Source: a virus
Direction: 5' to 3' (one strand)
Virus record (IMG/VR): IMGVR_UViG_3300045988_084160
Span: 1-37,009 of that record
Length of the DNA stretch: 37,009 nt
In this document: piece after piece, positions 1 through 37,009 of the stretch
How the letters are laid out: each line of letters starts with the position of its first letter
Position numbering within the stretch: the first letter of the stretch is position 1
Position numbers and translations under genes: made by a program
The notes under the pieces: model-generated
Told to the model about the DNA's origin: nothing
Database searches by the model: none
What the model saw: only the letters and a program-made list of their open reading frames with translations

Positions 1-99
1 ATTTTTTTTGCAAATTAAGTTGAATTAAAATCAACTCAAAGCAAATTATTTAATTTAAAAGTCGAAAAAGGTTGACAAACCTCGAAAAAGGTCGTATCA
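1..99. repeat. Terminal direct repeat, left copy (identical to 36911..37009)
   Basis: Base-for-base identity read directly. nt 1-18 repeat the last 5 codons plus stop of the CDS ending at 36928. Confidence 0.95.
19..35. promoter_or_regulatory. 17-bp dyad operator GTTGAATTAAAATCAAC (third copy of the GTTGA-N7-TCAAC motif; duplicated at 36929..36945)
   Basis: Perfect GTTGA/TCAAC arms with a 7-nt spacer. Same architecture as 36277..36293 and 36315..36331. Confidence 0.55.
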
Positions 100-100
100 T
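62..100 (+). promoter_or_regulatory. Early promoter TTGACA(72-77)-17 nt-TATCAT(95-100), flanked by two direct TCGAAAAAGGT repeats (62-72, 82-92)
   Basis: Consensus -35 box, 17-nt spacer and an acceptable -10 box. The 11-bp direct repeats are 20 bp apart and bracket the -35. Confidence 0.6.
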
Positions 101-128
101 TATGGTATCAAAACGAAAGGAGAACAAA

Positions 129-245
129 ATGATACAGACGACAATAAGAATACCAGTGGAGTTACACAGGAAGTTAAAGGAGCTGGCAAAGAAGAAAGGG
201 TTAACAGTCAATGCATTGATTGTGCAGGCACTGTGGAAATTATAG
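129..245 (+). CDS. 38-aa ribbon-helix-helix (Arc/CopG-like) DNA-binding protein
   Basis: AAAGGAG lies 7 nt upstream of the ATG. The sequence MIQTTIRIPVELHRKLKELAKKKGLTVNALIVQALWKL fits the beta-strand/helix/helix RHH pattern. Too short for the ORF track. Confidence 0.6.
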   Translation: MIQTTIRIPVELHRKLKELAKKKGLTVNALIVQALWKL

Positions 246-259
246 GAGGAACAAAGTAA

Positions 260-403
260 GTGGAATTAAAAGACATTAAAACTTATAAATTAGTTGAGGA
301 ATTAAAAAATAGGGAAGGCGTTTCACATTATTTGGCAGAACCCTATAAAGAAAAGAAAATTACAGTAAAGGGTCCTGCCCGTGTTTTAATCATTATTGAT
401 TAA
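260..403 (+). CDS. 47-aa small phage protein (resembles the BC1881-type family, from memory)
   Basis: GTG start behind AGGAGG. Carries the motif ...EL-x-NREGV...GPARVLIIID. Not in the ORF track. Confidence 0.45.
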   Translation: MELKDIKTYKLVEELKNREGVSHYLAEPYKEKKITVKGPARVLIIID

Positions 404-609
404 ACCTTAGCATACGGATAAACATTTTTTATGTTATAGGCATGATATGAGCCTTTAGAAGGTGCATTCATAAGGCTTTCATATACAGAAGCCGGAACAT
501 TGTAATAGTCATATGTCCATCCGGAATTAAAATGAATGCGTAATATTGAACCATCATAATCATATCCAACAGCTGCAATGTTGGAAGAAGCAACGGGTAT
601 CATATTCAT
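400..609 (-). CDS. KTSC domain protein
   Basis: VASSNIAAVGYD...LRIHF-x-G-x-YDYYNVP-x-VYESL-x-A-x-SKGSY matches the KTSC domain signature. RBS is AAAGGAGAA. It is the only minus-strand gene in the early arm. Confidence 0.75.
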   Translation of the reverse strand: MNMIPVASSNIAAVGYDYDGSILRIHFNSGWTYDYYNVPASVYESLMNAPSKGSYHAYNIKNVYPYAKV

Positions 610-744
610 ATTAAAAATTCTCCTTTCTCAATTACTCGGTGCTGTAACACCTGTAATGAAAGTATAAAAGGGGAATAAGCAAAAGGCAACAGACAACCAT
701 AGTGAAGCATAGGATAAAACATAACAGATAGGAGTGATGCAAAG

Positions 745-891
745 ATGAATGTATTAATTTTTGTTAATTATCAGGGAAATCAATATGAATGGGATAATTT
801 GACAGAACAGGAGAAAAAGGAAATGACTAAGAAACTGAACCAGCAGACAGCTGACCAGTTAGGTTATGAAAAGGAGATTATAAAAAATTGA
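745..891 (+). CDS. 48-aa hypothetical protein
   Basis: AGGAG RBS followed by ATG, with an open frame to TGA at 889-891. Below the ORF-track size cut-off. Confidence 0.45.
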   Translation: MNVLIFVNYQGNQYEWDNLTEQEKKEMTKKLNQQTADQLGYEKEIIKN

Positions 892-1205
892 TAGACGTAC
901 AAGAAAAAAGAATGCCCGTGGAAGTGGAAGTTCCAATAGGCACTCTAAAATTAATATTACAGTTTCATTTTATACCAATTAACGAAAATAGTCAAAAGGC
1001 TAAAAAGTCCAAATTAGAAGATATTGCATGGGACCTACATTTGGTTAAGGATGTTGTGATTGCAGTTTTAATATGTGCAGTATTAAGCAATAACAAATGG
1101 ATTGCTACCGGAAATGTAAATAAGATAGCAGCAATCATAACAATTGGAGCAATTATCATATATGGACTATTTGCATTTGATGTATGGCTGCGTTGCAGAA
1201 AGTAG
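888..1205 (+). CDS. Hypothetical membrane protein (two C-terminal hydrophobic helices)
   Basis: TTG start after AAGGAG. Hydrophobic stretches VVIAVLICAVL and IAAIITIGAIIIYGLFAF. Confidence 0.5.
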   Translation: MIDVQEKRMPVEVEVPIGTLKLILQFHFIPINENSQKAKKSKLEDIAWDLHLVKDVVIAVLICAVLSNNKWIATGNVNKIAAIITIGAIIIYGLFAFDVWLRCRK

Positions 1206-1214
1206 GTGCAGGAT

Positions 1215-1958
1215 ATGTATTACAACGAATGTCCTAACTGCGGAGCAACGTTAGACCCTGGAGAAAAGTGTGATTGTTTATTGGAACAAAATGAACATAT
1301 CCATATAAGAAGAGTTCAATATGCAACTAAGGCTGAATGGCTTAAGGCAAGAAAAGGTAAGATAGGTGGTTCAGATGCAACTGCAGTTTTAGGACTAAAT
1401 CCATACAAGACCAATGAAGAGTTTTGGGAGGAGATGGTAGGAATAAGAAAGCCCATCGACATATCAGACAAGCCATACGTCATATATGGAAGTAAGGCAG
1501 AAGAACACATAAGGGCAATATTTGCACTGGATCATCCGGAATATAAGGTTGAATACTTCGGTGACAACATGCTTCTTAATGATAAATATCCATTTGCACA
1601 TGCATCGCTTGATGGAGAACTGACAGAAGTTGAATCCGGAAGAAAAGGAATCTTTGAATGTAAGACAACAGAGCTGTTTAGTTCAATCCATAAAGAAAAG
1701 TGGGACGGGGAACATATTCCGGATAATTATTACATACAGGTCTTACATTATCTTATGGTAACTGAATATGAATTTGTTGTTTTAAGAGCACAGATAAAAA
1801 GCTTATGGAATGGTGAGATAAGGCTTATTACTAAAGATTATCATATTGAACGAAGTGAAGTTCAGGAAGATATTAACTTTCTTTATAAAAAAGAGCAGGA
1901 ATTTATTAATAAAGTCAAAACAAAAACAAGACCGGCATTAATAATGCCAGAATTTTAA
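1215..1958 (+). CDS. YqaJ-type (lambda Exo-like) recombination exonuclease with an N-terminal CxxC...CxC zinc ribbon
   Basis: GGSDATAVLGLNPYKT plus the downstream acidic/Lys motifs typical of YqaJ. Sits upstream of recT. ATG 1215 is preferred over GTG 1206 on SD spacing. Confidence 0.8.
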   Translation: MYYNECPNCGATLDPGEKCDCLLEQNEHIHIRRVQYATKAEWLKARKGKIGGSDATAVLGLNPYKTNEEFWEEMVGIRKPIDISDKPYVIYGSKAEEHIRAIFALDHPEYKVEYFGDNMLLNDKYPFAHASLDGELTEVESGRKGIFECKTTELFSSIHKEKWDGEHIPDNYYIQVLHYLMVTEYEFVVLRAQIKSLWNGEIRLITKDYHIERSEVQEDINFLYKKEQEFINKVKTKTRPALIMPEF

Positions 1959-1978
1959 ACAGAAAGGAATAGGAAAAA

Positions 1979-2881
1979 ATGGAATTACAGATTTATAATC
2001 CAACAGATGAAAATGCAATCAAAAAGATAGATTGGAATTATGAGGAATTAAAGCAGGAAATAACAACAAGAGCGAATGATTATAAAACTCTTGTATACAC
2101 AGACGACAACATTAAAGATGCAAAATCAGACAGGGCAAATCTTAACAAATTCATAAAGGTTTTAGATACCAAAAGAAAAGATGTTAAAAAGATGATGCTT
2201 GAGCCATATACAGAATTTGAAAGTCAGGTAAAGGAACTAATTGGAATCATTGGAGAAGCAAACAACAACATTGACAGTCAGGTAAAGGCTTATGAGCAGA
2301 AAAAGAGAGATGAAAAACTCGTAAAGGTTCAGGAAATTTACGATGGAATATTTGGCGATAGTGATTTGTTATCAATTTTAACATGGGACAAAGTATTTAA
2401 GCCGACATATCTTAATGCAACAACAACCCTTAAAAGCATAAAAACTGAAATGACAGAGTTATTTGAAAGAGTAACAAATGAACTTAACATTATTAACAAT
2501 GATGATGGTGAATATCAGTTTGAAATGAAAGAAGAGTATCTTAAAAACTTCAGTATGACAGATGCTCTGACAGTCAAGCAGAGATTTGAAGAAAATGCAA
2601 GAAGAAAAGCTGAATATGAAGCAAAGAGACAGGCAGAAATGGAAGCACGTAAAGAAAGAGAAAGAGCAGAAACTGAAAGTGTTGCCGATGCTGGAAAGAT
2701 TCAGACTAATGAAAATAAAGAAGAGAAAGAAACTGCAGCTACAGAAGCAGTAAAAGCAGTAGAAACTTTCACGGAAGAATTGATTGAACTTGACTTTAGA
2801 GTAAGAGCAACAGCAACTCAGCTTGAAGGATTAAAGAATTATTTGAAGAGTAACAATATAGAATTTGGACCAGTGAAATAG
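1979..2881 (+). CDS. DUF1351-family protein (recombination-module partner of RecT in Firmicutes phages)
   Basis: N-terminal pattern ...DNIKDAKSDRANLNKFIKVLDTKRKDVKK..LEPY..FESQVKEL and its position between the exonuclease and RecT. Confidence 0.65.
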   Translation: MELQIYNPTDENAIKKIDWNYEELKQEITTRANDYKTLVYTDDNIKDAKSDRANLNKFIKVLDTKRKDVKKMMLEPYTEFESQVKELIGIIGEANNNIDSQVKAYEQKKRDEKLVKVQEIYDGIFGDSDLLSILTWDKVFKPTYLNATTTLKSIKTEMTELFERVTNELNIINNDDGEYQFEMKEEYLKNFSMTDALTVKQRFEENARRKAEYEAKRQAEMEARKERERAETESVADAGKIQTNENKEEKETAATEAVKAVETFTEELIELDFRVRATATQLEGLKNYLKSNNIEFGPVK

Positions 2882-2894
2882 GGAGGAAAAGTAA

Positions 2895-3863
2895 ATGGCA
2901 GTATCAAACAGTTTAGCAAAGAGTCAGCAGAAAACAACATTAACAGCATATCTTTCAAATGATGCTGTTAAAAATCAGATTAATAGCATTATTGGTGGAA
3001 AGAATGGACCACGTTTTATTTCATCAATTATAAGTGCAGTTAATGCAAATTCTACATTACAGGAATGTACGAATGCATCGATATTAAGTTCAGCACTTTT
3101 AGGTGAGAGCCTTAAGCTTTCACCAAGTCCACAGTTAGGACAGTTTTACATGGTTCCGTTCAATAACAGTAAGAAGAAATGCAAAGAAGCACAGTTCCAG
3201 CTTGGATATAAAGGATATATTCAGCTTGCAATCAGATCAGGACAGTATAAGAAACTAAATGTACTTGCAATTAAGGAAGGTGAACTAATTAATTTTAATC
3301 CTTTGGATGAAGAAATAGAAGTTAAGTTAATTGCTGATGAATCAGAAAGAGAAAAGGCAAAAACAATAGGATATTATGCGATGTTTGAATATACAAACGG
3401 ATTCAAAAAGGCAATGTATTGGTCAAAGGAAAAGATGCTTGCTCATGCTGATAAATATAGTCAGGCGTTCAGCTTGAAAGCAACAGGCGGAAGTTGCCCA
3501 AAGGTTTCATATGCTGATTATGAAGCAGGTAAGGTTCCTGAGAGCGAGATGTGGAAATATAGCAGCTTCTGGTATAAAGATTTTGACGGTATGGCATATA
3601 AGACAATGCTTAGACAGCTTATTAGCAAATGGGGTGTAATGAGTATTGATATGCAGACAGCTCTTGACAGTGACATGGCAGTAATTAATGAAGATGGAAC
3701 GAAGGAATATGTTGAAATAGATGAAGGAATGATTGTTGAGGGTTCTGCGGAAGAAATGGAAAGTGCTAATGTCGGTGAAGGTGAAGAAGTAGCTAAGAAG
3801 CAGACAACAGAACAGCCTCAACAGACAACGGCTCAGGCAGTACAACAGTCATTCTTCCAATAG
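2895..3863 (+). CDS. recT: RecT single-strand annealing protein
   Basis: The QLGYKGYIQLAIRSGQYK core and overall RecT-like layout. Acidic, Q-rich tail. Confidence 0.85.
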   Translation: MAVSNSLAKSQQKTTLTAYLSNDAVKNQINSIIGGKNGPRFISSIISAVNANSTLQECTNASILSSALLGESLKLSPSPQLGQFYMVPFNNSKKKCKEAQFQLGYKGYIQLAIRSGQYKKLNVLAIKEGELINFNPLDEEIEVKLIADESEREKAKTIGYYAMFEYTNGFKKAMYWSKEKMLAHADKYSQAFSLKATGGSCPKVSYADYEAGKVPESEMWKYSSFWYKDFDGMAYKTMLRQLISKWGVMSIDMQTALDSDMAVINEDGTKEYVEIDEGMIVEGSAEEMESANVGEGEEVAKKQTTEQPQQTTAQAVQQSFFQ

Positions 3864-3875
3864 GAGGACAAGTCT

Positions 3876-4151
3876 ATGGATATAGTGGATTACATTCCAT
3901 TTGGAAGGGAGAATGCAGTAACCAGAACGCAGTTAAGGATTATGACAGGTCTGAATGACAGACAAATACGTGAGCAAATATCACAGGCAAGAAGAGATAC
4001 TGTAATTCTTAATATGCAGGATGGAAAGGGTTATTTCAGACCTCTTCCGGAGGAAAGAAAACTTGTAGAAGCATATGCAAGGCAGGAAACAGCAAGACTA
4101 AGGAGTATAGGTTGGAGCTTAAAGGCTGCAAGAAAAATGCTTAAATGGTAA
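3876..4151 (+). CDS. Small winged-helix-like protein, function unknown
   Basis: ORF with an AGGAGG RBS. The segment TRTQLRIMTGLNDRQIREQISQARRD looks HTH-like. Confidence 0.5.
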   Translation: MDIVDYIPFGRENAVTRTQLRIMTGLNDRQIREQISQARRDTVILNMQDGKGYFRPLPEERKLVEAYARQETARLRSIGWSLKAARKMLKW

Positions 4152-4157
4152 CTATTA

Positions 4158-4171
4158 ATTGACATGTCAAT
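4158..4171. promoter_or_regulatory. Perfect 14-bp palindrome ATTGACATGTCAAT (a TTGACA box in both orientations) in the 120-nt gap before rusA
   Basis: Read directly. Only a weak -10 (TATCTG, 4182-4187) follows. Confidence 0.3.
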
Positions 4172-4271
4172 ACAAAGCACATATCTGATAACAAATATAT
4201 ATCACGAAATTAATTAACTATGTTTATGTAATTAGCCTGCTACATAAGGTGGCAGGCAGAAAGGAGACAAG

Positions 4272-4718
4272 GTGGGCATAACATTTGTAATTCCCGGACC
4301 GCCAAAAGGAAAAGCCAGGGCAAGAACATTTTACAATTCAAAATTAGGAAGAATGCAAAGTATCACACCGGATGGAACAGTTCTATATGAGAATCTGATA
4401 AAGACAAACTATACCGAAGTCGCAGAAGATGAAGATTTTAAAGGCTATTTTGATAAAGAGCCTTTGACAATGGCTGTAACGGCGGTGTATGAGATTCCAA
4501 AAAGTACAAGTAAAAAGAAAGTAAAATTAATGCAGGAAGGGTTAGAAAGACCTTGTAAGAAACCTGATATAGATAATATTGCAAAGGTTGTATGTGACGC
4601 ATTAAATAAAGTAGCTTACGGAGATGATACACAAATTTGTGACATGATTTTAAGAAAAAGGTATACAAGAGAAGGAGAAAATCCACACGTTATTGTAACT
4701 GTAAGCAATACAGAATAA
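4272..4718 (+). CDS. rusA: RusA-family Holliday junction resolvase
   Basis: GPPKGKARAR...KPDIDNIAKVVCDALNKVAYGDDTQI matches the RusA signature. GTG start after AAAGGAG. Confidence 0.85.
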   Translation: MGITFVIPGPPKGKARARTFYNSKLGRMQSITPDGTVLYENLIKTNYTEVAEDEDFKGYFDKEPLTMAVTAVYEIPKSTSKKKVKLMQEGLERPCKKPDIDNIAKVVCDALNKVAYGDDTQICDMILRKRYTREGENPHVIVTVSNTE

Positions 4719-4727
4719 GGAGTGAAC

Positions 4728-5573
4728 ATGGCAAGACCAATAAAAAAAGGACTTAGCTATTTCCCCAAAGATGTTGATTATTACGAAGATTTCAAAATCA
4801 TGGACCTGATGAACGAATATGGTCCATTAGGTCAGACTATTTACGACGTAGTCATTTCGATGATTTATCGCGAAGGTTACTTTCTTGAATTTAAGAATTT
4901 TGAACAGCTTAAGAAGAATCTGCCGGTTAAAATCATCAAGATAATCGGAAATAGATGGATTAATAAAAAAGACTTTGTGTTACAAGTTATTCTCTCTTGT
5001 GCGGATATAGGTCTATTCGATTATGACCTCCTGATGCAAGGAGTTGTAACCTCTGTTGGAGTTCAGCGACGCTATGATACAGTGACTGTTAGGAACAAAG
5101 TCCAGAAAGAAAAATATAGGTTGATTGATAAAAATGGTCAACCCTTATTAAATGAACCCATAAAAGGGGTTTCTGTAACAGAAACGAACATTAATGTAAC
5201 AGAAAACAGAGATAGTGCAACAGATATGCAACAAAAGAAAATAAAAGTAAACAAAAGTAAAGTAAATACATATTTCGATTCAGAAAAAGTGAATGATGCA
5301 TTTGCAGCATATCTCGCCATGAGAGAAAGGTCTGCACCAGTACCGGGAAGCAAGATTGTTAATCTCATTGAGCAGCTTAATACTTTTAAAGATAAAGGCT
5401 GTAGTGATGATGAACTTGTAGAGATTGTTAAAGAAGCAACATCAAAAGGCTGGATGAATTTTTATAAGTCGGACAAAAAGAAGCCGGAGCAGAGCAAAGC
5501 AAACTTTACTGAACGAAATTATAGCAAAGATGATATGGAATCACTTGAACGTAAATTATTAATGAGGAGATAG
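4728..5573 (+). CDS. Replisome organiser / DnaD-like protein with an N-terminal DUF4373 (Lin1244-type) domain
   Basis: MARPIKKGLSYFPKDVDYYEDFKI..L..EYG..G..IY is typical of DUF4373. ATG 4728 lies 5 nt after AAGGAG. Confidence 0.7.
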   Translation: MARPIKKGLSYFPKDVDYYEDFKIMDLMNEYGPLGQTIYDVVISMIYREGYFLEFKNFEQLKKNLPVKIIKIIGNRWINKKDFVLQVILSCADIGLFDYDLLMQGVVTSVGVQRRYDTVTVRNKVQKEKYRLIDKNGQPLLNEPIKGVSVTETNINVTENRDSATDMQQKKIKVNKSKVNTYFDSEKVNDAFAAYLAMRERSAPVPGSKIVNLIEQLNTFKDKGCSDDELVEIVKEATSKGWMNFYKSDKKKPEQSKANFTERNYSKDDMESLERKLLMRR

Positions 5574-5575
5574 AT

Positions 5576-5761
5576 ATGGATATAAACAAAATGACAAAAG
5601 AACAGATTGAATACAGAATCAGACAGATAGACGGAAGGGAGATGTTTCTAATCTGTGCTGATTATATGACAGATGAACAGAGAGAAGAAGTAAGGGCAAT
5701 TACACTTGAAAGAGAGCAGTTACAGAAGAGATTGGAAGAGTTAAATGGATGTAAGAGTTAA
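5576..5761 (+). CDS. 61-aa hypothetical protein
   Basis: ORF tightly packed after the previous stop. Predicted helical. Confidence 0.5.
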   Translation: MDINKMTKEQIEYRIRQIDGREMFLICADYMTDEQREEVRAITLEREQLQKRLEELNGCKS

Positions 5762-6278
5762 CGAACCTGCAAACTATTGGCATTTAATTAATTTACCGGG
5801 AAATAACCAATATGAAATCAGCATAGATGGAAAAGTAAGAAAAACATTCAAGAACGGTAAGAAAAAAATGTTAACACCATTTAGGAGAAAGAACAAAAGA
5901 AATTTATTTGTGAAAATCACTATTGATGGTAAATCAAAGGACTACACAGTTTTTAGATTACTGGTAAATACATTTGCAAATGAAATTCCTGAAGGAAAAG
6001 TTCCATATCATAAGGATCTGAGTATTTGGAACAATCATAGAGATAACATAGGCTTCATAACAAGAGAGGAATTAGGCAAACTTACTGCAAGAATGTCAGG
6101 TAAACGAAAGCCGGTGCTAAAAATAGATTCATCGGGAAAGATTGTTGAAACATATGTAAGTGTAAGAGAAGCAGGCATTAGAAATAACATGTCTTATCAG
6201 ACGATAGCAGACAGATGCCATAACAGAATAAAGAAACCATTTGCATTAGATGGATATAACTATCAGTTTGAAGAATAA
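5745..6278 (+). CDS. Free-standing HNH homing-type endonuclease (NUMOD4 + HNH_3 + C-terminal NUMOD1/IENR-like HTH)
   Basis: W-x-LINLPGNNQYEISIDGKVR (NUMOD4), VPYHKD....WNNHRDN (HNH) and VSVREAG....SYQTIADRC (HTH). Confidence 0.75.
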   Translation: MDVRVNEPANYWHLINLPGNNQYEISIDGKVRKTFKNGKKKMLTPFRRKNKRNLFVKITIDGKSKDYTVFRLLVNTFANEIPEGKVPYHKDLSIWNNHRDNIGFITREELGKLTARMSGKRKPVLKIDSSGKIVETYVSVREAGIRNNMSYQTIADRCHNRIKKPFALDGYNYQFEE

Positions 6279-6339
6279 AAAATAATCGAAAGGAGCGGAA
6301 CTCTGGCCAGAGTAATGATATATCGGTTCCTGGAGAGAA

Positions 6340-8856
6340 ATGGAATATTTAGAATTTTTAAAAAGCAAAATTGACATAGCAAAAGACAGTGGATTTGAAG
6401 TAAAAAGAGAAGATATAAATCCAATATTAAAACCACACCAGAAAGATGCCGTAATGTGGGCAATACGAGGCGGAAGAAGAGCTTTGTTTGAATCATTTGG
6501 ACTGGGAAAAACAGTTCAGGAAATAGAATTTTGTCACCAGATAGTAAAGCATAAAGGCGGAAAAGCATTAATTGTATTACCGCTTGGAGTTAAGCAGGAA
6601 TTTACACATGATGCAGTAGAGGTATTAGGTTATAAAAAGCCTGAATATGTACGAAACATGGAAGAGGTTAAAAATGCCAAAAGTGACATTATGATAACCA
6701 ACTATGAAAGAGTAAGAGATGGAAATATTGAACCTAAATATTTTAAGGCAACATCCTTAGATGAAGCATCAGTTCTCAGAAGTTTTGGAAGCAAGACATA
6801 TCAGGAGTTTCTGGAAAAGTTTAAAGGAGTTGAATATAAACTTGTTGCAACAGCTACACCATCACCGAACAAATATAAGGAACTTATTCATTACGCAGGA
6901 TATTTGGAAGTAATGGACACAGGTCAGGCATTAACGAGATTTTTCCAAAGAGACAGTACAAAGGCAAATAATCTGACTTTATATCCTAATCAGGAAGATG
7001 AATTCTGGTTGTGGGTAAGCAGCTGGGCATTATTCTGTACAAAGCCTTCAGATTTGAATAGTGAATATTCAGATGAAGGATATGAATTGCCACCATTGCA
7101 GGTAAACTGGCATGAATTACCGATAAACTACGGAGATACGGCTGATAAGAATGGACAGATGCAGTTATTTACAGAAGCGACAGCAGGGTTAAAAGAAGCA
7201 GCAGCCGTTAAAAGAGAAAGCATATCTGCAAGAATAGAAAAGATGAAGGAAATCGTAGATGCAAGTCCAAATGATAATTTTATACTGTGGCATGATTTGG
7301 AAAGTGAAAGACACGCAATAAAGAAAGCGTTACCGGAAACAGTTGATATATATGGCTCACAGAATTATGAAATCAGGGAAAAAAGAGTTATAGATTTTTC
7401 GGAAGGAAGGACAAGATTGTTTGCAACAAAGAAAGAATTATCAGGTTCAGGTTGTAACTTCCAAAAACATTGTCACAGAGAAATTTTTGTAGGCATAGAT
7501 TATGAATTTAATGATTTTATTCAGGCAATACACAGATGCTACAGATTCCTTCAAAAAGAGCAGGTAATAATTGACATAATTTACATGGAGAATGAAAAGA
7601 GTATTAAAGAGGTTCTGGAAGAAAAGTGGAAAAATCATAATCATATGGTGTCAAAAATGATTGAAATAGTAAAGAAATATGGTCTGAATCAGAACAATAA
7701 GGCACAGGGACTTAACAGAAAGATAGGAGTGAAAGCAGTGAAGGTAGAAGGAAAGTATTATACAGCAGTTCATAATGATTGTGTTGAGGAAGTAAGAACC
7801 ATGAATGATAATTCGGTAGATTTAATTCATACATCAATTCCATTTGGAAACCATTATGAATATTCGGCAAATTATAACGATTTCGGACACAATCAAAATA
7901 CGAAAAGATTCTTTGAGCAGATGGATTTTTTGACACCCGAATTATTAAGAATATTAAAACCGGGAAGGGTTGCGGCTATTCATGTAAAGGACAGAGTACT
8001 GTTTGGTAATGCAACAGGTACGGGAATGCCAACAATTGAACCTTTCCATGCTGACTGTATAGCTCATTACATAAAACATGGATTTCAGTACTTTGGAATG
8101 ATAACGGTTGTGACGGATGTTGTAAGGGAAAATAATCAGACATACAGATTAGGTTGGAGTGAACAGTGTAAAGACGGCTCAAAAATGGGAGTGGGATGCC
8201 CGGAATATATATTGCTGTTTAGAAAGCTGCCAACAGACAAATCAACAGCTTATGCAGATGAACCGGTTAAAAAGACAAAAGAAGAATATACGAGGGCACA
8301 ATGGCAGATAGATGCACACGGATACTGGAGAAGTTCAGGAGACAGACTTGTAACTAAGAAAGAATTATTGGAAGCAGACATTAAGAATTTACAGAAGGTA
8401 TATCGCAAATATTCAAGAGAAAATATTTACAACTATGAAGAACATGTAAAACTTGCAGAACAGCTTGATAAAGAAGGAAGACTTCCGGCTATATTTATGG
8501 TAGTAGCTCCCGGTTCATGGAACAACCTTGAAGTGTGGGATGATATAAACAGAATGAAAACACTCAATACACAGCAGTCGAGAAGGAGAAAGCAAATGCA
8601 TGTGTGTCCTTTACAGATAGACATCGTTGAAAGGATTATAAACAGATATTCAAATAAAGGGGATTTGGTTCTGGATCCATTTGGCGGACTTATGACAGTT
8701 CCAATGACTGCGGTAAAAATGAAAAGAAGAGGATACGGAATAGAATTAAATGAAGATTATTTCAGGGATGGCGTCGGATATTTGCAACAGGCTGAAGAGG
8801 AAAGAGAGACACCTACATTATTTGATTACTTAGGAATAGATGGAGGTGAACAATAG
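6340..8856 (+). CDS. 838-aa fusion of an SF2 (SNF2/DEAD-like) helicase and a beta-class N6A/N4C DNA methyltransferase
   Basis: Helicase motifs: GLGKT (I), LDEAS (II), ATATPSPN (III), QAIHRCYRFLQ (VI). Methylase motifs: HTSIPFG (DPPY-like motif IV) lies upstream of VLDPFGGLMT (motif I), which is the beta-class order. Confidence 0.8.
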   Translation: MEYLEFLKSKIDIAKDSGFEVKREDINPILKPHQKDAVMWAIRGGRRALFESFGLGKTVQEIEFCHQIVKHKGGKALIVLPLGVKQEFTHDAVEVLGYKKPEYVRNMEEVKNAKSDIMITNYERVRDGNIEPKYFKATSLDEASVLRSFGSKTYQEFLEKFKGVEYKLVATATPSPNKYKELIHYAGYLEVMDTGQALTRFFQRDSTKANNLTLYPNQEDEFWLWVSSWALFCTKPSDLNSEYSDEGYELPPLQVNWHELPINYGDTADKNGQMQLFTEATAGLKEAAAVKRESISARIEKMKEIVDASPNDNFILWHDLESERHAIKKALPETVDIYGSQNYEIREKRVIDFSEGRTRLFATKKELSGSGCNFQKHCHREIFVGIDYEFNDFIQAIHRCYRFLQKEQVIIDIIYMENEKSIKEVLEEKWKNHNHMVSKMIEIVKKYGLNQNNKAQGLNRKIGVKAVKVEGKYYTAVHNDCVEEVRTMNDNSVDLIHTSIPFGNHYEYSANYNDFGHNQNTKRFFEQMDFLTPELLRILKPGRVAAIHVKDRVLFGNATGTGMPTIEPFHADCIAHYIKHGFQYFGMITVVTDVVRENNQTYRLGWSEQCKDGSKMGVGCPEYILLFRKLPTDKSTAYADEPVKKTKEEYTRAQWQIDAHGYWRSSGDRLVTKKELLEADIKNLQKVYRKYSRENIYNYEEHVKLAEQLDKEGRLPAIFMVVAPGSWNNLEVWDDINRMKTLNTQQSRRRKQMHVCPLQIDIVERIINRYSNKGDLVLDPFGGLMTVPMTAVKMKRRGYGIELNEDYFRDGVGYLQQAEEERETPTLFDYLGIDGGEQ

Positions 8857-9302
8857 TGACAATAAAAGAATTGGTGGAATTAAATTTCTGCATTGCTGAA
8901 ATAGAAGTTGAGGTTAGGTCAAACGGCAGACTTAAAGCCAAATATTACATAGGAGATGGAGCATGGAGAGATGCGAAACTGCGCGAACATGAAGCACATC
9001 AGGATTATAAAGTTGAGTTTATAGCAGAAAAGATAAACAGATTTGAAAATGACCATGTATACCATGACATTATATTAAAAAACATTCCAAAGAAAATATT
9101 AAAAATGGAAGTATATGGATGGCAGATGACCAGAAAACATTGGCATCCGACTAATTCAGATTCATTTGAAGCTATAGAGATTACAGTAGAAGTGCCGGAA
9201 AACTATGATTTACCACCAATGCAGGAAGAAAAGGAACTTGAAGGGCAGATGGATATATATGATGTGTTTGATAGTGAAGGGAGACTTAAATGGCAAGAAT
9301 AG
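8856..9302 (+). CDS. 148-aa hypothetical protein
   Basis: GTG start overlaps the upstream TAG by one base (TAGTG). No recognised motif. Confidence 0.55.
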   Translation: MTIKELVELNFCIAEIEVEVRSNGRLKAKYYIGDGAWRDAKLREHEAHQDYKVEFIAEKINRFENDHVYHDIILKNIPKKILKMEVYGWQMTRKHWHPTNSDSFEAIEITVEVPENYDLPPMQEEKELEGQMDIYDVFDSEGRLKWQE

Positions 9303-9541
9303 ATAAAGAAGAGCAGGCAAGGCGTGAAGGAATGGCTTATGCCCTTCGAATTGCAAAGGAAAAGGGAATAGATGCACTGGAAGAAGATTTGAAAATGAGA
9401 AATGCTATAGGTCTTCCGGTGGGAGTTGATAGAAAAGCATTAAATCAATTTACTGAAAACGTTAAATTCAATACTGTTGATACTATGGTTATTCTAATGG
9501 CAGGAACAGATAGAGATTTTAAAAGAAGAACTGGGAATTGA
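9290..9541 (+). CDS. 83-aa hypothetical protein (possibly a truncated form; see rejected notes)
   Basis: ORF overlaps the previous gene by 13 nt. Confidence 0.5.
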   Translation: MARIDKEEQARREGMAYALRIAKEKGIDALEEDLKMRNAIGLPVGVDRKALNQFTENVKFNTVDTMVILMAGTDRDFKRRTGN

Positions 9542-9636
9542 GTTGAGCATCAGAGCAAATGACAAAGATGTTAGATGTTAATGGAAAATGTTAAGAAATG
9601 TTAAGGTGTGAGAGAAATAGAAAGAGAGGAATAAGA

Positions 9637-10125
9637 ATGGCAAAGGTCAAAATTACAAAAGAATTAGATTCTAGAAATACGCAATATTTTAAACTAACTA
9701 AAAAGCGTGGAAAGATTACAGTTAGAGAAGCATTTGAGGCAATGGAAGAATCTTACTATTTTGGAGAGTATTTAATTCAATTTAATGTTCCAGAAGAAGC
9801 ACCAATGGATTTGTATGAAGATGGAGATGAGTGGAGATTGTACGCAGCAAAAGAGTTATTGGAAGAAGAACTATACAAAGCTCATCAGGAAGGTTATGAA
9901 GAATGCAAAGAAGATTTTAACCTTGAAAATAATGGTTGGATTCCATGTAAGGAGAGATTACCTGAAACTTTTAAAGCAAAAGCGTATTTAACCACTAATG
10001 AAGATGGAATGATAGGAGTGTCATATTATCATCATGGTTGGTCAAATGGCTATGAAAGTGTATTCGATGTGATTGCATGGCAACCACTACCAGAACCATA
10101 CGAGGAGGAGACGGAAGATGAATAA
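9637..10125 (+). CDS. Acidic protein with a C-terminal DUF551-like domain
   Basis: GWIPCKERLPE....V.AWQPLPEPY is the DUF551 pattern. ATG 9637 after GAGAGGA is preferred over 9598. Confidence 0.65.
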   Translation: MAKVKITKELDSRNTQYFKLTKKRGKITVREAFEAMEESYYFGEYLIQFNVPEEAPMDLYEDGDEWRLYAAKELLEEELYKAHQEGYEECKEDFNLENNGWIPCKERLPETFKAKAYLTTNEDGMIGVSYYHHGWSNGYESVFDVIAWQPLPEPYEEETEDE

Positions 10126-10324
10126 AGATTTAATAAATATATTGCTAGATGCATATGAAAAAGAATATGGAGAAGATGCAAAGTTCGGTGAAGGAGACGT
10201 ACAAATATTTGAGTTAAACGATTGTATGGTTATTCTTTCACTTGAAGATAGAACATTAAAAACACAAATAATAGGAGACAAGGCTATTAAAGTTGACCAT
10301 GAAACAGGATTTTTTCAGAATTAA
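10118..10324 (+). CDS. 68-aa hypothetical protein
   Basis: ATG after GGAGACGGAAG overlaps the upstream stop. It is the internal Met of track ORF 10073. Confidence 0.5.
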   Translation: MNKDLINILLDAYEKEYGEDAKFGEGDVQIFELNDCMVILSLEDRTLKTQIIGDKAIKVDHETGFFQN

Positions 10325-10340
10325 AAGGAGAGTGAACAGA

Positions 10341-10616
10341 ATGAGATTAATTGATGAAGATTCATTTAAAAAATTTTTAACTAAGTTATATGAAGCAGGA
10401 GCACCTTATGACGGAATTATTGAATTATTGGATAAACAGCCAACAGCCTACGATGTGGATAAGGTTGTGGAAGAGTTGGAGAATGAGAGAGAATACGCTC
10501 ACGCTGATTTTGAACAATACGCAGAATTACACGGAATAGATACCGAAGATGACTGGTTTTATGCAGGTATGAGAAGAGCAATCGAGATAGTAAAGGCAGG
10601 TGGAACGAATGATTAA
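10341..10616 (+). CDS. 91-aa hypothetical protein
   Basis: ATG 10341 follows AAAAGGAGAG with good spacing. It is the internal Met of track ORF 10293. Confidence 0.55.
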   Translation: MRLIDEDSFKKFLTKLYEAGAPYDGIIELLDKQPTAYDVDKVVEELENEREYAHADFEQYAELHGIDTEDDWFYAGMRRAIEIVKAGGTND

Positions 10617-10734
10617 GATATTAATTATAGCAATAGTAATCATAGTGATAGCAGCAGTATATTCACTATGTATTATGAGCTCAAAAGACGACAGGAGAAG
10701 AGAAAGAGACGCAAGAAGCTGGGATGAGGATTAG
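10609..10734 (+). CDS. 41-aa single-pass membrane peptide with an Arg/Asp-rich tail
   Basis: MIKILIIAIVIIVIAAVYSLCIM followed by SSKDDRRRERDARSWDED. Overlaps the previous gene by 8 nt. Not in the ORF track. Confidence 0.4.
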   Translation: MIKILIIAIVIIVIAAVYSLCIMSSKDDRRRERDARSWDED

Positions 10735-10758
10735 TCGATAAAGGTCGAACATTGATAA

Positions 10759-10787
10759 TTGAATAGAGGTAGTTGGAATGGTATAAT
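10759..10787 (+). promoter_or_regulatory. Promoter TTGAAT-17 nt-TATAAT with an extended -10 (TGGTATAAT)
   Basis: Read directly. A TCGATAAAGGTCG motif sits at 10735-10747, just upstream. Confidence 0.6.
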
Positions 10788-10818
10788 TTGTGTATGAGTT
10801 ACAGAGGGGAGGGATCGT

Positions 10819-11118
10819 ATGGCAAAGTTGTCAGAAGAGAGTTGTTTGTATAACAATTTGTCTCAAAAATATGATGATAAAAAGGAAGATATTACTCTTG
10901 AATTGTTTGAAGAATGTATTGATATAGCAAAAGAAGCAAATTCAAGAGAAATAAGATTTGTTCTTTTTAAACTGAAATCTTTGTACGATGATACAGACAT
11001 AGGAATTGATAACATAAATAAGTTAACAAAAATTGCTAAATGTTTAGTAGGAAACAACTATAAAGCATCATTTTTGATTTGTGTATTAGAGACAGCATTA
11101 GAAGAAAAGAAAAATTAG
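10819..11118 (+). CDS. 99-aa hypothetical protein in a self-contained transcription unit (moron-like)
   Basis: GGGGAGGG RBS, with its own promoter upstream and its own terminator downstream. AT-rich. Confidence 0.6.
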   Translation: MAKLSEESCLYNNLSQKYDDKKEDITLELFEECIDIAKEANSREIRFVLFKLKSLYDDTDIGIDNINKLTKIAKCLVGNNYKASFLICVLETALEEKKN

Positions 11119-11127
11119 TAAAACAGA

Positions 11128-11157
11128 CCAACTACCAATATTCGGTGGTTGGTTTTT
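11128..11157 (+). terminator. Intrinsic terminator
   Basis: CCAACTACC / GGTGGTTGG stem with a 7-nt loop, followed by TTTTT. Confidence 0.7.
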
Positions 11158-11186
11158 ATTTTGCATAAAACAGAAAGGATAAGGTA

Positions 11187-11597
11187 ATGACAAGGAAAGA
11201 ACTGGAAGCATATAAGGTTAATGAGAGGTTAATAGAACGCAATCTAAAAAAGATAGAGGAAGAGAGATATAAGGACATACCAACAGTATATGGAAAGGTA
11301 AAAAGCTCAATGGCAGAACATCCATATATAGAAACGCATATGGCAGTACAGATGGAAGAACCTGTTGAATCAAATAAGCGAATACATAAGCTGGAAAAGT
11401 GGGAGCAGGAAGTCAGCAAAGCCAAGAGTGACAATGCAAAGGTGGAAGAGTTTATTAACAGAATTGAGGATGTGAAAATTAAGGAAATATTCATTTATAG
11501 ATTTATTGATGGAAAGTCAGTAAAGGAAATTGCAGGCATTATTGGATGTACGAATGGAAGGGTATCACAGGTGATAACTGACTATCTGAATAACTAA
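11187..11597 (+). CDS. Putative late-gene transcriptional regulator with a C-terminal sigma-70 region-4-like HTH
   Basis: Lies immediately upstream of terS. C-terminal IFIYRFIDGKSVKEIAGIIGCTNGRVSQVI is a sigma region 4 / ArpU-RinA-type HTH. Confidence 0.6.
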   Translation: MTRKELEAYKVNERLIERNLKKIEEERYKDIPTVYGKVKSSMAEHPYIETHMAVQMEEPVESNKRIHKLEKWEQEVSKAKSDNAKVEEFINRIEDVKIKEIFIYRFIDGKSVKEIAGIIGCTNGRVSQVITDYLNN

Positions 11598-11630
11598 ACA
11601 AACTAAACAAATTAAACTCATTAAATAAAC
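11594..11630 (+). repeat. Degenerate 9-bp tandem array (CTAAACAAA CTAAACAAA TTAAACTCA TTAAATAAAC)
   Basis: TAAAC recurs at 11595, 11604, 11613 and 11626. The array ends 6 nt before the extended -10 at 11636. Confidence 0.6.
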
Positions 11631-11635
11631 AGATA

Positions 11636-11644
11636 TGGTATAAT
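11636..11644 (+). promoter_or_regulatory. Extended -10 element TGGTATAAT with no recognisable -35 (candidate activator-dependent late promoter)
   Basis: The -35 position reads ACTCAT. The tandem repeats occupy the upstream region. Confidence 0.45.
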
Positions 11645-11652
11645 TAAACTTG

Positions 11653-11680
11653 CAAAAGTATGACAATAACTTTTGTTTTT
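11653..11680 (+). terminator. Weak terminator-like hairpin in the late leader
   Basis: CAAAAGT / ACTTTTG stem, 9-nt loop, then TTTTT. Confidence 0.4.
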
Positions 11681-11701
11681 ACCCCAGTATAAACTTTTAA
11701 A

Positions 11702-11725
11702 GGCAGCTGAAAAGCTGTCTTTTTT
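11702..11725 (+). terminator. Intrinsic terminator in the late leader
   Basis: GGCAGCT-GAAA-AGCTGTC hairpin followed by TTTTTT. Confidence 0.65.
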
Positions 11726-11792
11726 CGTGAGTGGAAAGTAAAAAGCGTAATAAGTTTACACAATTTGAATAAATCAGAAAGGAGTGGTTGCA

Positions 11793-12329
11793 GTGACAAT
11801 TAAGGAACAGAAATTTTGTGATGAACTTTTGTCGGATCCAGATTTTAACAAAACAATGGCATACAAAAAGGCATATCAAAATGTCAAAAATGATAATGTT
11901 GCGGCTGCAGCTGCTTCAAGATTAATGAACAAACCTGAGATTAAAGAGTACATAGAAAAGCAGTTAGCTGAATTGCACAATGAAAAAACAGCAGACGCAC
12001 AGGAAGTATTGGAGTATCTCACATCAGTAATGAGAAGGGAACATAAAGAAAATGTTGTAGTTACTTTGAGCAGAGAAACATCTACATATGTTCCAGATGA
12101 AAAAGGGACAATGAGAAAGCAAACAGTTAAGGAAGAGATACCCCAAATAGTTGAAATACCTACAAGAGTTTCAGATGCAAATAAAGCAGCTGAGCTTCTT
12201 GGTAAGAGATATGGTTTATATACTGACAAGATAGACGTAAATAACGAAGCAGAGGAAAAGAAAGCAGAGAAGTTGGATAACATTGCTAGTATTTTAGCTC
12301 AAATGACACCTGTAAGAGAGGGTGAGTAG
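11793..12329 (+). CDS. terS: Terminase small subunit
   Basis: TIKEQKFCDELL...N.T.AYKKAY......AAAAASRLM..P.I..YI is the Terminase_2 signature. GTG 11793 lies 8 nt after AAAGGAG (the track start is 11784). Confidence 0.8.
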   Translation: MTIKEQKFCDELLSDPDFNKTMAYKKAYQNVKNDNVAAAAASRLMNKPEIKEYIEKQLAELHNEKTADAQEVLEYLTSVMRREHKENVVVTLSRETSTYVPDEKGTMRKQTVKEEIPQIVEIPTRVSDANKAAELLGKRYGLYTDKIDVNNEAEEKKAEKLDNIASILAQMTPVREGE

Positions 12330-12331
12330 AT

Positions 12332-13720
12332 TTGTTAATACTATCACCTAAATTTAAAGAATTTATATTAACAGAAACTAAGCGAGATTATCTTGAAGGT
12401 ACTACTGCAGCAGGAAAAACTACTGTAGGTATATTTAAGTTTATGCTTATGGTGGCAAAGAGCGATATTAAGTATCATGTTATTGCAGGAGCAGATCTTG
12501 GTACAGTTGAAAAGAATGTAATCAATAATGAAAGAGGCCTTTTGGATCAGTTTGATGGTTTAGCTGAATATTATCCTAAAGGTCAAGGCAGAATTGGTCT
12601 ATCACACATTAAGTATCAGACACCAAATGGTGAAAAGATAATTTACGTGTGTGGTTATGATAATAAGGCACGTTGGAAAAAGGTATTAGGTTCACAGCAA
12701 GGTTGTGTGTACATTGATGAAGTTAATACTGCTGATATGGAGTTTTTAAGAGAAATCTCACATAGATGCAAGTATATGATGACTACATCAAATCCTGACA
12801 GTCCCGATTTGCCGGTATATAAAGAATTTATTAATCATAGCAGACCTTTAAAAAAGTATATTAAAGATTATCCAGAAGAATTGCTGGCAGAGTTAAATGA
12901 ACCTGAAAAAGTTGGCTGGGTTCATTGGTATTTTACTTTTTATGATAATGCTAGTTTAACAGAGCAGGATATTCAGGACAAAATAGATGCAGTTCCGGTA
13001 GGAACCAAAATGTATAAAAACAAAATATTAGGTCTTAGAGGAAAGGCTACAGGTCTTGTATTCAGCATATTTGACAGAAAGCATCATGTTATTACAGTTG
13101 ATAAAGCAAAAGCATTTATCAGAAACAGAGCAGATAAAAAGCAGACGGAATGGTTTGAAATATATACAAGTGGATTAGATACAGCGTATTCAACCAAAAG
13201 TCCTGATACAATAGCCATGAGTTTTGCAGGAATAACAAATAGAGGCAGATATATACTTTTGGATGAAAGAGTATATAACAATGCTGAAATCGGAACTCCG
13301 GTAGCTCCATCTGATACTGCAAAGAATTATTATGATTTCTTGGAAAGAAACAGAAAGGAATGGGGGCTTGCAAAGCATACATTTATTGATTCTGCTGATG
13401 CGGCAACTATAACTGAATTAAAAAAGTTTAAAAGAGAACACGCACAATGCTTATATGTGTTCAATGAAGCATATAAGGGTGTGAAAATTATAGATAGAAT
13501 TATATTACAACTTGGTTGGATGAACTTTAATGATGATAAAGACATTCAGTCAAGTTTTTTAATTGTTGAATCCTGTAAGGAATATCAAAAGGAATTAGAT
13601 AAGTATTCATGGAAAGAGGAAAAGGACCAGGAACCAGAAGACGGCAATGATCATATGGTTAATTCAGTTCAGTACAATTGGATTCCGTACAGAAAGAAAA
13701 TAGGAGTAAATAAAGAATGA
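12332..13720 (+). CDS. terL: Terminase large subunit
   Basis: Walker A GTTAAGKTT, Walker B VYIDEV and a C-terminal nuclease region. Position after terS. TTG start. Confidence 0.85.
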   Translation: MLILSPKFKEFILTETKRDYLEGTTAAGKTTVGIFKFMLMVAKSDIKYHVIAGADLGTVEKNVINNERGLLDQFDGLAEYYPKGQGRIGLSHIKYQTPNGEKIIYVCGYDNKARWKKVLGSQQGCVYIDEVNTADMEFLREISHRCKYMMTTSNPDSPDLPVYKEFINHSRPLKKYIKDYPEELLAELNEPEKVGWVHWYFTFYDNASLTEQDIQDKIDAVPVGTKMYKNKILGLRGKATGLVFSIFDRKHHVITVDKAKAFIRNRADKKQTEWFEIYTSGLDTAYSTKSPDTIAMSFAGITNRGRYILLDERVYNNAEIGTPVAPSDTAKNYYDFLERNRKEWGLAKHTFIDSADAATITELKKFKREHAQCLYVFNEAYKGVKIIDRIILQLGWMNFNDDKDIQSSFLIVESCKEYQKELDKYSWKEEKDQEPEDGNDHMVNSVQYNWIPYRKKIGVNKE

Positions 13721-15258
13721 GGTTATTAGATAAAATGAGAGATGGAATAAGACATTTTTTAAGAATACAGGACGCTCCAAAACAGACGTTTAACATTAGG
13801 GAATTACTTAATTATGATGGAAACTGTGTAAAAAATCTTATTTGGTATCGTGGTGATAGCTACGAACTGACACAGCTTTATCAAAACATTCCAGGTGGTT
13901 CTGATGGTGTGAAGTTTTGGGCTGCACGTTCAACTGTTGGAAGAGAGATAAGAAAAATACATACAGGCTTACCAGGGATTATAGTTGACCGATTGACTGA
14001 CATTATTATTAATGATTTTAGCCAGATTACATTTGCAAAAGATACAGACAAAAGGACATGGGACGATATAGCAGAAGATAATAACTTTAAAGAAATACTT
14101 AAAAAGGCAACGTCTAAGATGCTTGTATTAGGTGATGGTGCATTTAAAATATCACTCGATACAAAAATAAGCCAATATCCGATTATAGAGTTTTATGGAG
14201 CAGATAAAGTTGATTATGTGTATAACAGAGGACGAATACAGGAAGTAGTTTTTACTACTGAATATAGATACAACGATACAAGCTACTACTTAAAAGAACA
14301 TTATGGATATGGTTATATTGCCTACAAACTTTACAGAGAAATGGATGAGGTAAGTGTTGCTGTTAATACAATTCCAATGTTGAGTGGATTAACCGATGTT
14401 GCATTTGATGAATCAGTAATGATGGCACACCCAATAAAGTTTGGAGAAAGTGCAAAATGGGAGGGAAGAGGTCAGTCTATCTTTGATAAAAAGACGGATG
14501 ATTTTGATGCGTTAGATGAAGCATGGAGTCAATGGATGGACGCTTTAAGAAAAGGGCGAAGTAAGGAGTGGATTCCTGAATCATTACTTCCAAGAGATCC
14601 GGAAAGTGGGGCAATAATTAAGCCAAATGCATTTGATAATTCATACATAAAGCGTGGTGATGATTTATCTGAAAATGCACAGAACAAGATTGAGGTCACA
14701 CAGCCGGCAATTCCGCACGATTCATATCTTGCCACATACATTACAGCATTGGATTTGTGTCTACAGGGATTAATCAGTCCAAGTACATTGGGAATTGATG
14801 TGAAGAAGTTAGACAATGCGGAAGCGCAGAGAGAAAAAGAAAAGACTACTCTTTATACAAGAGGAAACATAGTAGACATCTTACAGGATCAGATACCTTT
14901 ATTTATTCAGAAAGTATTTGATGTTATCAATATAAGTCAAAATAAAACATTAACAGAGGTTAAATGCACAATTGATTTTAGTGAGTATGCTAATCCATCA
15001 TTTGAAAGTCAGGTAGAGACAGTTGGAAAAGCTAAGACACAGGGAATTATGAGTGTAGAAGCGTCCGTTGAGGAACTGTATGGTGATACAAAAGATGAAG
15101 AGTGGAAAAAAGAAGAAGTTGCAAGATTAAAGGCAGAGCAGGGAATAACAGATGAACAGCAACCGGCTTTGAATATGGAAGGAGATTTAACTGATGAAGG
15201 TAATAGTAGGGAAAAAAGTATACCAAATGTCCAAGAACAAGGCAATGAACCTTCTTAG
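13717..15258 (+). CDS. Portal protein
   Basis: 513 aa. ATGA overlap with terL. Acidic C-terminus. Followed by the MuF head protein (SPP1-like order). Confidence 0.8.
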   Translation: MRLLDKMRDGIRHFLRIQDAPKQTFNIRELLNYDGNCVKNLIWYRGDSYELTQLYQNIPGGSDGVKFWAARSTVGREIRKIHTGLPGIIVDRLTDIIINDFSQITFAKDTDKRTWDDIAEDNNFKEILKKATSKMLVLGDGAFKISLDTKISQYPIIEFYGADKVDYVYNRGRIQEVVFTTEYRYNDTSYYLKEHYGYGYIAYKLYREMDEVSVAVNTIPMLSGLTDVAFDESVMMAHPIKFGESAKWEGRGQSIFDKKTDDFDALDEAWSQWMDALRKGRSKEWIPESLLPRDPESGAIIKPNAFDNSYIKRGDDLSENAQNKIEVTQPAIPHDSYLATYITALDLCLQGLISPSTLGIDVKKLDNAEAQREKEKTTLYTRGNIVDILQDQIPLFIQKVFDVINISQNKTLTEVKCTIDFSEYANPSFESQVETVGKAKTQGIMSVEASVEELYGDTKDEEWKKEEVARLKAEQGITDEQQPALNMEGDLTDEGNSREKSIPNVQEQGNEPS

Positions 15259-15418
15259 ACTTGCAAGTGAGCAGGTTCCAAGAGGAATATATGCATTGGA
15301 GAAAGACAAAGTAATTGAAATGAGAAATGATAAATGTAATTCAGTTACTCAGGTAAAAAGTTTAAAAAGACAGTTTAAAAAGGCTGGTTTTAAAGTATAT
15401 GCTAACGGAGTTGATTAG
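15194..15418 (+). CDS. 74-aa basic hypothetical protein
   Basis: GGAG RBS 9 nt upstream. Overlaps the portal 3' end, and the true start is uncertain (alternative 15227). Confidence 0.4.
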   Translation: MKVIVGKKVYQMSKNKAMNLLRLASEQVPRGIYALEKDKVIEMRNDKCNSVTQVKSLKRQFKKAGFKVYANGVD

Positions 15419-15423
15419 AAGAT

Positions 15424-17088
15424 ATGCCAAAGGATTATGACGTTGAAGAGGCTTTCAGAGCAATTGAGAATGAACTTATAAATTCTATGATGTGCAATTT
15501 GTCACATCACAGAGCAGAAGAAATGAAAGAAGGATTGAACTGGACTTCATGGCAGGCAGAACAGCTTAAGGCTCTTAATGTATACAAGCAAAAGAATCAA
15601 AAGAAGTTCACCAAGATATTTGCAGATATTAACAGAAATATTGAAAAGTCCATATTGCTACATAGAAGAACAGGAGAAACTGAACAGGAAAAAGCCATTC
15701 TTGAAGCAATTAAAAAAGGAGCAACGTTAACACATAAAGCAGGAAGCACCATAGAAGGTGCTTTTTTTCGTATTAATGACAGAAAACTTGATGCATTATT
15801 AAACGAGATAAATGCCAGTATGCGACGTGCTGAAACAGCAATGCTTAGAATGGCAAATGACCAATACAGAAAAGTCATATTCAATTCGCAGGTTTATTAT
15901 AACTCTGGAGCAGGTACATATGAAAAAGCAGTGGATATGGCTACAAAGGACTTTTTAAGCCGTGGAATTAATTGTATAGAGTATAAGAATGGTGCAAGAG
16001 TGAATATTGCTTCGTATGCCGGAATGGCTTTAAGAACAGCGAATACCAGAGCATATTGTCAGGGCGAAGGCGCTAAACGTCAGGAATGGGGCATAACAAC
16101 AGTTATAGTAAATAAACGTGGTTTACCTTGTCCTAAATGTGGAAGATGGACTGGAAAGATATTAATAGATGATGTATGGAGTGGTGGAAAAGCAAGTGAT
16201 GGACCATATCCGCTAATGTCTCAGGCTATGGCAGGCGGTTTATATCATCCAAACTGCAAAGATGGACATACAACATATTTTCCAGGCATCTCTGCAAAGC
16301 CTGAAAAGGTAACAAAGAAAGAAATGAAGCAGGCAGTAATTGCAGAAAAACAGGAAAGCAGGGAAAATTTAATACAGAGAAACATAGATAAGTTTGATAG
16401 GTTATCAAATTATTCATTGGATGAAGAAAACAAGAAGATATATGTATCTAGGGCAAATGCCTGGAATAATATAAAAAAATCTCAGAAGGGTATAAATTTT
16501 GGAAAAGCCTTAGAAAGTGGAAATATTAATAATAAAAGGGTAGGAAATAATAATGTTGACTTAAACAAAATGAAGGAAGAATTTGGGAAGAAATTTAATC
16601 AATTAACTAATGATTCTGCAACAAATGATGCTTTAAGAAAGTATGCAAAGGCTATGTTGATTCATAGAAACGGAACTGATGGAGAAGACCTTTATATTAT
16701 TAGTAAGAAATCAGGAAAAAAATTATTTTCTAAAACAAATAGCAATAATATTTTAGGGGTAGAATTAAATAGAGAAGAAATTGAATTGATAAGGCAAATG
16801 CCATTAAAAATAGGAATACATAATCATCCCACAAATATATTACCAACAGGCAGTGATTTTGTAGTTGCTGGATATCGAAAATATGATTTTGGACTAGTAA
16901 TAACACATGATTTAAAAGTTTTTCAATATAAAGTAGGAAACAGACCTTTTCCAGCTACTTATTTAGATAATAAAGTTGACAAATATATGGGAAAGAATTA
17001 CAATCTACCTATATTAGAAGCGCAGAGAAAGGCATTAGACGAACTTTCAGAGGAGGGACTTATTGAATGGAGAGAGATAATGACATAA
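15424..17088 (+). CDS. Minor head protein (SPP1 gp7 / Mu F family) with a ~265-aa C-terminal extension bearing a JAB/RadC-like motif
   Basis: The MuF core ends at ...GGLYHPNCKDGHTTYF (about nt 16290). The extension contains GIHNHPTNILPTGSD (16819..16857). Confidence 0.75.
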   Translation: MPKDYDVEEAFRAIENELINSMMCNLSHHRAEEMKEGLNWTSWQAEQLKALNVYKQKNQKKFTKIFADINRNIEKSILLHRRTGETEQEKAILEAIKKGATLTHKAGSTIEGAFFRINDRKLDALLNEINASMRRAETAMLRMANDQYRKVIFNSQVYYNSGAGTYEKAVDMATKDFLSRGINCIEYKNGARVNIASYAGMALRTANTRAYCQGEGAKRQEWGITTVIVNKRGLPCPKCGRWTGKILIDDVWSGGKASDGPYPLMSQAMAGGLYHPNCKDGHTTYFPGISAKPEKVTKKEMKQAVIAEKQESRENLIQRNIDKFDRLSNYSLDEENKKIYVSRANAWNNIKKSQKGINFGKALESGNINNKRVGNNNVDLNKMKEEFGKKFNQLTNDSATNDALRKYAKAMLIHRNGTDGEDLYIISKKSGKKLFSKTNSNNILGVELNREEIELIRQMPLKIGIHNHPTNILPTGSDFVVAGYRKYDFGLVITHDLKVFQYKVGNRPFPATYLDNKVDKYMGKNYNLPILEAQRKALDELSEEGLIEWREIMT

Positions 17089-17201
17089 TCAAGGAAAAGG
17101 ATTATATTGTAAAGACAGACAGAAGTCCAGAAGAAATTGAAGAAGCAATAAAGAAATCCAGAGAAGAAATGGAAAGAATGAAAGAATGGCCAATGGCATA
17201 G
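17067..17201 (+). CDS. 44-aa acidic mini-protein overlapping the 3' end of the MuF gene
   Basis: GGAGGG lies 9 nt upstream of ATG 17067. Overlaps the MuF stop by 22 nt. Followed directly by a terminator. Not in the ORF track. Confidence 0.45.
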   Translation: MERDNDIIKEKDYIVKTDRSPEEIEEAIKKSREEMERMKEWPMA

Positions 17202-17239
17202 ATACCACCCAGTTATGAAACTAGGTGGTATTTATTTTT
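17202..17239 (+). terminator. Intrinsic terminator inside the head module
   Basis: ATACCACC / GGTGGTAT stem followed by TTTATTTTT. Confidence 0.6.
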
Positions 17240-17250
17240 AAGGAGGTTCT

Positions 17251-17574
17251 ATGGATAATTTCAAAATTATATACAAAATTCTGAAAGCTATGGAAGTAGC
17301 AATGGATTTAGAAGAATTTGACACAAAGTCAATATCTAAAGAGACATTTGGATTAACAGAAGCAAGATGGAGTAGAATTATTGCAATGCTTGCAAATGAA
17401 GGCTATTTGACTGGAATAGAAATATGGAACAGCTTCGATTGTGGATATCCTAAAGTAGCATTATCTAGGCCAGAGATAACAATAAAGGGATTAGAATATT
17501 TAGAACAAAACAGTCTAATGAAGAGAGCTGCCGAAATGGCAAAGGGAATTAAGGAAATAGTTCCAGGAATTTAG
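17251..17574 (+). CDS. YjcQ-family winged-helix protein (moron)
   Basis: IIYKILKAME......FD....IS.E.FGLTEARWSRIIAMLANEGYLTGI matches the YjcQ pattern known from Bacillus prophage-like elements. Confidence 0.65.
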   Translation: MDNFKIIYKILKAMEVAMDLEEFDTKSISKETFGLTEARWSRIIAMLANEGYLTGIEIWNSFDCGYPKVALSRPEITIKGLEYLEQNSLMKRAAEMAKGIKEIVPGI

Positions 17575-17597
17575 TTAAAGAATAAAGATAGATAATG

Positions 17598-17619
17598 GCA
17601 TCCAAAGGGTGCTTTTTTT
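17598..17619 (+). terminator. Intrinsic terminator
   Basis: GCATCC-AAA-GGGTGC hairpin followed by TTTTTTT. Confidence 0.6.
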
Positions 17620-17646
17620 ATGCAATAAAATAGAAGGAGGTAACAA

Positions 17647-17808
17647 ATGTTAATTGCAAAAATCAATTTTTATGACAAGGAAAACAACCTTAAATTGGTA
17701 AAGGCTGGAGAGGAAGTTAAAGCTAGGACAAGCGAGCGTAAAGAGTATTTATTGAAATTAGGCGCAGTAATTGAAAAAGACGAACCAAAGGCATCTACAA
17801 GTAAGTAG
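17647..17808 (+). CDS. 53-aa hypothetical protein
   Basis: AAGGAGG RBS. Bounded by terminators on both sides. Not in the ORF track. Confidence 0.45.
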   Translation: MLIAKINFYDKENNLKLVKAGEEVKARTSERKEYLLKLGAVIEKDEPKASTSK

Positions 17809-17817
17809 GTGCTTTTT
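17791..17817 (+). terminator. Intrinsic terminator
   Basis: GCATCTAC / GTAGGTGC stem followed by TTTTT. Overlaps the stop codon of the 53-aa ORF. Confidence 0.55.
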
Positions 17818-17888
17818 ATATGCCCAAAACGTGATGGCTTAAAACTCTCGGAATATGCTGACGAGCTAAAACGGAAAGGATAAATAAG

Positions 17889-18554
17889 ATGAAGAAAACA
17901 ACATTAATACCAATGAACATTCAGTTTTTTGCAGAAGGCTCAGGTGATGGTGGAGATGGAAACGGTAATGGTAACAATGGCCAGAGTAATACCGGTAATG
18001 GTAACAGTAACCAAAATACTGGAAACAGTAATCAGGGTGCAACATATACCCAGGAACAGTTAGACGGAATTGTTAATAGCAGAACTGCAAGAGCTGAGCA
18101 GTCGGCTTTAAGGTCGTTCTTTCAACAGCAGGGAATGTCAGAAAATGAAGTGACACAGGCAATTAACAGTTACAAAGCGCAGAGAGCAAAGAATACACCT
18201 GATGTTGCAGGAATGCAGACAGAGCTTGCACAGACTAAAAGTCAGAATCAGCAGCTTGTGGTTCAGAATTCAGCAACAATACAGGCTGTGGAGTTAGGAA
18301 TTGATGCAAAATCTATTCCATATGTAATAAAAATGGCTGATTTTAAGGAAGTAATGAATACAGATGGAACAGTTGATGCTGAAAAAGTAAAAGCAGCAAT
18401 AAACAAGGTTTTAGAAGATGTACCAGCCTTGAAACCGGCAGATAGTGGAGCAAATAATAATCAGGGATTTACACAGATTGGAGCTCCAAATAGTAATAAT
18501 CAGCAAAACCAGGATGACTTGTTAAGAGGCATCTTTGGAATAAAGAAAAAATAG
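17889..18554 (+). CDS. Capsid scaffolding protein (DUF4355-like)
   Basis: N-terminal IPMNIQFFAEG, a Gly/Asn-rich linker, a Q-rich helical body, and position immediately before the capsid gene. Confidence 0.75.
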   Translation: MKKTTLIPMNIQFFAEGSGDGGDGNGNGNNGQSNTGNGNSNQNTGNSNQGATYTQEQLDGIVNSRTARAEQSALRSFFQQQGMSENEVTQAINSYKAQRAKNTPDVAGMQTELAQTKSQNQQLVVQNSATIQAVELGIDAKSIPYVIKMADFKEVMNTDGTVDAEKVKAAINKVLEDVPALKPADSGANNNQGFTQIGAPNSNNQQNQDDLLRGIFGIKKK

Positions 18555-18567
18555 GAGGTAGTAATAC

Positions 18568-19464
18568 ATGGCAGCATTACAGTACGCTGATATTTTCAGC
18601 AACATTTTAATCGAATTATATGGTCAGTCACAGGTTTCTGTAGATTTATATAATTCAAATTCAGACATTCAGATTGTGAATGGTAAAAACTTAAAGATTC
18701 CTAAATTATCAGTAAGTGGATATAAGGACCATACAAGAGGTAGTTTAGGTTTTAACACAGGTTCATATTCAAATGAGTATGAAACAAAGACATTAGAACA
18801 CGACAGAGATATTGAGTTTGTAATCGACCCGGTAGATGTTGATGAAACTAATTTAGTAGTAACAATTGCAAACATTCAGAAGAGATTTGAAACAACTCAG
18901 GCTATTCCTGAAGCAGACTGCTATACATTTAGTAAGCTTTATTCAGAAGCTAAAAGAGTAGGTGCGAAGGTTAAGACAACAGCTCTTACAACAGCAAATG
19001 TTCTTTCAGATTTTGATGATAACTTGGAAGCTATGACAGATGCAGGTGTCCCACTTGACAGAGTTATTCTTTATTGTACACCAGCTTACCTTAAGTTGCT
19101 TAAGAATGCAGAGGGTATTCAGAGAACACTTGAAGTAAGCGGAGCAAAGGGAATCGACAGAAGAGTTCATTCTATCGATGATATTGGAATGATTAAGGAA
19201 GTTCCATCTGCAAGATTTAAGTCCAAATATAACTTTACTTCAGGATGTACAGCTGATGTATCAGCGGTTCAGATGGATTACATGTTAATTGACCCTGAAT
19301 GTCAGGTATCAAGAAACAAGTATAGTTTCATTACAGTATTTGAACCTGGAACAGATTCAAGAACTGCGGACAACTATTTATATCAGAACAGAAAACTAAA
19401 TGGTACATTTGCTATTGATGAACTTATGAAAGAGGGATGTATCATTCATGCAGCAGCAGAATAG
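18568..19464 (+). CDS. Major capsid protein
   Basis: 298 aa directly after the scaffold gene, with a strong AGGAGG RBS. Assigned by synteny. Confidence 0.7.
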   Translation: MAALQYADIFSNILIELYGQSQVSVDLYNSNSDIQIVNGKNLKIPKLSVSGYKDHTRGSLGFNTGSYSNEYETKTLEHDRDIEFVIDPVDVDETNLVVTIANIQKRFETTQAIPEADCYTFSKLYSEAKRVGAKVKTTALTTANVLSDFDDNLEAMTDAGVPLDRVILYCTPAYLKLLKNAEGIQRTLEVSGAKGIDRRVHSIDDIGMIKEVPSARFKSKYNFTSGCTADVSAVQMDYMLIDPECQVSRNKYSFITVFEPGTDSRTADNYLYQNRKLNGTFAIDELMKEGCIIHAAAE

Positions 19465-19475
19465 GAGGCAATACC

Positions 19476-19802
19476 ATGAGAGCGGTAAAGGATAATAAGG
19501 TATATAACATATCTGAAATGCAGAAAGATGAATATCTTACATTAGGATATGATATTTACGATGATGAAGGTAAAATTTTAGAACACTCACCTAAGACTAC
19601 AGTTTCATATGCAGAATATGAAAAGGTGGTTAAAGAAAGGGATGAGTTGAAAGCTCAGCTTAATAAAATTTCAGGTGACAAATTCTCTGCAATGGAAGCG
19701 GATGAATTAAAAGCATATGCTATAGAACATGGAATTGATTTAGGTAATGCCACATCAAAAGAAGGAATTATCAAAAAAATCAAAGCTAGTAATGCAGAAT
19801 AG
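19476..19802 (+). CDS. Head-associated protein with a C-terminal Rho-N/SAP-like motif
   Basis: ELKAYAIEHGIDLGNATSKEGIIKKI is the HeH/Rho-N-type motif. ATG 19476 follows AGGAGG. Confidence 0.5.
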   Translation: MRAVKDNKVYNISEMQKDEYLTLGYDIYDDEGKILEHSPKTTVSYAEYEKVVKERDELKAQLNKISGDKFSAMEADELKAYAIEHGIDLGNATSKEGIIKKIKASNAE

Positions 19803-19813
19803 GGGGTGAGCCT

Positions 19814-20200
19814 ATGGCTTACACCCCTTATGTGTCTTTGGAAGAATATTTGAAAACTGCCAGAGAGTTAATACCACAAGATGATGTTGATAAGATGTTG
19901 AGGCAGGCAAGCAGACATATTGATGCACTGACATTTAACAGAATTGTTGCCAAAGGATTTGATAATCTTACGGAATTTCAAAAAGATGTGGTAAAAGAGG
20001 TTGTATACAGACAGGCAGAATTTGAATATGAAAATGAAGATATGATAAATACTGTTTTATCCAGCTATTCACTTAATGGTGTATCAATGAATTTTGGAAG
20101 TTCATGGAATTTATATATTGAAAATGGAGTAGCAATTAGGAAAGATTTATACTCATTATTAAAGCAGACAGGTTTGTGCTGCAGATTGGTAGGTGTATAG
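19814..20200 (+). CDS. Head-tail connector protein (by synteny)
   Basis: Position and size within the connector gene block. Confidence 0.5.
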   Translation: MAYTPYVSLEEYLKTARELIPQDDVDKMLRQASRHIDALTFNRIVAKGFDNLTEFQKDVVKEVVYRQAEFEYENEDMINTVLSSYSLNGVSMNFGSSWNLYIENGVAIRKDLYSLLKQTGLCCRLVGV

Positions 20201-20539
20201 ATGAAATATCCTAATTTAGTACCAAAATCAATGTGCAAGACAGACATAAGTGTGATTATTTATAAAGAAGGAGTATCTGAAACAGGTGCTCCTTTAATTG
20301 CACTTAATGACAAACTAAAGTGTAATTACCAGGACAGAGCCTACACAAAAATGACCGCAGAGCAGAAGATAGTAACATTAAGTGGAAAAGCGTATTTTTG
20401 TGGAGATATATGTCCCGAGCAGGCTGTAATAAGTAGTGGGACAGTAATTGTGTTCGGAGTGAAAAGAGAGATATATCAGGGAACAAAAGCAAGAAACCCT
20501 GATGGAAGTGTAAATTATACATTGTTGGAGCTGATGTAA
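20201..20539 (+). CDS. Head closure / head-tail adaptor protein (by synteny)
   Basis: Abuts the previous stop. Size and position are typical. Confidence 0.45.
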   Translation: MKYPNLVPKSMCKTDISVIIYKEGVSETGAPLIALNDKLKCNYQDRAYTKMTAEQKIVTLSGKAYFCGDICPEQAVISSGTVIVFGVKREIYQGTKARNPDGSVNYTLLELM

Positions 20540-20540
20540 T

Positions 20541-20921
20541 ATGAAAGTTAATTCAACTATCAAATTAAATATGGGTAAGATAGCAAATCTGACAAAAGCA
20601 CAAAGAATGGCATTGGAAATGACTGCAGAAGCTGTTCATACAGATATGGTTCAGTCTCAGGTAATGCCATTTGATACAGGAAATCTACAGAATACACAGA
20701 CATTTGTAGACTATTCAGACAGTGCAAGCGGAAAGATTACAATTGCTTTTAATACCCCATATGCAAGAAGATTATACTATCATCCTGAGTTTAATTTTAC
20801 AAAATCAGAAAATCCAAATGCAAAAGGCAGATGGGCAGAGGATTATCTTGAAAATGGTTCAAAAAAGGATTTTGCACGAAAAACATATAAACAATTGTAT
20901 AAAAAACTTGGAGGTATATAG
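20541..20921 (+). CDS. Neck protein of the HK97 gp10 / minor capsid-like family
   Basis: The NTPYARRLYYHPEFNF motif resembles that family. Supported by synteny. Confidence 0.45.
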   Translation: MKVNSTIKLNMGKIANLTKAQRMALEMTAEAVHTDMVQSQVMPFDTGNLQNTQTFVDYSDSASGKITIAFNTPYARRLYYHPEFNFTKSENPNAKGRWAEDYLENGSKKDFARKTYKQLYKKLGGI

Positions 20922-21317
20922 ATGATTTCTTTAAAGAATATAAAAGACTGGTTAAAGCAATTTGACGTAGCTGAACATTATTATATGGGAAAGCTGGATA
21001 ATAAACAGGATAAGTCTGTTGGAGTATATCAGAGAAGAACATCTGACCAACCAAGAATATGCTTAGGTGAAAAATCATCATATGACATCAAATCAGTGTC
21101 AATACTTCTGCATTGGACAAACGATGCAGATGAAACAGAAGAAAAAGCGATGGCTTTATGGAATGTTTTAAGAAGCCAGACAAATGTAACAATTAACAAT
21201 GTTCATATCCCTTATATAAAGTTACTTAATTCAGAACCTATAGATGTAGGAACAGATGAAAAAGGAGTATACGAAAGGGTTATAGAAATAGATTTTTATT
21301 ATTCGAAAGGAGTATAA
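20922..21317 (+). CDS. Tail completion / terminator protein (by synteny)
   Basis: Lies immediately upstream of the tail tube gene. Confidence 0.45.
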   Translation: MISLKNIKDWLKQFDVAEHYYMGKLDNKQDKSVGVYQRRTSDQPRICLGEKSSYDIKSVSILLHWTNDADETEEKAMALWNVLRSQTNVTINNVHIPYIKLLNSEPIDVGTDEKGVYERVIEIDFYYSKGV

Positions 21318-21318
21318 T

Positions 21319-21756
21319 ATGTCAGCAGAAAATTCAGGAGTTTTTCCGGTATATAAAAATGCGTTTAAGGTGGGAGCTGCAAAGGCATCTTTAAATGACA
21401 TAGCTGATATGGAAAGTTTTTCAGTGTCATTTGACAATGGTATTGAAAACTGGACACCAATGGATGCAGAAGGATGGCAGAGAGGCTTAATGACAGCAAA
21501 AGCATTGACAATCTCAGTATCCGGAAAAAGAAACAACGGAGACACAGGAAATGATTACGTAGCAGGAAAAGCATTTGTAAATGGTAGGGATGCAGAAGGA
21601 TGTTTTCAGTGGACATTCCCAGATGGCACAGTAGTACTAATGGAAAATGCAATTTTTAGCGTAACAGCACTTGGAGCAGGTGACAGTACAGCAGTAGGAC
21701 CACTTGAATTTGAAGTTCAGAGTAACGGTAAGCCAACTGTAACACCGGCAATTTAG
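21319..21756 (+). CDS. Major tail (tube) protein
   Basis: 145 aa. Precedes the chaperone pair and tape measure. Followed by an attenuating hairpin. Confidence 0.6.
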   Translation: MSAENSGVFPVYKNAFKVGAAKASLNDIADMESFSVSFDNGIENWTPMDAEGWQRGLMTAKALTISVSGKRNNGDTGNDYVAGKAFVNGRDAEGCFQWTFPDGTVVLMENAIFSVTALGAGDSTAVGPLEFEVQSNGKPTVTPAI

Positions 21757-21762
21757 AATTAA

Positions 21763-21792
21763 GGAGCAGGGTTAAAAGCCTTGCTCCATTTT
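21763..21792 (+). terminator. Terminator/attenuator after the tail tube gene
   Basis: GGAGCAGGG / CCTTGCTCC stem followed by ATTTT. Confidence 0.5.
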
Positions 21793-21812
21793 AGTATTAG
21801 GAGGAATATAAC

Positions 21813-22109
21813 ATGTCAAAGATTATTGATATTACAGATAAATTAGATTTTGAAGAAAACCCAAGATTAAAAGTAAAAGATATAGAACTCGAAGTTGATG
21901 CAAGTGCAGAAAACTTATTGAAAGTAATGGGTCTTGCAACAGATGAACCAACGGCTAAGGACGTTCTTGAAATGTGTGAAATCATATTTACAAAAGAAAG
22001 CAAAAAGAAATTAGATTCTTTACATCTTAATTTCAAGGATTATAACACTGTAGTAATGGCTGCGATTAATCTTGCATCAGGAAATGATAACGAACCGTCG
22101 GGGGAGTAG
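21813..22109 (+). CDS. Tail assembly chaperone (G-like, zero-frame product)
   Basis: Acidic 98-aa ORF between the tube and tape measure genes. Ends just after a G5 run. Confidence 0.7.
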   Translation: MSKIIDITDKLDFEENPRLKVKDIELEVDASAENLLKVMGLATDEPTAKDVLEMCEIIFTKESKKKLDSLHLNFKDYNTVVMAAINLASGNDNEPSGE

Positions 22110-22444
22110 ATACATTTTACGACCTGATAGAAGATTTTGACTTAATTGTAAGTTCTTTTGCATCACAGTATGGAATAAGGCTGGGAGAATTAAAAACTAT
22201 GAGGTGGAGTGAATTTGTAAGCTTACTCACGGGAATATCACCAGATACGGCACTTGGAAGAATAGTTTCCATTAGAGCAGAAACAGACAAGGAGATACTA
22301 AAGAACTTTAATGATGAACAAAGGAAAATCAGAAATGAATGGTTATCGAAACATTCACGGGCAACAGTAAAAAAAGAAGATGCAGAGAAATCAATGCAGA
22401 ACATAGAAAAGATGTTTATGAGAATGGCAGGGTTAAATGTATAG
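22100..22444 (+). CDS. -1 frame extension of the tail chaperone (GT-like; Gp15-type domain), reached by slippage on CGGGGGA
   Basis: The -1 frame is open from 22091 and has no start codon before Met at 22199. W-x-EF..LL.GIS.DT.LGRIV.IR is the phage Gp15 pattern. Confidence 0.6.
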   Translation, partial: GGVDTFYDLIEDFDLIVSSFASQYGIRLGELKTMRWSEFVSLLTGISPDTALGRIVSIRAETDKEILKNFNDEQRKIRNEWLSKHSRATVKKEDAEKSMQNIEKMFMRMAGLNV

Positions 22445-22580
22445 AATTAAATGCAATATATGTGGGCAAACCTTATGCAAAGCGGACATCTTTAAGGGTG
22501 AAATTAAATGCCCACGATGTAATCAGATTAACTACATAGAGTTTATTAGAAAAAGAAAAAATGAAGTCAAGAGCCAATAA
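22437..22580 (+). CDS. 47-aa Com-like zinc-ribbon protein
   Basis: MYRIKCNICGQTLCKADIFKGEIKCPRCNQINYIEF fits the C-x2-C...KA...IEIKCPRC pattern of Mu Com. It is in a different frame from track ORF 22339..22539. Confidence 0.6.
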   Translation: MYRIKCNICGQTLCKADIFKGEIKCPRCNQINYIEFIRKRKNEVKSQ

Positions 22581-22630
22581 TCTCCACCTTAGAGTAGGAG
22601 AGCGTGCCTGCTTTAGAAAGGAGAGAGAAT

Positions 22631-25600
22631 ATGGCTGAAAGTGTAGGTCAGATTGGACTTGATTTAGTTATTAATCAGAATCAATTTCAGTCACAGTTAA
22701 ACGGAATAAAATCAGTTGCAAAAAAGGCAGGGGCAGTTATAGCTTCTGCCTTTGCTGTTAAAGGAATAGTTAACTTTGGAAAAGAATGCCTGGAATTAGG
22801 TAGTGATTTAGCAGAAGTTCAGAACGTAGTTGATGTTGCGTTTCCAAATATGAGTAATAGCATTGACAAATTTGCTAAAAATGCGGCAGCCCAGTTTGGA
22901 TTATCAGAAACTATGGCCAAGAGATATGCCGGTACATTTGGCTCGATGGCATCAGCGTTTGGATTTACAGAAAAAGAAGCAGCTAATATGAGTACCACAT
23001 TAACAGGATTAGCCGGTGATGTGGCATCATTTTATAACATTAGTCAGGATGAAGCATATACAAAAATAAAATCTGTATTTACAGGTGAAACTGAATCTTT
23101 AAAAGATTTAGGTGTAGTAATGACACAAACAGCGTTAGATCAGTATGCTCTTGCTAATGGTTATGGAAAAACAACTGCAAAGATGAATGAGCAGGAAAAA
23201 GTTGCGTTAAGATATGCATTTGTTCAACAACAGTTATCAAATGCTACAGGCGATTTCGCCAGAACATCAGACAGTTGGGCAAATCAAACAAGATTATTAG
23301 CATTGCAGTTTGACAGTCTGAAAGCAAGTTTAGGTCAGGGGTTAATTAATGTGTTTACTCCGGTTATTAAGGCAGTTAATGTACTTTTAGGCAAATTGGC
23401 AACGCTTGCAAGTGCATTTAAAGCATTTACAGACTTAATTACAGGTAACAAGAATGCAGAAAAATCCACAACTGGAATAGCAACAGGAATGGAAAATGCT
23501 TCTGCAGCCGCTTCTGATGCAAACAGTAATGTGAAATCAATAGGAGATACTGCTACAAAGACGGCAAAAAAAGTTGAAAAATCACTTGCAGGCTTTGACA
23601 AGATAAATAAATTAACTGAACCAACATCAGATGATTCATCATCAGGAAGCAATGGAAGTAATGGTAGTTCAGTAGCCGGTAGTCAAGTTGACTATGGAAG
23701 TCTTAATAAAGGCGAGACAGAACTAGATGGATATTCAAAGAAATTTGCAAAGATTTTCAAGGACATGCAAAAAGAACTGGCACCAACAACAGAAGCATTA
23801 AAAAAACTGTACAATGAAGGTTTGTCTAAATTGGCTGGTTTTAGTTGGAATGCACTTAAAGGCTTTTATACTAATTTTTTAGTTCCAGTTGCCAAATGGA
23901 CATTAGGCAAAGGATTACCTGAATTTATATCAGCATTAAATGATGGATTAAACAATATAAATTATGGAAAAATAGAAAAATCCTTAAATAATTTATGGAA
24001 AGCACTAACTCCATTTGCCATTAATGTAGGTGAGGGTTTACTTTGGTTTTGGAAAAATGTATTAGTTCCATTAGGTACATGGACAGCTAATGAAGTAGTC
24101 CCAAGATTTTTAGAAACCCTTAAAAATGCAATAAACATACTTAATGCAGTAATTGAAGCATTAAAACCATTGTTTAAATGGCTATGGGATAACGTATTAA
24201 CTAAAATTGCAAGTTGGACAGCTGGTGCATTCACCACAATATGGGATGGAATTAATGGAGTACTAAATAAATTCTCGGATTGGTGTGAAAAACATCCGGG
24301 AACAATCAGGACAGCAACAGTTGCCGTAGCAGGATTTATGGCAGCATGGAAAGCAATAAAATTCGGCGAATTTATTGTAAATGCAGGTGGTATAGTGTCA
24401 ATTTTGGAAAAAATGAAGAAAGCTATATCAGCGTGTACCGTTGCAAAGATAAAGGACAATATCGAAACAGCCAAGATTGTTGCGCTATATGCAAAAGATG
24501 CAATAGTGAAGACCGCAAGTACTGCAAAAACTATTGCATTAACAGTAGCGCAAAAAGCAGCCGCATTAGCACAAAAGGCATTAAATATTGTTATGAATGC
24601 AAATCCTTTGGCTTTAATAGTAGTTGCAGTTACAGCATTAATTGCAGCATTTGTATTGCTGTATAACAAGTGCGATTGGTTTAAGAAAGCTGTTGATAAA
24701 ATTTGGAAAGGTATTAAAAGTGCCTTCTTTGTGTGCTTTGATGCAATTAAGGAATTTTTAACTACAACATTACCTGATGCATTTTCAAAATTAAAAGAAA
24801 AAATAGACCCTATATTACAAACTATAGTAGGAATAGTTAAGACTTATATAGAAAGTATTCAAACTGTAATTAATGGAATAACTACAACTGCAAAGGGAGT
24901 AGTAGACTTTATTACAGGAGTATTCTCAGGTGATTGGAAAAAGGCATGGGATGGAATAAAGGGAATCTTTAGTGGTTTCTTTACAGCATTAAAAGGAATA
25001 CTTGCAACAGTTGGAACAGTCATAAGCGGGCCATTTAAGGTAGCATGGTCAGCTATATCAACAACATTTAAAGGAATGGGTAGTTGGTTTCAGACTAAAT
25101 ATGACGCAGTTAAAACAGTTTTCGTTAATGTTGGAACATTCTTCAGTGAGAAGTTTACAGGAGCATATGATAAAGTCAAAAGTGCGTTTGCAAATGTAAA
25201 ATCATTCTTTAAAGAAGATGTATGGGGAGCAATTAAAGGTTGCTTTAGCAATGTAGTTGATTGGTTTAGCTCAAAGTTTAGTGCTGCGTGGACAGCAGTT
25301 AAGGATGTATTCAGTACAGGTGGAAAGATATTTACCGGAATAAAGGAAGGTATAGCTGATACGTTTAAGACAGTAGTTAATGGATTAATAGATGGAATAA
25401 ATAAGATTATTAAAATGCCGTTTAATTCTATAAATGGCATGCTTAATAAAATCAGAGGCGTTGGAATAGGTAACGTAAAACCATTTGAAAGTCTATGGAG
25501 TGAAAATCCAATATCAGTACCTCAAATACCTAAACTTACACCAAAACTTGCACAAGGTGGTTTTGTTAAAAAGAACACTCCACAGCTTGCAATGATTGGT

Positions 25601-25855
25601 GATAACAGACATCAGGGAGAAGTTGTTGCACCTGAAAACAAATTACAGGCTATGGTAGATGAGGCAGTAAGTAAAGCTGGCGGTAACGGAATCACAAAAG
25701 ATGAATTAGCAAGAATAATGGACAGAGCAGTAATCAGAATTATAGCAGCTTTTTCAAGTGTTGGATTTAATATCGATGGCGAACAATTGGCAAGACTTGA
25801 AAAAGCAAAGAAAGCAGCATTAGACAGACGTTTTAATAGTGTGACGATAGTATAG
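22631..25855 (+). CDS. Tape measure protein
   Basis: About 1075 aa, Ala/Lys-rich and helical, with central hydrophobic segments. ATG 22631 lies 7 nt after AAGGAG. Confidence 0.85.
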   Translation: MAESVGQIGLDLVINQNQFQSQLNGIKSVAKKAGAVIASAFAVKGIVNFGKECLELGSDLAEVQNVVDVAFPNMSNSIDKFAKNAAAQFGLSETMAKRYAGTFGSMASAFGFTEKEAANMSTTLTGLAGDVASFYNISQDEAYTKIKSVFTGETESLKDLGVVMTQTALDQYALANGYGKTTAKMNEQEKVALRYAFVQQQLSNATGDFARTSDSWANQTRLLALQFDSLKASLGQGLINVFTPVIKAVNVLLGKLATLASAFKAFTDLITGNKNAEKSTTGIATGMENASAAASDANSNVKSIGDTATKTAKKVEKSLAGFDKINKLTEPTSDDSSSGSNGSNGSSVAGSQVDYGSLNKGETELDGYSKKFAKIFKDMQKELAPTTEALKKLYNEGLSKLAGFSWNALKGFYTNFLVPVAKWTLGKGLPEFISALNDGLNNINYGKIEKSLNNLWKALTPFAINVGEGLLWFWKNVLVPLGTWTANEVVPRFLETLKNAINILNAVIEALKPLFKWLWDNVLTKIASWTAGAFTTIWDGINGVLNKFSDWCEKHPGTIRTATVAVAGFMAAWKAIKFGEFIVNAGGIVSILEKMKKAISACTVAKIKDNIETAKIVALYAKDAIVKTASTAKTIALTVAQKAAALAQKALNIVMNANPLALIVVAVTALIAAFVLLYNKCDWFKKAVDKIWKGIKSAFFVCFDAIKEFLTTTLPDAFSKLKEKIDPILQTIVGIVKTYIESIQTVINGITTTAKGVVDFITGVFSGDWKKAWDGIKGIFSGFFTALKGILATVGTVISGPFKVAWSAISTTFKGMGSWFQTKYDAVKTVFVNVGTFFSEKFTGAYDKVKSAFANVKSFFKEDVWGAIKGCFSNVVDWFSSKFSAAWTAVKDVFSTGGKIFTGIKEGIADTFKTVVNGLIDGINKIIKMPFNSINGMLNKIRGVGIGNVKPFESLWSENPISVPQIPKLTPKLAQGGFVKKNTPQLAMIGDNRHQGEVVAPENKLQAMVDEAVSKAGGNGITKDELARIMDRAVIRIIAAFSSVGFNIDGEQLARLEKAKKAALDRRFNSVTIV

Positions 25856-25860
25856 GAGTA

Positions 25861-26226
25861 ATGGATATGGCAGAAGCAGTATTAAAGGCAGGAAGTGTTG
25901 AACTTCCTGCGCCTGTCAGCTTGTCAATAGCAGATGAATTGATATGGACGGCAGATACAGGCAGAACATTAAACGGAAAAATGACAGGTGATGTAGTTGC
26001 AGAAAAAAAGACAGTAAGCATAACATGGGGAATTTTAACAGAAAATGAATACTTAAAAATTAAGAAAAATCTAACAAGAGGATTTTTCCCGGTTACGTTC
26101 AGAGATGATGGTGGCTTGATAACTATTAAGACATACAGAGGAACATTAACTAAAGAAGTTTTAGGAAGATTGTCGGATGGAGTTTTTTATTACAAATCGG
26201 CAACAGTAGACTTGATTCAACAGTAA
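25861..26226 (+). CDS. Small tail protein (distal-tail position)
   Basis: Lies directly after the tape measure gene. No motif recognised. Confidence 0.45.
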   Translation: MDMAEAVLKAGSVELPAPVSLSIADELIWTADTGRTLNGKMTGDVVAEKKTVSITWGILTENEYLKIKKNLTRGFFPVTFRDDGGLITIKTYRGTLTKEVLGRLSDGVFYYKSATVDLIQQ

Positions 26227-26238
26227 AGAGGAAATTAA

Positions 26239-28404
26239 ATGATTAATGTAACAGAAGCATATAAAGAAGCAATAAAGGAAGATAGAATATTTGACCTGCA
26301 GGATAAAATTATTCTTAAAGATGATACGGAAATACCATTAATTATGTCAGATGTTTTGGCATATTCCATTAATTCGGCTACATCATCTGACAGTACATTT
26401 GATGTAGGAAGTGTTGTGGCGGCTAAATTATCATTAACAATTGATAATACAGATGAAAGATTTGAAGATGTGGACCTGACAGATGCAAGAATATCAACAA
26501 AGATAGGTCTTTTAGTAGAAGACAGCTTTGAATATGTAACAAAGGGAATATTTTACATTAACAGCGCCCAGGATTCAGGAGACACAATAGTTATTGAGGC
26601 TTATGATAAGATATTATTTCTTGATTTACCATATGCAGAAAGTACATTGGCATATCCTGCAAGTATTCGCGAGATACTTCAGGATGCGTGCGAACATTGT
26701 GGCTTAACGCTAGATGCAAATTTAGGAACCGGAGCGGATTATATAGTTAATTCAAAGCCGGCTACAGATTCACTTACATATAGAGACGTTGTAAGTTACT
26801 GTGGAAAGATTTTAGGCAAATATGCATACATAGCAGCAGATGATCAGAAATTAAAATTTACATGGTATAAAAAATCTGATTCACCTTATGAGATAACTGA
26901 ACAGTCAACTCTTACAAAGAATCGTTTATCAATGACAATAACAGGAGCAAGATTTGGATATACAGTTACAACCGTTAAGGAAGGAGAATCTGAACCGACG
27001 GAAGAAAACAAGACGGCATTTGTTGGAACAGAAGGATATGTTCTAACTATGGAAGATAATCCTTTGATTCAGACAGAGGACATGGCAAATAAAGTAATGA
27101 ATATACTAAAAAGTTCCGTGGTAGGAACAACAATAAGGGTTTACAGTTTATCGTGTTTATCTGATCCTACAATAGAAGCAGGAGACAGCATTAAAGTAAC
27201 TGACAGAAAAGGAAGGTCATTTGAAAGTTTTGTCACAAACTGTACTTTTACACTTTGTGGTAATCAGGAGCTATCTTTAGGCGCTGAAACTGAAACAGAA
27301 AATCAATACCAGCGTTTTTCAATATCTGACAAGATAGTATCAAAGGCAAATCAGAATAATCAACATTTGATTAATGATTACAATAACGAAATGCAGAGAT
27401 TGACGGATTTGATGATGGGTTCGTTTGGTATATATAAGACAGAGGAAAAACAGAAGGATGGTTCAACTATTTTCTATCTGCACGATAAAAAAACATTGAA
27501 AGAATCAACAACAATCTGGAAACTGACAGCCAATGCAATAGCAGTTTCGACTGATGGTGGAAAGACATTTAATGCAGGGCTTGGAAGTGATGGCAATGTA
27601 ATTACAAAAGTACTATCAACTATAGGTATCAGTTTCGATTGGGCAAAGGGTGGTACTCTTAATCTTGGTGGAGAAAAGAACGGCAATGGTGTACTGAAGG
27701 TTACAGATGCATCAGGTAATTTAGTTGGAATGATGTCAAACGATGGATTAATGGCTAATCGCGGAAAAGTAGGCGGTTGGAATATTAGCGATTCAACTTT
27801 TTCACAGGAAGTAACGTCAGATGTGGGAACTTATGGTGTATACATGCAACCACCTACTCCAGGAGAAAAATGGGCAGGATTTTGTATACAGAAACTTATA
27901 AGTGGCAGTACATATGATCACATGTTTGAAGTGAATGGAGATGGTAATCTGTTTGCTAAAGGATATGCAGTTATAGACGGTTTTTTGAATATTGGGAGTT
28001 ATGCAGTTATAGACGGTTCTTTAGAGACTAAGAGTTATGCAAATGTAGGAGAGAATTTAGGTGTTGGTGGTGACTTAATTGTACACGGCACTGCACAGAT
28101 TGAAAATGTATCGGATATATTTGGAAAGATGTTCTGCTGTGTATCAGCGGTTGTGACTGAAAGCCCGGCAACTATCAATGCACCAGATGGTTATATTCCA
28201 ATAGCTGCAATTAACGCTGATTGGGCAGCTTACCCAGATACAGCTTTCGAGATAGTTCGACAAGGTGGATTTAATCTGTTACTCACAAGAAATTTAAAGA
28301 CAAATCCGGCAACATCAGGTAACTATGTAGCAGGTAGTGGTGGAGGAAGAAGAGCCAACATTCTTTTTGTTAACAGAAAGTTTATATCCGGCTATGACGT
28401 ATAG
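26239..28404 (+). CDS. Tail tip / baseplate hub protein (prophage-tail, Tal-like)
   Basis: 721 aa. N-terminal INVTEAYKEAIKEDRIF... is typical of siphovirus minor structural/tail proteins. Supported by synteny. Confidence 0.6.
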   Translation: MINVTEAYKEAIKEDRIFDLQDKIILKDDTEIPLIMSDVLAYSINSATSSDSTFDVGSVVAAKLSLTIDNTDERFEDVDLTDARISTKIGLLVEDSFEYVTKGIFYINSAQDSGDTIVIEAYDKILFLDLPYAESTLAYPASIREILQDACEHCGLTLDANLGTGADYIVNSKPATDSLTYRDVVSYCGKILGKYAYIAADDQKLKFTWYKKSDSPYEITEQSTLTKNRLSMTITGARFGYTVTTVKEGESEPTEENKTAFVGTEGYVLTMEDNPLIQTEDMANKVMNILKSSVVGTTIRVYSLSCLSDPTIEAGDSIKVTDRKGRSFESFVTNCTFTLCGNQELSLGAETETENQYQRFSISDKIVSKANQNNQHLINDYNNEMQRLTDLMMGSFGIYKTEEKQKDGSTIFYLHDKKTLKESTTIWKLTANAIAVSTDGGKTFNAGLGSDGNVITKVLSTIGISFDWAKGGTLNLGGEKNGNGVLKVTDASGNLVGMMSNDGLMANRGKVGGWNISDSTFSQEVTSDVGTYGVYMQPPTPGEKWAGFCIQKLISGSTYDHMFEVNGDGNLFAKGYAVIDGFLNIGSYAVIDGSLETKSYANVGENLGVGGDLIVHGTAQIENVSDIFGKMFCCVSAVVTESPATINAPDGYIPIAAINADWAAYPDTAFEIVRQGGFNLLLTRNLKTNPATSGNYVAGSGGGRRANILFVNRKFISGYDV

Positions 28405-28417
28405 AAAGGAGACAGAT

Positions 28418-30079
28418 ATGTGCAATAACATACATGAGGTAGAATTTGGAAACTCAACCCTGACGCAGATTGAACAGCTGTATCAATATGACAAGGGGCA
28501 GATTCTTAAGATAGCAGACACAATAGAAGATGGAACAGAGGTACAGTTTTCAAACAATAATAGCGAATTAACAATAAATAAAGCAATAAACGATAGTCAG
28601 GTAGAAATACCTGATATTTTATTGCAGGAAAATAAGAAAATTCTGGCATATTTGAAAATAATTAACTCAGACAGTGAAACAACAATCAAGACTGTTATTA
28701 TTCCTGTTAAGGCTCGTGCAAAGCCGGCAGATTACATTGAACCTGAACAGGAAAAGCCGTTTAGAAAATATGTTGAAGAAAAGCTTGAAAACGCAGAAAA
28801 ACTTGTAGCCGAAGCAAATGACAAAGTAAAGGTAAACGAAGAATGCTTAAAGCAGATAGACACCAGGACAGAGCAGGCAACAACACAAATAACAGAGGTG
28901 ACGAATGCAAAGCTTACGGATTTGGCAAATACTACTAATGCAAAACTTACAGATATTAATAACACGGCAGTATCACAGATTGATGCTTTAAATACAGTAG
29001 CAAAGCAGAATACAAAATCAGGTACAGAAGCAGTTGTTGCAGCAGCACGCTCACAGATAAGCGGAATTGAAATAGTTGCAGATGCACAGAAAAGAGGAAT
29101 TACTGAAACGGCACAAGGAAAGATTAAAGACATTAACAACACAGCTACAAGTCAGATTGATGCTATTAATAAAACTGCTCAAGCGCAGGCATCAACGATT
29201 GAAAAGCAAGGTAACGAAATCTTAGATAAGATAGAAAAAGCAGGTGGTGCTAATGCTATAGTACCAAATGCGGCTTTAATTTGGAACACTAATAAGAGTG
29301 GTACTTGGAATACACATTTAACAGACAGTGCCAAATATCCTGTAAAAGAAATAACATTAAGAAAAAGTTATAATAATACTACTTTTACACCCTCATTAGA
29401 CAATCCACCCCAATTAGGTTTTGATAAAAAAGTTACACTTTACGTTTTAAATAAAACATCAACTAACATAAATGATGCAATTTATTCAATTTCTTTTGAG
29501 TATGATTTAAACGGACTTAATTTTGATAACTTTAACTACTATAATACACTGACTTTTGATAGAGAAAGAGAAAAAATAAGTTATTATCAAATAGTAGCTC
29601 TTATAAAATTTTCGAAATTAAAAGCCGAAAAATGGGAAGCTACAAAAGATGAAGCAAAGGGGTGGTTAAAAGTACAATATAATACAGATAACGAAGGTTT
29701 TTCTTCTTTTAGTTCGAAAATGAATATTTGTAATATTGCAGAACAAGGAGAGGATGAAGTAGGAAAATATAAGATAGCAGAGGACCATCATACAATAATA
29801 TTATGGTTAGACCTTACTAGATTTACTTCATTGCAAGATTGGTTATATTATATAGAAAATAATGATGTCCAAATATTAACTCGACAGTCTAATGGGATAA
29901 GTAGTGGTTTTGTATCTGGAGAACTATTCGAAAAATTTCTTAAACTTCAAACTTACAATTTAAAAACTAGCTTTATTTTAGATAATAAAGAAATAGGAGT
30001 AAATGAAGTAACATATGCGGCAGATATTAAAACATACATAGATAATAAAATAGCAAGCATTCAGACAACAGAGGAATAA
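28418..30079 (+). CDS. Receptor-binding / tail fibre protein (BppU-like N-terminus, repetitive coiled coil, AT-rich C-terminal head)
   Basis: ATG 28418 follows AAAGGAG. Repeated NAKLTD / INNTA.SQIDA.N units. Last structural gene before the lysis cassette. Confidence 0.6.
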   Translation: MCNNIHEVEFGNSTLTQIEQLYQYDKGQILKIADTIEDGTEVQFSNNNSELTINKAINDSQVEIPDILLQENKKILAYLKIINSDSETTIKTVIIPVKARAKPADYIEPEQEKPFRKYVEEKLENAEKLVAEANDKVKVNEECLKQIDTRTEQATTQITEVTNAKLTDLANTTNAKLTDINNTAVSQIDALNTVAKQNTKSGTEAVVAAARSQISGIEIVADAQKRGITETAQGKIKDINNTATSQIDAINKTAQAQASTIEKQGNEILDKIEKAGGANAIVPNAALIWNTNKSGTWNTHLTDSAKYPVKEITLRKSYNNTTFTPSLDNPPQLGFDKKVTLYVLNKTSTNINDAIYSISFEYDLNGLNFDNFNYYNTLTFDREREKISYYQIVALIKFSKLKAEKWEATKDEAKGWLKVQYNTDNEGFSSFSSKMNICNIAEQGEDEVGKYKIAEDHHTIILWLDLTRFTSLQDWLYYIENNDVQILTRQSNGISSGFVSGELFEKFLKLQTYNLKTSFILDNKEIGVNEVTYAADIKTYIDNKIASIQTTEE

Positions 30080-30093
30080 AAAAGGAGATATAC

Positions 30094-30405
30094 ATGACAC
30101 TTTATCAGATTTTATCCTTGTGTGGGATTCCTTCATTAATTGGTGCAATTTTTGTTAGTGCAGTTAATTATGTCAAATTAAAAAATTCATCATATAAATT
30201 AATTAAGGACGGAGTTATTGCAATTCTGCATAACAAGATATACACGCTGGGAAAACAGTACATAGCTCAGGAGCATATATCAGTTGAAGCTTTGGATGAT
30301 TTTGAACATTTATATAATGCATATCATGCACTGGGCGGAAATGGAACAGGAACAGAGATTTATAAGAGAGTAAAGGAACTGCCAATGAAGCAGGGAAAGG
30401 AGTAA
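30094..30405 (+). CDS. Membrane-anchored protein of the lysis region, function unknown
   Basis: One N-terminal transmembrane segment (ILSLCGIPSLIGAIFVSAV). AAGGAG RBS. Confidence 0.5.
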   Translation: MTLYQILSLCGIPSLIGAIFVSAVNYVKLKNSSYKLIKDGVIAILHNKIYTLGKQYIAQEHISVEALDDFEHLYNAYHALGGNGTGTEIYKRVKELPMKQGKE

Positions 30406-30409
30406 ACGA

Positions 30410-30613
30410 ATGAGTGACAAGACAAAGAAATGGATTAAGGCAGCAGGTGTCAGAGCTGTAAAAACAATGGCACAGACATTTATTGCAACAATCGGTTCTG
30501 CAGCAGTGTTAGCAGCAGTTGACTGGAAGGTGGTTGTGTCAGCAACAGTACTTGCAGGAATATTAAGTGTGGCAACATCAGTGGCAGGATTGCCGGAAGT
30601 GGAGGAAGAATAA
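30410..30613 (+). CDS. Holin (r1t-like family)
   Basis: W.KAAGVRAVKTMAQTFIATIG...VDWK....ATVLAGILSVATSVAG resembles the r1t holin pattern. Acidic tail. Lies upstream of the endolysin. Confidence 0.6.
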   Translation: MSDKTKKWIKAAGVRAVKTMAQTFIATIGSAAVLAAVDWKVVVSATVLAGILSVATSVAGLPEVEEE

Positions 30614-31068
30614 TGAAGAAATATGTAGGAACAAAAATTATTGAAGCAACAGAAATGAATAGAGGAGATTATAACAAATATCGAGGTTGGAACATTCCTG
30701 AAAATGAGAATCCAGAAGATGAAGGATTTCTGGTTAAGTATTCAGACGGATATGAGAGTTGGAGCCCTAAGAAGCAGTTTGAAGAGGCATATAGAGAATA
30801 TGATAAAACAAAGTTGCCCTCAACAGCAGTATTAATGCAGAGCAACGATTATAGGGAAAGATTCAAGGCAGAGTATTTACAGCTTGTAATAAGATATAAA
30901 GGATTAAAGGCAATGATTGAAAAGTGGGACAAGGGAACATTGGCATTTAATCCTACTTGTCCTAGAAGCACTTATAACATGCAGATAAATGCTATGTCAG
31001 AGTATATTGCAATTCTTGAAGCAAGAGCAGTTATGGAAGATATTGATTTAGAAAGTGAGGTATATTAA
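30613..31068 (+). CDS. 151-aa conserved phage protein of unknown function between holin and endolysin
   Basis: ATGA overlaps on both sides. N-terminal YRGW.IPENE.PEDEGFLV.Y.DGYESWSPK..FE.AY. C-terminal helical part with a FNPTCPRS motif. Confidence 0.6.
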   Translation: MKKYVGTKIIEATEMNRGDYNKYRGWNIPENENPEDEGFLVKYSDGYESWSPKKQFEEAYREYDKTKLPSTAVLMQSNDYRERFKAEYLQLVIRYKGLKAMIEKWDKGTLAFNPTCPRSTYNMQINAMSEYIAILEARAVMEDIDLESEVY

Positions 31069-31586
31069 TGAAGATGTACAAGAGAATGGCTAAATCAATC
31101 AGCTATTCACCGACCAAAAGAAACAGAAAAGATGTAAAATACATAGTTATTCATTACACTGGAAATAGCAACGATACGGCCAAAAACAATGCTGATTATT
31201 ACGCTACAGGAAACACAAGACTTGCCGGAGCACATTTCTTCGTAGATAAGTTAGGAAACACAGCCAGAAGTATTCCAATGAACAGAACAGCATGGGCAGT
31301 AGGCGGGGCTAAATACGCCGACTGCAAAGCTACAGGCGGTGGAAAGTATTACAGCAAATGTACAAATTACAATTCAGTCTCAATTGAATTATGTGGATGT
31401 ACAGAAGCAGAACCTTATACGAAAGAGCAGGCAGCAGCAGTTAAGCGATTAATCAAATACATTCGCAAATACTGCCATAATGCACATACAGTTATACGTC
31501 ATTTTGACGTTAACGGAAAACATTGCCCGGCTCCGATGATGAACGAAAAAGTATGGAAGAAATTTAAAAAGGCAATTGGCGAATAA
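31068..31586 (+). CDS. Endolysin, N-acetylmuramoyl-L-alanine amidase (Amidase_2/PGRP type)
   Basis: IVIHYTGN..., AHFFVD, SIELCG and RHFDVNGKHCP are Zn-amidase hallmarks. Confidence 0.85.
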   Translation: MKMYKRMAKSISYSPTKRNRKDVKYIVIHYTGNSNDTAKNNADYYATGNTRLAGAHFFVDKLGNTARSIPMNRTAWAVGGAKYADCKATGGGKYYSKCTNYNSVSIELCGCTEAEPYTKEQAAAVKRLIKYIRKYCHNAHTVIRHFDVNGKHCPAPMMNEKVWKKFKKAIGE

Positions 31587-31606
31587 GTGAACAGGGACTG
31601 ACTAAT

Positions 31607-31633
31607 GGGGAGTACTTCGGTACTCCCCTATTT
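31607..31633 (+). terminator. Intrinsic terminator ending the late operon
   Basis: GGGGAGTAC-TTCG-GTACTCCCC perfect 9-bp stem followed by TATTTAT. Confidence 0.75.
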
Positions 31634-31636
31634 ATA

Positions 31637-31665
31637 TTGACAATTAAAAAAATTAATCATATACT
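31637..31665 (+). promoter_or_regulatory. Near-consensus promoter TTGACA-17 nt-TATACT
   Basis: Read directly. No ORF follows it. Confidence 0.55.
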
Positions 31666-31671
31666 GATATC

Positions 31672-31745
31672 CAGTATTGAAAAGAGCAATCTTTTAGAAG
31701 GAGCATCAAACAACTTTGTTGTGGGTGCTCCCGAATTTTTTATAA
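31672..31745 (+). ncRNA. Candidate ~75-nt small RNA (promoter to hairpin/T-run, no ORF)
   Basis: Imperfect long hairpin at 31700..31731 (GGAGCATC...GGGTGCTCC) followed by CGAATTTTTT. Only a 9-codon TTG frame is present. Confidence 0.35.
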
Positions 31746-31908
31746 TCCTAAAACATCTAAGAAAAACTTCTAAAAAATCCCCAAAAACATCACCAATTTT
31801 AACTTAAAAAAACATCATACGTTATTGCAATACCCTCCGCCATACTGCTATAACGTATAACGATGCCCTGAAACACCGATAAATAAAGGGATTGCGGGCA
31901 ATTTGGTG

Positions 31909-33363
31909 TTAGTCGTTAATATAAAAATACATCAACAATGCCCCACCTTTTTTATCATATACAATTTTATCAACAACACTGGTCAAAGCGTCATGCTTTT
32001 GTCTGTCAGTTGAATTGTCTGATTTAATAATATCGTATGCGGAGCGTATTTTGTTCAAAAGAATGCTTTCATTTTCATCTTCAGGCTTCTTTGAGTACTG
32101 CTCCAGCATTGCGGTTAATTGTTCACGTTCCCTTTGTAATATTTCTTTATTTGCTTTGTATTCTTCAAGCGTATCAATTCCATCTCTATATGCTTCTTTA
32201 ATACGTTCTTCCTTCATACCTATTCTGTTTAATTTATTTTCAATTAATTCGCTTTCTGATTTTTCTTCCTGATTTGTAGAATGTACAACATATTCTACTG
32301 TGCCACTATCAAGAACCTTCTGCAAGGCTTCCAAAATGGCAGGTTTAAGAGCATTTTCATTTGTAAGGTGCGATTCGTTGCAGGAAGCGTGATTGTATGC
32401 TGTACATTGAAAATATGTATTGCCTGATTTACTTTTACCGGCTCTGACAAGTCGACCACCGCAGGCGGAACACACAAGAAGTCCTGACAACCAATGTTTG
32501 TATGTTGATGCCGGTCTTACTTTTTTACCGGGTCTGTTTGTTGCTTTATCTCTTTCCTGTGCAGCAGTAAACAATTCGTTAGATATAAATGTATCATGTC
32601 CACCATCAGTAACAATCCATTCAGATTTATCTTTGACGTTTCGTGTAGCGTGTTCTAATCTGTTCCATATTATTTTACCATTGTAAAATTCATTTCTAAT
32701 AATGTAAGCTACTGTTCTGTTTTGGAACTTTCCGTTTCTTTTAGTTCTATATCCAAGAGCATTTAATTTGACGGCAATATCAAAAAATGACATTTTATCA
32801 TCTACATACCATGTAAATATCTTTTTTACTATTTCTGCCTGCTCAGGTACAATTACAGGTATTCCATCCTGCATTTTATATCCAAGTGGTGGGGCAGCGT
32901 TATAACCGCCTCTGGATGCTCTTTCAGTCATTCCACGCATTACCTCGCCTGAAAGGTTGATAGAATAGTATTCGTCCATCCATTCAAATATACGCTGTAC
33001 TAATTCACCGATAAAACCATCAGGGATAGGTTCTGACACCGAAACAACGTCAACGTCAGCTTTTTTGAGTAGATTCTTATAAACTATAGCTTCTTCCTGA
33101 TTACGTGCAAAACGGCTGAATTTCCACACAAGAATAATGTCTATAGGATGTTCATCGCTTTTGGCCATTGCTATAAGCTCCTGAAAAGCAGGACGGTTGT
33201 TTGCCTTTCTTCCAGAAATGCCATCATCCTGAAAAATGAATTGCTTTGGTATTATTATGTTATTTTTCTTTGCGTATTCAAGACCAAGACGTATCTGTGC
33301 ATCAGGAGAATATTCTACCTGGTCGTCTGTTGAAACTCTGACATATAATGCTCCTGTCTTCAT
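31909..33363 (-). CDS. int: Large serine recombinase (integrase)
   Basis: N-terminal resolvase motif ALYVRVSTDDQ, a recombinase domain, the zinc ribbon CSACGG...C...C, and a C-terminal coiled coil. Confidence 0.9.
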   Translation of the reverse strand: MKTGALYVRVSTDDQVEYSPDAQIRLGLEYAKKNNIIIPKQFIFQDDGISGRKANNRPAFQELIAMAKSDEHPIDIILVWKFSRFARNQEEAIVYKNLLKKADVDVVSVSEPIPDGFIGELVQRIFEWMDEYYSINLSGEVMRGMTERASRGGYNAAPPLGYKMQDGIPVIVPEQAEIVKKIFTWYVDDKMSFFDIAVKLNALGYRTKRNGKFQNRTVAYIIRNEFYNGKIIWNRLEHATRNVKDKSEWIVTDGGHDTFISNELFTAAQERDKATNRPGKKVRPASTYKHWLSGLLVCSACGGRLVRAGKSKSGNTYFQCTAYNHASCNESHLTNENALKPAILEALQKVLDSGTVEYVVHSTNQEEKSESELIENKLNRIGMKEERIKEAYRDGIDTLEEYKANKEILQREREQLTAMLEQYSKKPEDENESILLNKIRSAYDIIKSDNSTDRQKHDALTSVVDKIVYDKKGGALLMYFYIND

Positions 33364-33448
33364 ATTTCATCACTCCTTTATGTATTTTATGAAAAAAGGG
33401 TATAAAAATAACACCTAGCCTAAGAACAACAGTTCTGATTGACCGGGT

Positions 33449-33507
33449 GCTCCAAAGAATGATAAAATACAACTTGTCTAGGGTGGTATTTAATATCGCT
33501 TTGGAGC
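33449..33507. other. Candidate attP: 59-bp imperfect dyad
   Basis: Outer arms GCTCCAAAG / CTTTGGAGC are perfect. Inner arms share GATA..AAATAC.AC, giving about 20 of 25 symmetric positions per half-site. Lies 86 nt upstream of int. Confidence 0.35.
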
Positions 33508-33574
33508 TGGTCCTAGTGGCTGGCTCTTTTTTAGTATATTGACAAAAATTGCTAATTGAGGTGTATGTTTGCTG

Positions 33575-33602
33575 ATGTTTCCGACATTAATGTCGGAAAC
33601 AT
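33575..33602. repeat. Perfect 28-bp palindrome ATGTTTCCGACATTAATGTCGGAAACAT followed by GTATTTTTT
   Basis: Read directly. Could be a plus-sense terminator or a protein-binding site. Confidence 0.6.
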
Positions 33603-33669
33603 GTATTTTTTCAATTTCATAAATAAAGTTTTTTTGAAACTTTTTATTAAATGTGTCTGTCTATTTAAC

Positions 33670-33687
33670 CCCCTCGAATTCGAGGGG
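33670..33687. repeat. Perfect 18-bp palindrome CCCCTCGAATTCGAGGGG abutting the -35 box of the small-RNA promoter
   Basis: Read directly. It ends 1 nt before TTGACT. Confidence 0.6.
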
Positions 33688-33688
33688 A

Positions 33689-33716
33689 TTGACTAAAACC
33701 TCTGATTTGATATAAT
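33689..33716 (+). promoter_or_regulatory. Strong promoter TTGACT-16 nt-TATAAT with an extended -10 (TGATATAAT)
   Basis: Read directly. Points toward the 3' end of the 29-aa peptide gene. Confidence 0.65.
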
Positions 33717-33722
33717 ATACTT

Positions 33723-33820
33723 AACAAGAGAACCGAAAGCTAGACGAAACCTAGCCGCCGGCAAATAAGTGTTAAAAAATAGTGCCTTACTTTACCAGAG
33801 CAGGGGCACTATTTTTTGTG
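33723..33820 (+). ncRNA. Candidate antitoxin small RNA (~100 nt), convergent with the 29-aa peptide gene
   Basis: Bounded by the promoter and a shared terminator, with no ORF. Contains GCAAATAAGT (33761-33770) and CGAAAGC (33734-33740), complementary to peptide codons 6-11 (33868-33882). Confidence 0.45.
33774..33817. terminator. Bidirectional intrinsic terminator
   Basis: 13-bp stem AAAAAATAGTGCC / GGCACTATTTTTT. The A-run and T-run arms give a U-tract in either direction. Overlaps the last three codons and the stop of the peptide gene. Confidence 0.7.
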
Positions 33821-33898
33821 TGAGAAATAAGTAATAACAAGAGCTATCACACTGCACAACATTGTCACGAAAGCAAATAAGTCGCTATATGTAACCAT
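33809..33898 (-). CDS. 29-aa hydrophobic peptide, type I toxin / Hol-Tox-like (MVTYSDLFAFVTMLCSVIALVITYFSHKK)
   Basis: GAAAGGGG SD 9 nt upstream of the ATG. One transmembrane helix plus a C-terminal KK. Resembles the small holin-like toxin peptides of Firmicutes. Not in the ORF track. Confidence 0.55.
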   Translation of the reverse strand: MVTYSDLFAFVTMLCSVIALVITYFSHKK

Positions 33899-33969
33899 TG
33901 GCACCAACCCCTTTCTTTTGTAAAGTCCGGCAGTTGGAATGTCGCCCCTTCGGTTCTCCGGGTAAGTAT

Positions 33970-33998
33970 ATTATATTTTCAAAGTGTAGATTAAGGTA
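33970..33998 (-). promoter_or_regulatory. Weak promoter for the peptide mRNA (TATAAT -10, poor -35)
   Basis: The -10 box and first ~45 transcribed nt are an inverted copy of the small-RNA promoter/leader (33711-33761 versus 33927-33975). Confidence 0.4.
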
Positions 33999-34016
33999 AA
34001 ACTTAAATCATAAAAC

Positions 34017-34784
34017 TTATTTGCTTAATTCTAAAATGTAATCATTTCTTTTACTCCATAAAACAGGAACAATTGAATATTCCTTTAATGCACTTAGAGC
34101 TTCTTTGGAAATTGGTTTTTCGAAATCCTGAATAAATGTGTATAATTGCGATTTGTTTTTTCTTTCTTCGACAGTATCAGTCCAAGAGAAAATTATATTT
34201 TTAGCCTGCGTTGTATCAAAATTATTAATAACTTTAATAATGCGTTCAGGAGCAACATTTGATTTACCAATACCAAAATCATAATTACTCATTAGTTTGC
34301 TTTTTCCACTAAAAGAAACATTTTCAATATAACGAATATTATTAATGTCAAGAAAATTTTGCACATCCTCAATAAAAATAGATTTAACATTTTTACGTGA
34401 TAAGTAAAACATATCGCTAACTTTTATAATACATTGAGATAACATATGTTTTGATTGAGCTAGAGAATCACGGGAACATGTTATATATAATTCGTCATTT
34501 TTAGAAAAAGAAACTCCATGAGCTGCCAAGATAGAATCAAAAATTTCTCTTCTTCTGGTACCAGTAAAAATGTCAAATTGTGATAACTTTAACTCATTTA
34601 TTGTTTCAGAATCATCTGTAATATAATAGCGTTCATCATCTAACAGTTTTATAAAAAGTTCTATACAATCATTATTTCTATCTAGAAATGGTAAAGTTAA
34701 TCGATACACAGTATCTGAAATTTTGTATTGCTCAATATTTTCATTTAACCAATTAATATATATTTTTTTAAAATCTTTTTCCAT
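34017..34784 (-). CDS. 255-aa protein, DUF1828-like N-terminus and DUF1829-like C-terminus, function unknown
   Basis: YRLTLPFLDRNNDCIELFIK...ITDD resembles DUF1828 (recalled, not verified). The start is coupled to the upstream stop (TAA-T-ATG). AAGGTG RBS. Confidence 0.6.
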   Translation of the reverse strand: MEKDFKKIYINWLNENIEQYKISDTVYRLTLPFLDRNNDCIELFIKLLDDERYYITDDSETINELKLSQFDIFTGTRRREIFDSILAAHGVSFSKNDELYITCSRDSLAQSKHMLSQCIIKVSDMFYLSRKNVKSIFIEDVQNFLDINNIRYIENVSFSGKSKLMSNYDFGIGKSNVAPERIIKVINNFDTTQAKNIIFSWTDTVEERKNKSQLYTFIQDFEKPISKEALSALKEYSIVPVLWSKRNDYILELSK

Positions 34785-34785
34785 A

Positions 34786-35232
34786 TTAAATCACACCTTG
34801 TATATTCGAATCATTAATTGATATGTTACAATATTTACAAAAATCAAAAAAGATTGTAGTAAAATCATTTGAATTCTTAAACAGTATAGCATCTATTTCA
34901 TTTAATTCATATGCCCAAGACATTCCGTAACCTTCTTTGAAAATATGCATATGATTTCTGGAAAGTTTTTTCCCATCAGGATTTATATGTGGTCTGCCGT
35001 CAATTTCTAATCTGATCATTAAATCGTTATTTGGAATTAATCTTTCCTGTAATTTTTTTCGGCTTAGCACTATGGTATTTTTCCTGCAAATATCTAGAGA
35101 AAAAGTTTCTTTGGAATTAATAGCTCCTACAGGTATACATATTTCCTCATTCATGCCAGGAAGAATTAAGCTATTAAGTAAAATATGTTTATCTAGTTTC
35201 ATTAAGTTATTAAATTCTTCATTTGTTTTCAT
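34786..35232 (-). CDS. 148-aa His-rich protein of unknown function
   Basis: ATG 35232 lies 5 nt after AAAGGAG (the track ORF starts 15 codons earlier). Core RLEIDGRPHINPDGKKLSRNHMHIFKEGYGMSWA. I faintly recall a DUF (possibly DUF6978) with this core; unverified. Confidence 0.6.
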   Translation of the reverse strand: MKTNEEFNNLMKLDKHILLNSLILPGMNEEICIPVGAINSKETFSLDICRKNTIVLSRKKLQERLIPNNDLMIRLEIDGRPHINPDGKKLSRNHMHIFKEGYGMSWAYELNEIDAILFKNSNDFTTIFFDFCKYCNISINDSNIQGVI

Positions 35233-35260
35233 AAAATCTCCTTTATTCGGTTTTAGTATA

Positions 35261-35461
35261 TTAATCTTCCGGTTCAATTAATTCTTCCATAGTACAATTC
35301 AAAGCTTTGGCTAGTTTGTATACTGTAATGGCAGATGCTTTATTTATATTTCGCTCTCCACTTTCATATTTAGTTATAAGAGAACGACTTACACCGCTTA
35401 GCTGAATTAATTGGTTCTGGCTTAAATTCTTTTCTTTTCGTATATTTTGCAGATTACTCAT
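35261..35461 (-). CDS. 66-aa XRE-family HTH regulator
   Basis: IRKEKNLSQNQLIQLSGVSRSLITKYESGERN is a classic HTH_3 motif. Confidence 0.8.
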   Translation of the reverse strand: MSNLQNIRKEKNLSQNQLIQLSGVSRSLITKYESGERNINKASAITVYKLAKALNCTMEELIEPED

Positions 35462-35541
35462 ATTAGTTGTCCTTCCAATGTTTTAAAAGTTGTAATGAGC
35501 TGTCTTCTCAATAGCTCCAACGCTCATTTCCGCTTTTGATA

Positions 35542-36195
35542 TTAAAATTTCCCACGTAGCTCTACAACCTTACCTATGATTTTAACAGGCTTTTCCTGAA
35601 TTTCCTTATTTGAAAAATACATAGGGTCGTAATTTGGGTTGTTGGATATAAGAACAATACCATCGTTATATTTTTTTAATCGCTTGCATGTAGCTTCATC
35701 ACCGTTAACAGTTGCGATAACTATATCACCATCTTCTGCATCGGATTGCTGACGAACGATAACAACATCGTTTTCACACATTCTAGGCTCCATAGAATTA
35801 CCTTTTAGCTTTAGACCGAAGAATGTACCGCTTGATGCAAGTTCTTCTGTTATTTCCTCTGTGTCAATAATATCTTCTATAGCTTCTATTGGAATACCGG
35901 CAGCAACACGACCAAGTACCGGAATGCGAATGCCAGTAGATTTCTTTGTTGATGAATTATCTTCATGTTGCTCAAATTCAAATGTTTCATCATCAAACCA
36001 ATAAGAAGTATTTACTTTAAATGCTGCTGAAAAAGCACTTAATTTACTTTGGGGTAAATCAACTAGACCTTTTTCTATTTTCGCAATAGATGTTTTGTCT
36101 TTATAGCCAACTTTCAAGGCTAATTCAGTTTGAGATAATCCACATGTTTCACGTAAATTTTTAATTTTTAAACCAATCTTTTGCTGTAGAGTCAT
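35542..36195 (-). CDS. CI-type prophage repressor: XRE HTH plus LexA-like S24 autopeptidase
   Basis: N-terminal LRETCGLSQTELALKVGY..KTSIAKIEKG. C-terminal GRVAAGIPIEA (Ala-Gly cleavage context), GNSMEP (Ser) and CKRL (Lys). Confidence 0.9.
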   Translation of the reverse strand: MTLQQKIGLKIKNLRETCGLSQTELALKVGYKDKTSIAKIEKGLVDLPQSKLSAFSAAFKVNTSYWFDDETFEFEQHEDNSSTKKSTGIRIPVLGRVAAGIPIEAIEDIIDTEEITEELASSGTFFGLKLKGNSMEPRMCENDVVIVRQQSDAEDGDIVIATVNGDEATCKRLKKYNDGIVLISNNPNYDPMYFSNKEIQEKPVKIIGKVVELRGKF

Positions 36196-36230
36196 TTAAT
36201 TCACCAACCTTTACTTTATAACTTGTAATA

Positions 36231-36259
36231 AGTGTAACATAACAAAGAATTAAATTCAA
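36231..36259 (-). promoter_or_regulatory. Leftward (repressor) promoter TTGAAT-17 nt-TACACT
   Basis: Read on the minus strand. The -35 box overlaps an ATTCAAC half-site. Confidence 0.45.
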
Positions 36260-36276
36260 CTTTTTTGTGAAAAATA

Positions 36277-36293
36277 GTTGACACATATTCAAC
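36277..36293. promoter_or_regulatory. Operator GTTGACACATATTCAAC overlapping the -35 box and spacer of the rightward promoter
   Basis: GTTGA-N7-TCAAC dyad. Confidence 0.55.
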
Positions 36294-36306
36294 AAAGTGC
36301 TATTCT
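36278..36306 (+). promoter_or_regulatory. Rightward early promoter TTGACA-17 nt-TATTCT (TGC-extended)
   Basis: Read directly. Divergent from the repressor promoter. Confidence 0.6.
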
Positions 36307-36314
36307 ATATTTAG

Positions 36315-36331
36315 GTTGAATGACATTCAAC
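36315..36331. promoter_or_regulatory. Operator GTTGAATGACATTCAAC just downstream of the rightward -10 box
   Basis: Core of the perfect 19-bp palindrome GGTTGAATGACATTCAACC (36314..36332). Confidence 0.6.
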
Positions 36332-36358
36332 CAGCAAACGAAGAAAGGAGGAAATAAC

Positions 36359-36478
36359 TTGAAGATATTTGATAATATCGATAAGGAAACAAAAAAGTCT
36401 ATCAAAGATACCCTGATAAGTGCTTTGATAGACCTGTTGGTAGGAATAATCCTATTAGCAATTGATAGGCTGTTCTAG
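36359..36478 (+). CDS. 39-aa peptide with a hydrophobic C-terminal helix (first ORF of the rightward transcript)
   Basis: TTG start 7 nt after AAGGAGG. Sequence MKIFDNIDKETKKSIKDTLISALIDLLVGIILLAIDRLF. Not in the ORF track. Confidence 0.35.
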   Translation: MKIFDNIDKETKKSIKDTLISALIDLLVGIILLAIDRLF

Positions 36479-36485
36479 CCAGCCG

Positions 36486-36505
36486 GCAGGGGCGAAAGCC
36501 CTTGC
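36486..36505 (+). terminator. GAAA-tetraloop hairpin (weak terminator or RNA stability element)
   Basis: GCAGGGGC-GAAA-GCCCTTGC with only TTAATT downstream. Confidence 0.35.
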
Positions 36506-36665
36506 TTAATTCAGATATTATCATATCCAAAAGTAAATGTAAATATGATTAGATTCTTAGGAGTGTACTTCATATGTATAGGTGTGGCTAAATTAGCATA
36601 TACACTTTATTTGAGGTACAAGAAAAAGCTGGACTAACGGCTATACGGGGTTGATTATTGGAATG

Positions 36666-36695
36666 GGAACATCTATGTTGCAGCATAGGTGTTCC
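36666..36695. promoter_or_regulatory. 30-bp dyad GGAACATCTATG-ttgcag-CATAGGTGTTCC upstream of the Cro-like gene
   Basis: 12-bp arms with one mismatch (a G:U wobble if folded as RNA). Overlaps a possible TTGATT(36651)-17 nt-TATGTT(36674) promoter. Confidence 0.45.
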
Positions 36696-36721
36696 TAATT
36701 AAGAGATAAGGAGATGATAGA

Positions 36722-36928
36722 GTGACAGATAGTGAAGCATTAAATAAGGTTATAGAAAATTCTGGATTAAAATTAACGTTTATAGCACGTGCATTAAAGT
36801 TAAGTAGAGAAGGGTTTTATAAAAAACTTAATAACCAAACTGAATTTAAAGCAAGTGAAATTGTGAAAATGCAGGAAATTCTTAATTTATCAAATGAACA
36901 AAGAGATAAAATTTTTTTTGCAAATTAA
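36722..36928 (+). CDS. 68-aa HTH protein, Cro analogue by position
   Basis: GTG start after AAGGAG. LKLTFIARALKLSREGFYKKLNN is HTH-like. The last 18 nt lie inside the terminal repeat. Confidence 0.55.
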   Translation: MTDSEALNKVIENSGLKLTFIARALKLSREGFYKKLNNQTEFKASEIVKMQEILNLSNEQRDKIFFAN

Positions 36929-37009
36929 GTTGAATTAAAATCAACTCAAAGCAAATTATTTAATTTAAAAGTCGAAAAAGGTTGACAAACCTCGAAAAAG
37001 GTCGTATCA
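36911..37009. repeat. Terminal direct repeat, right copy (identical to 1..99)
   Basis: Same 99 nt as the window start. Consistent with assembly overlap of a circular or terminally redundant molecule. Confidence 0.95.

Follow-up and report, generated by a model that had tools for sequence, protein, structure and literature searches.

The TxpA family of type I toxins includes holin-like toxins and short 27-aa proteins, BH0344 and EF3263, and TxpA-like sequences occur in Clostridiales (Fozo et al., 2010; PMC2887945). TxpA and EF3263, the tested members of the Hol_Tox family, are toxic when overexpressed (PMC2887945), and a small RNA (sRNA) of ∼110 nt has been detected at the 3′ UTR of EF3263 in Enterococcus faecalis (Fozo et al., 2010; PMC2887945). 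Not every candidate type I protein proved toxic, and toxicity can be species-specific (Fozo et al.; PMC2887945). In par of E. faecalis pAD1 (Fst/RNA II), convergent promoters run towards a bidirectional terminator, the RNAs carry complementary stem-loops, direct repeats in the DNA give a second region of RNA–RNA complementarity, and an intramolecular 5′ structure sequesters the Shine–Dalgarno sequence (SD) (Weaver, 2020; PMC7472228). Prophages of Clostridioides difficile also carry type I systems, for example CD0977.1–RCd11, which are described as contributing to prophage maintenance (Peltier et al., 2020; PMC7699646).

The window analysed here is a 37,009-nt stretch of viral DNA, IMG/VR record IMGVR_UViG_3300045988_084160. 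[quoted passage not shown] Type I TA systems are, to our knowledge, almost uncharted in the dominant gut Firmicutes. We consider it probable, on comparative sequence analysis, that the locus is a self-contained type I TA cassette of ∼290 bp with a par-like layout, belonging to an unnamed TxpA/Hol-Tox branch and lying in the lysogeny region of a Lachnospiraceae prophage.

Results

Distribution and setting of the cassette

Searching with one exact 20-mer from the start of the ORF retrieved 22 IMG/VR loci and 69 genome loci, one of the latter by chance; the same cassette of ∼275–290 bp recurs in the 22 IMG/VR viral contigs and in the 68 genuine loci of the GTDB species set. The peptide and the mirrored leader, which the first-pass annotation had suggested seeking in other Clostridia prophages, were both found, at ∼90 loci in all; in the IMG/VR contigs and the GTDB species set the carriers are mostly Lachnospiraceae. 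Cultured bacteria among them include Faecalicatena contorta JCM 6483, Muricomes intestini DSM 29489 (locus L097), Roseburia hominis An869, Pseudobutyrivibrio sp. ACV-2, which has two loci, and Brotonthovivens ammoniilytica. With ∼90 independent loci the whole cassette is beyond chance, and a chance arrangement is also ruled out by the coding selection and covariation described below.

Homology between copies in unrelated contexts, which include ilvC/ilvH, leuS and a tyrosine integrase, is confined to ∼33705–33985 of the window. Chromosomal copies are common, and searches of GenBank phages and PLSDB plasmids with blastn, megablast and tblastn gave no matches. In the window, the cassette has a serine recombinase, a PDC-M24 candidate defence pair and an S24 repressor as neighbours; its place is between the serine integrase and the cI/LexA-like repressor, within the lysogeny region of a Lachnospiraceae prophage. 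A LexA/Cheo-like box was considered as a general part of the cassette and dropped; it is restricted to this phage lineage and the loci L054 and L088 (9 of 83 loci).

A ∼275-bp unit that is bounded by inverted repeats and found in many contexts, at some loci as tandem arrays of two to three copies, could be a MITE-like mobile repeat whose terminal inverted repeats enclose ∼210 bp, the ORF, promoter and terminator being incidental. We find this scarcely credible: the ORF shows purifying selection, the RNA helices covary and the −35 box of the sRNA promoter is conserved although it lies outside the repeat. Moreover, each genome holds only one to three copies, which are mutually diverged, and target-site duplication was not seen.

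The peptide gene

The unannotated minus-strand ORF with a good SD, as noted in the first-pass annotation, is present at 33809..33898 (stop codon TAG at 33809–33811; MVTYSDLFAFVTMLCSVIALVITYFSHKK), and the SD, AAAGGGG at 33908–33914, lies 10 nt upstream of its ATG. The 29-aa product, our toxin candidate, has a single hydrophobic helix and a KK tail. A protein homology search, in which the query was the peptide written twice and E-values are approximate, brought out 36 relatives, every one with MVTYSDLF...KK. Across 64 distinct ORFs, entropy at the first, second and third codon positions is 13.2, 7.5 and 21.4, highest at the third and lowest at the second, and the family peptides, 26–34 aa long, change in length by whole codons. 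The pattern is that of coding selection. In about eight loci TAG has become CAG and the stop is lost, so a short peptide is not an absolute requirement at every locus.

The proposed kinship with Hol-Tox type I toxins is supported through the divergent members of the family. The window peptide itself scores 14 bits on Pfam Hol_Tox (PF16935; E = 0.046) and the main subfamily 14–15 bits, below the gathering score of 23.3, while four divergent members with the same cassette and the invariant MVTYSDLF N-terminus reach 27–32 bits and exceed it; the link between the window peptide and Hol_Tox is therefore transitive. Matches at E ≤ 1 occur in 16 of 26 members, the best at E = 1.1e-7. A Bacillus subtilis TxpA sequence scores 31.3 bits on the same model, and the family profile aligned with TxpA over eight N-terminal residues only, at 8% probability. 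The present family shares with TxpA/Hol_Tox the N-terminal pattern M-x-T-Y-(E/S)-x-L, a single-helix peptide with a basic tail and, in the case of the short members BH0344 and EF3263 (27 aa), a similar length; it differs in that the window peptide and main subfamily fall below the Pfam threshold.

The hallmarks of Fst (PXXXG and a conserved Trp) are absent from the peptide, for which Pfam gave only Hol_Tox and weak unrelated matches. NCBIfam gave no family match and PHROGs only weak ones, protein clusters are named only ‘hypothetical protein’, and no mention of the motif MVTYSDL was found in the full-text literature. Judged by these profile scores, the peptide family appears to form a branch within the TxpA/Hol-Tox superfamily, one without a name in any library.

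The toxicity of the peptide is a prediction, and it might instead be a non-toxic small membrane protein that serves superinfection exclusion, lysis or transport modulation, its expression tuned by the convergent RNA. Candidate type I proteins are sometimes non-toxic or toxic only in some species (PMC2887945), and both the frequency of chromosomal copies and weak matches to the PHROG holin phrog_3488 (E = 0.06–0.09) would fit such a role. We nevertheless regard it as quite improbable, given the homology to the TxpA/Hol_Tox peptides, of which TxpA and EF3263 have been tested and proved toxic when overexpressed, the position of the gene in the lysogeny region, outside the lysis cassette, and the tight, multi-layered repression typical of toxic peptides, in that the promoter has no −35, the SD is sequestered and the antisense promoter is strong.

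A weak putative toxin promoter and a predicted self-inhibitory 5′ UTR

On the minus strand the putative toxin promoter has a −10 box, TATAAT at 33970..33975, and no recognisable −35. The contrast drawn in the first-pass annotation between a poor toxin −35 and a strong sRNA promoter holds across the family, with a mean of 8.0 of 12 consensus matches for the toxin promoter (at least 10 of 12 in only 4% of loci) against 10.9 of 12 for the sRNA promoter.

The 5′ UTR of the predicted toxin mRNA (33899..33967, minus strand) contains the leader ACUUACCCGGAGAACCGAAGGGGC and, at 33929–33937, an anti-SD segment, CCAACUGCC, upstream of the SD. RNAalifold applied to 58 mRNAs predicted a helix between anti-SD and SD with strong covariation: pair 45:73 is CG in 23, UA in 23 and UG in 10, and pair 43:75 takes six pair types. 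In the same prediction the leader bases AACCG pair with UGGUU at the start codon.

The predicted convergent small RNA and shared terminator

The near-consensus plus-strand promoter claimed for the sRNA, the antitoxin candidate, is present at 33689..33716, with a −35 of TTGACT, a 16-nt spacer and an extended −10, TGaTATAAT; it has 11 of 12 consensus matches in addition to the TG. Across the family, 92% of loci have at least 10 of 12 matches, the −10 is TATAAT in 22 of 24 loci and the spacer is 17 nt in 18 of 24. From this promoter and the terminator we place the ends of a predicted ∼100-nt sRNA at 33719..33819. Its predicted fold (−28.1 kcal/mol, z = −3.57) consists of a single-stranded 5′ end, ACUUAACAAGAG, the helices P1 (33733–35/33759–61) and P2 (33739–43/33751–55), and an A/U-rich linker (33762–33773) followed by the terminator. 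Both helices covary among 56 sRNAs (P1: GC47/GU5/AU3; P2: CG37/AU9/UA4/GC3). A helix between the 5′ end and the RNA's own linker, seen in the minimum free energy (MFE) fold of the window sRNA, was rejected, its best helix being 4.43 bp against 4.17 expected and its occurrence limited to 21 of 56 MFE folds.

In Rfam 15 no family reached its gathering score in the window, and none emerged at E ≤ 10, where RUF4 and ohsC gave weak matches on hairpins (ohsC-like on the terminator, E = 0.53). At the level of sequence, the family promoter scores and covarying helices lend weight to the convergent small RNA of the first-pass annotation and, with the shared terminator and ∼45-nt overlap described next, to a neighbouring antisense gene that has a promoter and a terminator.

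The terminator at 33774..33817 was likewise correctly read as shared. It is an intrinsic terminator acting, by prediction, on both strands, with a 13-bp outer stem formed by a perfect inverted repeat (33774–33786/33805–33817), an inner 4-bp stem and A- and T-runs. The hairpin is predicted in the folds of both RNAs, its inner stem covaries (CG24/UA16/GC10/UG4/AU2), and the end of the peptide gene, last codons and stop included, falls within the region. Because both transcripts converge on this one terminator, the two RNAs would be fully complementary over ∼45 nt (33774–33819), stop codon included. The terminator U-run averages 5.43 in the sRNA direction and 4.05 in the toxin direction across the family; it is 5–6 in 35 of 37 loci in the former and three or fewer in 11 of 37 in the latter.

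Candidate contacts outside the overlap

The first-pass annotation also described 10-nt and 7-nt complementarities between the sRNA and codons 6–11 of the ORF. These exist in the window, where GCAAATAAGT is directly repeated at 33761 and 33873 and CGAAAGC at 33734 and 33868; the sRNA linker GCAAAUAAGU (33761..33770, plus strand) is complementary to codons 6–9 (33873–33882), with z = −3.3, matched by 1 of 100 shuffles. They are not conserved in homologous loci: both are absent from the nearest relative, L001, and linker–ORF pairing across the family has a mean z of −0.5 and does not differ from a reverse-complement decoy (Wilcoxon p = 0.71). On these comparisons, the complementarity of the linker to codons 6–9 is a feature of this phage lineage only.

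A match overlooked in the first-pass annotation appears to be a better candidate. The 5′ ‘seed’ of the sRNA, UAACAAGAG (33722..33730, plus strand), is complementary to codons 19–22, where CUCUUGUUA (33835..33843, minus strand) is its putative target; in the DNA the two form a 9-nt direct repeat. A helix of at least 6 bp is found at this position in 88–92% of 48 main-subfamily loci. In the clade of L082, L097 and L100 the contact has changed on both sides (AAGGG/CCCUU), which may be a single evolutionary event, and in the ‘AAGACAG’ subgroup it is down to 4–5 bp. Most of the predicted sRNA folds leave the seed unpaired, and its target site occupies the loop and the 3′ side of a small hairpin predicted in the ORF (AUAGC-UCUU-GUUAU in the window).

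Duplex-energy tests of sRNA–mRNA pairing outside the overlap gave weak values (z ∼ −0.5 to −0.8). We dropped z-scores for the global duplex energy between the sRNA 5′ domain and either the start region or the ORF; their power is low, because even the anti-SD pairing in cis, which covariation supports, reaches only z = −1.0.

Mirrored promoters and leaders

As the first-pass annotation had recognized, promoter and leader occur in mirrored copies, and these prove to be conserved and to co-evolve within each locus across the family. The arms of the inverted repeat, which concerns both strands, lie at 33710..33737 on the sRNA side and 33949..33976 on the toxin side (28 nt, 89% complementary). The leader motif has these two copies only in the 37-kb window, against 0.26 expected; the similarity of the arms as far as ∼33761/33927 is weaker in the window, and the family alignment confirms the homology. 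Cognate leaders are alike with a score of 9.2 against 4.5 for non-cognate ones, a value that 0 of 2000 permutations reached. The covariation of the leaders extends to positions that neither RNA pairs on its own, and in the divergent subfamily both leaders have changed together. Since they are inverted repeats, the two RNAs share the leader sequence and are not complementary there. We know of no description of a mirrored toxin/sRNA promoter–leader in TxpA systems.

We tentatively propose to see the antitoxin RNA gene as an inverted paralogue of the toxin promoter and 5′ UTR that is maintained and co-evolves with them, the mirroring being functional, either through fold-back or as a mimic in trans. 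In hok/sok (‘fold-back inhibition’) and in Helicobacter aapA1/IsoA1, pairing of the 5′ and 3′ ends keeps the full-length toxin mRNA inert. By analogy, the mirrored leaders could be the 5′–3′ panhandle arms of a longer toxin-sense transcript, one that escapes the terminator, which is weaker in the toxin direction, and continues across the sRNA leader in antisense; such a transcript would be inert and would also be a full complement of the sRNA. Only if this holds is the present family like those systems, in which the toxins are unrelated, the hosts Gram-negative, the antitoxin overlaps the 5′ region and no duplicated promoter is involved.

Of the transitions that separate the two leaders, 150 have G or U on the toxin side and A or C on the sRNA side, and 24 have the opposite; the bias runs this way at 13 positions and the other way at five. 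Tolerance of G–U wobbles would produce such a pattern if the toxin leader paired with the RNA complement of the sRNA leader; toxin-specific structure (CCGG:CCGG pairing, G-runs) could, however, explain the bias instead. A hypothetical 256-nt read-through RNA is predicted to fold into this very panhandle (−82.5 kcal/mol, z = −4.3, against z = −1.9 for the terminated toxin mRNA), and the shorter U-runs in the toxin direction and the covariation at unpaired leader positions also speak for fold-back. On the other hand, the terminator in the window is still strong, a 13-bp hairpin followed by six U; the repeat takes in the −10 box, which the 5′ end of the transcript would not include; the helix is broken by two fixed transversions; and no conserved terminator lies beyond the sRNA promoter in the toxin direction. 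We hold fold-back to be rather less likely than not.

SprA1AS of Staphylococcus aureus, which is encoded in cis and converges over the 3′ end of SprA1 mRNA, reportedly acts through its non-overlapping 5′ domain; we know of no mirrored leader in that pair. Similarly, the 5′ domain of the present sRNA, as a co-evolving paralogue of the toxin's inhibitory 5′ UTR, might act in trans on the SD/start region or compete for the same RNase or RNA-binding factor, the 3′ overlap being secondary. The likeness of cognate leaders and their joint change in the divergent subfamily agree with this, as does the motif (A/G)(A/G)CC(G/A), which is in both leaders and which RNAalifold pairs with the start-codon UGGUU in the mRNA; in the ‘UUG’ clade the sRNA leader could pair with the start region over 10 uninterrupted positions (AACCGUUGGC/GCUGAUGGUU). 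We are nevertheless rather doubtful of it: the sRNA 5′-domain:start-region duplex barely beats shuffles (z = −0.64), P1 and P2 tie up the sRNA bases in question, and the variable leader triplet is not tracked, across clades, by the bases immediately before the AUG. This last observation led us to reject the start region as a ‘common target’ causing the leader covariation.

Neutral homogenisation by gene conversion or recombination between the inverted promoter copies, leaving a likeness without function, would explain why the covariation includes unpaired bases, and inverted repeats ∼210 bp apart are substrates for recombination. It seems unlikely to us. Toxin- or sRNA-specific blocks stay different family-wide while flanking blocks covary (CCNGGGG versus ACAAGAG; GGGGCGAUAUG versus GCUAGAUGAAG), so that conversion tracts would need to be only a few nt long, and the strong directional bias among transitions is not expected from conversion.

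Discussion

The cassette combines features of several described systems. With par it shares convergent promoters, a bidirectional terminator and complementary stem-loops, direct repeats giving a second region of RNA–RNA complementarity, and a 5′ structure that sequesters the SD (PMC7472228). It differs from par in that the conserved direct repeat targets codons 19–22 in the middle of the ORF and not the start region, the sRNA is ∼100 nt rather than ∼40–65 nt long, and the leaders are inverted repeats. SprA1/SprA1AS (PepA1) provides a model for the contact proposed here for the sRNA 5′ end, although its toxin is Fst-like and its contact lies at the translation start region. A large excess of antitoxin is described for that pair (Weaver, 2020; PMC7472228). 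The type I systems of C. difficile resemble the cassette in their type, their Clostridia prophage carriers and their proposed role in element maintenance (PMC7699646).

Like TxpA/RatA, the present family has prophage-like elements as carriers and a convergent sRNA of ∼100–110 nt, here a predicted one, over the toxin 3′ end. In contrast to TxpA/RatA, the overlap consists of the ∼45-nt terminator only, promoter and leader are mirrored between toxin and sRNA, and the sRNA matches no Rfam family, RatA or other curated antitoxin RNA. This last difference is no argument against the mode of action, because antitoxin RNAs are seldom conserved between branches.

We infer the following course of events, including the transcripts and their ends, the toxicity, the action of the antitoxin, the RNases and the biological role. 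On the minus strand, a weak promoter with only a −10 would give a toxin mRNA of ∼190 nt, whose 5′ UTR would fold back on the SD/start-codon region and restrain translation of the 29-aa single-helix membrane peptide. On the plus strand, the near-consensus promoter would supply the ∼100-nt sRNA in excess. The sRNA would pair with the 3′ end of the mRNA, as RatA does with txpA, leading to duplex-dependent degradation, and its single-stranded 5′ end may also pair with the ORF hairpin at codons 19–22. Were the element lost or the sRNA to drop, the peptide would be made and damage the membrane, and the prophage would thereby be stabilised or growth aborted.

The family is unannotated, yet one exact 20-mer alone finds it in 68 species-representative genomes and 22 viral contigs; gene callers miss or mis-call it, and the sources name it only ‘hypothetical’. 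Annotating the cassette would improve prophage and genome annotation, and would draw attention to the prophage lysogeny region as the likely site of a stabilising or abortive-infection function. It also offers a compact tool for counter-selection or stabilisation in Lachnospiraceae, which are hard to engineer. The co-evolving leaders present a case for how an antisense regulator arises from the 5′ region of its target and stays matched to it. If fold-back is true, the antitoxin's own leader would have been used to build a fold-back lock, here in Gram-positive bacteria. If the mirroring is indeed functional, it would represent a regulatory principle undescribed for type I systems, in a family widespread in Lachnospiraceae of the human and animal gut.

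Coding capacity and family extent

The ~290-bp cassette comprises a candidate toxin gene, a convergent small RNA (sRNA), a shared terminator and mirrored promoter-leaders; direct reading of the region bore out these features of the first-pass annotation. Sequence comparison gives good support to the view that it is a new, unannotated branch of the TxpA/Hol-Tox type I toxin–antitoxin (TA) systems, with a par-like layout (PMC7472228); we infer its expression, toxicity and mode of RNA control.

The 29-aa minus-strand ORF described in the first-pass annotation (MVTYSDLFAFVTMLCSVIALVITYFSHKK, by translation of 33809..33898) does have a good Shine–Dalgarno (SD) sequence, AAAGGGG, 10 nt 5′ of the ATG. 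An in-frame TTG three codons upstream was rejected as the start, because it lies too near the SD and because conservation among relatives begins exactly at the ATG. Across 64 distinct ORFs, entropy at the successive codon positions was 13.2, 7.5 and 21.4; 58 of these ORFs encode 26–34 aa and differ in length by whole codons, the other six being stop-loss or frameshifted forms of 33–59 aa. Stop codons (45 TAG, 19 TAA) sit inside the terminator stem. Judged by these comparisons, the ORF encodes a protein and is subject to purifying selection. In chromosomal copies L010–L017, L044, L052, L056 and L099, TAG is changed to CAG and the peptide runs on through the terminator (...KKQRPCPGKIRRYF..., 40–59 aa), with a G–U pair retained in the terminator stem on the sRNA strand; they may be in decay or represent a variant with a longer C terminus.

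A protein search with the peptide written twice as query returned 36 proteins, every one containing MVTYSDLF...(K/R)KK. Their spurious N- and C-terminal extensions are translated conserved flanking DNA: GEPKG corresponds to GGAGAACCGAAGGGG, and GSLVKYII to the reverse complement of the sRNA promoter-leader. A wider search, for exact matches to a 20-mer at the start of the ORF, gave 22 loci in IMG/VR and 69 in the GTDB species set; one of the GTDB matches (L042) is due to chance. Genome loci are almost all from Lachnospiraceae (including Roseburia, Blautia, Dorea, Pseudobutyrivibrio, Faecalicatena, Muricomes, Fusicatenibacter and Coprococcus, among others), with a few from Oscillospiraceae or Ruminococcaceae bins. 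The cassette occurs in unrelated neighbourhoods (ilvC/ilvH; leuS; a tyrosine integrase beside a cI-like repressor; the serine integrase of the window), and when the window was compared with every locus by BLAST, the homology shared with unrelated contexts was confined to ~33705–33985, an interval that runs from arm to arm of the inverted repeat. On this evidence the cassette is a family and not a one-off. Tandem arrays spaced at ~300 bp were also seen, with three copies in L040 and L077 and two in L044, L052, L069 and L090, while L010–L015 carry a second, degenerate copy ~1 kb away; similar arrays have been described in several families of type I toxin.

The window peptide scores 14 bits on Pfam Hol_Tox, below the gathering score of 23.3. 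The model is matched by 16 of 26 family members, and four divergent members, with the same cassette and invariant N-terminus, score 27–32 bits; a Bacillus subtilis TxpA sequence scores 31.3 bits. Holin-like toxins have been equated with the TxpA family, which takes in the 27-aa members BH0344 and EF3263; EF3263 and TxpA are toxic, a ~110-nt sRNA was detected at the EF3263 3′ UTR, and TxpA-like sequences were noted in Clostridiales (Fozo et al., 2010; PMC2887945). Together, the Hol_Tox scores and that report transitively support placing the peptide family in the TxpA/Hol_Tox superfamily. The main subfamily, which includes the window peptide, is unannotated, with no NCBIfam family, PHROGs family or plasmid match and only ‘hypothetical’ as cluster names.

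Promoters, terminator and RNA folds

The convergent promoter (TTGACT-16-TGaTATAAT, 33689–33716, plus strand) matches consensus at 11 of 12 positions and has an extended −10. In the 24 loci with enough flank it averages 10.9/12 matches, with TATAAT in 22 and a 17-nt spacer in 18, while the toxin promoter lacks a −35 and averages 8.0/12; both the near-consensus sRNA promoter and the poor toxin −35 noted in the first-pass annotation thus hold across the family. Its shared terminator is confirmed in the window, where a perfect 13-bp inverted repeat (33774–33786/33805–33817) with flanking A- and T-runs folds as a terminator hairpin in the predicted sRNA and the predicted mRNA alike. U-runs average 5.43 in the sRNA direction and 4.05 in the toxin direction, being three or fewer in the latter in 11 of 37 loci.

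RNAalifold analysis of 56 sRNAs revealed compensatory changes supporting helices P1 (CCG:CGG) and P2 (GCUAG:CUAGC) and others in the inner terminator stem (CG24/UA16/GC10/UG4/AU2); the first ~13 nt of the sRNA are usually left unpaired in predicted folds. Among 58 mRNAs, an anti-SD helix of CCAGCUGCC with GG.GCUGG showed strong covariation, and pairing of leader AACCG with start-codon UGGUU was predicted.

Prophage setting

In the lysogeny region the cassette follows a serine recombinase (31909–33363, minus strand) and precedes a DUF1828/DUF1829 (255 aa) and DUF6978 (163 aa) pair (34017–35277, minus strand), a small HTH gene (35261–35461) and an S24-peptidase cI/LexA-like repressor (35542–36195, minus strand). 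The pair matches PDC-M24B/A, a candidate defence pair in PADLOC (E = 2.5e-84 and 1.2e-35). In sister prophages L028 and L081, which have no defence pair, the cassette adjoins the repressor directly, which makes the pair a variable cargo insert and the cassette the stable neighbour. Prophage stabilisation would be the likeliest role, by analogy with Clostridioides difficile prophage type I TAs (PMC7699646).

The small peptide gene lies outside the lysis cassette (30613–31586, plus strand, just left of the integrase), which encodes a 151-aa protein related to crAss001_48 and, after it, an Amidase_2 endolysin. A 140-bp segment immediately before the sRNA −35 (33548–33687) is missing in seven otherwise 95–99% identical prophages (L022, L026, L029, L033, L034, L038 and L039) and kept in L025. 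Flanked by the direct repeat ATTGAC(A/T)AAA at 33538 and 33688, it contains a perfect 14-bp palindromic hairpin with a T-run (33575–33602) and the palindrome CCCCTCGAATTCGAGGGG (33670–33687), and looks like a small insertion or deletion. Between integrase start and cassette (33386–33535, plus strand) lie a LexA/Cheo-like palindrome (GAACAACAGTTC, 33424–33435), a promoter (TTGACC-18-TGaTAAAAT, 33439–33468, plus strand) and a long hairpin plus terminator (33503–33527), which may point to a second RNA of ~60 nt or to an element under SOS control. The segment with box and promoter was found in 9 of 83 loci and is missing from most others; in L054, L086 and L088 it is 77–79% conserved ~100 nt from the cassette, with no integrase there.

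Contacts between sRNA and mRNA

Where the two transcripts overlap, over the ~45 nt of the terminator, their complementarity follows from the layout itself. When all helices of at least 6 bp outside this overlap were projected onto the family alignment, a single contact recurred in ~90% of the 48 main-subfamily loci; it joined the sRNA 5′ end (UAACAAGAG, 33722–33730, plus strand) to CUCUUGUUA in codons 19–22 of the ORF (33835–33843, minus strand), a 9-nt direct repeat in the DNA that had been overlooked in the first-pass annotation. Both sides are altered in the L082, L097 and L100 clade (AAGGG/CCCUU), and the contact is largely lost in the AAGACAG subgroup.

The complementarity originally proposed, through GCAAATAAGT (direct repeat at 33761 and 33873) and CGAAAGC (33734 and 33868), is present and unusual within the window (z = −3.3), but is broken in the closest relative, L001, and linker–ORF pairing across the family is no better than a reverse-complement decoy. 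This pairing would at best be lineage-specific. The repeats 33722/33835 and 33761/33873 are nearly in register (spacings 113 and 112 nt), so that the sRNA of the window's phage lineage could hold the ORF at both places while its P1–P2 domain lies opposite 38 nt of the ORF. AAGCAAATAAGT also has a third copy, inverted, at 34015–34026; it overlaps the DUF1829 gene stop ~45 nt upstream of the toxin −10 and forms a 12-nt perfect inverted repeat with 33871–33882; read-through RNA from the defence genes would carry in cis a 12-nt complement of toxin codons 6–10.

Mirrored leaders

The mirrored promoter-leaders (33710–33737/33949–33976; 28 nt, 89%) proved to be real and the most unusual feature of the cassette. 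Apart from the two inverted-repeat arms, the leader motif has no copy in the 37-kb window. Within a locus, the toxin leader resembles the sRNA leader more closely than non-cognate leaders resemble each other (9.2 versus 4.5; 0 of 2000 permutations reached the observed value), with matched variants GAACCGAAG/GAACCGAAA, GAGCCGGUG/GAGCCGGUG, GAACCGUUGG/GAACCGUUGG and GAGCCAAUGG/GAGCCAAUGG, and in the divergent subfamily both leaders are altered jointly. Leader-specific blocks (CCNGGGG versus ACAAGAG) nevertheless stay distinct throughout the family, which argues against simple gene conversion, a reading that we consider quite unlikely.

Transitions between the leaders show a strong directional bias (150 of the G/U-in-toxin type versus 24 of the reverse), the pattern expected from base pairing between the toxin leader and an RNA complementary to its sRNA counterpart. 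Read-through would give a toxin RNA that is predicted to fold into just such a panhandle (−82.5 kcal/mol, z = −4.3), and we tentatively regard panhandle pairing in such an RNA as possible. Only slightly less probable is that the sRNA leader acts as a trans-acting mimic of the cis-inhibitory leader, and a structure specific to the toxin leader is an alternative source of the bias. It is these co-evolving mirrored leaders that could prove to be new biology.

What the first reader, a model, noticed from the sequence alone, without database searches (positions are those of the whole stretch)
34017..35461. Three-gene AT-rich cassette (XRE HTH, 148 aa, 255 aa) between the CI repressor and the integrase: candidate undescribed prophage-borne defence, exclusion or toxin-antitoxin module
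Three tightly packed minus-strand genes lie directly downstream of the LexA-like CI repressor and in the same orientation.
- A 66-aa XRE HTH.
- A 148-aa protein with a His-rich core, RLEIDGRPHINPDG-x6-NHMHIFKEGYG-x-WA.
- A 255-aa protein whose two halves resemble the uncharacterised DUF1828 and DUF1829 domains.

The last two genes are translationally coupled (TAA-T-ATG). Only a leaky-looking hairpin separates the cassette from cI, so it should be expressed in the lysogen. The stretch is visibly more AT-rich than the neighbouring phage genes. It also occupies the int-to-repressor gap, where temperate phages typically carry lysogen-expressed immunity or defence cargo (rexAB/sieB logic).

I recognise no enzymatic signature and know of no characterised system with this composition.
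Basis: partly seen in the sequence, partly recalled or inferred. Interest (0 to 1): 0.8.

Follow-up and report, generated by a model that had tools for sequence, protein, structure and literature searches.

The report
Prophage two-gene candidate defence module (PDC-M24)
Between the repressor and the integrase, this gut-bacterium prophage carries a tightly linked gene pair that is already listed as an untested candidate anti-phage system (PADLOC PDC-M24); its mechanism is unknown, and one of the two proteins has a predicted fold with no detectable structural relative.

Summary
The three minus-strand ORFs are real: a 66-aa XRE HTH, a 148-aa protein and a 255-aa protein. They form the most AT-rich stretch of the window.

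The system is not undescribed. The 148-aa protein is Pfam DUF6978 and matches PADLOC PDC-M24A. The 255-aa protein is DUF1828+DUF1829 and matches PDC-M24B. PDC-M24 is one of 145 untested "phage defence candidates".

- **Linkage:** the two genes are near-obligately linked, in 112 of 114 testable loci found from A and 29 of 30 found from B. This holds across bacteria and archaea. They are usually separated by -4 to +1 nt and are co-inherited (Mantel r 0.92).
- **Position:** in temperate phages, including S. aureus phage 37 and Lactobacillus Lj965, the pair sits just upstream of the integrase.
- **HTH:** it is a lineage-specific addition, not a conserved component.
- **Structure:** the DUF1829 half models as a PD-(D/E)xK-like domain. 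DUF6978 models confidently (pLDDT 95) but has no PDB or BFVD match, and it carries an invariant His cluster.
- **Decay:** DUF6978 is found inactivated beside an intact partner far more often than the reverse (10 vs 1-2), which suggests it is the toxic effector.

Verdict: a real, ordinary-looking member of a catalogued but uncharacterised candidate defence/toxin-antitoxin family. Function is inferred, not shown.

The parts
35542..36195 (-). cI-like repressor (HTH_3 + Peptidase_S24). It is the first gene of the lysogenic transcription unit that most likely also carries the cassette.
   Evidence: Pfam HTH_3 9.1e-10 and Peptidase_S24 4.8e-33; phrog_4 transcriptional repressor 1.9e-39. In relatives L002/L004/L006/L008, homology to the window starts inside this gene at about 35965.
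35485..35537 (-). Weak hairpin in the cI-HTH spacer; not an intrinsic terminator.
   Evidence: RNA fold gives -15 kcal/mol, z -1.59, with no U tract. No terminator-like or promoter-like site lies here on the minus strand.
35261..35461 (-). 66-aa XRE-family HTH, a lineage-specific putative controller of the pair and not a conserved component.
   Evidence: HTH_3 7.6e-14; best PADLOC hit is the RM 'Control_protein' at 5.5e-9. It is present with the pair in the window lineage and, as other HTH proteins, in only 4 of 29 genome loci.
34786..35232 (-). Gene A: 148-aa DUF6978 protein (PDC-M24A), the putative effector/toxin, with an invariant His cluster.
   Evidence: Pfam DUF6978 1.4e-33; PDC-M24A 8.9e-36. 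In 124 sequences K15, H94 and H96 are invariant, and R74, H82, N84, P85, D86 and E100 are conserved at 90% or more. AF2 model pLDDT 95.3, pTM 0.90, mostly beta. No PDB match (best E 0.34) and no BFVD match (best E 0.059). A is preferentially found inactivated.
34017..34784 (-). Gene B: 255-aa DUF1828 + DUF1829 protein (PDC-M24B). It has an N-terminal beta-rich domain with the PFLDRNND and TDDG motifs, and a C-terminal PD-(D/E)xK-like domain. Putative nucleic-acid-binding sensor/antitoxin, or alternatively a nuclease.
   Evidence: Pfam hits; PDC-M24B 2.5e-84; phrog_5059 2e-68. AF2 model pLDDT 88.5 with an alpha-beta-beta-beta-alpha-beta core at residues 134-218. Foldseek PDB top hits are VC1899, Card1, Cdn1, Bax1, R2 RLE, MspJI and EndoMS. 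Conserved residues are listed.
34782..34788 (-). A-stop/B-start junction, TAA-T-ATG.
   Evidence: Read directly from the sequence. Across 103 pairs the spacing is -4 (26), -1 (21), 0 (18) or +1 (6), and 92% lie within -30..+15 nt.
33809..33898 (-). Neighbouring 29-aa hydrophobic peptide ORF (MVTYSDLFAFVTMLCSVIALVITYFSHKK), possibly a type I toxin. It is not part of the pair.
   Evidence: Sequence. Sub-threshold Pfam Hol_Tox hit, E 0.046. Conserved, with amino-acid variants in L046 and L162. A convergent + strand promoter-like site lies at 33689-33716.
31909..33363 (-). Large serine recombinase (prophage integrase) that bounds the slot.
   Evidence: Resolvase 4.1e-28, Recombinase 1.9e-24, Zn_ribbon_recom 3e-8.

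Best explanation
The conserved unit is a two-gene module: A (DUF6978) and B (DUF1828-DUF1829). It is a member of the catalogued but untested PADLOC candidate defence system PDC-M24. Here it is carried as lysogeny-module cargo of a Lachnospiraceae/Eubacterium prophage.

**Proposed mechanism (inferred, not shown)**
- The module is co-transcribed with cI in the lysogen.
- A and B are made in fixed ratio through translational coupling and form a complex.
- A is the toxic effector: a small, mostly-beta enzyme whose invariant His82/His94/His96 with Asp86/Glu100 suggest a metal or acid-base active site.
- B is the restraining and sensing partner. Its nuclease-like DUF1829 domain binds nucleic acid.
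- On superinfection, B releases or activates A. This aborts the infection or destroys phage or host nucleic acid.
- The 66-aa HTH is a phage-lineage-specific controller of expression, comparable to C proteins of restriction-modification systems.

**Shown:** family membership, gene linkage, genomic position, fold predictions and decay asymmetry.
**Inferred:** expression in the lysogen, complex formation, which partner is toxic, and anti-phage activity.
For: **Membership**
- PDC-M24A 8.9e-36 and PDC-M24B 2.5e-84, near full length.
- PDCs are genes found embedded in BREX, DISARM or type I RM systems.

**Linkage**
- Found from B in species-level genomes: A is adjacent in 29 of 30 testable loci, including Bacteroides, Nitrospinota and methanogenic archaea.
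- Found from A: 109 co-directional plus 3 convergent of 114 testable loci.
- Spacing is mostly -4..+1 nt. Mirror-tree r = 0.92, Mantel 0/999.

**Context**
- An integrase lies within 3 kb in 30/37 viral, 13/31 genome and 28/75 metagenome loci. Both Tyr and Ser types occur.
- Other neighbours include AbiL/AriA/GajA/PtuA-like ATPases, type I REase and type III MTase/Res.
- In L037 the pair lies between methylase and Res genes.
- Cultured phages 37 and Lj965 show repressor ... A-B ... integrase; in Lj965 a superinfection-exclusion gene lies between B and the integrase.

**Composition and expression**
- AT-rich cargo signature.
- No terminator or promoter between cI and the cassette.

**Roles of A and B**
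- A is defective beside an intact B in 10 non-identical loci, against 1-2 for the reverse. A is the shorter gene, so the binomial probability is about 1e-3.
- A DUF1829-containing protein, DS-6B, is the non-toxic partner of a HipA-like kinase. AlphaFold3 predicts that it binds DNA. The system is the experimentally validated defence system DS-6/HipAD (PMC13092281).
- One metagenome protein has an Abi_2 domain in place of A, fused to B.
- One has A fused to B.
Against: - No experiment exists for this family. [quoted passage not shown]
- Only about a fifth of genome loci have a recognisable defence gene within 2.2 kb.
- L052 carries an intact A with no B, which argues against strict toxicity of A alone.
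- Some 'partial' A genes may be shorter functional variants or assembly errors.
- The A and B fusions are single metagenome contigs.
- B could itself be the nuclease effector: D169 and E180 are largely conserved.
- Lysogenic expression and A-B complex formation were not tested.
Confidence: 0.5

Rival explanations
1. Reversed roles. B is the effector, a PD-(D/E)xK nuclease with an N-terminal sensing or DNA-binding domain, similar in layout to Card1, NucS or MspJI. A is its regulator, activator or specificity factor. The system cuts invading DNA directly, like a restriction enzyme, or after activation.
For: - Foldseek top hits of the B model are all nucleases with a PD-(D/E)xK domain: VC1899 3.2e-4, Card1 9.3e-4, Cdn1, Bax1, R2 RLE, MspJI, EndoMS.
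- The model has an alpha-beta-beta-beta-alpha-beta core.
- D140, D169 and E180 are conserved down to archaeal homologues.
Against: - No lysine is conserved at the canonical (D/E)xK position. K184 varies as K/R/Q/M/T, and E180 is lost in L020 and L034.
- TM-scores are low, 0.27-0.37.
- It is A, not B, that is preferentially found inactivated.
- DUF1829 in DS-6B is the non-toxic partner.
Confidence: 0.2
2. The pair is a toxin-antitoxin addiction module that stabilises the prophage or island, through post-segregational killing or retention of the integrated element. It has no anti-phage role.
For: - Tight two-gene operon with overlapping or abutting genes.
- Patchy distribution on mobile elements next to integrases.
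- Asymmetric decay typical of toxin genes.
- A second putative TA element, the small hydrophobic peptide, lies next door.
Against: - The pair also occurs away from integrases between housekeeping genes, and inside or next to RM systems in archaea and Nitrospinota.
- Many TA systems double as defence, so this rival is not exclusive.
Confidence: 0.15
3. The pair serves the phage's own life cycle. It could be an accessory of integration or excision, or of lysogeny control, which would explain its position just upstream of the integrase.
For: - The pair lies directly upstream of and co-directional with the integrase in most viral contigs and in phages 37 and Javan357.
Against: - It is found with both tyrosine and serine integrases.
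- It is found in 18 of 31 genome loci without any integrase within 3 kb.
- It is found in archaeal chromosomes beside type I RM.
- Close relatives of one phage lineage keep it while swapping immunity regions.
- It shows no similarity to known Xis/RDF families.
Confidence: 0.05

Closest known systems
PADLOC PDC-M24, a two-gene 'phage defence candidate' (Payne et al., guilt-by-embedding, bioRxiv 10.1101/2024.01.29.577857)
   Same: Both proteins match the PDC-M24A and PDC-M24B models over nearly their full length, and the genes are adjacent. Related loci sit inside or next to RM systems, as in the original discovery logic.
   Different: PDC-M24 is only a computational candidate with no reported test. 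Here the pair is prophage cargo with an extra upstream HTH, placed in the cI operon rather than embedded in an RM system.
Lambda rexAB (and sieB-type lysogen-expressed exclusion genes)
   Same: The logic and position match: non-essential genes placed directly after cI in the same orientation, with no terminator in between. They would therefore be expressed in the lysogen.
   Different: There is no sequence relationship; no Rex model of PADLOC matched at E <= 1. The protein families are different, and there is no membrane protein.
DS-6 / HipAD defence system (DefensePredictor, PMC13092281)
   Same: It contains a DUF1829 domain in the non-kinase partner DS-6B, which is predicted to bind the toxin and DNA. 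It is an experimentally validated defence system.
   Different: Its toxin is a HipA-like kinase, not DUF6978. The partner is DUF3037+DUF1829, not DUF1828+DUF1829.
PD-(D/E)xK nucleases with an N-terminal sensor domain (Card1/Can2, VC1899, NucS/EndoMS, MspJI)
   Same: Two-domain layout with a C-terminal restriction-endonuclease-like core. These are the best structural matches of the B model.
   Different: Matches are marginal (E 3e-4 to 6e-2, TM 0.27-0.37). There is no canonical (D/E)xK lysine. The N-terminal DUF1828 domain is not assigned to CARF, SRA or any other known fold.
Ntox24 toxin domain (Zhang et al. 2012, PMC3482391)
   Same: It is all-beta with conserved His residues and is reported also in uncharacterised type II TA systems. 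It is the only recurrent secondary Pfam hit of DUF6978 members, in 6 of 124 with best E 0.0031.
   Different: All hits are far below the Pfam threshold. None appeared for the window protein or for 10 further members tested. Homology is not established.

Membership tests
PADLOC PDC-M24 | A protein matches a PDC-M24A model | tested here: met
   PDLC04538 at 8.9e-36, residues 3-141 against profile 4-138/146.
PADLOC PDC-M24 | A protein matches a PDC-M24B model | tested here: met
   PDLC04539 at 2.5e-84, residues 3-253 against profile 5-253/255.
PADLOC PDC-M24 | The two genes are adjacent | tested here: met
   1-nt spacing on the same strand.
PADLOC PDC-M24 | Demonstrated protection against phage | not testable with these tools
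   No report was found. PDCs are described as untested.
Pfam DUF6978 / DUF1828 / DUF1829 | Score above the Pfam gathering threshold | tested here: met
   116.5 bits against a cut-off of 29.6; 79.4 against 22; 86 against 22.2.
PD-(D/E)xK nuclease superfamily (C-terminal half of B) | Alpha-beta-beta-beta-alpha-beta core fold | tested here: met
   Model elements H134-147, E153-159, E165-172, E180-186, H191-207 and E212-218, with pLDDT about 90.
PD-(D/E)xK nuclease superfamily (C-terminal half of B) | Significant structural match to solved members | tested here: inconclusive
   The top 15 PDB hits are nearly all such nucleases, but E is 3e-4 to 6e-2 and TM 0.27-0.37 on the whole two-domain model.
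PD-(D/E)xK nuclease superfamily (C-terminal half of B) | Catalytic D ... (D/E)xK residues | tested here: inconclusive
   D169 is invariant or replaced by E. E180 is mostly conserved but lost in 2 of 16 distant homologues. There is no conserved Lys two residues after it; K184 is variable and K161 is nearly invariant.
Ntox24 (PF15529) | Pfam match at or above threshold | tested here: not met
   No hit for the window protein. 6 of 124 family members give sub-threshold hits, best E 0.0031. None of 10 further members tested individually gave a hit.
Type II toxin-antitoxin system | Two small adjacent co-oriented genes with coupled translation | tested here: met
   Spacing is -4 to +1 nt in most of 103 pairs.
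Type II toxin-antitoxin system | One product is toxic and the other neutralises it | not testable with these tools
   Indirect evidence only: A is found broken beside an intact B in 10 loci, against 1-2 for the reverse. One locus has A without B.
Lambda RexAB | Sequence homology to RexA/RexB | tested here: not met
   No Rex model appears among PADLOC hits at E <= 1.
DS-6 / HipAD | HipA-like kinase plus a DUF3037-DUF1829 partner | tested here: not met
   Only the DUF1829 domain is shared. No kinase or DUF3037 hit was found.

The most novel reading that the evidence does not exclude
DUF6978 is the founding member of a new enzyme fold, a small His-cluster beta protein. It acts as the toxic effector of a widespread bacterial and archaeal two-gene immune system. 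A DUF1828/PD-(D/E)xK-like partner senses phage nucleic acid and gates the toxin. On this reading PDC-M24 is a mechanistically new abortive-infection system that temperate phages of gut Firmicutes, staphylococci, streptococci and lactobacilli carry in their integrase-proximal slot.
Probability: 0.3. Interest if true: 0.7.

Novelty: new member of a known kind. Interest (0 to 1): 0.5.

Why it matters
If the pair is a working defence system, it would turn one of PADLOC's untested candidates into a characterised system with a likely new effector fold.

It would also explain a recurrent cargo slot of temperate phages of human-gut Clostridia, S. aureus (phage 37) and lactobacilli (Lj965). That bears on phage therapy, dairy phage resistance and prophage-mediated competition.

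The cultured phages found here give direct experimental handles.

If it is only an addiction module, it is an ordinary finding.

Tried and rejected
**Searches that found nothing or little**
- Megablast of the region against 50,697 phage records: no match.
- tblastn of A against phages at 1e-5: no match. A profile nevertheless finds A-like ORFs next to B in phage 37, Lj965 and Javan357.
- Sequence-profile searches of both families against PDB sequences. Nothing for A. Only a chance-level VgrG hit for B.
- NCBIfam: no family for A or B.
- PHROGs: only unknown-function families.
- Rfam on 33300-36800: only chance-level snoRNA hits.

**Ntox24 lead**
- I scanned 10 further family members individually and found none of the sub-threshold hits.
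- Without Ntox24 sequences, no profile-profile test was possible. It remains a lead only.

**Technical limits**
- Locus search with the deep A alignment failed because no stretch was conserved enough. I repeated it with a narrower alignment.

**Readings considered and rejected**
- *The HTH as a conserved third component:* rejected.
- *The pair as an integrase accessory:* rejected on distribution.
- *A cupin-like reading of the G-x6-HxH-x3-E motif in A:* considered from memory, but not supported by any fold match.
Full report
**1. What is in the sequence**

Four minus-strand genes lie in a row:
- 35542-36195: a cI-like repressor (HTH_3 9.1e-10, Peptidase_S24 4.8e-33).
- 35261-35461: a 66-aa XRE HTH (HTH_3 7.6e-14).
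- 34786-35232: a 148-aa protein, called A here.
- 34017-34784: a 255-aa protein, called B here.

About 650 bp further on lies a large serine recombinase at 31909-33363 (Resolvase, Recombinase, Zn_ribbon_recom).

- A has an AAAGGAG site 5 nt before its ATG, and its homologues align from that ATG.
- The A stop and B start read TAA-T-ATG.
- The cassette has 27.2% GC against 34.7% for the window, which is the lowest 0.3% of equal-length windows (profile).
- The cI-HTH spacer has only a weak hairpin (-15 kcal/mol, z -1.59, no U tract). The pattern scan finds no terminator-like or promoter-like site there on the minus strand.
- Co-transcription with cI is therefore plausible but not shown.

**2. Family assignment**

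- A is Pfam DUF6978 (1.4e-33, full length). B is DUF1828 (2.5e-22) plus DUF1829 (2.5e-24).
- Against PADLOC-DB v2, A matches PDC-M24A (8.9e-36) and B matches PDC-M24B (2.5e-84), both over nearly the whole profile.
- PDCs are 145 untested 'phage defence candidates'. They were derived from genes embedded in BREX, DISARM and type I RM systems and added to PADLOC (bioRxiv 10.1101/2024.01.29.577857).
- 'PDC-M24' appears in no searchable paper.
- DUF6978 and DUF1828 appear only incidentally in S. aureus papers.
- NCBIfam has no model for A or B, and PHROGs gives only unknown-function families.

The system is therefore not undescribed. It is catalogued, but it is uncharacterised.

**3. Are the genes a unit?**

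*Loci found from B.* I started from B in one genome per GTDB species (31 loci).
- A is adjacent in all but L013, which has a degraded remnant, and L025, which lies at a contig edge.
- The distant Phycisphaerales locus L040 has a remote A-like ORF (E 7e-7). The total is 29 of 30 testable loci.
- Taxa include Clostridia, Bacteroides, Phascolarctobacterium, Neobacillus, Turicibacter, Nitrospinota, Methanocorpusculum and a Methanobacteriota MAG.

*Loci found from A.* I started from A in metagenome and viral contigs (122 loci).
- B is immediately downstream and co-directional in 109, convergent in 3, absent in 2 and untestable in 8.

*Coupling and co-inheritance.*
- In 103 co-directional pairs the A-stop to B-start spacing is -4 (26), -1 (21), 0 (18) or +1 (6). 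92% lie within -30..+15 nt.
- Pairwise distances of A and B across 72 unique pairs correlate at r = 0.92, with Mantel 0 of 999 permutations. The two genes are inherited as a unit.

*The HTH.*
- It is not part of the unit. 17 of 29 genome loci have no HTH within 2.5 kb.
- Only the window's own phage lineage and L009, L019, L028 and L029 have a co-directional HTH within 120 bp.

**4. Where the pair sits**

- An integrase lies within 3 kb in 30 of 37 viral contigs, 13 of 31 genome loci and 28 of 75 metagenome loci. It is mostly directly downstream and co-directional, and both tyrosine and serine types occur.
- Cultured phages show the same order:
  - S. aureus phage 37: repressor ... ORF031 (DUF6978, E 9e-25) - ORF014 (DUF1828) - integrase.
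  - L. johnsonii prophage Lj965: regulator - metalloprotease - Ljo_0292 (DUF6978, 4.8e-27) - Ljo_0291 - hypothetical protein - superinfection exclusion - integrase.
  - Streptococcus satellite Javan357: an unannotated A ORF before B and the integrase.
- Other neighbours within 2.2 kb include AAA_21/AAA_15 ATPases that match AbiLi, AriA, GajA and PtuA models, type I restriction R subunits (archaeal loci L035 and L036), and type III methylase and Res genes. In L037 the pair lies between methylase and Res genes.
- In several genomes the pair sits alone between housekeeping genes.
- Within the window's phage lineage, relatives L002, L004, L006 and L008 share the C-terminal half of cI, the HTH, A and B at 97-99% identity. 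They differ upstream of about 35965, so the immunity specificity varies while the cargo is kept.
- The identical A protein is annotated in Lachnospiraceae bacterium NSJ-171 and Eubacterium sp., and was seen on 877 contigs.

**5. Structure and residues**

*B.*
- The model has pLDDT 88.5 and pTM 0.55, with two domains.
- Residues 134-218 form an alpha-beta-beta-beta-alpha-beta unit.
- The best PDB matches are VC1899 (3.2e-4), Card1 (9.3e-4), Cdn1, Bax1, the R2 restriction-like endonuclease, MspJI and EndoMS. All of these contain PD-(D/E)xK nuclease domains, but TM-scores are low at 0.27-0.37.
- Down to 29-39% identical archaeal and Nitrospinota homologues, the conserved positions are PFLDRNND (32-39), TDD (56-58), K112-H113, Q117, D124, D140, G160-K161-S162, D169 (E in the archaeal copies), P179-E180-R181, N187, W201 and D203.
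- K184 is variable, and E180 is lost in two homologues. The fold is nuclease-like, but a canonical active site is not evident.

*A.*
- The model is very confident (pLDDT 95.3, pTM 0.90) and mostly beta.
- Foldseek finds nothing in PDB (best E 0.34, TM below 0.31) or in BFVD (best E 0.059).
- The sequence profile finds nothing in PDB.
- In 124 sequences K15, H94 and H96 are invariant. R74, H82, N84, P85, D86, E100 and A107 are conserved at 90% or more.
- H82 starts an NPDG beta-hairpin, and H94-x-H96 lie on the next strand. That arrangement would suit a metal or acid-base catalytic site; this is inference.
- The only recurrent secondary Pfam hit in the family is Ntox24, in 6 of 124 members with best E 0.0031.
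- Ntox24 is an all-beta, His-bearing predicted RNase toxin also reported in uncharacterised TA systems (PMC3482391).
- I could not confirm this lead.

**6. Which partner does what**

Three indirect lines point to A as the costly or toxic effector and B as the restraining or sensing partner.
- **Decay asymmetry.** Among 124 non-identical loci, A is split or truncated beside a full-length B in 10. The reverse is seen in 1-2: L052 lacks B, and L040 is merely too distant for the profile. A is the shorter gene, so the binomial probability is about 1e-3.
- **Precedent.** In the validated DS-6/HipAD system, the DUF1829-containing protein is the non-toxic partner of a HipA-like kinase, and AlphaFold3 predicts that it binds DNA (PMC13092281).
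- **Domain swap.** One metagenome protein has an Abi_2 domain in the position of A, joined to B from residue 26. Another is a full A-B fusion.

Caveats:
- The fusions are single contigs.
- Some 'partial' A genes may be functional or may be assembly artefacts.
- L052 carries an intact A next to a Fic gene without B.

**7. Verdict**

- The feature is real.
- It is a member of the catalogued candidate system PDC-M24, placed as lysogeny-module cargo.
- The most likely function is a lysogen-expressed toxin/sensor defence or TA module, with A as effector. I give the explanation as stated a confidence of about 0.5; anti-phage activity is untested.
- The main rival is that B is the nuclease effector.
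- The family is uncharacterised, is widespread in bacteria and archaea, and contains a protein with no detectable structural relative. It is therefore a reasonable experimental target.
- The finding itself is a new member of a known (candidate) kind rather than a new kind.

Noticed in passing
window 33809-33898 (-), with a + strand promoter-like site at 33689-33716 and a hairpin at about 33771-33810: A 29-aa hydrophobic peptide ORF (MVTYSDLFAFVTMLCSVIALVITYFSHKK) with a ribosome-binding site lies between B and the integrase. It gives a sub-threshold Pfam Hol_Tox hit (E 0.046). It is conserved in relatives, with amino-acid variants in L046 and in an unrelated phage, L162. A strong convergent promoter-like site (11/12, TG) and a hairpin flanked by A and T runs suggest a type I toxin plus antisense RNA arrangement.
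   Followed up: partly
window 33548-33687: A 140-bp stretch is present in the window and in L002 but missing from six close relatives. The two + strand terminator-like hairpins at 33503-33527 and 33575-33602 lie at its left edge: the first just outside it, the second inside. Its nature is unknown (small insertion or deletion).
   Followed up: no
window about 35965 (inside cI), compared with L002, L004, L006 and L008: This is a mosaic breakpoint. Relatives share the S24 half of cI plus HTH-A-B at 97-99% identity, but have different cI N-terminal and operator regions and repressors of 209-270 aa. The immunity type is swapped while the cargo is kept.
   Followed up: partly
L041 (P0113) and L042 (P0056): These are single metagenome contigs. 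One encodes an Abi_2-DUF1828-DUF1829 protein (438 aa) and the other a DUF6978-DUF1828-DUF1829 fusion (410 aa). Either could be a real fusion or an assembly artefact.
   Followed up: partly
L052 1081-2337: An intact DUF6978 gene lies directly after a Fic-domain gene (HPFQDGNGRTGR motif) and an ImmA-like gene. No DUF1828/1829 gene follows; chromosomal transporter genes follow instead.
   Followed up: no
L035 and L036 (archaeal), L037 (Nitrospinota): In two methanogen-lineage genomes the pair lies between an OLD/AbiL-like ATPase pair and a type I restriction R subunit. In the Nitrospinota MAG it lies between DNA methylase and Res helicase genes, an embedded arrangement.
   Followed up: partly
window 34192-34219 (-): A strong sigma-70-like site (TTGATA-16-TATAAT, 11/12) lies inside the 3' part of gene B and points towards the small peptide ORF. 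In such AT-rich DNA it may be chance.
   Followed up: no
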